A stretch of DNA of 63,322 nucleotides, the filler included, from Squatina squatina (taxonomy: Eukaryota), in the NCBI GenBank assembly GCA_031763465.1. It is 3 parts of 2 records of this genome, joined end to end, with 100 filler letters (N's around TTAATTAATTAA, not from the genome) between each part and the next. Parts side by side here need not be neighbours in the genome. Positions count along the whole stretch, not along the records: positions 25,681 to 39,042 come from JARFOE010000057.1; 2 more parts are not named here. The stretch is one strand, 5' to 3'. This document shows positions 1 through 63,322 of this stretch, in pieces. The translations under genes and the position numbers were made by a program. Position 1 is the stretch's first letter, and every line of letters begins with the position of its first letter. The notes below the pieces were generated by a model. The model saw nothing but the letters and a program-made list of their open reading frames with translations. It was not told the origin of the DNA and searched no databases.

Positions 1-859
1 TGAATTGTACGGTATTAACTGTGTTGATATAGACACTTTACATAGTTTTCAGAAAGTTGTACCTTCGAACATATGAATTGATCTGGTAGTTGTTATGGTG
101 AAAAGCTCAGCCTTGAAAGGCTACCTAAATCTCAGAATTATTGCCAGCTATTTCAAATGAAACATCTGTGATGGAGAAACAACAGCTTGAAGCGCCTGCA
201 GGATCCAATCATTGTTATGCTTAAGTGCAATAAACAAACAAAGAGATCCTGGGTTAGCATTTCCTAAATAAGATGAATTATTGCTATCAGATAATGAAGA
301 CAAATATTTCCATCAGGGCCCCCAGATTTCTTCAGCACCTCTACCAATTTTGGTGGCCATTCCAACCAAATTCTGCAGCATGAGAAAGTAGATTCTGCAG
401 CAAAGCTCGAATTTCAGGATAGCTCAATCTCAAAATCATATTTTTAAAATATCCCCTCAATAATATTCAATTATATTACAATATTACTAAAATAGTAGCT
501 TTTGTTCAGAAAATGACCATTTAAAATATTTCGAAAGAGGATTTCTGCGCTGCCCCTCTGAGACCCATCGGCTGCTCAGCGTCGTACAATAGCAGCTCGT
601 GTTCAACACCTAGCCACATCATTCTGGCTTTCAGCCTAGCTGGGCAAAACAATTTAAGTTGATGCTGGCTCAACTGGTTGCTCTTTGTTTAAAGGGCACA
701 TATTTGCAACAAATCTAAGCTTTACAAATGTAGTTCAAACTGAAGACATTTCACCTTGTATATCTGAAGTGTCAAAATGAGCCCAGTGCTGTTTATTGAC
801 GGGCAGATAAAGTAACTTGTGGATACAATATTCAGAATACAAAGGCTCAGCCGCACATC

Positions 860-1240
860 AGGGGCTCAGAGGCCTCGGTGGGGAAGTTCAGCTAGGGCAC
901 TGGAAGGGTCGGATGGGTGTCCAATCGCAGGGGTTTGGCGAGGCATAGACATTGGATCTAGCAGCTAAGTAGATAGGCACTTACCTCCTGGATCCAGCAG
1001 TCCTCCACTTCCTTTAGCTGGTGGGTTTCCCAAGGCCGGTCACAGTTAAATTTAATATGGTGGATCACTATAAGGCACAGAGCCTCATTATAACTTTTAA
1101 AGTGCAACGCGCCCCGTCCAGCCTCCATTAAAACCAGAAATCATAAGGTTGGAGGTGGGTTGTGGTCAGATTCAGATATTCAAATCTTTATTCTTCCACC
1201 CAATCCCAACCCACCCATTTTTTGGGGTTAAAATTTCCCT
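860..1240. mobile_element. Degenerate MITE-like element, right part
   Basis: GC-richer block ending GGGGTTAAAATTTCCC. Confidence 0.4.
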
Positions 1241-2339
1241 CAGAGACAGGTGTCCATGTCTCCCCGATAAGCAGGCATACAGACTGGTGTCCATCTCCAC
1301 ACTAAATCTGACCCAAGCTCTCTTCTCTCTCTCTTAGGCAGTCCCTCTGGNNNNNNNNNNNNNNNNNNNNNNNNNNNNNNNNNNNNNNNNNNNNNNNNNN
1401 NNNNNNNNNNNNNNNNNNNNNNNNNNNNNNNNNNNNNNNNNNNNNNNNNNTCTTTGAAAGAGCTGTCTAATTTAGTCTAACTTTTGCCTCATTACCCTGC
1501 AAATTAGACCTATTCAAGTACATGTTGGACTGCCCTAACCCCTTACCTTTCGACACCCTACTTTACTGAACACGCATGTTACTTCCTCCACCTTCTTTAA
1601 AAACAAATCCCAACAGTACCATTCAATAATTCCATAGCCTTCCTTCCCCACTCTGAACAGAGATGCCCTTTAAAAGTGTCAGTGGAACCTAAGTCACCCA
1701 CCTACCTCTTTTGGAGTCTGCTCTCTATATCCATAATCCTATGGTGAAGATCATCCTTCCCCACCCCCCAACCTCAATTTGCTTGAGGTTTGTGAATTTT
1801 GCCCTTTATTTGCACATGTTTCAGGCATGGGCCTTAGATTCCTCTCCTGATGCCTATACCAATAGGATGGGTGGTGCACTGCCGACTCAGAATCTGCACG
1901 CACTGCTATCCATCATGATGGATGCTTTGGTGCTCATTTTACATCTCGTTGAATTTCTTGGCCTATTTGTCCATGCAGTATTGCAAAGGAAGAAATTCTC
2001 AGTTATTCTGACCTGCTAACATACATCTCCTAGTGGTGCTTGCTAAAGTCTGGTAACTGATCTCCTGTCTCCTCTTATTGGCTGAGAATTGTATATAGCA
2101 CAGGTGTACTTAGAGGAAGGGGAGACTTTTTTTTTAATCACTCACACCCACCACCCCCACCCCGTCAAAAGAAAATTATTGAAAGGGCCTTGCAAGTTTG
2201 ACTTCTTGATTTGCTAATGTGCAATCAGATTCACAAAAAGGGGAGAATGTTCAAAGTAAACTAGTCACAACAGCAGGGAACTGCAATAAAAACAACCCCC
2301 AAACGGGCGAGAGTTGGGTGTCAGTTCACTGATAACCGG

Positions 2340-2680
2340 CGCCAGTAATTTTGAGCCCCTGTATTGACTGAGTTAAGCGCGCAGGCAGAGAGAGACCTCC
2401 AGTCTGGCAGGTGGGCTGTGGGGCGGAGAGGGTTTGCTCCCCTCCGTGCCCCTGTGTAGGGGAAGGTGGTGAGCGAGTGCAAGTTAGCCTGGCTTCCTGC
2501 TCTCGGTCACTCCACAATGACTCGCACTGGAAAGCGTGCTAGAAAGGCCTGAGAACAGGATGGCGCCTGGCTCTGTGGTGCCCATGTGGTTGAACAGCCT
2601 ACAACCCAGCAGTGGGTGTTACGGCACTTGGGGGTGGGGTGATCGCCGAAAGCTTTACTCCTGAATCAGGCAGAGGGGGA
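2340..2680 (+). mobile_element. Old SINE-like family; further diverged copies near 6290-6520, 24770-24990 and 43820-44030
   Basis: Copies share a motif order: (G)CTGAGTTA(G)CTGAT...AGCCAGGGTTCC(T/C)GCTC...GAATAGCC(T)...GAGGTA. Family name not established. Confidence 0.5.
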
Positions 2681-3542
2681 AAAAAATGTAAGTTCCACTT
2701 ACGTGGGTGAGATTTCCAAACACTCGCTTGTCCCCTCTGACATGTAGGCCAGTTTGATTTTGGTCACCCAGCACAGAGATAGCCTGAGACAGTAGGAGGC
2801 TTCTTGCAAGTCCATCTGTGGGAATTAAAGCCTTGCATCGGCATCACGGTGTAATGACCCAATCGGTGAAGGCAGTGGAAGAAAGAGAATGTGCTGGAAA
2901 TATGCAGCACTTCAAGCTGGCCGTGAGCGAAAGACCCCGAGACCCCTGCTCACAGTCCTCAACTGTGCATTTTCAGTGTTGACAGTCTGCGTTTCCAGCA
3001 TCTGCGGGGGTGCCGTTTATATTAATACACAGTGCTTATATTCAGTGCGTGAAATCCGATTGATCTTGAAGACCTTCGTGGCTGTTCCCAAAAAAAAAAC
3101 ATTTATATTTATTTTTAAAAAAAAGAAATTTATTTCCCTGCCTCCCCAACTGCAAAAAAAACTATCTCAAAACAGACCAAAGATCATAACACAGAGACAC
3201 TGGGGATAATTCGGGTGACCTCTCAAGCAAGTGAGGGTTAGTTCCAGAAGCAAGCCCCTCCATTGCCCCCCACCACTTGTACACTTGTCCCGACTATTCA
3301 TTCCATATAGCGAGGCTGATACTTAAGTGATACTCACTTCCCAGTGATGAAGTGGATCCAAGTAGAGGGTTGGACAGGTACAGATGTAATCTCCCCTCAC
3401 CCAAGCATATCTGGTTCCGCATTACATCCCCATTTGCAATCTNNNNNNNNNNNNNNNNNNNNNNNNNNNNNNNNNNNNNNNNNNNNNNNNNNNNNNNNNN
3501 NNNNNNNNNNNNNNNNNNNNNNNNNNNNNNNNNNNNNNNNNN

Positions 3543-3617
3543 GATCATATTGAATGGCGGTGCAGGCTCGAAGGGCCTAATGGCCTACTCCTGCACCTAT
3601 TTTCTATGTTTCTATGA
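3543..3617 (+). mobile_element. CR1-type 3' terminus
   Basis: GAATGGCGGTGCAGGCTCGAAGGGCC...CCTACTCCTGCACCTATTTTCTATGTTTCTATG, nearly identical to 18921-18995, 46917-47030 and 49530-49605. Confidence 0.88.
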
Positions 3618-3891
3618 GATGGGTTCCGAAACACTGCCCAAATTTGAATAGGATGCCAAGGTTGTCTGGTTGAGCCTGAGACAGCATCCAAGAAGGAATC
3701 AATAGCAAGGGAGTGGAGTTTATGGAGGGAAGGTCCAAAGATGATGGATTTGATCTTATCGATGTTGAGATGGAGCAAATTATCAGTCATCCAAAATTTT
3801 TCAAGTGGGGATTGCCTTCGATTCACCCCTACAAATACAACATCTATTTAGTCCCTTCAGCATTTATATTTCCTCATTCAAGCTTTCATGT

Positions 3892-4596
3892 CCTTGGGGG
3901 CGAAATTGCCCCTTTTTATAGGCCTGTTAGTGCCTCCGGGGGGTGACTTCCCTAGGGGAGGGGACACGGCCGCCTCCTGGGAAATTGCGCAGGAGTTTGC
4001 GGAGACACTGCCACGCTGACCCCTTAACGCCCCCTGGGGTAAACTGCCCCATGGGCAACGAGGCTAGCATGAGGGGATGTCAACGCCAGCTTTACGGGTC
4101 ACGAATCTGGCCGATATCCGCTCCAGGGCACTCCTTAAAGGGGAGGTCACTAGCGCCCTGGGCCGCCATATTATATTACCTGTCGTCTCTCGGGTGGGGA
4201 TCTACAATGGCGGCCCTAGTGTGGTTCGGGCCACCATCGTGCAGCCCAGCACTCCGTTTTGGTTGCCGGGGTGCAGGCCCCGAACTACGCTGCCCTGGTG
4301 GCCTAGTGGAGGGCATCAGAGGCCTTGCAGAATGCGCAGTGGCCCTCCCCTTTAAGTGGAGGAGAGGGGCAGTGAAGCGCGTCAGTGTCACGTGGAGCAT
4401 TTGTGTAACGCCCCAGTAACGCCTCAGTAACCACCCTCAAAGGAAGTGGAGTGTGCGAGATTGCGCTTCGCTTCCTTTCAGGGGCGGTAAGGGCAATTCC
4501 GCGGCCAGAGCGGGACTTCTGCACCGGCCACAGGAAGTCCCAGCCCCAGCTGGTTACCGCCTCCAATAGGAGCACATGGCAATTTCGCCTCCAAGG
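3892..4596. mobile_element. Complete GC-rich non-autonomous DNA transposon (MITE), PIF/Harbinger-like termini
   Basis: 19-bp terminal inverted repeat CCTTGGGGGCGAAATTGCC / GGCAATTTCGCCTCCAAGG with one mismatch. No transposase ORF. Confidence 0.82.
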
Positions 4597-6524
4597 TATT
4601 TTGTTTTCTTCAGTACAACTTTTATTTCCTCATCTCATAGGCTTATAATTAGAGCTGTTCTTGAGTTTTCCGCTTGTTTGAAGCTCTTCATAGGCTATCC
4701 TAGTTTCCTCAGCTGGCATGTATCAGCTTGATAGCTTCTTCCTCACCTGGGGAATCAACATTCCTCAAACATGTAAAAAGGACAGAGACCTTTCACATCA
4801 GGTTTTTACCTTGCTGCCCCAACGCTACCCTAGGATTTCCTTGTGCTTTCTCCTGAGAGCTATGTGGCCTGCAGTAAGCACAGGCCTAGCATTGCAATCA
4901 TAATGAGGCAGGAGGGAGCTTTCCCAGTCTTGTGTCTCATGTTCCTATGAATACAGTTGTTGGATGCCCCAGTGTAGGGCTGCTTGACGATACCTGGTAC
5001 AGGGCCTGCTCAGGAGCCCCACAGACCAGAGGGTCTACAGACATGCTAACGTGCAATCAGATTCACAAAAATGGAGAATGTTCAAAGTAAACTAGTCGTA
5101 ACACCAGTGAACTGCAATAAAGGAAAACACCCAAAGCAAATGCTTTGCCACTGGCACACATCACTAAAATGAACTGGCAAAGATGAACTCTTCTGAGCAC
5201 TGAATTTCTTTTGGAACTTGCATATTTATTAACTACCAAAAATAATTTTTCTTCCCAGGAACAGGGACAGACAAGGAAGCTGCAGGCAAGTTTGGAATCT
5301 TATTTGCAACCCCCCGTCCAACAGCCAATTTAATAGCGTCAGGGCCTTTTCGCATCTGATGACCAGCAGCATCAAGAATGCCCCAATGGTAGCAGGCAGG
5401 AGTGTACTTTGTATTTTGATACAAGCCCCAGCCATGGGTGGGCCTGTGCCTGGGTCATGCAAATAGCCTGGGGCACGTAAGATACAAGCAGCTGCTTCCT
5501 CTCNNNNNNNNNNNNNNNNNNNNNNNNNNNNNNNNNNNNNNNNNNNNNNNNNNNNNNNNNNNNNNNNNNNNNNNNNNNNNNNNNNNNNNNNNNNNNNNNN
5601 NNNTCTGAAGCTGAGAAACAAACGTGACACTGTTTATTTCCTTATAACATCTTTTAAAGGTTGCACAAGAGGAACTGGGATCACATGGAGTCCATTTGTG
5701 ATGCAAGACTTGCATATACAGTATTTCAGACTAACTGTGCTATTCATTTAAAACTTACTATCAAATTTGTCATGTGGTATTGCAGCTCTGAAGTACTTAA
5801 TACCATCAAGGAAAATTTTAACGGCAGCATCAAACTGATGAGGCATTCCATGGTGACAAATTAGCTTGCTCCTGCTAATTCTTTCCCCAGTTTCACTGTT
5901 CCTCCCCGAGCTTCAATGACCATTCTAGTGCAGTCTTGGAAAATTACAAACTATAGGGCACATTAAATAGTTTTGGCAGATATGCTGATTCGCCAAATGA
6001 ACCTTTTCAAAAACAGGTTCTAGAAAGCCTACTTAGCAACCACATGGTCTCTTTTATAGCCAACAGCCTAAATAATAGATGAAGATTGCTTAACAGACTC
6101 GTATGACATCACTCTGCCTGCCATTTTAATAGAGGCATTAACCCATTTATTTTAAACGGATTAACTGTTCTGTTAAAATATATGACTGGAATGACGCAAA
6201 AACATGTTGAGCATTATCACCACCATTACCACAAAGTCATTCTAGCCTCAAACCGAATATTAAATGGGCTGATGGCTCCCTGAATCTGTGCAGGTTTATC
6301 CAATGGGTAGCTGAACCTTACAGACCAAGGTGGTCCTAAGTTTGATCTATTTCTGTGCTGAGTTAACTGATTTTAGCCGGGGTTCCAGCAGGATCCCAAC
6401 CGGCCTTAGCAACCTTGTTGAAAGTGAACAATAAGGGAAGCCAGAATTGGGTTTTGGTGCCATACATAGAAGGCCAGTTGCCTGAGGTAACAGAGGGCAC
6501 TTAGCACCATGGAACCTATTCCTT

Positions 6525-6866
6525 CTGATGTCAGGCTAACTGGTCTGTCGTTCCTAGCTTTCGCTCCCTCTCTTAAATAGCAGGATTACATTTGCTACCT
6601 TCCAGTCTGCAGGAAATGTTCTGGAATCTATAGAATTTTGGAAGATGACAACCAATGCATCCACTATCTCCATAGCTACCTCTTTTAGTACTCTGGGATG
6701 CAGATCATCAGGTCCTTGGGATTTATCGACTTTCAGTCCCATTAGTTTCTCCAGTACTTTTTTTTACAAATACTAATTTCTTTTAGATCCTCATTCTCGC
6801 TATTTCCTTGGTTCTTTAGTATTTCTGGCAGGTTTTTTGTGTCTTCCTCCATGAAGACAGACACAA
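6525..6866 (-). mobile_element. CR1 LINE ORF2 fragment
   Basis: ORF 6554..6742: KSQGPDDLHPRVLKE...DWKVANVILLFK. Confidence 0.9.
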
Positions 6867-6867
6867 A

Positions 6868-7431
6868 GGACTGGAAATTAATTGTCACCACGTTGCAGGC
6901 ACACATGGGGAGGGACCGCCCCGCCCCTCCCGGAATTCAACAATCCAGGGAGCCTTGCAAGGCGCAGCATGCTCCTGGTCGCTATTGGGGTGGCAGGCCT
7001 TGGACGCCGGTGGCATGGCTTCAGCGCTACATCAGCGGCTTCAGAAATGCTACGTCAGCGCGTTGCGAGGTTGACGTTAGCAGCACAGCCAGGCCTCCCT
7101 TAAAGGGGAGGGCCGCCATCCATTCTGACAGCGCCCCATGGCCAGACACTGGGCTACCAGGGATGCCAGTGACCAGGCCATGAACCTGACATGCCAGGCG
7201 AGGGAATGGTGGCCCGATCCGGCCGAGGGTCGCCAACTTTTGGCCAACGACGAAGTTGGCCCAAATATAAAGATGGCGGCTGGAGGCGCAGGTGCCTTCC
7301 CCTTTAACAGGTCTGTTGCAGCGACAGGTTTTACTGTCGCTGCAACCGCCCCGCACTGCAGCCACGTCCCGCGGATGAATTTTGCCCGTGGGAAGCAAAC
7401 GGAGCATGAAGGGCATTGCAGCTGTGTGGTA
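6868..7431. mobile_element. Related GC-rich MITE-like element adjoining a CR1 fragment, cut by a gap
   Basis: Starts GGACTGGAAATT; shares the CCTTAAAGGGGAGG motif with 3892-4596; CpG-rich. Confidence 0.65.
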
Positions 7432-7531
7432 NNNNNNNNNNNNNNNNNNNNNNNNNNNNNNNNNNNNNNNNNNNNNNNNNNNNNNNNNNNNNNNNNNNNN
7501 NNNNNNNNNNNNNNNNNNNNNNNNNNNNNNN

Positions 7532-7630
7532 CAGTTCTGACGAAGGGTCATCGACCCGAAGCGTTGACTCTGTTTTTCTCTCCACAGATGCTGCCTGACC
7601 TGCTGAGTTTTTCCAGCAATTTTTGTTTGT
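7532..7630 (+). mobile_element. Penelope-like element terminal repeat fragment containing a degenerate minimal hammerhead motif
   Basis: CTGACGA-A-GGGTC-ATC-GACCC-GAAG-CGTT followed by GATGCTGCCTGACCTGCTGAG...TCCAGCA. A reverse-orientation remnant of the same tail lies at about 24275-24322. Confidence 0.65.
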
Positions 7631-8894
7631 ATAGCAGAATTAACAATGCTATTATAGCCAAAACTGTCTAACCTAGCCTACTTCTATAGAAAAGATGGAT
7701 ACTTTGTCCCAAATTTTGGCAACAAGAGGTTCGATATAAGGATGAATGAGTCGTTGGCTGGGCAAAAGTAAAACTGGCGCAGACCCTTGGGCTCTTTGCA
7801 AGAGGGAAGTAAAAGCCTGTGTGCTCAGCACATACATTTTTTTAAAAACGGTCAAGCTAGGTTACATTCTTAATGCATGTGGCGGATGAGGAATGTGTGA
7901 TTAATATATCAAGAAACTGCACTTGTTTCAGAGATGCCAAAGAATTTACAATATTGAAAAGTATTTTACATTTTTATTTGTTAGCTCCAATTTGTACTAG
8001 TGAAAATGTTCCACTGTTCATGGACACGATTGCCTGCAAATCTATTATTTACTTCACGTGGAGGACTTTTAGTATAATGGCCAGTCATCTCAAGATAGGC
8101 AGCTGATGCAACATGACGGGAAGCTGCTACAGCTCTCATTATACCGGTAATGAATCTCACACATAGCAAACTTAATGTACAATAAGTAATATCTAGGCCG
8201 ATTTGGAGGGGTGGGGGGTGCTTCTTCCTCACAATAGAAATAAAAGTCAGTTTACTTCTGCATTTCTTCTTAGTACTTTTAAACTCTTTCGTGACAGATG
8301 GTGATAAATAAAAAGAAAATACACATATCACATTTATTAAGGCAAACATGTTCTAGATTATTTAATATACAAGGGAAATGTATTATGAGCAAAAATGAAA
8401 TTGCTTACACCAAAAGGGCTGTCCAATCCGTAGGTCATTCTATTACTTTCAAAGATTAAAGCTATAAAATCCCCATTTTCTCTCACCAAGGGCAAGTAAA
8501 TTTCAAGCTTGAGAAAGTAATAAAACTTGTCAGTATTTCCTGAAAGTGAAATTAACTTTGTGTCAAGATGTTATTAGAAGTGATTTATAGATGAGCATGA
8601 CAAAAATGTAACATAAAAATGTTAATTTCCATTAAACCATGGGAAAAACTAGGGTGCACTGTACCCTGTTGTAGCAGTGACTGCTGAAATGAGAATTAAG
8701 AAAGCAGTAGAAGTCTATTTCCTTGGTAGAAAGCATTATCTTTACATGTTTGCATTGCAAGAGTTACCCTGTAGCACCAATTGTACACAACTGTNNNNNN
8801 NNNNNNNNNNNNNNNNNNNNNNNNNNNNNNNNNNNNNNNNNNNNNNNNNNNNNNNNNNNNNNNNNNNNNNNNNNNNNNNNNNNNNNNNNNNNNN

Positions 8895-9252
8895 TAGGCT
8901 GACACTCCAATGCAGTGCTGAGGGGCTGCAACACTGTCAGACGTGCTGTCTTTTGGATGAGACATTAAACCAAGGCCCTGACTGCTTTCTCAGCTGTATA
9001 TAAAAGATCCCATTGCACTATTTCAGAGAAGAGCAGGTGAGTTATTTCCAATGTCCAAATATTTATCCTTCAATCAATATAACAAAAACAGATTGTCTGG
9101 TCATGATCATGTTCCTGTTTGTGGGAGCTTGCTGTGCACAAATTGGCTACGGCATTTCCTTACAAAAGTGACTACAGTACTTAATTGGCTGTAAAGCATT
9201 TTGGGATGTCTGGTGGTCGTGAAAGGTGCTATATAAATGCAATTCTTTTTTT
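8895..9252 (+). mobile_element. Deu-domain SINE (SacSINE1/AmnSINE1-related)
   Basis: GATGAGACATTAAACCAAGGCCC...AAAAGATCCCATTGCACTATTTCAGAGAAGAGCAGG core and GAAAGGTGCTATATAAATGCAA tail. Confidence 0.85.
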
Positions 9253-11491
9253 CTCCACTGAATTCCAAACTATCACCAAGTTCTCAGCTTCCACTCTGTC
9301 ATCCACTCTGATTGTGATTCACCCAGCTCCGATTGAAATCTCTGTGCCTATGATTGTTTGAAAGTGAATATAAAGTTTATACAACTTTAAACTAAATATC
9401 CATATATAAAATTCTGATTATAATTACTTTCAAATCAATAGTGATTCAATATTTTGGGGAAATTAACCAGAATTTTGCAATGAAACGAAAATATTTGATA
9501 TATTGCGCTTGTGGCAAAACTAATCCTATTCGTTAATCATTTATTGTGCAAATCTTAAAAGTCACACAGATTATCGTTACTGCAAGTTCAATCCTACTTG
9601 AAAGAGCCATTGGAAGATGAATTGTTGAAAGTACAAACTAAATACTGTTTGCAAATAGCTAAACTCAAAAATATGTCTCAATGTGCTTGAACTGGGCAGG
9701 CAGATAGGCCCCTTTTCTCTTAATAAAAAAATAGGTTTCAATATCAGAAAAATAATGTGCAACATTTGAAGCTTCAATTAAATGAATAAAAAGCTTGAAG
9801 GATTCCTCTATACTATTAACGTCAGACCAATGACAAGAGACAACCAATCAGCACATTAACCTGACCACTTTGATCATCCCAATTATTACTGGACATTTGA
9901 AAAAGAAAAGATTGCTATATTGTTTGCTACAAAGTGCTCAGAAATCTTATTGGGCCTTTTGATAAACTACAATTTTCTAAATCATCTCCTCTATTTTCCT
10001 TTTCTGTTGTAACTGCTAATTCTTATCCAAGTAATTGAAGGCATGGTATAGCATGACACAAATGTCCAGAAGTAAAAATGCTGCCACTTAATTTATGCCA
10101 CTGGAATTTGTTAATTATCAGTACAGACTCCCTATAGTTGGGTTATATTATCCAATTCAAATATAAAAAGGTACATATCTTCCTTCATTTATTCTCCATC
10201 ATACGTCCTTCTCAAGAATGTAGTAGGGCAACACAGCATGACTAACATAAACAATGTTAGGAAAAGAACTGCAAACCCTTAATGTCCTCATTTTTGCATG
10301 AAAAAAACTTTGAAAAAGCCCCAAATTGGAATAATTTTAGTGGATAAAAACACCAAAAAGGGGAAGGGAAGAAAGAGTTTTCAAACTGCCAATGATTAAA
10401 GTTCTACATTACATGGCAATAAGGTGATTAAAAAGTAAACGGAACATGCATGACAGAAATGTTCTTTAAAAGGAAAACATACGTCTGTCACTATGCTATA
10501 AGTATATATTTATTTTAAAGGGTACCATCTCTTTTTAATTTCAGTCCAGTCAAAATTTCACAAATCAGAGGGTCAGAATGTTTGGTGAAGGCAAGTTTGC
10601 TAAATCGTTAAGTGACGATTATTTCAGAATCAATCACTGGAGTCATACTCCATGTTAAAAAAAGGAAACCATAACATAACAAACATATAATAAAAATGTA
10701 ACCTTCCTATTCTTGGGAGTAGTTACACCAGCTGCTAACTATATACTGGAACAGCTTTTTTTGTAGCCTGCTAGAATAATCTAGCTAGATTGACTTCATC
10801 CAGCCAAACAATATTTTATATATTCTTCAATTTATTAATCAAATGGAAAAATGCTTTTGGTCCAATATTTTTGAAAACTTATGATAAAACAAATGTAATT
10901 GTTAGGAAGCACAACATATTTTAGCAATTTCCCACATAAACTTAAAATATAACATTTAAATGATTTATTCATAGTTAAAACAAAGAACTTTGCTGCAGAG
11001 ATAAGTTATTTAATTAGCATTTGGAAATAAGTTTCCATCTAAGCACTTCAGATGAAATATGGTTATCTCTTGGATAACATTTTGAAGTATAACTTATTAG
11101 TTAGAAGACTGTGTCTTGTAATAAGGGATTCAGTTGAGGTTTTATGTTTATTAATTAAAATGTTACCAGCTGTTTACCAAATCCAACCCCTCAAAATGCA
11201 GGTCAGTAGAAGCAAATTTCATCAAATTCAAAACGCTTCAGATTATCTGAAGCACAAATTCAGTCAGCAGCAGCCATGATATAATAAGTACTGAACACTG
11301 TCGCTACCTAGTGGAATTTCAGTGCCTTTCAATTGTACAGAAGTGAAGAAACAGGAAAATTCTTTGAATTCCCACAAGAGGGAACCAATCTTTTAATAAA
11401 ATTACAGCACTACAATTACTAAGTGCTATAAAGCTGATTACTAATAGCATAATATATTCTTAAAACTTGGAATAAGTATAACTGTGATGAA

Positions 11492-12604
11492 AGGAAATGC
11501 CCAGATACACCTGGTGGGACAGTCATTAAAGATAATGCCCCAATACACCTGGATGGACAGTGATTACATATAATGCCCGGAAACACCTGGAGGGACAGTG
11601 ATTACAGGTAATGCCCGGATACAGCTAGAGTGACAGTGATCACAGGTAGTGCCCAGATTCACCTGGAGGGACAGTGATTACAGGTGGTGCCCGGATACCC
11701 CTGCAGGGACAGTGATTACAGGTAATGCCTGGATACACCTGGAAGTACAGTGATTAAAAGTTATGCCCTGATTCACCTGGAGGGACAGTGATTACAGGCA
11801 ATGCCTCGATACAGCTGGAAGGACAGTGATTAAAGGTTATGCCCCGATACACCTGGTGGGACAGTGATTAAAGGTAATGCCCTGATTCACCAGGAGGGAC
11901 AGAGATTACAGGTTATTCCCGGATACACCAGGAGGGACAGTGATTACGGGCAGTGCCTGGATACACCTGGAGGGACAGTGATTAAAGGTTATGCCCTGAT
12001 TCAGCTGGTGGGATAGTGATTAAACGTAATGCCCTGATACACCTGGTGGGAGCGTGATTACAGGCAATGCCTGGATACACCTGGAGGGACAGTGATTACA
12101 TGTAATGCCCAGATACACCTGTAGGGACAGTGATCACAGGTAATCCACGGATACACCTGGAGGGACAGTGATTACAGGTAATGCCTGGATATCCCTGGAG
12201 GGACACTGATTAAAGTTAATGCCCGGATACACCTGTAGGGACAGTGATTACATGTAACTCCCGGATACCCCTGGAGGGACACTGATTTAAGGTAATGACC
12301 GGATACACCTGTAGGGACAGTGATTACTGGAATTGCCCAGATACACCTGTAGGGACAGTGATCACAGGTAGTCCACGGATACACCTGGAGGGACAGTGAT
12401 TAAAATTAATGCCCGGATACCCCTGGAGGGGCACTGATTCAAGGTAATGCCCGAATACACCTGGAGGGACAGTGATTACAGGTAATGCCCAGATACCCCT
12501 GAAGGGACAGTGATTACATTTAATGCCCTGATTCACCTGGAGATACAGAGATTACAGGTTATCCCCAGAAACACCGGGAGGGACAGTGATTACAGGTACT
12601 GTCC
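11492..12604 (+). repeat. 38-bp minisatellite, about 29 copies, consensus GGTAATGCCCGGATACACCTGGAGGGACAGTGATTACA, truncated by a gap
   Basis: The (G/T)GGACAGT core recurs every 38 nt (11516, 11554, 11592 and onward) with no unique spacers. Confidence 0.97.
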
Positions 12605-14798
12605 NNNNNNNNNNNNNNNNNNNNNNNNNNNNNNNNNNNNNNNNNNNNNNNNNNNNNNNNNNNNNNNNNNNNNNNNNNNNNNNNNNNNNNNNNNNNNNNN
12701 NNNNGTTCAACTATGTAAATAACTTAAATCCCTCACAATGTGCAGTGGTATATGATGAAAAAACAACTTAACCAAATAGAGACATGGCAAGTACACTCGT
12801 TAGTGAATTTACAATACTAATAGAGAACAGAAAATACCACAAAGTTGTGATTTTTTTATTGCTACACATTTCACTGAAAGTGTGGCCATTATACAAATAC
12901 TTGGGTGACTCTTCAGGAAGGCCTGCAGGATTATACTATATAAATTTATTGGAAATAATCGGGTAGGGGAAGGTAGAAAAAAAAAGGGCTACGATAGATT
13001 ATTCCCTTCAGCAAAACCTTATAGGTCCCCAGATTTTCTCTTTTAAAATGTAGTAAATCTTGCCATAAGATCTGATTACAGTCATAAAAATGATTTAGTT
13101 TACACAATAAAGCACAGTGAAGGATCCAGGTAATGGGAGAGGATGTAATAAAGATGAGTGAGTACAGCAGGTAGTGGCAGCTGTCCTCCAAGAGTGCCTG
13201 TGTGACATAGGCTCTGCTGAACTGGAATCTGGGCAGCCTCTGATGGAGCCTGCAAGCACTGGTCAGGGCATTAGCCAGTAATGCTCTCTGATAGAAATGT
13301 CCACCTTCAGCAACTCTATGGACAAGAAACACAAGACACAAAATATTCAGCTTCTTTACATTCATCAACAACCGATAAAGATGTGACAGTGAACTGTGGT
13401 ACTATGCAGGGGGCGTGCAAGGTGGGAAGAAATTAATGTTTATGGTTTTTACTGTTATTGTACATTATTCATTTTGTACAACTTACATTTTCCTTTCTAT
13501 TTTAATAGTCAACTGGGGGTCTAACATGTAGAAACTGGTCACTGTGTTTAAGAATTTGCAATTAAAGCTACTAAGAAGTCAATTTCCTTTTTGCCCCAAA
13601 ATGTAGAAAGACATTCCACTAATCCAACTCCAAAGATCTCAAGTGCAGGTTAACAGAGCCAAGGCACCCCAAGTCTGTGCAAGGGTGTTGCTGTGGTTTA
13701 ACCAGCAAAAACTGTGCAACTCACTAGAGCAGATCACTGATAAGCTTCCCACTCACTTGTCCAGATAGGAGCACAGCAACATTAGGGGTTCGGCCTACAG
13801 AATTATCTGCAGCAAAGTGAAAACAGTACCTGCCCTCAGTGACAAGTCTATATCTTCAGGTTCCACTCGTGAGCTAGGCTAGTTACTCAATTACCAACGG
13901 TGCCCTGGAGAACTGTGAAGTTGCCTGGCTCAATTATCATATTTCCAATTCTGNNNNNNNNNNAGGAATGTCCTCTTGCACCCAATCCTGCCCTCCCCCC
14001 AAGACAGTCACCACTTGGTTGTTAGATCACTGGTAAACTCCCAAGTTTGAGCCTGCGCTGGGCATACAGCAAGAACTAGGAGCTCCCCACAAGCAGCATG
14101 GTGAGCAATGCAAGTTGCCACAGAACAGTTGGATGCATTGTCACCATCCTCCTGACCATAGCATGGTAGGCGCCAAGCATTGTGATATATGAGCACACGT
14201 ACCTGTATCTGGCCTCCAGCTAAGTCCTTCCAGCAGCTGTCTTCCTAAGTATTATAGTTTCCTCATCAGATATATAATGGACATCACTAAGGTTATAGTC
14301 CAATACGGTGCACCAGGTTTACTTGTCACCACCTGCTTAGTCCAGATCCTCTTGTAAAGGGCTTTGGAAAAGGAGAATGCCTGCTGTGAGGCTGAATTCT
14401 CCTCCAAAGTTTTCAGTGACAATTTTGGTGTAGCCTGGAACTCATTCTTCTTGCACCAGCTTCCATTTTTTGTCACAAATCAAAGTAACAGCTTAGTCTG
14501 GGGAAGGGGGAGAAAGGGGCAGCAGCTAGGGTTGGGGTGGCGGTATTCAAAAAGAGGGCCAAAATCCTGCAGACCTTTAAGTGCTGCTTTGCTAAGCTGT
14601 TGACTCCCATCTGAAATCGCAAGACAGAGTCAAGTATATCTTCAAGGGAGCAAAAGGGCAGACTCTCAAAACAACAGGCAGAACCTACTGAGCTGAAAAG
14701 GAGCTCAGGTAGTCAGTTTTCCTTGGACATTCCCAGTGAGATACTTGGATCTATAGATACGGCTGTGTGAATAAGGGCAGGTGTCCGCAGTCAGCCTC

Positions 14799-14897
14799 TT
14801 GTTCAGTTGAACTTGCCTCACCAGCCTATTATTGTTCAGTTGAACTTGCCTCACCAGCCTATTATTGTTCAGTTGAACCTTCCTCACCAACCTATTA
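14799..14897 (+). repeat. 33-bp tandem repeat x3 (TTGTTCAGTTGAACTTGCCTCACCAGCCTATTA)
   Basis: Directly visible. It explains the repeated peptides in ORFs 14705..14944 and 14767..15129. Confidence 0.93.
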
Positions 14898-14970
14898 TCA
14901 TTTTCTAAGTAAAATTCGCATGCCTGAAATTTTGATCGGGCCAATGAAAAATCTTGCTGCTAAAAATCTG

Positions 14971-15403
14971 GGGGAAGATCTCCAAAAGNNNNNNNNNNNN
15001 NNNNNNNNNNNNNNNNNNNNNNNNNNNNNNNNNNNNNNNNNNNNNNNNNNNNNNNNNNNNNNNNNNNNNNNNNNNNNNNNNNNNNNNNGGGACCGCCTCT
15101 GCGGTGACGGCTTTTCCAGTTGCTGCTAACCCCAGGTGGCCTCTGCGATTTGAGCTGCCAATTTACTGCCGGGTCGCTCAGGGGGTGGCACGCACAGTGA
15201 TGATGTCACCATTACCGTGCCCCGCCGAGAATGGTGTCGTGCTGGGCCGCGGAGGTGTCTCCTATGGGCGCCTCCGCAAAACGGGCCCCAAGTGTTCCGC
15301 TAGGCAGGACCAATGTTAAAAACTTTTTTAAAAACCCTTAGCGCCCCGGTAGCAACTACGACCGGCGAGATTGGGCTACAAAGAGTGCATCAATTTTGGC
15401 CCC
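14971..15403. mobile_element. GC-rich MITE-like element spanning a gap
   Basis: Ends CAATTTTGGCCCC, with possible left end GGGGAAGATCT; flanked by CTG and CAG. Confidence 0.6.
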
Positions 15404-15406
15404 CAG

Positions 15407-15508
15407 GTGCGTATTATACACGGTGATAAGGCAAATTTGAATCTTTGTTTATGAAAATCGGGGTGTGTATTATATTTGGGGGCATATTATATTCAGAAAA
15501 TTACGGTA
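15407..15508. mobile_element. Tc1/mariner Tc2/pogo-type terminal repeat
   Basis: Repeated GGTG(C/T)GTATTATA, ending ...TATATTCAGAAAATTACGG-TA, like Tc2-family CCGTA termini with a TA target. Confidence 0.65.
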
Positions 15509-17454
15509 TGTCATGTTTACGGATTGAGATATTTTATAGACACAGGGTGGTAGGTGGGCTAAGGTGGTCTATTGGAACCTGTTGTATGTGGGACTGAGTT
15601 TTGAATAAGATAGAGAAATTATTCCTTTTAGAAGGCTATTGTCACTATACTCTTTTTAGCAGCACATTTTCTAATTTATTGACTACCTACATCTCAGCTA
15701 GGAATTTATCCAGGGAATGACAGCATTACCACCATAATTTGTCCCCTTTGGATACATATGCAATTATATAATCTAGTTTTGACCATCATGCTGGTTTGAT
15801 TGGCCAGGGTCACTGGTTTACACTGGATGGGTAAGTCGATTGCTTTTTTTATTTGACATGGATTCCAGGATTTTCCCATGTTTTGGGATCAAATTCCATG
15901 ATTCCACCATTTCAAGTGAAAAAAAATAAAATCAGTGACTTTAGTTAGTGCCCTTTGCCAAGATTAAGGTCGGGCTTTGCTGTTGCCTCATTTCCCTTCC
16001 CTGTAGACCTAATTTAAATTGTACACTTCATTTTGGCTGTTTGTTGGCCATAGAATCACACTGTTCACTAGTGTGCCTGCCTGAGCCACCTTAGAGGAAT
16101 ACTTCCACTGTCTCATCTGTTTCAGTCAACAGTGACACGCATTGTGCTATCACAGTAAAGTGACAACTTTAGCAATCTTTCCGAAGCAGTTAATGGCTGC
16201 TATCAAGTAAGTAGAAAGCGTTCAATTTGAAACTTATTTCCAGTGGCACCTCTGGAGATGAAACGATAAAAGTGAATTAGTGTTAGGAGCTAGATTTTGG
16301 TGAAGTCTTCTGTGTATTAAATACATGTTGTTTGGAGCCCAGAGCTTTCCTTTGAGTTGTAATGCTTTTCTCTAATAGTTTCCGTCACAGGCTGGTGGAG
16401 ATGAATCAGGTCGGTGCATCAGCTTTAATAGGTCAGCTCTTTGCAAAGCATCCAGTAGGACGTTTTGTGCTTTCCTAATCTAGGGTCAAAGTACTACCTT
16501 TCGTATGTTATCCAAAGGTATTAAAGGAGCATTCCCATACATCAAAGATCACTATTACAATGACTTGGAAGCACATCTAAAGCATCATTCGCCAGCCTCA
16601 GTTGCACTGGGGCAACTACTATACTTGTAAAAGAAAACAATTTGCAAAATGAATCCCAACGGTCCTCATTTTATGTCAGCAGGTCCACTATTTTGATTAC
16701 AGCAGCACAAAAGCAGTAAGTTGTGTGAAATCATCACGTCCCAAGTGTTTCTGACATGATGAAGCTTTAATGATTTCTGGTTTGTATCTAGCATAGGAAC
16801 AGGCCCACAAAATGGTGGATTTGTGAATATGTATATGAACAGCACTCTCTTTGATGCATCATTTTAAAGATCATGTGGAAAATATAATATGACATTTTAA
16901 GTGTTTTTTAAGTAGAACAAGAAAGCAATATTTCCTGAAGCAACATTACTACCTCACCTTCTGAAACTGGAGTTAAAATTATTTGCAGCCACACTGCTTG
17001 CTGTCCTATCTGTTTGTACAGGTGCTATACTATTGCCAGAATAATGAAAATGACTTGCACAGAAAAACAAACAGCAAAATGCATTATACTACATTTTAGC
17101 TATCTCTACAATGGAAGAGTCAGAAAATGACTGAAGAACAAGTATTAGATCTCAACCAGGGCAGGAATAGTATGCATTGATACTTGGCCTAAACCAACAT
17201 GACAGGAATCACAGATACCTGCATAGATTTGCTATAAACAATACAGCATGATCGAAGAAGCTGCATAACAGTGCACTTATTCATGTACACTCTTTACATA
17301 CAACATGTGCAAAGTACAATGAAATAGTGAATGGATAGTATCAATCCATCAGACTTGTAAACTAACGTATAAACTGGAAAAGGAAACCAGTGGTGGTGAC
17401 AGACAATACATGTCTGTTATACAGTATCGTTAGCGTCAAATGTAGCATTCTGTA

Positions 17455-17622
17455 AAAGACACACGAATAGTCACACTATCAAGGTTGTAAAGAGATTTTA
17501 CAGGAAGACATTAATAAGCTTGCAGAGTGGGCATGTAATTGGCAAATGAACTTCAATATAGGTAATTGCGAGGCGAACATTTTGGTAGGAAGAAAAGGAG
17601 GCTGCATACTCTTTGGAAAATA
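17455..17622 (+). mobile_element. Degenerate CR1 reverse transcriptase fragment
   Basis: Encodes QEDINKLAEWACNWQMNFN, resembling the CR1 LQxDLxxLxxWxxxWQMxFN motif. Confidence 0.7.
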
Positions 17623-17623
17623 A

Positions 17624-17716
17624 GGGCTAGAAATTCATCTCCTATTGTGCCCCGTTAGCGCCTCCGAGGGGTGCTAACGGGACAAAACAGGACAAAATGG
17701 TGCTGGGGGAATTCAG
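17624..17716. mobile_element. MITE-like left end adjoining a CR1 fragment, cut by a gap
   Basis: GGGCTAGAAATT terminus plus subterminal hairpin CCCGTTAGCGCCTCCGAGGGGTGCTAACGGG. Confidence 0.65.
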
Positions 17717-18920
17717 NNNNNNNNNNNNNNNNNNNNNNNNNNNNNNNNNNNNNNNNNNNNNNNNNNNNNNNNNNNNNNNNNNNNNNNNNNNNNNNNNNNN
17801 NNNNNNNNNNNNNNNNCCTGCACCTGTACATTCATACTGCATTTAAGGCGAGAAGGAGATATAACTGGGAGATGTGGAGGAAGCATTTAGTATCACACAT
17901 CAGTCTAAACCACCTTAAAGCTAGTATAGATGGTTAATTGGATGGTCCTAAACCCTCATTAAGCGTACTAAACCTATTAGGATCTTTGGAGTTCACTTCA
18001 ATTCGTCACACTAATCTTTGAAATCTATGCACATTTTGTTATTAAGAGATACTTAAAATTGGTTTCTACAATATTTATAGATTGATATAAATTCAGTCAA
18101 CTCATCTGCATTTACCAGATTAATTCAGAAATATCAGGAAGCTCGCTCTACTCCTGTGCTGCCTCATTTGTGTGTTATTTCCACGGATTCACTGAATTTA
18201 TTTACTTTTGACTCTCTGGTGATGATTAATCTCAGCTTTGTCACGGTTGCAGGAAAAGAAACTTCAACACTTTCCTCCCATCATAAATAAAACAAGAACC
18301 GAACTTCAGAATGCATTTTCACTCACTTCTGTGACACTTGGCTACCATAAATTTTTTACGTCTTAAATTTAGTTTTAGAACGATTACCAGGGGAAAAAAA
18401 TGTCAACAGTTTTGCACAAAACCTTTAGCTTACTGTGAGAATCACTAAATGCCTCTGGGGTCTGCATCAGTATTTCAGTGTGGGTATGCGTACAGTAATC
18501 ACTCTCAGTTCTGAACACAAAGACATTTTTCTATGCTCTTTCCTTTCAGTAACACCAATAATCAAGGCAACAATCACATTTTAGTGACATTGTTGTATGA
18601 CAATGAGAAATGAGTACCTGCTTAGTTCATTTCTGTTTTAGGAAGCTGGGACCTTGCTGTTCCTTACGCTCAATAGTGCAATCAGTGGTGCATTTACTCT
18701 CTCAGCAGTTCCTCCCTCTCCCTAATCTAAATTAATCAAAAATTCCCTCTGGGCAAAATAGGTAAAAATAAAATCTTGAATCATGGCAGTAATTTAAAAT
18801 TTCATTTAAGAATGAAGACTTCATATAACTTTCAAATTTAGCAAAAAATTGATTGTCACATTTCGGATGAAATATTAAACCAAGGCCCTGTCTGCCCCCT
18901 GAGGTGGTTGTACTTCGAAG

Positions 18921-18995
18921 AAACATAGAAACATAGAAAATAGGTGCAGGAGTAGGCCATTCAGCCCTTCGAGCCTGCACCGCCATTCAATATGA
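18921..18995 (-). mobile_element. CR1-type 3' terminus
   Basis: Reverse complement of the tail at 3543-3617. Confidence 0.88.
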
Positions 18996-19095
18996 NNNNN
19001 NNNNNNNNNNNNNNNNNNNNNNNNNNNNNNNNNNNNNNNNNNNNNNNNNNNNNNNNNNNNNNNNNNNNNNNNNNNNNNNNNNNNNNNNNNNNNNN

Positions 19096-19380
19096 CTACC
19101 ACCTGGAAGGACAGGGGCAGCAGGTGCATGGGATCACCACCACCTCCAAGTTTCCCTCCAAGTCACACGGCACCCTGACTTGGAAATATAACGCCGTTCC
19201 TTCATCATCACTGGGTCAAAATCCTGGAACTTCTTCCCTAACAGCACTGTTGGAGCACCTTCACCACACGGACTGCAGTGGTTCAAGAAGGCGGCTCACC
19301 ACCACCTACAACGGCAATTAGGGATGGGCAATAAATGCTGGCCTTGCCAGCAATGCCCACATCCCAGGAATGAATAAAAC
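19096..19380 (+). mobile_element. CR1-superfamily LINE 3' end (second family)
   Basis: Encodes RSFIITGSKSWNFFPNS...FKKAAHHH, then GGGCAATAAATGCTGGCCTTGCCAGC. Same family as 52598-53195. Confidence 0.82.
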
Positions 19381-21048
19381 ATATATAAATGCAAGCTCTT
19401 TCTTTCTTACAACAAATATAGATGTCTCCCTATTGTTTTCAGGTTTGGCTTGTTGTCAGTCAAATGAAACTTTCAGAGGTTTATTGAAACATTCTCAGCC
19501 TTCTATACTTGACAGTCCTAGATAATTATGTCTTAAATGAGTTCATTCCAACAGGTCTATATGGGGATTAGAATGTTAACTATGTGTCGCTGCAGTTATG
19601 CATTGAGCAGATTTTATACTTACATACATCTATAGATCATAGAAAACAAGGAAATGATCTGTGGGCTCAGGATTATTCAGTGTCGATGCAGAGGGAAGTG
19701 AAACGGAAAACAATTATCTGTAACTTCCTCTCAGAAAGGAAAGTGTTTTGGGGTAAAAGGCAAACTTTTATCAGTCTTTGAAGGGCAGTGGAAAGAGGAA
19801 GCAGGTTGCTGTTGCATTCTGCAAAGTAACTGGTCATTAAAAGGAGNNNNNNNNNNNNNNNNNNNNNNNNNNNNNNNNNNNNNNNNNNNNNNNNNNNNNN
19901 NNNNNNNNNNNNNNNNNNNNNNNNNNNNNNNNNNNNNNNNNNNNNNACAGCTTTCACAGCTGCTAAGCCTGCCTCAATCCCTTCCCTGCCTTCTCCACTG
20001 TCAGGCAACATTGATTTTTGACTCTAAAGCTCAATGCTGCAGATGCATTTTTGCATTCTTCTTCTTAATGATATATTGCCTTTATGTCAAAAGCTCATTT
20101 TTACTGTATGATTTAGAAATATTGTCCATCTTTGAAAAGTGAAATCACTGTCTGCTTTACTCTAGTTCATCTCTATGCAGCCAGCAGTACAAATATCAAA
20201 TGCTTTCCTAGATTGTGACAGCCTGTGAGGGTATTCATGCAGGTATGAATTACATCTTCTTCAATCTTTAGTCAATGTTTATTCAAATATATTGCTCATT
20301 TATTGTACTTCCTCAGGAGTTTCATTTACTTGTCATGTGCAGTAATGTAGGGTAACCGTTGAAACTCACCTCGCGGAATGTCCCCTGACAGGGTAGAATT
20401 TATGGTTGCTGATACTGAGCTAATTATCAAGATTACCATAAGCAAACAACGTGTCAGATAAAGCAAATTTGCATGGCCCTTTCAACAAGTTTTCTTTTTG
20501 GTTACTCCATCTTTTAGCTGGGGTTGCAGAAATAATAATGTAACACTATTTTCAAAGCAATGTCAAATCAATGCAAAGCATGCAAACAGTCCACAAGTTT
20601 GACATCATTTTAATGGCTAAAATAGAAGCCTCTGCATATTCCACTCTAACAAATGTTACATTTTTCCTATATATTAAATAAACATTACTTGCAGCTTCCA
20701 CGCAGGCTGGCAGTCAGCTGCTTCCTTTTCTGAGACTTTTCCTTTTACGTTTGGGCTGTGACACCTGTTGTAGACAGTCGGCTGGCACTTAATATTTCTT
20801 TCAGTTTTCTGTCCCTAGACAGCAGACTATATCACCTCTAGGAATAAGTGTTTAGATTTGGACGGTTTTGAATCATCATCCGCTGACTCTGCAGTTTGAA
20901 TATTAAGGCTCCATTAGTGAGCAGAAAAACAACATTTTCTAGTCCGAGNNNNNNNNNNNNNNNNNNNNNNNNNNNNNNNNNNNNNNNNNNNNNNNNNNNN
21001 NNNNNNNNNNNNNNNNNNNNNNNNNNNNNNNNNNNNNNNNNNNNNNNN

Positions 21049-21631
21049 GCAGAGAGAACCATTAACAATGTCAGCTAACATGAGAGCCAGAAAAGGAAGT
21101 TGGGTGCTCAGCAGTTTGGTGGGAATAGGGTCGGGGGAGCAGGAAGTGGGTCTCACGGACAAAATGAGCTCGGAGAGAAACTGGAGAAAGTTGTGAGGTG
21201 AGGGCTAGGGCGGGGAGACGTTAAATGAAGTTTGGCCCGGTGGGCTAGAGGAAGGAAGGGAAGTGACAGAGGCAGTTGAAGGGTCTCAATCTTGGAGACA
21301 AAGAAGTCCATGAGCTCCTCGCACCTTTTGTCGGAGGTGGAGACAGGGAAGAGGGGTTTAAGAAGATGGTTAGCATTGGAGAATAGAAGCTGGGTTTATC
21401 TTTGCATTCTAGAATGATTCTGGAATAGTGAGCAATTTTGACAGATGAGAGCAGGACCAGATAATGTGGCTCAGTCAGATCTGGCTGTGAATGGCGAAAC
21501 CAGTTGTCCGCCACATCCGTTGAAGTCTGCATCCCTTGGACTTAAGGGAGCGGGGAGGAGGGCTGTAACTGGGGGAATGGCCAGTGTGAGAGAGAGTAAT
21601 TGTTTTAATAGGGACTTGGGCATCAAAGGTG
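21049..21631 (-). mobile_element. L2 LINE ORF2 fragment (endonuclease-RT linker)
   Basis: TSCSPDPIPTKLL...LADIVNGSL is the L2-type T(C)xLDPIPT motif; frameshifted. Confidence 0.85.
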
Positions 21632-21731
21632 NNNNNNNNNNNNNNNNNNNNNNNNNNNNNNNNNNNNNNNNNNNNNNNNNNNNNNNNNNNNNNNNNNNNN
21701 NNNNNNNNNNNNNNNNNNNNNNNNNNNNNNN

Positions 21732-21880
21732 GAAGATTTGTCAAGCATGATTTCCCTTTCATAAATCCATGCTGACTTTGACCGATCATGGCACTGCTTT
21801 CCAAATGCTCTGCTATTACATCTTTAATAACAGACTCTAGCATCTTCCCCACTACCGATGTCAGGCTAACTGGTCTATAA
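21732..21880 (-). mobile_element. CR1 LINE reverse transcriptase fragment
   Basis: YRPVSLTSVVGKMLES...QHGFMKGKSCLTNL. Confidence 0.92.
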
Positions 21881-23206
21881 TGATGATTATGTGTCACCAA
21901 GGTGCTTCTGTATTTCTGCAACCTCTTTTCAAATTACAAATAAATGGTTAGAATTTCAAATTTCTTTGCTAGGTTTTTGGGCACTAAGACTGAGCAAGAA
22001 CTGAAAATTCCCCCTTCCTCACTTTTGGGTTTGATGGCTCAAAGAGATAAATTTTCACCAAGAAGAAGACAAGTAAAGATAATTTATTGAGTATGTTACT
22101 GGACGACTAGAGCATGTTAATGGACTACCAGAGCCAAGAACACTTCCTCCTGTGTTATACTTGAAGAGGGAACATGGAGGCTATTATTGTTCAGGCTTTG
22201 TCTGAACACTTTTGATATAGTTCCCACAAGCAGACTCCGTCTCCTATGAATGGAAATCTGCACTTTATACATGCTATGGTTGGGATTGTGTGCCTTGGAA
22301 CTAATGTTTACCCTTTAAATTTGGTATAACACACCAAATTATGTGGAGTGCTCCATGTGTTTTCTTGTCTTCTTTGAATAGCATCAGATGCATCAGATCA
22401 ATGTAAGATTTCAATAGAAATAAAAATTGGGAGAAATGTAAAATGGGCTGTGGATTGCACAAACTCAAAATTGCCCCCAATCAGTCCACAGATGTTTAAA
22501 ATAACCCCTTTAAATTGTATTTCTTACACAGTTAGTTATGCAGCAGGGTTTTTGCACAATACATTTGTAGACCTTTATAATATGATGGGTACTTGGCAGA
22601 TGCAAAATTCCTGCACACTGCATGGAGCTCAGCTGTCAATTTGACGGAACTGAAAGTTAATGACACAAGAGAAATTTAGAATATTTATTACAGTCCAAAG
22701 GCCTCTTCATTCAAAATATGTTCAATCAATTAAGTTCAAAGGCACAATGAGGCAATCTGTGCAAGACGTCACTCAATGAGTTGATTTTCACAGGTGCCCT
22801 GTGAGCATCTGCTCATGAAGAGACATTAGCTTCTGTCCTTTCAAAAATATTCTTTGATGGGTCATCTATTATGAATATTGAATTCATCCACTACCCCCAG
22901 TCTGCAAACTCACATATATTACCATTTGAAAGAGAGGCTGCTCAACTTCTAAGCAAATATTGATCTAATTAGTTTTGAAGTACAGGCAGTGGCAGCAACA
23001 AAGATTAACCAACTCTTACTGAATCTGGTCAATTGTGATTATTGACCTCTCCTCTGAGATCAATGGACTCCCTTTCAGCTACAGGTAGCTGTTCCAATGG
23101 ACTTCTGCCATAACTCTGTGGCAGGAATCCAGCAGAACAATTTGGAAATAAACTAGGACCTGGAGATCCTGAATCCTGACTTAATCTGTGATTTCCTGCT
23201 TGGTTT

Positions 23207-24244
23207 TAGCATGGATTGAGGAATGATTAATGGACAGAAAACAGATAGTTGGAATAAATGAGTCATTTTCAGGTTGGCAGGCTGTAACTAGTGGGGTACC
23301 ACAAGGGTCAGTGCTTGGGCCTGCCATTTACAAACTATATCAATGAATTAGATGAGGGGACCGAGTGTAATGTATCCAAGTTTGCTAATGATACAAAGCC
23401 TGGTCAGAAAGTAAGCTGTGAGGAGTACGCAAAGAGTCTGCAAAGGGATTTCAACAGGTTAAATGAGTGGGTAAGAATGTGACAGATGGAATATAATGCA
23501 GAGAATTGCAAAGTTACCCACTTTGGTAGGAAAAATAGAAAAGCAGAATGTATTTACATGGTGAGAGACTGGGAAATGTTGGTATTCAGAGGGACCGGAG
23601 TGTCCTTGTACACAAATCACACAGAATTAACATTTAGATACAGTAAGCAATTAGGAAAGCAAATGATATGTTAGTCTTTATTACAAAAGAATTTGTGTAT
23701 AAGTGTAAAGACCTACTGCAATTATATAGGGTGTTGGTGAGACCACACCTGGAGTACAATGTACAGTTTTGGTCTCCTTATCTTGGAAGGATATACTTGC
23801 CTGAGAGGGAGTGCAGCAAAGATTCCATGGACTGATTCCTGGGATGAGGGCATTGCCCTATGAGGAGAGATTGAGTGGACTAGGCCTATATTCCCTACTG
23901 TTTAGAAGAATGAGAGGTGATCTCATTGAAACACATAAAATTCTTAAGGGGCTTGACAGGCTGGAGAATCTAGAACACGGGGTAACAGTCTCAGAATAAG
24001 GGGTAGGCCATTTCGGACTGAAATGAGGAGAAATTTCTTCAGTCAGAGGGATGTGAATCTTTGGAATTCTCTACCCCACAGGGCTGCGGATACACAGCTG
24101 TTGAGTATATTCAAGACAGAGATCAATAGATTTTAGGATACTAAGGGAATCCAGAGATTGTGCGGGAAGGTGGAGTTGAGGTAGAAGATCATGATGTTAT
24201 TGAATAGACCTACTCCTGCTCCTATTTCTTATGTTCTTATGTTT
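23207..24244 (+). mobile_element. CR1 LINE 3' part (reverse transcriptase to tail), degenerate
   Basis: [30 protein letters not shown] and RRMRGDLIETHKIL motifs; tail CCTACTCCTGCTCCTATTTCTTATGTTCTTATG. Confidence 0.94.
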
Positions 24245-25065
24245 TGTAAGAGATGAAGCCTTTTCCTGTACAAAAGCAAAATACTGCAGATATTGGAATC
24301 TGAAATAAAAACAGAAAATGCTGTGGGAAGACTTGGTTGCCTTCACATCGTCCATTAATTTAAGCGCTGGAGCCCAATTTTAGCATGGCCTGTGGATTTT
24401 CAGGCCCTAGATTGTCAAAAAGCCACTACTAAACTGCCAAGGATTGAGCACATCCTTCCTAACTAGACTTGATGGATTGCTTTATTTTTCAACATGGAGT
24501 TGCCAGATTTGCTCTTGTACAGAATGAAAATGGGCACCACTATGGTGACAGAACACAAGTTGCATTANNNNNNNNNNNNNNNNNNNNNNNNNNNNNNNNN
24601 NNNNNNNNNNNNNNNNNNNNNNNNNNNNNNNNNNNNNNNNNNNNNNNNNNNNNNNNNNNNNNNNNNNCGAATGGTCCGTTTCTGTGCTTTACATTCTACA
24701 TAATGGAGGGTACCAAAATTAGCCTCAGCATTTCAAGGCTCTGGGATTGGCAGGGGAGGGTTGTTGGTTGCTAGGGTTCCAGATCTTAATCTTTATCCAG
24801 GAGCTTCGGGTGGTAAGCGCAAAAGTGTGGATGCTGCATGAGTACAAGATTGTTCTCAGGTTTGATGCTCTCTGTAGTCAAATAGCCGATTGACACTCAC
24901 TGTGAAGTTTCAAACACCAAGAATAACCATTCAGGCAAAGTGCTGGCATTTTGTGGGACTGTACCTCATGAATAGGAGAAAATTCCAGGAAAAGATATGG
25001 TATTGCACGCTGATACATGTTTCCATAACAAGCTGCATGAATTGGTACATGAAATGGCCCTGGTA

Positions 25066-25489
25066 AAGAAGAACAACCTGTATTTATTTAGCTTTACTAT
25101 GTCCTCAGGTCATTTCAAAGCAACCAATGAATTACTTTCAAAGTGTAGCCACTGTTGTTATGAAACTATACACAGCAGCCAATTTGTGCACAACAGGACT
25201 TTATAAATGAATGAATGACCAATTAAAATATTTATGGTNNNNNNNNNNTTTTGCCTGAGGGAGGAATGTTGCTCAAGACATCAGGAGAACTCCCTTGCTC
25301 TTCTTTGAATAGTGCCTTTTACATCCTGATCAGACAAACAGAGCCTTCGTTTAATATCCCATCACAAAGATGGCAGCTCTGACAATGCAGCACTCCTTTA
25401 GTACTGCTTGATGTGTGTTCAAGTCCTAGAGTGGGGCTTCAACCTATGACTTTCTGTCTCAGACATGCAAATGCTATCAACTCAGCCAA
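25066..25489 (-). mobile_element. Near full-length degenerate Deu-domain SINE with tRNA-like head
   Basis: Minus-strand head TGGCTGAGTTGATAGC (A-box-like) and GGTTGAAGCCC (B-box-like), plus the Deu core. It spans the 10-N gap colinearly. Confidence 0.78.
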
Positions 25490-25580
25490 AACTACACTTA
25501 AGGCTTATGCTCGATACCACTGTATGGTCTGCAATGTTCACACTCCAGCAGATTTTAGAATTCCCTCTATGTATACTCCA

Positions 25581-25680
25581 NNNNNNNNNNNNNNNNNNNN
25601 NNNNNNNNNNNNNNNNNNNNNNNNTTAATTAATTAANNNNNNNNNNNNNNNNNNNNNNNNNNNNNNNNNNNNNNNNNNNN
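25581..25680. other. Artificial concatenation linker N44-TTAATTAATTAA-N44
   Basis: 12-mer with stop codons in all six frames at 25625-25636, centred in exactly 44 N on each side. Confidence 0.97.
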
Positions 25681-27560
25681 TGGGGGTTGTTGTGGAATGG
25701 AATAAATAAGGTTTTCATTTATCTATTACCTGTATTTTAACTGGAATAAAATTACACAATGAGGCTAAATAATACTACAAAACCTGAAGATCTTTTACCC
25801 AACTCTTTTTAGGCTAGTGTTTGAAAATTTTTGGTGGACAGTTTAACATGCTGCTGAGGCACTTGTCCAGAAAATCTACTAGATTGATTTAGTAGAATAA
25901 TGTGCACTTTTTAATATATATATATTTGAGAGAACAAAGATTGCAGAGTTAGCTCCAAATCCAAATTCTAGCTGTTTTTTGATACCACCAAAAGTTTGAG
26001 TACAATTTTGTCTCAAATGCTTGGAAACATCATGAATTGAACAGTGTTCAAGCTTCCATCCGTGCACCCCAATCGGGTAACGAGGAGCATCTATGGACCA
26101 CAAATTGACCATTCTCATCGCCTAGTGGACCCCGTGATGATACAATTGTGTTTCCCTGCAAGATGTTTCTGTACAAATTTGTATTTGTGGAATAAAACTT
26201 CATGAACACAGATAACTCAATGGGACGCCAACAAAATGTTATAAATTGAGTCCAAATATTTTGGAATAAAAAAATGCACACATTAGGTCTGCTTATACGT
26301 ACTCCACTATCCCTACTTGAAATATTCTACCTCTTCGTATGACTATGGGGGTGAAATTTTGCTGGATGTTCTCCCATTCATTCACTGTAACTTCAGCGAA
26401 AGAACCACAAAAACCCCAGAAAAGCAGCATAAATACTGTTTCCGCTGTTCCCTTCCACTGAAGTTATGGCGGACAATCAGGAGAATCTCTGCAGAAATTC
26501 ATCTTCATCTCATATACAGTGTAATATATTTTCCTCCTAGATCTGTCTCAGATAAAAAAAAGTTTCAAATTTTGTGTTAAAATATTCCAAAAATATTTTA
26601 TAAAGTAGAAATGTTTTCTAAGTGCCAAATAAGTTTTCAAGTTACAGAGTGGGTGTTTGAGGATGTCATTCAAACAATATTTGGGCACAGGGTACTATAG
26701 AAAATCTGCAAAGATTTGCATAAATGTTAACACAGAACAAAGGTATAAGACCCGACTGCTAATTGTCATTGTCAAGCAAGATCAAGTTATATCATCATTA
26801 ACAATTATCCCTATGAATATTGAGAGTGCATGTTTCTTTCCAAAACGTCTTTTTTGTTTGCTGATGAAATTAAAGCAGATTTTCTAAAAGGGCTCTTTTT
26901 GTTCCACAACTCCCAATAGTTGTATTATGACTAGTTCATTTTAGTTATTACCGTGTCATTGGCTGCTGTCTTTGAAAGTCCCCAAAGATGGGTGACAACA
27001 AAAGGAACACCTATCATTGATGGTTATAGCTGTACCAATTGTTTTACAATTGTCACTTGTTTTACATTAACCCACGAAAACTCTCAAGTACTGCCTTTAA
27101 AAGTTCAGATTTCAAGAACAAAAGAATGTAATTTGTACTTGCACAATGCAGATTTTTTTTGAAACAGGTGACACTATAACAAAGGAACACAAATTGGCAA
27201 AGTAAAAGAGAAAGATTGGGAAAGCTGGTGAGCAAAAAAACTTCATACGAAACAGAAAGCATTTTTAAAGAAATGGACAATGGAATAGGAATAGAACTAC
27301 TGTGTTTCTCTGTCTTTTTTACAATGACAATCTATTTAGTCAAGCTCTCTCTGCTCATTCACACCTGATCTTAGAGGGGAAAGTATAGTTACTGTAAACC
27401 TCTGTCCCAACTCAATTCCACAAGAATTTACCTTTAATAACTTTAAATGAAATACAAGAAGAAAAACAGATACTCCTTTCTTCATTATTTTTATCTAAAG
27501 TCTCCATTAATCTAACCCACTAGAAATGTAGGAGAGGAGAAAATTATGTACAGTGCCTAC

Positions 27561-27734
27561 CAGTAATGGATAGATAAGAATGAAAACAGCTGATCCCAGC
27601 AGGGCAGTAGGTCCGAGGAACAATGCAGTGTAGATGATTCCTAGCATGGCGACAAGGGGACCTCCCGTCAACATGGAACCCACAGAGGCTACTTCAAAGA
27701 GACGTTGTCCATCATTTGAGCAGATGTTCACCAA
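27561..27734 (-). CDS. ABCC5: ABCC5/MRP5 internal exon (174 nt), LVNICSNDGQRLFEVASVGSMLTGGPLVAMLGIIYTALFLGPTALLGSAVFILIYPLL
   Basis: Lies within ORF 27507..27734. Acceptor ctttttcag, donor gtaggc, phase 0-0. Matches human LINICSNDGQRMFEAAAVGSLLAGGP...GSAVFILFYPAM and directly follows the 234-nt exon in protein order. Confidence 0.96.
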
Positions 27735-28772
27735 CTGAAAAAGAGTGATAAGCTCAATGTTATATTCTGCAACATCTTAATGAATGTAAGTGCATGGAAG
27801 TCTAGTCATCTGGTCAGCTAGTTTATACTTCCCTGTGCAATTGACTAGTTAGATTTGAAAACTCCTCCCATCAGGATGCAACTTAATAAGTAATAAAACG
27901 TCCCAAAGTGTTTCACAGAGAATGAAGACACCAAGCAGTAAATCAACAAATCTATGTGTATATATAGCACTCCAAAAAGGCAGCAAGATTTCTTAAGACC
28001 GTTTATCAATAAAGAGGAAAGGGATATAGTGGACATTGAACTTGAGGTAAGGGGAGGGGATTGGAGCAGTGAGGACGGACAATCAAATACCCAGGTGAAT
28101 AGGAGTGTTGAAAGCTGGAAGGGAGGTGGCAGGGCTGAGAGTAGAGAATTCTAGTGGGCAGGTGTATAAGGGCTGAACAAGTTAGCCAGCAAAGGTAGAG
28201 CGGAGAAATTTAGGGACAAAGAGTAGCCCAGTTTTAGAGGAGCAGATGGTGTGTGCAGGGACACAGGGCCAGAAGCGATCGCTGATGTAGTGTGAGGTGA
28301 GACAATGGAAGGGCTTAAAATAGAACTGAGAATTTTACAGCCAATTTACTGGGGCACAGGGAGGTTTGATAGGATGGTGGTGTTTGGCTTTGTGCAGGTA
28401 AGGACAATATTCAGAAAAAGAGGTGCTTTCCAGGGGGATGAAGGTGAATATTATTTGCAATAATAAAAATTATGGTATACCTCCTGCCCCTTCAACTAAA
28501 GGAGGATGGAGATGTCCTTTAACATAACAGGATAAATCTCATTCCAGTGATACAAGCTTCAGAGTTCCAAATCTATTCCATAAGAAAGTTTGCATGGCGA
28601 AATACAATTGTTTACCTGGGAGTGATTCAAAAGATGTATTGAGTAGCTTAGGTGATTTCGATATGGAAGTAAAAAAACAACAGAAATCTCGCTTGCAGAA
28701 AATTGTTTTGTATTTACATATTTTCCATTCGTCGTACATAAAACTGTCCTTGCTCTGACATCCTGCGAGTCT

Positions 28773-28855
28773 GCCCTCTCGGTGCCTCTGACAGCCCCTG
28801 TCTCAGCCCTCTTTGTATCTCTGACAGCCCCTGTTGTTGCCCTCTCTGAGCTCCT
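28773..28855 (+). repeat. Degenerate 33-bp tandem repeat (about 2.5 copies) in an ABCC5 intron
   Basis: GCCCTCT at 28773, 28806 and 28839; CTCTGACAGCCCCTGT occurs twice. Confidence 0.75.
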
Positions 28856-29902
28856 CACATCTCTGTCTTTTCCCAGTCTGTTGAAGAGTATTGCAGCACA
28901 ATAGGTACATGGATTGATGACAAGGAATTCATAATACTTTGAACCCTGAGATTAGAGTCCTGCCTTAAAATACTCTCGCATATCAATTACTTTCTATAAC
29001 ATATATTGGTAATGTTTGACGACTTGGTCAGTTTTGGGCAAACAGTGACAGCCAGTGGGGATGCATAGAACTGCTGTGCTCCTTGTCTTTGCTGTGTTNN
29101 NNNNNNNNNNNNNNNNNNNNNNNNNNNNNNNNNNNNNNNNNNNNNNNNNNNNNNNNNNNNNNNNNNNNNNNNNNNNNNNNNNNNNNNNNNNNNNNNNNGG
29201 TTTTCCAGCTTATAATTCACAAAACATAATTTTCTGAGTAACATAATTATTAATTAGCTTTTGGTTACCATAACCTTTGAAAAAATATCACACTTGATTA
29301 TATTTTAATGTTGAGTGGGAAATAGGACTTGCTGTGACTTATGTGCAATGTGGTTAGGTTGTTGTCAAAGGTCATTGACTTTTAATAATGTTTGCCACTG
29401 AGTACAGGAATCAGGTCTGGCTGAAACTAATTAGTTGTTGGTGAGCTAATCTTGAATACCATTCTTGAAAAAAACATGGTGAAAGGAGTTAGCTTTTGGA
29501 GTTGTTGCAATTTGGAAGAGAGCGCAAAAGAGCTTCTTAAGAGTTGTCATTTTCACAGTTTATTTCATGGAGTACTCCTTTGAATTTTATCTCGAGGATA
29601 AAACATTCACTGTGAATGATTGCAATTTGAAATGAATAGCCATTAACATGCTTACACTTGGTGGTTGCTATATATACTAAACAATGTTATTCAATGAAAA
29701 GTGTGCATATTTCTTCCTCATTCTTTATTTTACCTCTGCAACAGTTATCTTTTCCCTTTACTTTATTCAGTATTGGAAATGTTGCATGGGGAGAGGGCAG
29801 CAGTAGGGGTTTCAGATGCTCCTCTGTCACATGAGTATTAAAATAGATATATCTAGATAAATAAAAAATGTTCTTAGAAGCGGCACACAAGGAAATGCTT
29901 AC

Positions 29903-30136
29903 TTCTCCAACCGTCACATCTTTAGTGTTTCGTAATTTAAGAATTTTTTCAAAGGCCAGGGTAAGTAACGCTCCCCGAAGTCGAGTTCCAGTTCGATAGT
30001 TTAAAGCCCAGGTCAGAGCAAATGACCATGAACGCACCAGCTCTGCTGTAAAAATGCCAAACACTAAGAGCATCCCATACGGAAGGTTTGATTCTGAGGC
30101 CTGTGCATACTCTAACAGTCTCCTAATGACAAGAGC
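29903..30136 (-). CDS. ABCC5: ABCC5/MRP5 internal exon (234 nt), ALVIRRLLEYAQASESNLPYGMLLVFGIFTAELVRSWSFALTWALNYRTGTRLRGALLTLAFEKILKLRNTKDVTVGE (TMD1)
   Basis: Lies within ORF 29687..30151. Acceptor tttccaacag, donor gtaagc, phase 0-0. The RSWSxALTWALNYRTGxRLRGA motif is characteristic of ABCC5 rather than ABCC11/12. Confidence 0.96.
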
Positions 30137-30924
30137 CTGTTGGAAAAACACAAGGGGTCAATATCATTCTGCTGCAGATCATGGCAAATACTTTACAAGA
30201 TATTGAACTGTTAATCTGCAATTTTTTTTATGTCAATGCTCTTAGCACATTGGAAAAGAACTATATGGCAGTGCAAGGTTTTAGCAGATTGCAGCTGATG
30301 CAGTGAATCCTCTTATCAAGGAGTGACAAGTCTGGAATATATTTAGATAAACATAAATTCAATGCAAGATTTCAAAGTTTCAGTGAAAAGATTATATATG
30401 GAATGCATGATTTTGCAATTTCATTTTTGTTTAAGAATGTAACTGTTGTCCATTTTTCAAAACACATTAAGGGTCTAAATTAGATAGCCCCAAAAATGGA
30501 TGCGAAGATCGTGAAGTGAGCAGAAAAGTGGCAGGACAACAGTTACATTCTTAAACAAAAATGAAATTGCAAAATCATGCATTCCATATATACCCTCTCC
30601 TACAGTGTGACTACTGTTTGGGGGCCTCTACACTACACCTACCAGTGTCTTCCTTTCCTCGTTATTTTTTATCTCCACCCAAATGGACTGTACATCTTCT
30701 GAGCCGAGACCATCTCTCCCAACTGTACTTATTTCATCTCTTATTAACAAGAAATAATGGGGGCTTGTAAAAAGAATAGTGCATTAATCATGGGCAACTT
30801 TAATCTTCATGTAGATTGGGTTAANNNNNNNNNNNNNNNNNNNNNNNNNNNNNNNNNNNNNNNNNNNNNNNNNNNNNNNNNNNNNNNNNNNNNNNNNNNN
30901 NNNNNNNNNNNNNNNNNNNNNNNN

Positions 30925-31135
30925 GGGCGGGCAGGCAGCCATCTTGGACGTTGCGCCCGCCCTCTACCACCGGCCGCCGCACTTTGAGCGCTCCCGGTGC
31001 AACGCTCCTTTAGCGCCCGGAATCGAGCCACCCGAATTGCTGAGCGCACAACTTAGCGCTGAAAATCGTCGTTAGGCCGTTGACGCCCGTTTTGCGCTAT
31101 TTTAGCGCAGGCATTAACAGCCGAATTGGCCACCC
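30925..31135. mobile_element. MITE-like right end in an ABCC5 intron
   Basis: CpG-rich with TTAGCGC repeats; ends GAATTGGCCACCC. Confidence 0.6.
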
Positions 31136-31325
31136 ATAGTTTTTAATCCAGCTATCATAGTCCATAATAAAGAAATTTTGCATCTTGAAAGTATTGAAGT
31201 GCTTATTATGGTGGACTATCCCAAATTAAGTCCAAATTTTGAAACTGTCTTGTAGTATCTCGTTCAAGTGAACCACACAGTATACCTCATGTTTCAGAAA
31301 GTTTATCAAAGGAAATATCACTCAC

Positions 31326-31473
31326 AGGGCCAACAAAGCTAGCTAGCATTGTAATCATCAGACAACCAATAGCGATGAAAGCCCTTGTTTGACAGAACCG
31401 CCACGCGACTCGCCCCAGTGAAGCCTTCTCTCGTCCATGCTGCTTCAGTTCATCTTGCCATAGCTTCTCAAAT
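31326..31473 (-). CDS. ABCC5: ABCC5/MRP5 internal exon (148 nt), (R)FEKLWQDELKQHGREKASLGRVAWRFCQTRAFIAIGCLMITMLASFVGP
   Basis: Translated by hand; not in the ORF track. Acceptor aatgcag and donor gtgagt. Resembles human ABCC5 RLERLWQEELNEVGPDAASLRRVVWIFCRTRLILSIVCLMITQLAGFSGP. Ends in phase 0, compatible with the next exon. Confidence 0.93.
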
Positions 31474-31814
31474 CTGCATTGACAATCAACAGAATTGAAT
31501 AGATTAACAAACTGGAAATAACGCAGGGCAGGATATACTTAAAGTGATTTTTAAATAAAATTAAACAAGACATTTTAAAACAACATAAATGCTTTATGAA
31601 TTAGTACAGGTGATTTTACAATACAAATTTGTATAAAATCCTTGTAAAGTCAGTCATATAATCAACATTATGTATTTGGTCATGACACAAAAGCTTAAGG
31701 TTCTGCTTACTGAAATCACTCCAAGGCAGCCCTGCCAACATATTACCTTGGAGTGAGCTTGAACTCACATTCCAACTGGATTACAATCCAAACAGAATAA
31801 CTCTCGCATAGCAC

Positions 31815-32093
31815 TCAGGTGGATGTAAAAGATTCAATGGCACGATTTTGAAGAAAAGCAGGGGAGTTATCCCCGGTGTCCTGGCCAATATTTGTCCCTC
31901 AACCAACATCACTAAAAAACATAATCATCTGGGTCATTATCCCATTGCTGTTTGTGGGACCTTGCTGTGTGCAAATTGGCTGCCACGTTTCCGACATTAC
32001 AACAGTGATTACACTGCAAAGCTACTTCATTGGCTGTAAAGTGCTTTGGGAGGGCTGGTGGTCATGAAAGGCGCTATATAAATGCAAACCTTT
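31815..32093 (+). mobile_element. Deu-domain SINE, 5'-truncated
   Basis: Homologous to 8895-9252. Confidence 0.85.
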
Positions 32094-33652
32094 CCAAGTA
32101 TTGTGCTAGGTATTGAGACGTCATTCCAGGTTTCCTTGGCCTTCCCTGAAAAGATGAATGATACTGAAATGACGGCAGCAATTATAGGCCTGCCACTTTT
32201 TGCCGAATCCAAAGACAATAAGTAAGGACCTGTTTGTNNNNNNNNNNNNNNNNNNNNNNNNNNNNNNNNNNNNNNNNNNNNNNNNNNNNNNNNNNNNNNN
32301 NNNNNNNNNNNNNNNNNNNNNNNNNNNNNNNNNNNNNTTTAAAGTGAAATAATAGTGCGTAAGCTCACGATTGGCACGTGAGAAAAAAAACCGAACAATA
32401 ACAAACATTTAATCTACCGTGTCGACACAAAAAACAGTGGAGGCGGGCGAGTGTTGCCGACATTCGCTCGTCTTTATGGCGTTAGCCCTGTGAATTCTGA
32501 GGGGACTCCCTCAAGTCACATCACAAAACACTCTTGAAACTTCTAAGGCACACCTCTCTGTTCAGCATGATTTTAACTTCCTTTTTAGTGTTCGTAGCCA
32601 AAGTGGTTGTTTACAAAGAAACACGTGAATTGATGGCAGAGATACAAACTGTAAACATCAAAAAGAAACGCTCAAACATTCTTAGCGTGAAAATAAGAAA
32701 GTCGGGGTGAGGTAACACAATCTCATAACAATTCAGGACGATCTGTGCATAAATGTTAAGAAGTTCCAAATTTAGTTACTCTTGTGTTGCGATTATAAGA
32801 CACAGCACGCCAATAATAAATGACTCAGATAATCATGCGCTCAATACTTAAACCGAGTTAAGGCTAGTGTTGGTCTCCACATAACCGTACCGAAACAAAC
32901 CAACAGTGAAGCTGTTGAATATACATTCTGAAATTCCAAGACTATTTAAAGTGGCAGGGCTATCGTTATAGTGTTATTAACAAACTACTTATGTGGACTT
33001 ACAGCCGTGGGATCAGGACTGAAACAAGCCTCGGCCTTTTCCATGTAAGTCTAAGTGGTTGTTGGAGAAGTAGATCTGTCTCCCGCATCTGTTGTCCTGT
33101 GTTCCCACAATGTGATCAGAATCAGCTGGAACTGCAGACACCACCTTCTGTCGTGTCGTCATTGACACCAATGCCAATCACATTGCGACATTCACAGCCC
33201 TAGTAACAAGGTCACATGAACATAAACAAGTACAGCTCGCAATGCAACAGGCAATTGGAGAAATGAATCAGATTCAAAGGGATTACATGTGACTGAGGAA
33301 TCAGAACAGATTTATCGGGGGTAGGGCTACATATGTACGGAGAATCGCAATTGGACAGTCACAGTTTGGACGACATATAGATAGAAATTACAATATAGCA
33401 TTCAGTCATGGGGCAACATAACTATATAAGGAAATTTCAACAGAGCATTCTGTGATGGGATAAGGTCATCATAGAAGTCACAAAAGTCAGTGATGGTCCA
33501 ACAGTTACATTCACATCACCACAGTCAACGATGGGACAACAATTATACCAAAATCACAGTCAATAATGGGACAATTTAACTATATGAGGAATTAGAACAA
33601 GTCAGAATATTACAGTAATATAATCAATACCATACAGGACTGTGTCATAATC

Positions 33653-33920
33653 CCATTAAACCGGGGTTATGTCTGTCTTCTCAGGTAGATATAAAAGATC
33701 CCATGGCACCATTCGAAGAGGAGCAGGGAAATTCTCTCGGTGCACTGACCAACATTTATCCCTCAAGAAACACCACTAGAACAATTTAATTGGTCATTTA
33801 AATCATTGCTGTTTGAGTGATCTTACTGTGCACAAATTATAATAGTGAGTTTAATTCAAACAGTAATTAATTGGTTATGAAGTGCTTTGGGACATTCTGA
33901 GAACACAAGTTCTGTCTTGT
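33653..33920 (+). mobile_element. Deu-domain SINE, degenerate
   Basis: AAAAGATCCCATGGCACCATTCGAAGAGGAGCAGGG core. Confidence 0.78.
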
Positions 33921-35113
33921 TCTTACTAAGATGGTTGCAGGGAATAACTGGCTTTAGTTATAAGAAGATACTAGAAAAATTGGAACTCTTTAGAATAAAA
34001 GTTGAGATAGGCTAGAGATATTGAAAAAGATGAAATGTTTTGATAAGGTAAATAGGGGAAACAATTCCCACTGTTGGTGAATTGATAACTGGAGACCATA
34101 AATTTACAATAATCACTAAAAGAGCCACAGGCAAGATCAGGAGAACCTTTTATNNNNNNNNNNNNNNNNNNNNNNNNNNNNNNNNNNNNNNNNNNNNNNN
34201 NNNNNNNNNNNNNNNNNNNNNNNNNNNNNNNNNNNNNNNNNNNNNNNNNNNNNGTCGTCAGTAAATTGCAGCTGGTCAAGATTTAAAAGTGAAGAATACA
34301 ACATTTGGGAGCCAGAGCTTTTTTTATTGTATCAGTTTTGAGTGCCTATCCTCGGCACGAAAGTGATAGAAATGGGAGTTTCACAATCCTATTTTTTTGT
34401 GGGTTGTTTTTAAAAGTGTGGCCACTTAAAACCTCTTGAACTCTTTGAACATTACTCATCAATTTTTTTTAATGTGAACACTATAGCAGCATCTCATTTG
34501 TAAGTTCTGTCTGTGATATTACCTCTTAATTAACCTGCAGGATATCTCTGCTTTGCTCCACAATAGCCCTATTGCTGTTACAGTTTTCAAAGTATAATCC
34601 TGATCTCAAACAACAGGAATGATGAATGATTCACATCATCTCAATGCAGGGATTTGCCAAAAACAGAAGAATTTGATAAATTAATGTCCATTGCAGTGTC
34701 TTTGTTCTGACAGTTTCACTTTGATGTTCATAGATAAATCTTGGCCTGACTTGCATTGTAGTTAGACATCATTAACTGCCACAGTAACTTGTCATACAGC
34801 AGGCTTTTCAATTTAATGGTGCTGAATATATTTAACACATACATTTGGTTTTCGTGTTTGTACAGATACAGTACTGTAAATTCACTAATGCACTAAAATC
34901 TAAATCATAGTGTGCTTCCTGGATTAACGCTGTCACCAAATACAATTCAATTCATCTAGCCTTAATCATATCAGATTCAGTTAAGTTAAAGAGCAAATAT
35001 CTCATGTGCCATTNNNNNNNNNNNNNNNNNNNNNNNNNNNNNNNNNNNNNNNNNNNNNNNNNNNNNNNNNNNNNNNNNNNNNNNNNNNNNNNNNNNNNNN
35101 NNNNNNNNNNNNN

Positions 35114-35247
35114 TGTGCAAATTGGTTGGCGCATTTCCTTACACTACAGCAGTGACTACACATCAATAATTATTTCATTGGCTATTAAGCTTTTTGGGAC
35201 GATCTGACGTCGTGGGAGGCGATACATAAGTGCAAATCTTTCTTTTA
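35114..35247 (+). mobile_element. Deu-domain SINE 3' part
   Basis: TGTGCAAATTGGTTGGCGCATTTCC...CAGTGACTACAC...CATTGGCT. Confidence 0.75.
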
Positions 35248-36571
35248 CCAGACTCAATTAATTCAATCAGTATAACTTATCTTTGCCTAGTACAAAATAA
35301 TGAGCCAAGACCATGCTTGGCGTAAACAAAACCACTCCTGCATCTCCTCAACCTGACAAAAACTTGCCCGTGCAGTTTTTGTTTGAAGACCTGATTGGCT
35401 GAGTGTCTCTTTTTTTATATATTCCTTTGTTCACAACCAGGAACCTCCCAACACAACAATCAATTATCACGACAGGCTAACAAATTGCTTATTGTTTGCA
35501 ATCTTAGCATTTTAATCTCATTCTTGTCTCTGTATGTTTTATTTTAAACCTGTGTGAATGCACTTTGCTTTAAGATACATCCTTTAAATATAACTTTACT
35601 TCCCCAAAATCTTTTCAGTGGAAAAGTTAGCAAAAAAACACAAAAGGTGACCATGGCTTTAACATCATAAAAGGTTCCAGAGCACTTTATGGAGGTAAAA
35701 TCATGTACCAAGCAGAAATGGGACGTGACCAAAGACATAATCGAAAAGAAAGCTTTTGAGGAGCAAAATCAAGGGGAAGGGCTTTCCAGAGTTTGGTATC
35801 AAGATTGGAGATAGAGCAGAAAGAGGATGGATGCAAAGGAGGACAGAATCAGAAGAGTGTTCTCTGGTACATTGGGCTGGATGAAAGTGCAGAAGTAGGA
35901 AAGGACGGGAATTGGTTTGTAGATGAATGCAAGGATTTTGAATTCAATATATAAGTGTTAATGAAAGTCTAGCAAGACTTAAAAGGTTCTTTTGACCGAG
36001 CAAAGTGTAAGTGGTTAAGAGGATTTATCAAACCTTCTCATTTTTGTATCTCTCTTTCCAGAGTTTGACCGCACCTTTAGTATGTTGACTGGAATTGCAC
36101 CTATTAACCCAATGATGCCTGGATTGGGCATCATCCCTCAAGACATGCCTGTAGTCAAGGAAATCATCCATTGTAAAAGCTGTACACTTTTTCCTCCAAA
36201 TCCAAGTAAGTGTGTGAGTTGCAAGAGAATAACTAATTGTTGATGGAAATTTATCGATATTTTTCATGATTTATTTATATCTTGCTTCTGATGGCTTTTT
36301 GTGAACAGNNNNNNNNNNNNNNNNNNNNNNNNNNNNNNNNNNNNNNNNNNNNNNNNNNNNNNNNNNNNNNNNNNNNNNNNNNNNNNNNNNNNNNNNNNNN
36401 NNNNNNNNTCCCAAAGAACTTCACAGCCAAGGAATTATCTTTGAAGTGCAATCACTGTTGTAGTGTAGGAAATCCAGTGGTAGGGATTGTACTGCTGCAC
36501 TCTGCCCTTAAACCCTAACATCTAACACCACTGATTTTGTTTAGTTTCTAAGGATTTCTGTTCACATTCAG

Positions 36572-36805
36572 GCTATCGCATGAGGCTGGGATCGAGCACA
36601 GACAAGAAGGACACAGGCCGCCTGCATGTTGACTTTGCTCAAGCTAGGGATGACGTTTATGAATGGGAGTGTAAACAGCGTATGATGGCAAGAGAGGAGC
36701 GCCATCGACGAAGAGTGGAAGAAGATAGATTTCGACTACCTTCACCTCCACCAATAGTGCATTATTCAGAACATGAAAGTGCTGCACTGTCCGAAAAACT
36801 TCGAG
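36572..36805 (+). CDS. ENOX2: ENOX-family (ecto-NOX disulfide-thiol exchanger) internal exon (234 nt), (G)YRMRLGSSTDKKDTGRLHVDFAQARDDVYEWECKQRMMAREERHRRRVEEDRFRLPSPPPIVHYSEHESAALSEKLR
   Basis: Lies within ORF 36580..36918. Acceptor cattcag, donor gtaatt, phase 1-1. Covers the end of the RRM plus coiled coil of ENOX1/2. KKDTGR favours ENOX2 over ENOX1 (KKDSGR); the paralogue call is less certain than the family call. Confidence 0.9.
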
Positions 36806-37692
36806 GTAATTTAAAAGTTCTGCACCATAAGTCTTTTGTTCTTAGTTTCAACCTTTTGTGGGCAACATTTTATTTCTGCTTCCAAAATAGGGTCATTTTC
36901 ACATCCACCTCTTTGTAAAAGTTTTGCACCTAACAAATGCATGCCGTACTTTTGTTTTTCACACATGCGAGCCAACCGTAATAAATTAAAACAGAACAAT
37001 GTTAAAAGGAAAGTGTTAGAATGAGAGATATAATCAGTCATTTTCTGCTTTGACATTAGAATCTTTAGTTGCCTGGTGATTGAACATCTACTCTGGTTAA
37101 TAATTAATTACCTAAAAATCGAATTCTCAACACAATTTACAATCCTAACTGAAAAATTTTGGTCAATGTGAAATGTTTCTGCAGGCAAACACTGAATTGC
37201 TCCGAGATATTTGTGCATCGCCTCAAAATGCCAGTCAAAGACCTGATGTAGAAAATGTGCCTAACATAATGCAGCCTCATTTGTTTGAAATCATTGGAAT
37301 ACTGTGATTCGTTTGCACAATGTATTTCAGCCGTATTGAAAATATTTCACTTGCTTGCTGCCATGGCAGGTAATTCCAAAATTTGTCAAGCTAGTAGCTA
37401 TTTGTTGCTATTAGTTTCAAGATCAGTACAAAGCAGCATTGCACCAGGAGCCAAATCAATATTTAAATGGATGCCTAATACCAGTGCCAGACAATAGAAT
37501 TAAACTTGACATTTTAGAAACCACTACAACAGAAAATGAGTTTTAATGCTATTCCATTCCTTTTTTTTGTGAGCACATACGCGGTTGTAAATAGTACATG
37601 TTGTGACCGTGAAGTTAATATACAAAAAAGTATAAGTGTACACTTGATTTCAGGATATAGGATTTATTTATTTTGTATGTGCTTATCCACAG

Positions 37693-37762
37693 GAATGTCC
37701 CAGTGGGATAGTCAATGAAGAGACATTCAAAGAGATTTATGCACAGTTCTTTCCCCAAGGAG
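37693..37762 (+). CDS. KCNIP4: Isolated KCNIP/KChIP (neuronal calcium sensor) exon, 70 nt, [23 protein letters not shown](D), EF-hand 1 region
   Basis: Acceptor ttatccacag, donor gtgagt, phase 0-1. The peptide is closest to recalled human KCNIP4 [23 protein letters not shown]. The family is well supported but the paralogue is tentative. No other KCNIP exon was seen in the window. Confidence 0.85.
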
Positions 37763-37798
37763 GTGAGTATTTATACTGACAACACCAATAGTCATATG

Positions 37799-37875
37799 AA
37801 AGAAAGAACTTGCATCTTTCATGACCCCAAGATGTCCCAAAGTGCTGTACAGCCAATTAAGTACTTTTTGAAGTG
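37799..37875 (-). mobile_element. Deu-domain SINE 3' part
   Basis: AAAGAAAGAACTTGCAT...GTCCCAAAGTGCTGTACAGCCAAT, the reverse complement of the SINE tail. Confidence 0.75.
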
Positions 37876-38436
37876 NNNNNNNNNNNNNNNNNNNNNNNNN
37901 NNNNNNNNNNNNNNNNNNNNNNNNNNNNNNNNNNNNNNNNNNNNNNNNNNNNNNNNNNNNNNNNNNNNNNNNNNNTCTGACCGTGGCAAGTTGTGACATT
38001 GAACTTAATAAATCTAGTTATTTCAAGGCTGACAGCAGAACAATGTATTACCATGAAAACAACAGATTACTTACAAATCTAACTAATATCGTTCAAGGAG
38101 GTTACTTGCCAACCCTACTCTGCCTGGCCTACACATGACTCCAATTCCACACAACATGATTGACTGTGGCATATCAAGCTATTCAGTTATAACAATATCT
38201 ACTACGAAGCAAAAAGGTAGCCCATCAACACCTTCTCAGAGCAACTAAGGATGCAGCCTTGCCAGTGTCATCCACATCTTGAGAACAAATGTTTTAAAAT
38301 ATTCCAACACCAAGTCATTTTCAGGACAGAGAGCAATTGACATGCAAGTATTCTGGTTAGATTGCTTTTGAACAGTTAAATCTGTTTCTTCCTTTTCTTT
38401 GGCTTACATTTGAATATATCAATCTCTTTCTTGCAG

Positions 38437-38649
38437 ATGATACAAAATTCTCTCAAGCTGTTCAGATCCTTTATACCTGGCTGGAACGAGGTGAAGTGAA
38501 CCGTCGATCAGCAAACATCTTCTACTCCATGATCCAGTCAGCTAACAGCCATATTCGAAGGCTGATGAATGAAAAAGTTCTGCATGAAAAAGAGATGGAG
38601 GAAGCCAAAGAGAAGTTTAAGAATGCTCTTTCAGGGATTCTGGTTCAAC
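38437..38649 (+). CDS. ENOX2: ENOX-family next internal exon (213 nt), (D)DTKFSQAVQILYTWLERGEVNRRSANIFYSMIQSANSHIRRLMNEKVLHEKEMEEAKEKFKNALSGILVQ
   Basis: Translated by hand. Acceptor tttcttgcag, donor gtgagt, phase 1-1, splicing in frame to 36572-36805. AVQ, YSMIQ, EKFK and LSGIL are ENOX2-like. Confidence 0.9.
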
Positions 38650-39042
38650 GTGAGTAATAACTTCATTCTTCAATACTTGAAATGGCCATTAGAGATAGCA
38701 CTCGTACTTTCCACCTTTTAATATGCATCTATTTTCTTTTTGCTCCATTCAATTAAATATCCACCTTTCTATCGCGAGGAAAGTATGACCAAAATATGAG
38801 GTACACGTCATAAAACATATGTAATAATGTAGGTACTGTACTCAGACCTAGACAGAAACAGAAATCAGATGAGGTTAGCCCCACTCACCCTTGAATTGAG
38901 TTGCCATAATGCTGACTCCAGACACACCAAGCTTATAAAGATGCCCTAAAATTAAAAGATACAGTGTAATTTGGAAATATGACTCAAGCAATCCCCCTTT
39001 GTATTTCTGCCCCCTCTGTTTAGGTCTTCATGCATTACAGCC

Positions 39043-39142
39043 NNNNNNNNNNNNNNNNNNNNNNNNNNNNNNNNNNNNNNNNNNNNTTAATTAATTAANN
39101 NNNNNNNNNNNNNNNNNNNNNNNNNNNNNNNNNNNNNNNNNN
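39043..39142. other. Artificial concatenation linker N44-TTAATTAATTAA-N44
   Basis: Same structure as the first linker, with the 12-mer at 39087-39098. Confidence 0.97.
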
Positions 39143-42100
39143 TAGGGGATTTTCCCCTGTTTTCACCTGGAAAATGGGCATGAGGACCAATTTCTACCCC
39201 AAAGTGTCTCCTTTTCCAGAGCAAGTTAATAAATACCTTGGGGTAAAGTTTCCACTTTGGAATCGGAAAATTGTGCCCAAAATGCACTTGAAATTGAGTT
39301 ACAATTCAAATTTCTGCTAAAATTAATTTGCATAATCACAAATGTAAAATCTTCCATGAACCATTGTGATCAGGCAGCATAACAGAAGGTAATTATTTCT
39401 TTTTTTCTTTCCCTTGTTCTATTAAAGGGTGGTACCCTGGTGCAGTTTTATTAATACAGCTGAAAATGGGTTTATTAGCAAAAATAAGCACTTTTAATGA
39501 GAGTGTCCAGTCTTCCACCTGCGAGTAACCTTATTTTAAATCACTGAAAATGACTTCAAAAAACTGTTCTGAATCATTTAATAGTTTAATTGCTGTACAC
39601 TAATTAGTTTCTGAGTAAATTAATTATTTTTGATTTTAAAATCTTTTAAAACGTGCCTACTAGTGCCTATGTGCCTAAGGAAATGAGTGCAATTTGAAGA
39701 GCCTTCCTGAACCTACCCAATTGGCGGAATCTTGCAATCTTGATCTGGGGTTGTGACCATTTTTGTGGGCTGGGCCTGATCCAGATAAAGTGAATCTTGA
39801 ACCAGTGTAAAAGATGACGGAAAATATGAACCTAAGTGGTTTTGGTGAAACTCCTGCTTCAAATTCCCCGGCCCTTGCACTTGTTTGGCTGATTCTGCCC
39901 AGATTGCGCTGATATTACTGGCATAAACAAGTGGAAACTCTATCCCAAAGTACAGGGCATGAAACATTTCAAAGTAGATGCATTTACTTATCAGAATGTA
40001 ATGATTTCAGCAGTAACGTGGTTAATCGTTCTATAACATTAATGTATTCAGCTAGTTTGCTTTTATTGGTTTGTCAGAAAGTAGGTTTCTGCCAGAAATC
40101 AATACTTATTAAGATGATTGCCTGAGGGGATTTTAGTAACAACTCTCACAAATTTCCCGAATGAGACAGCTGCATAAATGAAATTACTTTAAATCATATC
40201 TCAATTTTTACGACAGCTCAAATAAAGGGGACATTTCAAAATCCACACCATAACTACTGTAGTGCACATAGTAACAGAGACAACTGTTCAGACATCATTA
40301 GCAAGTAAAGCATGGCCTTTAAGTCATAGGGACTGACAGGAAGCTTTATCCCTGCAACGGTTATCAGCACCATTGCTCTCTGGACACCAATATGGCTGAG
40401 TGTTGATGTTGTAACTCCTATTGTCTTCAAGTTCTATGTCCCCAAATTTACTCAGTCCCATCTCTGGAGTCTCCTCTGCTCCCAGTCCAACTTTTCTTCT
40501 CCTTGAAAATTGCTCATTTTCATCTTATTCCCATCAAACAGATCTCTTACCCTTTAAATTGCCCNNNNNNNNNNNNNNNNNNNNNNNNNNNNNNNNNNNN
40601 NNNNNNNNNNNNNNNNNNNNNNNNNNNNNNNNNNNNNNNNNNNNNNNNNNNNNNNNNNNNNNNNTCTTTAAGATAGTGAAAGCTCAGATGAAACCAAAGA
40701 GAAGTCAGCAGTGATTCAGAGTGAGGCTTTAAACTGAAAAGACACACGATTTGATTGAAATGGAGCTGCAAGACAAAGTTACAATGAAGCCCAGTTCCAG
40801 AGCTTTCTATAATGCGAAAAGTTCAGAGTAGAGGTGTGTCAATGCCCAAAAAATGGGGCGTTGACAACACTAAAGTTAAGGCATTATAGCCTTGTTGAAT
40901 TCTAGGGCTTTACTCCTATTTTGGGGGTTGCGCCCACTGATGACGTCATCGGGACTCTCTAACGCTGAAACTCGCAATTGTGTCCTAAACCCATTAACGC
41001 CCATTTAGCGCCAGTGTTAACGGTTAGTCAAATTTCGCACCAAAAAGCTTAACACTATAAGTTGGCATTAGCACTTTGCGCCCATTTAAAGCCATTTTAA
41101 CGCCTAAATAAAATGACCAATTGGGTGCCCAAAGAAATTAAAAAGTGAGCTGTAGTTACATGTTACTGACCAGGATACCGAAAGATAAAAATATCCCGAT
41201 CAAACTATGAGCAATTCAAGAGGTTGACGCACTTAAATGGTAGAAAGACATTGCTCGCTTGCAATGTGATGGGCACAAAGTGATTTACAGGCCATGGTTG
41301 ATGTAATGTAAAACCTCACCAACACTTGGACCATTTTTGTAATGGTAATAATTACACACCAGAAGTATCTTATTGTAGATAATGCTCATTTGTAAAGAAA
41401 AGGGAATAGATCTTTCCTGGCATTCTGTCGATTAGCAAAGAGAACAATTGACATTTATTGGCACTTTTAAATCTTCAGAGAATTCTATGCCTTAACGAAC
41501 ATAATTTAATTAAAAATGCATTCTCAGCCTTTGAACATTTTAACTTTATTTCACTTTCCCTGATTTAACACCATGATTAGGCAAAATAATCAATACAAAC
41601 CTGTTTTACATTTTATAAAGTGTTTATCAAGCTATTTAGTATTGCAACCGAACACCCATCTCAAAATGCATTACTGCCGATTGTAGCTACCAGTAGTTCA
41701 ATACTGATAACAGGCTAATCTGTGTTACCTTGTAAATCATAATTAGCAGAACATACAAATAGCCTTAAATATTACTGGGACATTAACTTTAAAATTCAAT
41801 TTGTTCTACCACCTTATCTGTCTTTAATAATTAAATCAAAAACTAGTCCACCAATATTGTTCTAAGATCAGCTGCTAACCATATTATTGAGCGATACTGT
41901 TTTTGGCTGTCATTTCCTTTTCATTCTTAACAATATACATAATAGTTTTGATGTCTAGATTCCCAGGCTTTTTATTGAATTACAATCCACATTTCAACCA
42001 AGAAATTACTGTTTGTGATATTTGTATACAAACACACAGGGCCTGAAATTTGGCAGGGTGCAAAATACCNNNNNNNNNNNNNNNNNNNNNNNNNNNNNNN

Positions 42101-42169
42101 NNNNNNNNNNNNNNNNNNNNNNNNNNNNNNNNNNNNNNNNNNNNNNNNNNNNNNNNNNNNNNNNNNNNN

Positions 42170-42316
42170 GCAAACTTGGAAATATTACATTTGGTCCCCT
42201 CATCCAAATCATTGATATAGATTGTGAATAGCTGGGGCCCAAGCACAGATCCCTGTGGTACCCCACTAGTCACAGCCTGCCATCCTGAAAATGATCCGTT
42301 TATTCCTACTCTCTGT
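42170..42316 (-). mobile_element. CR1 LINE reverse transcriptase fragment
   Basis: [40 protein letters not shown]. Confidence 0.92.
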
Positions 42317-43054
42317 CGCAATAGCAAATCTACAAGAGTAATCAAGTTCTTTGCTGCCTTCCTCTATCCCACCGAGAAATACATGCTTGTCTCTGACAGC
42401 CGAGCAGAATTGCAGAACTTGCCATTTAGAGAATAACAATTAAAACATGTATCCATCATTCTGGTACAGTGTGTTTGAACTATACAGCAGTTTATTGAAA
42501 TATTAAATTCTGTCTCCATGAACTTGGCTGGGAAAGCAGCTTATTTAATTATGGACGATTGTGTCATTTGTCCCCAGTTTTGATTTTCTTCTATGTGGTT
42601 GTACACAAAGAGAAGAAATAACAATCTGTGTTTAAAGTGTATGAGATATAATTAAAAACCTGTTTTGTTTTTTTTAAATTCGTATTTCCATTTCAAAATT
42701 AAAAAAACAATTGATACTATAATTTGTTTAATTTATTGCTGTCTTGTATGGAACTTTCACTATACCTAGTTGATGATGTTGAACCTTACAACAATTATAC
42801 CTATTCAAGATCAATAACAAATTACTCACAACTCCCCATTAACAAACTTAGTTTCTGAACAAATCAGTTCCAGTGGGTGAAGCCCTATTATTCAAGATTG
42901 TTATAACTGATAAGATACTACAGAATAACCCTTAAGAGATGAATGAGTTATTAGTCCCCAAGCTCAATTAGTGTTCAGAGAGAAGGGTGATTTTGAGCTT
43001 TGGAATTTAACATGTTTACTGAAGTGCAACAATATATAATGATTAATTCCCCCA

Positions 43055-43335
43055 CATAGAATTTACAGCACAAAAACTGACCATTCAGTCCAAGTGCTCT
43101 GTGCCGAGGTTTATGCTTCACACCAGCCTCCTCCCACCTTACTTCATATAACCGTAGCTGCACATCCTTCTACTTCTTTTTCCCTCATCTAGCTTCTCTT
43201 TAAATGCATAGTTGCTATTTGCCTCAACCCCATTACTTGATAGCAAGTTCCACATTCTAGCAACTCCTTGGATAAAGAAGTTTCTCATGAAATTTTGCTC
43301 AGATTTATTAGTGACTATCTTATATTTATGGCCCC
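43055..43335 (-). mobile_element. Older CR1-family 3' end
   Basis: Starts CATAGAATTTACAGCACA...CCATTCAGTCCAA; contains a WNxL-type ORF2 C-terminal remnant (GCAAGTTCCACATTC). Confidence 0.7.
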
Positions 43336-43562
43336 TAAAAACATAGAAGAGTTCTTGAAGGTCATTACTGCTCTCAGGAAAAATTGTATAAATAAAGATT
43401 GCAACAAGCTGAAGCAGGGCCAGGACTCAGAGTTCAATTAGACATGCAGACCAGAGCTTAAAACAAGTGCGGTTTATTCACCCATAACAGTTGTGTATTT
43501 AAGTACAGTGATGAACAAGACAGTAACAGGGGTTATTTTGCAGTCTACTTAAGACCATACTA

Positions 43563-43718
43563 CCATAAGAAATAGGAGCAGGAGTAGGCCACTCGGCCCC
43601 TCGAGCCTGCTCCGCCATTCAATAAGGTCATGGCTGATCTGACATTCCTCAAGTTCACTTTCCTGCCCCTTCCCCATAACCCTTGATTCCCTTACTGATT
43701 AAAAATCTATCTATCTCA
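43563..43718 (-). mobile_element. CR1-type 3' terminus
   Basis: CATAAGAAATAGGAGCAGGAGTAGGCC...CATGGCTGATC, the reverse complement of a CR1 tail. Confidence 0.88.
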
Positions 43719-45119
43719 NNNNNNNNNNNNNNNNNNNNNNNNNNNNNNNNNNNNNNNNNNNNNNNNNNNNNNNNNNNNNNNNNNNNNNNNNNNNNNNNNN
43801 NNNNNNNNNNNNNNNNNNTTTCGAACACATTTAATTCCCAGGTTGTGCTGTGTTAGCTAATCTCAATGAGGGAAACAATTGAGGTGGTTCAGTCAGTTGG
43901 GGAGGGGAAAGGGAAACAGGCAGGGTTCCCACTCCTGATGGCTTCACACTCAAATGGTTTGCAGATGCTCATTGCTTGGGTGAAGTACCAGACGAAAGTA
44001 TCAGTTAGTGCATCAGGCTTCAGGAAAAGAATGGTGAAAATATTTTTTTTAAAAAGAAAGTGTCAGTTTGTATTTTCAATTCAAATTGCAACTGACTTAC
44101 AAAAATCTTACACAGTCTGATTTTATCCTATGGTAATCAAAGGGGAGATAAGTAATAGACACTGGCTGTATCCCCAAAGGCAATATATCACATACACTAA
44201 AATAACCTACCACCTACTGTCTTGCTTTATCATGAATTGACAATGCTAGCATACTTGGCGCAGAGCACATATCTGTGTTCAGGACCAGGAGAGGTAAAGG
44301 GTGAATGACTTGTGAATGTGTGCTTGGAATGTCAAACTTAATCAAGCTGACCTGATCTCTAACTGTAGCATATCAGTTAAAAACAGCAATCCTTAACACA
44401 TCTTGCTAGCTCTTTTTTAAATCTGCACTTTTCAAGCTATATTGTTACATGTTGTGGTTCAAAATATTCATTAAATTTTCTGTCACGGGTAAGACTTCTG
44501 CCAAGACCGTAAATGCTGAGAATGTATTTGAGTGAGGTCAAGGAGCATCCCTGGGAGAGCTTCCCTAATGACTAAGTCACACTAAGTGCGTTTAATTATT
44601 TATTGGGATTACAAAACTAGAAGAAATTGCAACACTCGGAGAGAATGGGCTGCTTTGTGAATGGGATGTAAAAACACTTTCTGAATCTCAATTGACATTT
44701 TACACAAATCAGCAGTGACAAGAGCTTAGCAGTGTGCAGTGTTGCCTGAATGTGGACAAATGGAAACTTAAAGGCCCCTAACCCACAATAAATCATTCAC
44801 AGCTATCAGAAGGTATTGTATGGCAATGATATAAAACCAATGGCAAAGAAAATGATCTTATTATAAGGGAATACTCTTTGAAAAGAAACCACAACTTTAT
44901 AGATGAGTAAATGTGCACTCATTTATTTGACAGAACATCTGTATCCCAACAGCAGACAAAAAAGGCAGATCTTAATGTTAGAATTGTAGAAAAAATTGAA
45001 GTCCAATAACAAGCAGTAAATAGCAGGCCCAGTGCAGTTCAAAATGGGTTTCAGACAAAATCAATGGGGATTAATGGCGAGGGCCTCTACCACTCACCTG
45101 TCCTAACTTCAACAACAAC

Positions 45120-45237
45120 AGGAGGCCATGGAGGGATTTGAACACAAAAGTGAAAAGTTTAAAATGGAGCAATTCAGGGACCGGGAGCCAATGTAGGTCA
45201 GCGTGAGCAGTGTGGGGGAGGAGAAGGTGGGGGGCAG
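45120..45237 (-). mobile_element. L2 LINE 3' ORF2 fragment
   Basis: Minus strand reads DLHWLPVP...FKL...FKSLHGL, the L2 LHWLP motif. Confidence 0.8.
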
Positions 45238-46916
45238 NNNNNNNNNNNNNNNNNNNNNNNNNNNNNNNNNNNNNNNNNNNNNNNNNNNNNNNNNNNNNNN
45301 NNNNNNNNNNNNNNNNNNNNNNNNNNNNNNNNNNNNNTTATATTTTCACAACTATTTTCAGATTGCATCTGATAAAGTTGAGACACGAGAATAGTCATTG
45401 AAATGCACATCTGCTCAATACTCCTTAGATCCTTAAATTGTTTCCTAATTCTGTTTTCTCTTAATGGGTCTGGCGAAATTCCCCTTTTAACAAATATTGA
45501 GAAAATATGTTTTTTTCTTGTGCAATTAAGGACAAACTTGCAGCAATGCGTAACTTTGAAATATATGATTTGTGAATGTGATTTAATTAGTGTGTTATTA
45601 GTTATAGAGAAAAACAAAAGAGCTCTCTCATTTTTGCCAAAAGAGGAATTTCACCCCGAGTCAGAATGCTGTTGCAAGCCTTTATACTGCAAAGATCATT
45701 TTAGGTACAGTGTGCCAAAACCTTAAGACAGTGTTTGCCACTTTGTCGGTTATTTAAAATGAAATGTGAATGAACCAAAATCTAAAAACAAACAAACACA
45801 AGTGGAATGCTTCTTTAGAAGCAGATTTAGATTTATACCCTTTTGTATTAAATCAGTTGTAAAAATGCACACCACTATGCTAAGAATAATATTGCATTTG
45901 TTGATCTAAGCGACTGAACTGAATTTTAGCAAGCTGTTATTTATCATACTTTAAAAACTACAAAAGCTCCATTCACTGTGTGCCAAACACAACTTCACAT
46001 CCTTCCACAAATATCAAGAGTTCTTAAAGTCTCTGAGAGGTTTCACCTGGTGCCAAGTTTTGATTTTCTAAATTAAGACATACAGATCCTGGTTTCAGCA
46101 ATCTTAAATAGTACCCCTATAAAGCTGATTGAGTAGTTTACCTTCCAAACCAAGAGGATGTTCATACATCAAATTGTTTGTTTATGGCATGAGAGAATGT
46201 TGGCAGGTAGCCAAGTAACGCCCAGGGTAACCACTAGAGCTGAAATGTCACAGCCACTGATCATTTTACCTTACCCTTGCAGGACCTGAGTAGTTTCTTT
46301 GTGGGGTTTGTTCTGTGTAATATTAGTTCATGGCATATCAGGAGAGACTTTCTAATAACAGGCTACTGATGGAGTTGGAATTGAGCACTTTGAGGAGCTG
46401 CTACTTAATTATAGTGTAAAGTGATGTGACCCCAATGCATATCATGGGTTTGTGCTTTTCCTTCTCTTGATAAACAATTTTAATCTTCAACTTCCAAGTA
46501 GTCATTTAAATTTCCCATCTATTTATCAAACAAGATTCTTGTTAAAATCATAGTTTTCCTGTTTAATGTTCTGAGGATACTGCAATTATACATATCTTTC
46601 TTTTGAAGTCGATCAGTTTATGAGACCAGACAGTACGTATGAAAAACAATGTTGGAGAAAGGACTGTGACAGCTAACAGCTAACCAGATCCATTAACTCG
46701 ATAAAGCTTGGTTTGCAAACTATCAGGTTCAATTTACACAACAAAAATAGTGGGGGAAAAAAAGCTTAAAATTACTGCCTCAGTATAACGTACTTCAGTT
46801 CACTAATATATCTGCTNNNNNNNNNNNNNNNNNNNNNNNNNNNNNNNNNNNNNNNNNNNNNNNNNNNNNNNNNNNNNNNNNNNNNNNNNNNNNNNNNNNN
46901 NNNNNNNNNNNNNNNN

Positions 46917-47030
46917 AGAAAGCAGGCACGGGGTACTGAGTTGAAAGATCAGCCATGATCGTGTTGAATGGCGGTGCAGGCTCGAAGGGCCGAGTGGCCT
47001 AATCCTGCACCTATTTTCTATGTTTCCATG
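46917..47030 (+). mobile_element. CR1-type 3' terminus
   Basis: GATCAGCCATGATCGTGTTGAATGGCGGTGCAGGCTCGAAGGGCC...TTTTCTATG. Confidence 0.88.
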
Positions 47031-47868
47031 TAACACAGGGCGCGAGCTCCAGCGTTGATGACCAAAATGGCAGCGCTGGTGTTAAATCAGCATTGTACGC
47101 TAATTGACGTCATGATCTGTGCACTCTTCATACTTTCGGCGTACGCTCCTAATGTCCGCCCTACTGCCCTCACCTAAATGGCATCTGGACAAAATGGCGG
47201 GACAAAACAATACCTGTCGCACCGAAAAATCGGCCACTACGGAGCAGAATTTTCTGGAAGACACCTCCTACAATGCACTGAAATTCCAGCTTAGATATTT
47301 GTGCTTGTGTCTTGGATTGGTGCATCAACTTCCAAATTTTAGGCTCAGATGAAATGCTGCCACTGAGCCAGGCTGACAAAATAGCATCATAGGGAAAATC
47401 ACAGCTCAATTACAGTTCATTCTGTGCAGTGGGCACTACCCAGCTGAGGATCTGATTCCATTTCCTGAAGCTAAAAACCAATAGACACTTAAAATTCAAT
47501 CGACTGGATTCTGTTTCAGATAATGGGTTGGATTACCATGGCTACTAAGAGCCAAAGGTAATAAAAACCAGCACTTTACAACTGAACTCTTTAGATATCT
47601 TTCAAAATACCAATTGTGGCAACAAACCAATGTTTGGGTAAGTAGTGCACAAACTGATTCACTGATGTGCTATATAGTCAGGATTTATTCTGATTTTATT
47701 AAATATTATCAGTTGTATAGGATGCTATTTTGGAGATGTTAGCTTTTCTCATTTAATTTTGCACATCTACATATTTTATGTCTTTCTTTTCTCAAAGGAT
47801 TGTTATTTGACAAAACTTTAAATGCTAGAATGGAAAACGCAGCTGTTATTGGTCTTAAAACAGTCATT

Positions 47869-48462
47869 GGCCCTAAAATTGCGGTCGGAGGCTTCCCACG
47901 GGCAGAAGTCTCCGACCTGCAAAGAATTACGAAAGTACCTGCTGGTCCGGGGGTTTTGCAGATTCTGGTCCTGGGCCTCCTCACGAAGGCCCACGTATCC
48001 CAGCAGTGTATGCGCTTCACAAGCGTCCCTGGTATCACATGGGTGGGCCTAACCAATCAAGGTAAGGGTATTCCCATTCATACTTATGGTGATTCCAATC
48101 ACTATAAGTATGAATGGGAATACCCCAAGAACACACAAACACAATTTAATAAATGAAAAAAAAGTTTACATATTTAAAATGAATTAAAATGCAATTTAAT
48201 TAAATATTTTGTACAAAAATCGATTGTTTTGAATTTTTTCAAATATGTTTCAACATGCCTAAAAATAAACTTACCTTAATGGACAAGGTTATTAATGTAT
48301 GAATAAGTGATAAAATTACATTTTTCTATTTTTTTAAACTCTTGCAATGGTAAAATCAGGCCTGTACACCTGCTTTTACCAGTGTAAGAACTTGAAGGAC
48401 ATTCGCTGGTCAGGAGTTGAGCAAATAGCCCAACTCGCTGCCCGCAGACGCTCTTTTCTTCT
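47869..48462. mobile_element. MITE-like element with a long internal palindrome, cut by a gap
   Basis: Starts GGCCCTAAAATT; 29-bp-arm hairpin at 48066-48125. Confidence 0.65.
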
Positions 48463-48562
48463 NNNNNNNNNNNNNNNNNNNNNNNNNNNNNNNNNNNNNN
48501 NNNNNNNNNNNNNNNNNNNNNNNNNNNNNNNNNNNNNNNNNNNNNNNNNNNNNNNNNNNNNN

Positions 48563-49605
48563 CAGAATGGCAGGCAGTGACTAGTGGGGTGCCGCAAGGC
48601 TCAGTGCTGGGACCCCAGTTATTTACAATATATATTAATTATTTAGACGAAGGAATTGAATGTAAAATCTCCTGGTTTGCGGATGACACACTGCTGGGTG
48701 GCAGTTTTAGCTGCGAGGAGGATGTTATGAGGCTGCAGGATGACTTGGATTGGTAAGTTGAGTGGGCAGGTACAGGGCAGATGCATTATAATGTGGATAA
48801 ATGTGAGTTTATCTACGTTGGTGGAAATAACAAAATGGCAGTTTGTTATTTGAATGGTGAAGGATTAGTAAAAGGGGAGGTGCAACGAGACCTGGGAGTG
48901 ATTGGACATCAGTCGCAGACAGTATGTTTGCAGGTACTGCAGGCAGTGAAGAAAGCAAATGGCATGTTGGCATTCATAGCGAGAAGATTTGAGTTTCGGA
49001 GCAGGGAGGTCCTACTGCAGTTGAACAGCGCCTTGGTGAGACTGCATCTGGAGTATTGTGTGCAGTTTTGGTCTCCTTATCTGAGGAAGGACAATCTTGC
49101 TATTGAATGAGTGCAGCGAAGCTTCACCAGATTGATTCCCGGCATGGCAGTTCTGACATATGAAGAAAGAATGGATCGAAAAGCCTTATACTCACTGGAA
49201 TTTCGAAGAATGAGAGGGGATCTTTTCGAAACGTGTAAAATTCTTAAGGGATTTAAGATTCGGGAAGAATGTTCCCGATGTTGAGGACGTCCAGAACCAG
49301 GGGTCACAGTTTGAGGATTAGGGGAAGCCATTTAGGACCGAGATGAGGAAAAACTGTTTCACCCAGATCGAGGTGAACCTGTGGAATTCTCGACCACAGG
49401 AAGCTTTTGAGGCCAGTTCATTAGCTATATTCAAAAGGGAGTTAGATTTTGCCCTTTCTACAAGGGGGATCAGGGGGTATGGAGAGAAAGCAGGTAGGGG
49501 GTGCTGAGTTGGAAGATCAGCCATGATCGTGTTGAATGGCGGTGCAAGCTCGAAGGGCTGAATGGCCTTCTCCTGCATCTATTTTCTATGCGTCTATATT
49601 TCTAT
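48563..49605 (+). mobile_element. CR1 LINE 3' part (reverse transcriptase to 3' tail), degenerate
   Basis: [15 protein letters not shown] and LEYCVQFWSPYLRKD motifs, followed by the 3' tail GGCTGAATGGCC...TTTTCTATG. Confidence 0.94.
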
Positions 49606-52381
49606 AAATTCGCCCGTTTCTGACTGTAAGGGGCGTACATTTGACTCCACTAATCCTTCTATCTTCACATATCTATAAAAGTTTTTACAGACAGTTTTTA
49701 TGCTTCCTGCCAGCTGAGTCGCATACTCTTTTTTCCAAATCTTAATTAAACCCTTTGTCCTCCTCGGCTGAACTCTAAATTTCTCCCAGTCCTCAGGTTT
49801 GGTGCTTTTTCAGGCCAATTTGTATGCCTCTTCCTTGGATTTGATACTGTCGCTAATGTCCCTTGTTAGCCACGTTTGAGCCACGTTTTCTGCTTTATTT
49901 TTACGCCAGACCGGGATGAACAATTGTTGTAGTACATCCATGTGATCTTTAAATTTTTGCCATTGCATGTCCATGGTCTACTCTTTAAGTATCATTCGCC
50001 AGTATTGCCGAGAAAATTCACGTCTCATACAATCAAAGTTAGCTTTCTTTACGTTCAGAACCATTGTCTCTGAATTACCTATGTGACTCGACATCCAAAT
50101 GAAGTATTCTACCATATTATGGTCACTCTTGCCCAAGGGGCCTCACACAATAAGATTGCGAACTAATCCTTCCTCGTTACGCAATGCCCAGTCTAGGAAG
50201 GCATGCTCCCTCGTTGGTTCCTCGACATATTGGTTTGGAAAACAATCCTGTATGCACTCCAGAATATCCTCATCCACAGTGCCGTTACCAATTTGGTTAG
50301 TCCAATCTATATGTAGATTAAAGTCAGCCATGATAACTGTTGTACCTTTATTGCACACCTCCCTAATTTCCTGGTTGATTCCATCCCCAAACTCACTACT
50401 ACTGTTTCGTGGCCTGCACACAACTCCCATTGGCGTTTTCTGCCGATTAGTGTTTCTCAGCTCTACCCATAAAGATTCCACCTCATCCAAGCTTCGTACT
50501 ATTGAGTGAATGTCCTCTCTAACCAGCAACATTACCCCACCTCATTTAGCGTACAGTCTATCCTTCCGGAATATTGAATACTCCTGGATGTTGAGCTCAC
50601 AGCCTTGGTCACCCTGGAGCCATGTCTCCGTGGTCCCAACAATTTCCCATCCGATAACAAATTTCTGCCCAGTTAATTCGGCTATCTTATTTTCAATTAA
50701 GACACAAAGTCTTCAGGCTGGTTTTTATAATATTCTTAGCAGTTATAGAATCATGTTGTAAATGGCCCTTTTAGATTTTTGCCCTTGATTTTCCTGCCTT
50801 CCACTTTTACTTTTCTCCTGACTAGCTTTTGCTTATTCCCACATTTTAGCTCCCTGTGTCTCCCTGCACTTGTTCCCATACCCCTGCCATATTAGTTTAA
50901 ACTCTCCCCAAAAGCACTAGCAAACACTCCACCCTAGACATTGTTTCCAGTCCTGCCCAGGGGCAGACCGTCCGGTTTGTACTGCTCCCACATCCCAAAG
51001 AAACGGTTCCAGTGTCCCAGGAATTTGAATGCCTCCTGCTTGCACCATTTCTCAAGCCACATATTCCTCTGAATAATCCTCCTATTTCTCCTCTGACTTG
51101 CATGTGGCACTGGTAGTAATCCAGTGATTATTACCTTTTGTGGTCCTACTTTTTAATGTATCTCCTAACTCCCGAAATTCATCTTGTTGGACCCCATCCC
51201 GCTTTTTCTCAATATTGTTGGTACCTATGTGTACCAGGACAACTGGATGTTCACCCGACCCCTCCAGAATTCCCTGCAGTCGCTCCGAGACATCCTTGAC
51301 CCTTGCAGCAGGAAGCAACATACCATCCTGGAGCGTCGTTTGTGGCCACAGAAAGGCCCAGCTATTCCCCTTACAATTAAATCCCCTACCACTACAGCTC
51401 TCCCAGTCTATTGTCTACCCCACCCCCACCCCCGCCACCCTGTGCAGCAGGGCCACCCATGGGGCGGTGAGCTTGGCTTCTCCTACATTTCTCAGATGAG
51501 CCATCTCCCCAACAGTATGCAAAGCGGTATATCTGTTTTAGAGGGCGATGAACGCAGGGGACTCCTGCACTACCTGCATTCCCCTGTGCTGCCCAGACGT
51601 CACCCATTGCCCTTCTGCCTGTGTAAACTTTATCTGTGGTGTGACCAACTCACTAAACGTGCTATCAGCGACGTCCTCAGCATTCCGGATGGTCCAGAGT
51701 GAATGCCACCGCAACTCCAGCCTCTCAATATGGTCTGTCATGAGCTGCAGCTGGATACATTTCCTGCACAGAGAATGCTCAGGGACACTGGAAGTCTCCC
51801 TGACTTCCCACATAGTGCAGCAAGTGCATAACACCAGGCCGATCTGTGCTTCTTCTGACTTACCCATAAATTAAATCAAATCCAATCCTAACATAAAAAA
51901 AAAATCTTAATCTTTTAAACTGAACCCTTAGCTTAAAGTACTAACACAAATAAACATCTGGGCTAACTCACCAATCAGTTGTGTCACTTTTTGCAATGTG
52001 CCATTGCTCTGGAACGCTGCCCTCTCTCTATGAAATGGGCTCGCCTCTGAAAACAAAAGACCAACCTTTTAAACGCACTTATCGGCAGCCTCTGTCTCCA
52101 CTCCGCTCCCTCCTCTCAGTGGGCCTCTGAAAACAAAAGACCGCCCTTTTAAACACACTTATCGGCAGTTTCTGTCTCCGCTCCGGTCCAGTCTCTCAGT
52201 GGGCCTTTTGAAAACAAAAGACCGCCCTTTTTAATGCAGTTATCGGCAGCCTCTGTCTCCGCTCCGCTCCCCCCTCACAGTGGGCCTCTGAAAACAAAAT
52301 CCCGCGCTTTTTAAAACTCTTACCGGCAGCCTCTGTCTCCGCTCTGCTCCCGCCTCTCAGTTGGCCTCTGAAAACAAAAGA
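49606..52381 (-). mobile_element. CR1 LINE 5' half: 5'UTR, ORF1 (zinc finger/coiled coil plus SGNH esterase, ~51867-50892, frameshifted) and ORF2 APE endonuclease; 3'-truncated
   Basis: ORF 51538..51867 has CxxCxMWE...CRKCxQL. ORF 51082..51321 has esterase-like ARVKDVSERL...VLVHIGTNN. ORF 50143..50532 has endonuclease-like ESLWVEL...GVVCRP...MADFN...QYVEEPTREHAFLD. Confidence 0.93.
52043..52381 (-). repeat. ~80-bp tandem monomer array (4+ copies) at the 5' end of a CR1 LINE
   Basis: GCCTCTGAAAACAAAAGA-like starts at 52043, 52123, 52203, 52284 and 52363, with TTATCGGCAGCCTCTGTCTCCGCTCCGCTCCC-like text in each full unit. Confidence 0.93.
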
Positions 52382-52597
52382 CGATGGATATTCAAACTAT
52401 ACGAGTGGTAACTGATAATTTGAATGGAGTTGAAAGTGTTCCTTCAGTGGGCATCTGCACTTACACTAGTGCTGGCCATGTTCCTCTGTTACTGGAGGTA
52501 ACTAAACTTACACTACTAGTGATCGCTCTTATCCTGTACTCGTGATAGTTACAGTTACATGAGAGGAATCATTCTCCTCAAGCACGAGTCTTTCCTT

Positions 52598-53195
52598 TTC
52601 GTTCCTGGGATGCTGGCTTCGCTGGCAAGGCCAGAATTTATTGCCTATCCCGAGTTGCCCTTGAGAAGCTGGTGATGAGCCACATTCTTGAACCACTGCA
52701 GGTATTCTGGTGATGGAACTCCCACAGTGCAGTTAGGGAGGAAGTTCCAGGATTTTGATCCAGTGATGATGAAGGAACGGCGATAGACTTCCAAGTCAGG
52801 AAAGCATGTGACTTGGAGGGGAACTTGGAGATGGTGCTGTTCCCATGCACCTGCTGCTCCAGTCCTCGAAGGTAGACGTCGTCGGTTTGGGAGGTGCTGC
52901 CGAAGAAGCCTTGGTGAGGTGCTGCAGTACTCTCTCCAGCCACAGTGCCCTGGTGGTGCGTGGAGTGAATGCTGAAGGTCATGGAAGGGATGCTGCACAC
53001 GCGGATTGCTTTGTCGTGGATGGTGCCAAAATTATTGAGTGTTCTTGCAGCTGCACTCATCCCGGAAAGTGGAGACTATTCATCCTGCTCCTGACAAATG
53101 CCCTGCAGATGGCGGAAATGCTTTGGAGAGTAAGGAGGTGAGACACTCACCGCAGGATACCGAGCTACTTAGCTGCTCTTCTCACCACAGTGTTT
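52598..53195 (-). mobile_element. CR1-superfamily LINE 3' end (second family)
   Basis: ORF 52645..52998 ends RSFIITGSKSWNFLPN...FKNVAHHQLLKGN; homologous to 19096-19380. Confidence 0.82.
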
Positions 53196-53209
53196 AGGCA
53201 GCGAGAGTC

Positions 53210-54250
53210 AGGGTAATAGCACGTGCAGCAATTAACAGATTTTACTAATAGTCGTTACAGAGACGTGGCTGCAAATTGGCCAGGCTTGGGTATTAAATAT
53301 TCCAGGACACTTGACGGTTATATGAAACCGGCAAAATGAAGACGAGGTGTTGCATCTCTGATTTTGAGGAATTCAGTAAAGACGATGGAGAGGAATGAAC
53401 TAAGCTCCGAAAATCAAGGACTACATTCAGTTTTATTCAGAACCAATCAACAACGGCAGGCGGAAAACATTGGCGGGAGTTCTTTGTAGTCCCTGAAATG
53501 TAGGGATGTGCAGAAATCAGGACATTAGAAAGTCATGTATTTGGGGTAATACAGTACACAGGGTGGATTTTAATCTATACATAGACTTGGCAAACCGAAG
53601 TTGCAGTTCTTGTGTGAAGCACAAAGCATTATTGAGAAAAATGAAGCTGGACACATTAATGGAACTGAAAGCCAATTAATCCCCAGCAACTGATGGCACA
53701 TCTCCCAGGTTTTGGAAGATGTGGCTATGGAAATAGAGGATGCAATGGGTGTCATCTTCCAAAATTCCGTAGGTTCTCGAATGTTGCTGTGGATTTGAAG
53801 GTAAGTAATCTAACCACAGTATTTACGAAATGGAGAGAGAGAGAGAGGGGGAACATGCCACCTAGACGGAAATCAGTCGTAGGGAAATGTTGGAGTCCAT
53901 TATTAAGGATGCTTAAGAAGGCACTTAAAAAGAAGAATAAGATTGGGCAGTCAACTTGCATTTATGGAAGAAAATATATGGTTGAGCGAACCTGTTGGGG
54001 TTTTTGAACTTTGCAACGAGCAGATTAGCTCAGGGTGGCCAGTTGATTTTTAATATTTGGATTTTCAAAAGGCATTCGATAAGCTGCCATTCAAAAGTGT
54101 ATTAAACTGAATTTGGGCTCTTCGGATTGGCGATAATATATAGGCATGGATTGTGGAATGGTGAGAGAGTAAGAGTACTTGGGTCTGTTTAGGATTGGCA
54201 GACTGTAAATACTGGGATGCGACACGGATCGGTTCTTGGGTCTCAGCTGT
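53210..54250 (+). mobile_element. Highly degenerate CR1 ORF2 (endonuclease and RT pieces, internally deleted)
   Basis: Remnants of VTETWL, KSVVGKCW and DFQKAFDK motifs with many frameshifts. Confidence 0.75.
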
Positions 54251-55046
54251 TCACAATAAGGGGGCTGAATTTGAGGCCTCTCGAAGTGCTTCCAAAATGC
54301 TCACGCACCTGACAGATCAATCCCTCCATAGCAAGAGCAGCACTGCCGGGGCGATGCCTGTGAAGGTTTTGGCTATTTCCCCAAGTAATTGCCAGCAGCT
54401 ACATAAGAAAAGATGTTGTTAGATCGAAGCAGGCGTAGTGCATTCATTCTTTGTGGAGAAGACTCACAAGAGAAGGTAATTGAAAACTGAGATGGTTTTA
54501 ATGCAAGTAAAGCAATCTAGTGCAAAGACGGATTGAAATGTTTCTGCACTTTATTTTGTTGGTGAAAACGGAGCTGTTTTAGCTGTAAATATTTTCTGGT
54601 GGTTAGAAGGACTAATTGAATTATTTCACAACTTAGTTTCTTAGGTACTTCATTGATTTTCTACATTCTTTTGAGGATTCTATTAACTTGAAAGAGAAAC
54701 TTTCGTTTTGGACAAGTTCAGCATATTATTCAATTAAATTGCCTGTTGTCTTGTATCTTCAATATCCTTTGGTGCAGAGCCTATTGTTTAAAATAATTAT
54801 CCCTGAATATCTGAATATATTAAATCTTCACTTGTGTGACGCTGTGTATAATTTGTTTAACGGAAGATGCTAAAAACTTTTTGAAAATTCTTAATAAATG
54901 ATCTGGGCCGTGATATTTATCAGGGGGTGTGACGGGTGGTGACCCGATACCACCTGTTTCAATCCACTACCCAATGACAATTTCTACCATCACTATATCA
55001 AAATAACTTTTATAATGATTTCCATTTTAGAACACCCATACTGTAT

Positions 55047-55596
55047 CTAATTAAAGAGGAAGCCTGTGAGAGCCACGGATTCCCAGGAGTCAGTGGTGAT
55101 GCTGCATATCTTCAATGAGGCCTTGAGGACATCCTCAATAAATTTTCTTCTGCCCTCCTCGAAGACGTATACCATGGCGGAGTTTGGAATAAAGAGCTTG
55201 TTTCGGGAGTCTTGTATCTGACCTGCGGACGACATGACCGGCCAATTGCTGTTGATTGTGAGTTACCAGTGCCTCAGTGCTGGGGATGTTGGCCTGGGGG
55301 AGGCCGTGATTGGTGCTGCGTTTGTTCTGCCAGTTTATTTGCAGGATTTTGCGAAGGCAGCATTGGTGGTATTGCTGCAGAAATGTGAGCTGTTTCTGTG
55401 CAGTTCACATGACTCCGATGCACACAGGAGGACGGGTATCACTTCTGCCCTGCAGACCATGAATTGGTGTCTGGTCTGAGGATTTTGTCCTCGAACACTC
55501 TCTCCCTCAGGCGCCACAAGGCTGTGCTCGCACATTGGAGGCAATGCTGGATCTCGTCGTCTATCTCTGCCCTAGCTGAGAGGAGACTCCCGAGTT
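55047..55596 (-). mobile_element. RTE-clade LINE fragment, degenerate
   Basis: VCRAEVIPVLLCASES resembles RTE VYRAVVxxxLLYGSETW, and GRRKFIEDVLKASLKICSITTDSWES resembles the RTE C-terminus. Confidence 0.8.
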
Positions 55597-55645
55597 ATCA
55601 CCAGGGAGGCTGCTTACCATCCTGGAGTCAAATCTGCGGTCGAAA

Positions 55646-55975
55646 TAATGCCTAACTGTTCCCCTTAGAATAGAGCATTTGATCATTCCTCTCCCATTTT
55701 TTTGCCTCTCCTCCTGTGCAGATAAGACAGTCGTGGTAAGGAGACTTGGTTCTTGCTGCCTTCAACTGAAAAGCCATTTCCCCCAACAGTATCCAAAACA
55801 GAAAATCAGTTCGAGAAGGAGATGGCCCGGGAGAGTTCAGTACCACCAGCTTAGCTTTTCTACTCTGCCTGGCATTCAAACATTACCTTTCTGCCTGTGT
55901 ACAATTTACCTACGTTGTAATGGCCTCGTTAAATGTCCTGTCCACGGAGAGCTCGGCTTCGCTGATGCTTGTTGA
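55646..55975 (-). mobile_element. Degenerate CR1 ORF1 fragment
   Basis: Visible similarity to 51360-51680 (CCCCAACAGTATCCAAAAC; CCTTTCTGCCTGTGTA). Confidence 0.7.
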
Positions 55976-57883
55976 AGATGGGGAATATGTAAGGCCTGCC
56001 TTCGCTCAGGCTACCTGCAAAGTATTCGCTTAATATATTCAGTGGGAATGGCAGACTGCTGATTTAGCTCAGGTGGTTCGCGATTGGTACNNNNNNNNNN
56101 NNNNNNNNNNNNNNNNNNNNNNNNNNNNNNNNNNNNNNNNNNNNNNNNNNNNNNNNNNNNNNNNNNNNNNNNNNNNNNNNNNNNNNNNNNCAGAGGCTTT
56201 TATTCCATCTGTCTAGGCTGGATTCAATCCCAAGTTCTAGACGTAAAAACATTTATTTTCCAACCCACTGTGCCACCTAGTCCCTCCATCAGCTGTTTTA
56301 TGAAGTATTACTGGCGTCAGAACTCCAAAGCCACAGAGGAGTTCATGGCCTTTCCATCTGCTCTTTCCAGGTGCAGGAGAATGAATGGAAGTGAGCAGTT
56401 ACAAGAAGTGTGGGGGGGAGGAGGGTGGAAGGGAAGGTGGAAACCCAATACACATGACAAATGGACCATCTCCAGTATGAATATCCATTTATCTTAATAA
56501 GTACAAAAATAAGTATGAAAATGTAAACCTGCGAACAATTTCACTTTTGTCAGGATGTAATGAGAATTAATGGCATGGTAACAATTACCACATGAAATAA
56601 GTTTAGTGCTTAAACTGAAAATTTAATTTAATACTGGGTTAAAGTTAATCATGATGATAGCTTGTTTGTTCCTGTTTGTGTCTTGTTTTAGTCATTGCTA
56701 TAATGCAGGGAGATCTTTTGGAGAAAAAGATTTGCAAGCTGAATTTAGCATCATCAATTTGTTCAGACTGAGCATTTGGTACAAGATAATAGAATGGCTT
56801 TAAATTTAACTGCAAATTCCCTAAAGCCTGGCCTGTAGGATATTTTTGCCATTACTCAAGCAAAACTTCACATGTTATTTTATAGCACATGATCTCCTTC
56901 ATTGCCATTTAATCGCCTAAGCCAAGAATAGCTTTCACTGCCCCAAGGGCAAAATCCTCCATTACCACCTGGTGATAAATGGATCAGCCTAACAGCAACC
57001 AGACTCATTACAACCTTCTAAAGAAAGTCAAATAGGTCCTGTGAAATTAAAGTGTAGACACTTACAAAACCCTATGTGCTGACATGTCCCACACAAAAAT
57101 GTATCTGTTTAATCTGGCAGTTACTTACAAATCCAACTTGTAATAAACATCATCCTATTTATTTTTTGGCCGAGCATGACATACAATTTTCAAGGTTAGT
57201 GGTTAGTAAGACACCAATAAATGAACTTTAAAAAGAAGATTCAAAGCCTCATTATATTAAAGCTGACGCTTCAGTATACCTAAGAGACAGGAGCATTTAT
57301 ATTTTTTGTGAATCTTGTTGTTTATACAGACAGATATGTGTGTTAGGCCATAAGTAACTCAATATGTTGTACAGACCTGACAATTCAACTTCATACATTT
57401 TAATGAATCTAGTTTTGAAATTACATAAGAACAAGCACTTGCAAAGAATGTGAACAATGTTATTACTAATTTGTTTAGAGTTTCAAGCGACCTTCGAGCT
57501 ATGAAATAATTACGACTGCAATTTTCTGTCTGTTATTCGGTTTTATGCCAACTTAATGGCATTTGGAGAAGAGCATTTAGTTGTGTTTGAGTGGCATTTA
57601 TGCTTGTCTAAAAATTCTGACATAGGTTCTGGCAGAATAAAAATGACAATGTGGCCAATTATTATTCGCTACTAACATAGCTAAAAAAGCCTCGCCATCA
57701 TGAATTCAATTGCTGACTGTCCTTTTTTCTACAGGTGGAACTTCTAACTGTGCACTTTGGTAGGAAGCCATGCTCGTTGACAGNNNNNNNNNNNNNNNNN
57801 NNNNNNNNNNNNNNNNNNNNNNNNNNNNNNNNNNNNNNNNNNNNNNNNNNNNNNNNNNNNNNNNNNNNNNNNNNNNNNNNNNN

Positions 57884-58330
57884 ATTCCCTCTCTGACTGC
57901 ACTCTCTTAAGCTGCCGGCTAACCAACTCCATAAACGTACTATCCACAAAGATCTCAGCCTAGCGGATGCACCGCAGTGACTCCAGCCACTGCTCAAGCT
58001 CCAAAACCCGGAGCTCAAGCTACTGCAGCTGGCAACATTTCCTGCACATGTGGTCGTCCAGGACAAGAAAAGTGTCCACGACTTCCCACATGGCACAGGA
58101 TGCGCATTCCACATGGCCAAGCTGCCCTGCCATGCCTTAACTTTATAGATTATAAACTAGAGATTAGACAGTGGAAAATACTCAGCTACCTCCCTTGTAC
58201 CAATGTCACTTTTTTAACTCTGACGTCACACTTTCAAACAGCTGCCAATATTGAGTCGCTGCTGCTGGCTCCTGCTCCTGCCCAGGTCCGCTGCTGCCGC
58301 TGCCGCTGCTCTGTCTGGTGCTTCGCTCTC
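57884..58330 (-). mobile_element. CR1 5' end: GC-rich 5'UTR and ORF1 N-terminus, cut by a gap
   Basis: Minus strand encodes a CASCAMWEV...CRKCCQLQ zinc finger then STFMELV, homologous to 51538-51867. Confidence 0.85.
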
Positions 58331-59530
58331 TGCAGAGGCGCTAATGGAATGTACCCAGAGCTGAATTTCTCCCCCAAACTTTTTCTAGTGGCTGAAGAGT
58401 CGATAAACAGAGGGCATAGATTTAAAGTGGCTGGCAAAAGAACNNNNNNNNNNNNNNNNNNNNNNNNNNNNNNNNNNNNNNNNNNNNNNNNNNNNNNNNN
58501 NNNNNNNNNNNNNNNNNNNNNNNNNNNNNNNNNNNNNNNNNNNTTGCACATGACCTGCCAGCCAACTTGACTATGTTTTATCCTTCTGTTATCTCTAGGG
58601 ATACACATGGCTTCCTTTTGCATTAGGTTAGCTTGAAAAATATTCTATAATTCTTCAAAGTTGGCAATGTTTCTGTCAGTACAGCTGCCCAATTAACCTG
58701 GCTCAAGCCATCTTTCACCTTTGCAAATCTACTTTGTGAAATCTGGTACTAAATAGCATTACATTTTCAGTTCCTTTGATTTGGCATATCCAGTTAAACT
58801 TAATGATATAGTAGTCACAGTTGGCAGGTGTTCCCCTGCATGGAGGGCTGCTGTTCCTTCAGGGTCATGGTTGTTCCTAACCATGTGGTGTAAGCAAACA
58901 ATCATTTATTAAATCTACAAATCTTTCAGCTGCCTTGTCCTCAATACTAGATACATTACCATTGGACCATTGAATGCCTGGGAAATAAAAGTCCCCCAGT
59001 ACACAGACATTCTCTGATTTAGTTGCCCTTGTAATTTGTTGCAAGAGTGCATCATCGTGAGTTCTTCAACCAGGAGGCCTATAATAGGTTCATAGATGTT
59101 AGCACACTTGTTACTGTACCTGAGGTAATAATAAGATGGCAGGTGCAAACTAATTGGTTCAGGAGTGCATTTAAGGATAATATTTAAACCTTGAAATGCA
59201 ATAAAGATATATTAAGCTTACATGAAAAGCTTACTTTTCCTTTTAATTATACAATTAAGCTTAATTATACCAAGGAAAATCTTTATTAAAATATATCTCT
59301 AAAAATTCCTTATAATAATTCAGGTTGCACAATTGTCACATTCACAAATGATCTCAGTTTCAATTGACCTCAGTTTTGTTGTTACACTGTATAACTGAAA
59401 GGTGCAAGATCTTATCACTGTAGAAAAGGAATGACTAATAAATATCAGCAGTATTTGCAAATTCCAACAGTTTAACAAGAATGACCAGTTTTATATAAAG
59501 AACAAAGGGTTTGACTGGTAGACAAGTGCT

Positions 59531-59640
59531 TGTTACATTACAACAGTGACTATACTTCAAATGTACTCCATTGGCTGTAAAGCACTTTGGGACATCCTGA
59601 GGTTGTGAAAAGTGCAATATAAATGCAAGTTCTTTCTTTT
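59531..59640 (+). mobile_element. Deu-domain SINE 3' part
   Basis: ACATTACAACAGTGACTATACTTCAAA...ATATAAATGCAAGTTCTTTCTTT. Confidence 0.8.
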
Positions 59641-61128
59641 GCTGCAAATAGTTTATAATTTAATTCACGAGAACAGCGAATCACTGAGTCTGTGATGAGC
59701 AGGGCTGGGGGAAGTGAATGGACAGCTAAATCTTATAAATGACTAGCTGCTGTATTTATTCTGTGAACTTTTATCCAACAGTACCATAATTTATTACAGC
59801 CTTTTTGCTCTTGTTGACTTCACATCCTTAGTTAGTATGTCACCAATTTAAAATTTGGACCATAAGTTATGACTTTTAGTCTTATGTAACTTGTTTTCTT
59901 TACAGACTGTGAAGTGTATTATTTTGTCGGTGGCACATGAAATTGGACACTTAACAGAAATATACACTTCACTTACCAATGCTAATCTTCCACAGTTAAT
60001 CAGGCTTAAGTAAAACACCCTTGAGCACAGAAGTCTATCTATAAAGCCTGAAAAATGATGCCAATTGCTAAATCTCATTCAAGATCTGAAAAACATATAG
60101 ATGTGAACATTTGAAGATTTGAATGTGAGTAACACAGCTCAATGTTTCAAAATATTTGTAAGAAACATAAGTGATTCCAGATTGAAAGCAAGGAGATTGT
60201 ATGAGTTTGTGCCAAACACAGCATATTTGTTTAATGTCCCTGAAGAACATTGAATTTAAAATGTGCATGCAGCCAGATTCCTAAATAACTACATTATTTA
60301 CATCATTAAACAAATGAGAAACATAGCTTTATGAACAGTAATTCTTAAATGGATAGCTCAACAAGTAATAGCACCTAAAGGCAAATCATAGTAAAATCTG
60401 TAGTAAGTGCAGTTTTATTGCAGTCTCTGCATTATGTAACCAATTGACAGCTTAGCATGAAAAAAACCATCAAACATATAAATTGCTTTGGAAAACCCAT
60501 AGGGAAGTAAACCTTCTGGTGTTCAAATATAATTTTATAAGTACCTCAGTCAACTGAATGTTTGACACAGTTCAACAGTCTAAAGTGTCAAATCTGAAAC
60601 AGATGTGTTTGAATTTTTTTGTCTCGGTAACCTAGCAATTGCATAATCTTGTTCAAAGGCAAATAAGTAAAACCATTGTATCTTCTTTTCAATACAGTAC
60701 TGTTGAGTAAACACATTTGAATAATCATTATATTACAGTGATTCATGAGCTCAAATACTTTTCTTTGCGCTTCCATTTTTTTCTTGCTTTTTTTTCTTTC
60801 ATGTGATATTTAATAGGCTGTAGCGGGACTATACTGAAAAATACCTTGGGGTAGATGTTGCATCACAAAGGCTGCCAGACAGATGCATTGTGAGTTTTTA
60901 GCATACATATAATAGGAACGGCTGATCCTGTTGGATCTTCTGGAAACAGCCAACTTACATTTCAAAGTGAGCTTTATAAATAGATCAGGCCAGCCACTAA
61001 GTGCTCACATAATGCGAAAGAGGAAGAANNNNNNNNNNNNNNNNNNNNNNNNNNNNNNNNNNNNNNNNNNNNNNNNNNNNNNNNNNNNNNNNNNNNNNNN
61101 NNNNNNNNNNNNNNNNNNNNNNNNNNNN

Positions 61129-61377
61129 GCATCATTTCCTTGAATCTGCAGTCAGCTCCTTCAGTCTGAAGTCTTCTCGTCCACTCTGCAGTCAGCGCAT
61201 CGACTCTGCAGTCAGTGCCCCTACACAGCTGTTTGCACCTCCGAACAGTGCCACGCCTGAAAAAAGAAAAATGCTGCTGAATTTCGTGTCCAAATAATGC
61301 CTTTACGGCCTGGCATGATTAAGGCACTAAAAAGTGGTGCAAGGTTTCTTGCGTGGTGCTACCGAATTTCACCCCCC
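61129..61377. mobile_element. MITE-like right end
   Basis: Ends GAATTTCACCCCCC; internal CTGCAGTCAG occurs three times. Confidence 0.5.
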
Positions 61378-62018
61378 ATGTCTTCTTAGTCCAGATAGTC
61401 AGGTGCAAATATGTTTGGTTATGATTCTGAGTAGATTTTCTCTGAGGACCAGGTTTAGAATGGTAAGGGAAACATCATCATTCACGGCCTAGAATTTTGC
61501 ATAACACATGTCTTTCATTTATTTATTGCATATATACTAGAATTGTGGAAAACAGGGATTTTGTTTCCCTTGATGTGACATATGGGGCTTTTAGTTAATT
61601 TGAGAACAGAAAGTTTCTTAAATTCCTAGGATCATTAGTTGCTTCCTCTTGTGTCACATGGATGATAGAGAAACTATTATGCTGCATCATGATCAATTAT
61701 GTCAAGCTGTTCAGCTACAGAATGCACCTGCTGCTTTCATTACATTTTATAATCCATTTTAAGGTTTGAATTGTATCAGAGGATGCATCGCACTCTTACT
61801 TCACAATAGCTGAATTCAAATGGGTGACAATTAGTTTTGGAAAGCAGTTGTCATTTTTATGCTGCTTTTAAAACCTAAAAGGCTTAATCAATTCTCAGAT
61901 CTAATAATTGACTCCCCTACTTTCACATAAGTATGTCGTAATTGAATATGAGTCACTTTGAATTAAAAAAGAAATTTTAAATATAATGTTTGAAAACTTA
62001 TGCTCATGGAAAAATTCA

Positions 62019-62460
62019 GGGGGAGAAATTGGGCTACTTTGTACCTCATGTAAGCACCCCCGGGGGTGCGAACAGGGCACAAATGAGTTTGTGACGGGAC
62101 GCCGCATTGTTAACGACTCCCGCCATATTGGGTGGGAGTTTAGCGGCGGAGCTATGGCATTGCACCCCAATCTCCTGATCGTAATGTCATCATCGTGCAC
62201 ATTGCCCTGTTAGCGCCCACGACCTGAAATATTCTTTCTATTCTTTCACCCCCTGCAGCTGCACCGGGCGATAACAGCAACAGCTACAGGGGACAAGTAT
62301 CGGGTGGCCAGCCGCTACCGGGGTGCAAATTAAAGGGGAGGTGGCCAACTTATCTTTTTGTTGCCGGTCCTAATGCGGTTTCTTCGCGAGGTCATGGCCG
62401 CGATTGTTCAGCCTAGCACTCTGCTTGAGCACCAGGCTGATCGCACAGCAGCCCTGCTTC
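62019..62460. mobile_element. GC-rich MITE-like element, cut by a gap
   Basis: GGGGGAGAAATT terminus, GCACCCCCGGGGGTGC hairpin and TTAAAGGGGAGG motif at about 62330. Confidence 0.68.
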
Positions 62461-63322
62461 NNNNNNNNNNNNNNNNNNNNNNNNNNNNNNNNNNNNNNNN
62501 NNNNNNNNNNNNNNNNNNNNNNNNNNNNNNNNNNNNNNNNNNNNNNNNNNNNNNNNNNNNGCTTTATTGAACAATAACTAGAAAATGTCCCTGAATACCA
62601 CAAATCTTTCTTAGCAGACCCTAATGCACAGAAAAAAATTCTGTTCAGCAATAAAAGCTTAACGTCGTTTATGTTATTTGTTCTGTTTGGTTAATTTGGG
62701 TTGTCAATATGGCTCAGATTTAAAACATAAACTGTGCCTATTCAAATAATTCAGTTAGAAAGCAACACAATTGAGGGAAAATTCAAATATCATCAGTCAA
62801 GCGTAACACTGCTCTTTAGTCACTGAAAGTAAAAACACAAGTTTTAATTTTCACATGATTTCATAAAGAAAAATGAACAGCTTTACAATTTAAAAGGAAT
62901 AATGAAATAAATAAACATCCTTCACTATTGGGAGTCGTGCCATTATTGTAGTGAAGCAGCTGTGTTTCTGTCACTGGTGAAGGAAGAAAGTCAGTCAACC
63001 AATGCAACAAAGGCAATACATGTACAACAACTCAATATTACTGTAGTCTGTGTTTGCTTTGTTTCAAGTGAGAACTAGAAGTCTATTTTAGAAAATAGTG
63101 ATACATGCACAATCTACATGGTTTTGAAACCCAAGACTACCAATGCCTAACCACGACTTCCTGAATAACCTTGTGTTTTTTTCCTACTCTTTTCAACTTT
63201 GGTGGTTTCCTGCACTATTGGTCTTGGCCCAACATTTCAATTTCTCAATAAAAAATAGAATAAGTAAAAAAGATATGCCAGTATGTTGAAACAGGAAACC
63301 ACATATATAAGGAAGAACAATA

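What the first reader, a model, noticed from the sequence alone, without database searches (positions are those of the whole stretch)
36572..38649. Intact KCNIP exon inside an ENOX intron, same strand
Seen: two ENOX exons that splice together in frame (phase 1-1) bracket a 70-nt exon at 37693-37762. It has canonical AG/GTGAGT sites and encodes a well-conserved KChIP EF-hand-1 peptide. There is no N gap between the first ENOX exon and the KCNIP exon; the only gap (37876-37975) comes after it. If the exon were spliced into ENOX mRNA it would read [12 protein letters not shown], acting as a poison exon. Known: human ENOX and KCNIP genes lie on different chromosomes, and same-strand interleaving of coding exons is rare. 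Inference: a chimeric contig or mis-scaffold is the simplest explanation. A real intron-containing duplicated fragment or an interleaved gene would be a novel arrangement.
Basis: partly seen in the sequence, partly recalled or inferred. Interest (0 to 1): 0.7.

Follow-up and report, generated by a model that had tools for sequence, protein, structure and literature searches.

The report
False join of three shark genes
The potassium-channel-partner exon found inside an unrelated shark gene is real sequence, but DNA from related species splits into separate pieces at this spot, so it is most likely an assembly error that stitched parts of three genes into one short contig, not a new gene arrangement.

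Summary
The exons are as described. The 70-nt exon is identical to shark and ray KCNIP4 (23/23 residues). The 1,467-nt gap-free piece holding it is most likely an assembly chimera.

In contigs of four related species, no listed piece joins the two halves. The ENOX2 side ends at 37021-37049 and runs on with other DNA, up to 4,588 nt. The KCNIP side starts at 37042-37044 in 3 of 4 runs, behind up to 1,297 nt of other DNA. A second join lies inside the ENOX exon: in 4 of 4 runs its upstream and downstream introns belong to different contigs, probably ENOX1 and ENOX2.

The rest of KCNIP4 lies on another scaffold, with a 100-N gap where this exon belongs. The two genes are recorded on different chromosomes in four cartilaginous fishes.

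Reads of the source animal were not available, so a recent real insertion is not excluded (about 9%). The scan noted similar stray exons and a paralogue mosaic elsewhere in this genome.

The parts
36062..36205 (+). Upstream ENOX2-type exon on the previous contig piece; lacks 4 residues (12 nt) against 10 of 10 shark, ray and chimaera ENOX2 proteins shown
36409..36497 (.). High-copy repeat at the 5' end of the gap-free piece
   Evidence: (hits to query positions 1-69), table 2
36498..36571 (+). Intron end and acceptor from ENOX paralogue A (likely ENOX1); aligns to contig set A in 4 of 4 runs and not to set B
   Evidence: table 8
36572..36805 (+). ENOX exon, likely a mosaic: 5' part from paralogue A (YRMRLG), 3' part from ENOX2; the switch lies between 36569 and 36777, probably 36600-36700
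36806..37049 (+). Start of the ENOX2 intron; relatives' ENOX2 contigs match up to 37021-37049 and then run on with other DNA
   Evidence: tables 5 and 8
37042..37049 (+). Join between ENOX2 intron and KCNIP4 intron; about 8 nt (TTTCTGCT) fit both sides; no N
   Evidence: table 8; sequence
37042..37692 (+). KCNIP4 intron upstream of the exon; matches the KCNIP-side contig in 3 of 4 runs
   Evidence: table 8
37693..37762 (+). Intact KCNIP4 exon (residues 91-113 of P0052, first EF-hand region), phase 0 to 1
37763..37875 (+). KCNIP4 downstream intron running into a high-copy repeat at the end of the piece; relatives' KCNIP contigs end in the same repeat (37815); no return to ENOX2 sequence is seen
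37876..37975 (.). 100-N scaffold gap of unknown true size
38437..38649 (+). Next ENOX2 exon on a separate contig piece

Best explanation
The gap-free piece 36409-37875 is most likely an assembly chimera of three loci: likely ENOX1 (upstream intron and 5' part of the exon), ENOX2 (3' part of the exon and 244 nt of intron) and KCNIP4 (651 nt of intron, the exon, and its downstream repeat). Inferred mechanism, in three steps. (1) In a fragmented short-read assembly the two ENOX paralogues were crossed over where their exons are nearly alike. (2) The ENOX2 intron was joined to a KCNIP4 piece at about 8 nt of overlap, by a chimeric library molecule or a short-overlap merge. (3) The scaffolder then placed the piece in the ENOX2 locus by its ENOX exon. 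In the animal the exon would sit in KCNIP4 and never be spliced into ENOX2 mRNA. Shown: the breakpoints in relatives, the identity of the exon, and the gap in KCNIP4. Inferred: that the joins are technical, which technical route made them, and that paralogue A is ENOX1.
For: (4 of 20 holder runs laid; 4 species, 4 studies; 80% likeness). (a) No listed contig spans the join. (b) ENOX2-side contigs stop matching at 37049 (X1, X13) or 37021 (X4, X9); they run on for 4,588 (X1), 33 (X4) and 276 (X9) other letters. (c) KCNIP-side contigs start at 37042, 37044 and 37042 (X1, X4, X9), preceded by 246, 1,297 and 43 other letters. (d) In 4 of 4 runs one contig carries the upstream intron plus the 5' exon (36498/36524 to 36684-36777), and another carries the exon plus the downstream intron (from 36569/36599), with 80-1,267 unmatched letters upstream. 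Protein level: the 5' end YRMRLG fits 6 of 6 ENOX1-type proteins (YRMR[LI]G) and none of 12 elasmobranch ENOX2 (all IRIG); the 3' end is ENOX2-type; five other KCNIP4 exons plus an alternative first exon lie on G000:C1, with only a 100-N gap between the exons for residues 22-47 (P0051) and 138-173 (P0052), where this exon belongs. Only one copy of the exon and its intron was found. The next KCNIP4 exon sits on an unplaced contig without an in-phase acceptor; it is 1 of 26 KCNIP/ENOX exons inspected. ENOX2 and KCNIP4 are on records of different length in Carcharodon (173.5 vs 274.1 Mb), Chiloscyllium (81.3 vs 156.6), Amblyraja (62.9 vs 193.2) and Mobula (148.7 vs 232.5). Gap-free pieces in the window have a median length of 1,412 nt.
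Against: No run of the source species was found (best share 0.13), so no read across either join was examined. Relatives show only that the arrangement is not ancestral; a young, lineage-specific rearrangement would look the same at the 37042 join. Table 8 is cut, and a filter leaves records out. X13 lists no KCNIP-side orthologous contig. The native continuations of both broken introns were not found in G000. About half of the fetched flanks read N (89 of 200 kb readable on C57, 74 of 150 kb on C1), so single-copy status is weak evidence. YRMRLG also occurs in 8 salmonid ENOX2-type proteins, and no shark ENOX1 protein was in hand. About 8 nt of overlap is too short for a plain k-mer misjoin and also fits end-joining repair. 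25 of 26 inspected exons have normal splice sites or are cut by a gap or contig end, so false joins are not everywhere.
Confidence: 0.88

Rival explanations
1. Real, recent copy-paste or cut-paste of a KCNIP4 genomic segment into an ENOX2 intron by double-strand-break repair (class 2 templated insertion). The captured exon would be skipped, or would act as a poison exon (premature stop after 8 codons).
For: About 8 nt of overlap at the join fits the microhomology described for class 2 insertions (PMC5110952, passages). A copy under 2% diverged would keep all 23 residues and both splice sites with probability 0.3 or more. The scan noted two other foreign exons in introns in this genome (AI notes, not checked by me).
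Against: It does not explain the second join 450 nt away inside the ENOX exon, in register between old paralogues. Only one join is seen: the KCNIP4 part runs to the end of the piece. The segment is at least 834 nt; experimental insertions were 73-414 bp. No donor copy was found, and KCNIP4 on C1 lacks this exon. A copy 5% diverged would stay intact with probability 0.046.
Confidence: 0.09
2. A real KCNIP gene nested or interleaved with ENOX2 on the same strand in sharks, for example an extra paralogue.
For: The exon is intact with canonical sites. Shark KCNIP1-3 proteins were not in hand, so the paralogue assignment rests on identity with KCNIP4.
Against: tblastn finds only this exon in the 89 kb readable of 200 kb around it. 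Relatives' contigs separate the two introns. The two genes are on different chromosome records in four species. The other KCNIP4 exons are on C1.
Confidence: 0.02
3. A real inter-chromosomal rearrangement in this individual or species that fuses ENOX1, ENOX2 and KCNIP4 and breaks all three genes.
For: The next KCNIP4 exon also lacks its acceptor, and one ENOX2-type exon carries an in-frame stop, so gene damage in this lineage is conceivable.
Against: It needs two breakpoints within 450 nt, one by recombination between ancient paralogues. The other KCNIP4 and ENOX exons found have open frames and normal splice sites.
Confidence: 0.01

Closest known systems
Chimeric contigs and paralogue cross-overs in fragmented short-read assemblies (general knowledge; PMC7757076 seen as a search listing only)
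   Same: Short gap-free piece with repeats at both ends; joins at a shared paralogous exon and at a short overlap; the donor gene has a gap at the matching place.
   Different: The route (chimeric library molecule, shared k-mer or short-overlap merge) is not identified, and reads of the source animal were not seen.
Class 2 templated sequence insertions (PMC5110952; passages read)
   Same: Distant genomic DNA at a join with a few bases of overlap; no poly(A) tract at the one join seen.
   Different: Only one join is visible; the segment is at least 834 nt; the donor copy was not found; a second, in-exon paralogue join lies beside it.
Host/nested gene pairs (PMC11694760, PMC5174743; search listing and start of abstract only)
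   Same: Coding sequence of one gene inside an intron of another.
   Different: Here it is one internal exon, not a whole gene, and the rest of the gene is on another scaffold.
KChIP4 / KCNIP4 (PDB 3dd4; shark and ray proteins P0026, P0038, P0048, P0051, P0052, P0054, P0056, P0077, P0082)
   Same: 23/23 identity to 9 of 9 named chondrichthyan proteins; 21/23 to 3dd4.
   Different: Nothing in the exon itself; only its place in the assembly. Some mollusc KChIPs have the same peptide, so it is not unique to KCNIP4.

Membership tests
KCNIP4 exon | Peptide identical to chondrichthyan KCNIP4, phase 0 to 1, canonical splice sites | tested here: met
KCNIP4 exon | Closer to KCNIP4 than to shark KCNIP1-3 | tested here: inconclusive
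   Differs from the KCNIP1- and KCNIP2-labelled bony-vertebrate proteins; no shark KCNIP1-3 sequence was in hand (P0077 is labelled KCNIP1 but matches the KCNIP4 proteins)
KCNIP4 exon | Missing from the colinear place in the KCNIP4 locus | tested here: met
   Only a 100-N gap lies between the flanking exons on C1
Assembly chimera | Piece splits into blocks that lie on different contigs in related genomes, each running on with other DNA | tested here: met
   37042-37049 join in 3 of 4 runs on both sides (4 of 4 on the ENOX side); in-exon join in 4 of 4
Assembly chimera | No, or a single, source read or pair across the join | not testable with these tools
   No run of the source species was listed
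Assembly chimera | Native continuations present elsewhere in the same assembly | tested here: inconclusive
   Not found; the assembly is incomplete and about half of the fetched flanks read N
Class 2 templated insertion | Two joins, recipient sequence on both sides | tested here: inconclusive
   One join seen; the other side ends in a repeat and an N gap
Class 2 templated insertion | Donor sequence still present at its origin | tested here: not met
   One copy only and a gap in KCNIP4; weak, because the assembly is incomplete
Class 2 templated insertion | End-joining marks (microhomology), no poly(A) tract | tested here: met
   About 8 nt fit both sides; no poly(A) at that join; not specific
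Nested or interleaved gene | Further exons of the nested gene within or beside the host | tested here: not met
   None in 89 kb readable of 200 kb; other exons on C1
Nested or interleaved gene | Arrangement shared with relatives | tested here: not met
Poison exon | Inclusion makes an early stop | tested here: met
   In-silico splice
Poison exon | Inclusion seen in RNA | not tested
   No RNA was examined

The most novel reading that the evidence does not exclude
This shark lineage really captures intron-containing pieces of distant genes into introns at an unusual rate. Here a recent KCNIP4 segment sits in ENOX2 with a ready-made poison exon, and the other stray exons noted in this genome would be further cases of the same repair-driven exon capture.
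Probability: 0.09. Interest if true: 0.5.

Novelty: not a real feature. Interest (0 to 1): 0.07.

Why it matters
As an artefact it has no biological weight. It does carry a practical warning: in this assembly a stretch without N is not proof of contiguity, and even a clean open exon can be a blend of two paralogues. Other 'captured exon' notes on this genome should get the same test with relatives' contigs. If it were real, it would be a very young exon capture in a slowly evolving vertebrate genome, with a testable effect on ENOX2 mRNA.

Tried and rejected
Mis-scaffolding alone: rejected, because the join lies inside a gap-free piece. Chance peptide match: rejected. Processed (retro) copy: rejected, because both introns flank the exon and match relatives.

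Search for second copies in G000: only the window copy with 36480-37060, 36990-37795 and the 23-residue peptide (its three other hits are 52-61% alike). The whole piece gave only repeat hits, 40 of 2,231 candidates scored. The ENOX1 version of the exon was not found with ENOX2 or ENOX1 queries.

PACRG-family search for KCNIP4 synteny was uninformative: the hits are on C115 and unplaced contigs. Pfam scan of 130 window frames: none hit in the finding's region above cut-off. No RNA holder listed. X13 has parts without cover in the KCNIP intron; this was not used as evidence. The loose-end letters at the two joins and shark ENOX1 sequences were not obtained, so paralogue A is not named with certainty.

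Literature: 'KCNIP4' + 'ENOX2' gave 1 unrelated paper; 'KCNIP4' + 'shark' gave 7 unrelated papers; listings only. No supplements were read; none is expected to bear on the claims.

Full report
Observation. Its peptide matches KChIP4 at E = 1.4e-10. It is identical to 9 of 9 named shark and ray proteins; eight are labelled KCNIP4 or KCNIP4-like, and the ninth is labelled KCNIP1 but has the same sequence. Spliced into ENOX it would stop after eight codons. The stretch 36409-37875 has no N and lies at G000:C57:5073131-5074597. The assembly has 1.15 million contigs, and gap-free pieces in the window have a median length of 1,412 nt.

Where the rest of KCNIP4 is. A KCNIP4 query finds its other exons on scaffold C1 at 11.94-12.03 Mb. 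Between the exon for residues 22-47 (P0051) and the exon for residues 138-173 (P0052) there is only a 100-N gap, and the three exons that belong there are absent. One of them is the window's exon. The next is on unplaced contig C630474, where it has no in-phase acceptor. It is the only one of 26 KCNIP and ENOX exons inspected that lacks a splice site in mid-contig. No other KCNIP exon lies in the 89 kb readable of the 200 kb around the window's exon. In four cartilaginous fishes ENOX2 and KCNIP4 are on records of different length (173.5 vs 274.1, 81.3 vs 156.6, 62.9 vs 193.2, 148.7 vs 232.5 Mb). For clusters with several members that figure could come from another species' record.

The test with relatives. 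No run of the source species was listed; 20 runs hold 6-13% of the words. I laid contigs of 4 of them, from four species and four studies, at 80% likeness. No listed piece spans the stretch. Contigs matching the ENOX2 intron stop at 37049 (X1; X13 by its joint row) or 37021 (X4, X9). By the record coordinates, X1's contig goes on for 4,588 letters that match nothing here, X9's for 276 and X4's for 33. Contigs matching the KCNIP intron and exon begin at 37042 (X1, X9) or 37044 (X4), behind 246, 43 and 1,297 unmatched letters; X13 lists none. The join is therefore at 37042-37049, with about 8 nt fitting both sides. The KCNIP contigs of relatives end in the same repeat as the window piece (37815), so the piece never returns to ENOX2. 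The table is cut and filtered, so this shows breaks with run-on sequence, not proof of absence.

A second join. In 4 of 4 runs two contigs cover the first ENOX exon. Set A matches the upstream intron and the 5' exon (36498 or 36524 to 36684-36777) and then diverges for 406-498 letters. Set B matches the exon from 36569 or 36598-36599 and the downstream intron, with 80-1,267 unmatched letters upstream. So the window joins the upstream intron of one paralogue to the downstream intron of another. The protein agrees: YRMRLG at the start fits 6 of 6 ENOX1-type proteins (YRMR[LI]G) and none of 12 elasmobranch ENOX2 proteins, while the 3' half is ENOX2-type. The motif is not diagnostic on its own, since 8 salmonid ENOX2-type proteins share it, and no shark ENOX1 was in hand. 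That A is ENOX1 is an inference from where its match fades. G000 shows only one copy of this exon.

Mechanism. Two joins 450 nt apart in one 1.5-kb piece, one of them in register between old paralogues, are most simply technical. I infer a cross-over between ENOX paralogues at shared exon sequence, a join to the KCNIP4 piece at a short overlap, and placement in the ENOX2 locus by the scaffolder. That chimeric library molecules and short-overlap merges make joins without N is recalled knowledge, not tested here. The breakpoints, the exon identity and the gap in KCNIP4 are shown; the technical origin is inferred. Confidence 0.88.

Rivals. A recent real insertion (class 2 templated insertion, PMC5110952, passages read; the lead came from earlier notes) fits the microhomology and is not excluded by the intact exon if under about 2% diverged. 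It leaves the in-exon join, the missing second join and the missing donor copy unexplained (0.09). The missing donor is weak evidence, because about half of the fetched flanks read N and many exons are absent from the searches. A nested or interleaved gene fails both tests (0.02). A real three-gene rearrangement is very unlikely (0.01).

Context. Earlier notes on this genome describe an MMAA exon in MKRN2, a PSMD14 fragment in TMEM131, a stray exon in the MHC region and a TLR8 paralogue mosaic. These are unchecked AI notes. The recurrence fits either systematic false joins or frequent real capture, and I did not test them. Searches for KCNIP4 with ENOX2 and KCNIP4 with shark showed nothing relevant in the listings.

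Verdict. Real exons, false neighbourhood: not a real feature, interest 0.07.

Noticed in passing
L044 (G000:C630474), reverse strand about 570-645: The KCNIP4 exon that follows the window's exon has its donor but no in-phase acceptor. It is preceded by about 130 nt of unique DNA and a common repeat. Possibly another false join.
   Followed up: partly
L069 (G000:C406382), reverse strand 1-110: ENOX2-type exon with an in-frame TGA near the contig start; sequencing error or broken copy.
   Followed up: no
window 36062-36205: ENOX2-type exon lacks 4 residues found in the shark, ray and chimaera proteins shown; sturgeon and paddlefish proteins have a similar shortening. The RRM exon that should follow is not placed here; only an ENOX1-type copy was found, on C59095.
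   Followed up: partly
window 12949-13401 (-): TMEM33/Pom33 exon in another stretch of the pack (Pfam PF03661, E = 2.9e-25).
   Followed up: no
window 50146-50541 (-): Weak endonuclease-reverse transcriptase match (PF14529, below cut-off), probably a decayed LINE.
   Followed up: no
window 36950-37045: Extra contigs of relatives align just before the join (raised depth in X1, X9, X13), suggesting a short low-copy repeat next to the breakpoint (table 2).
   Followed up: no
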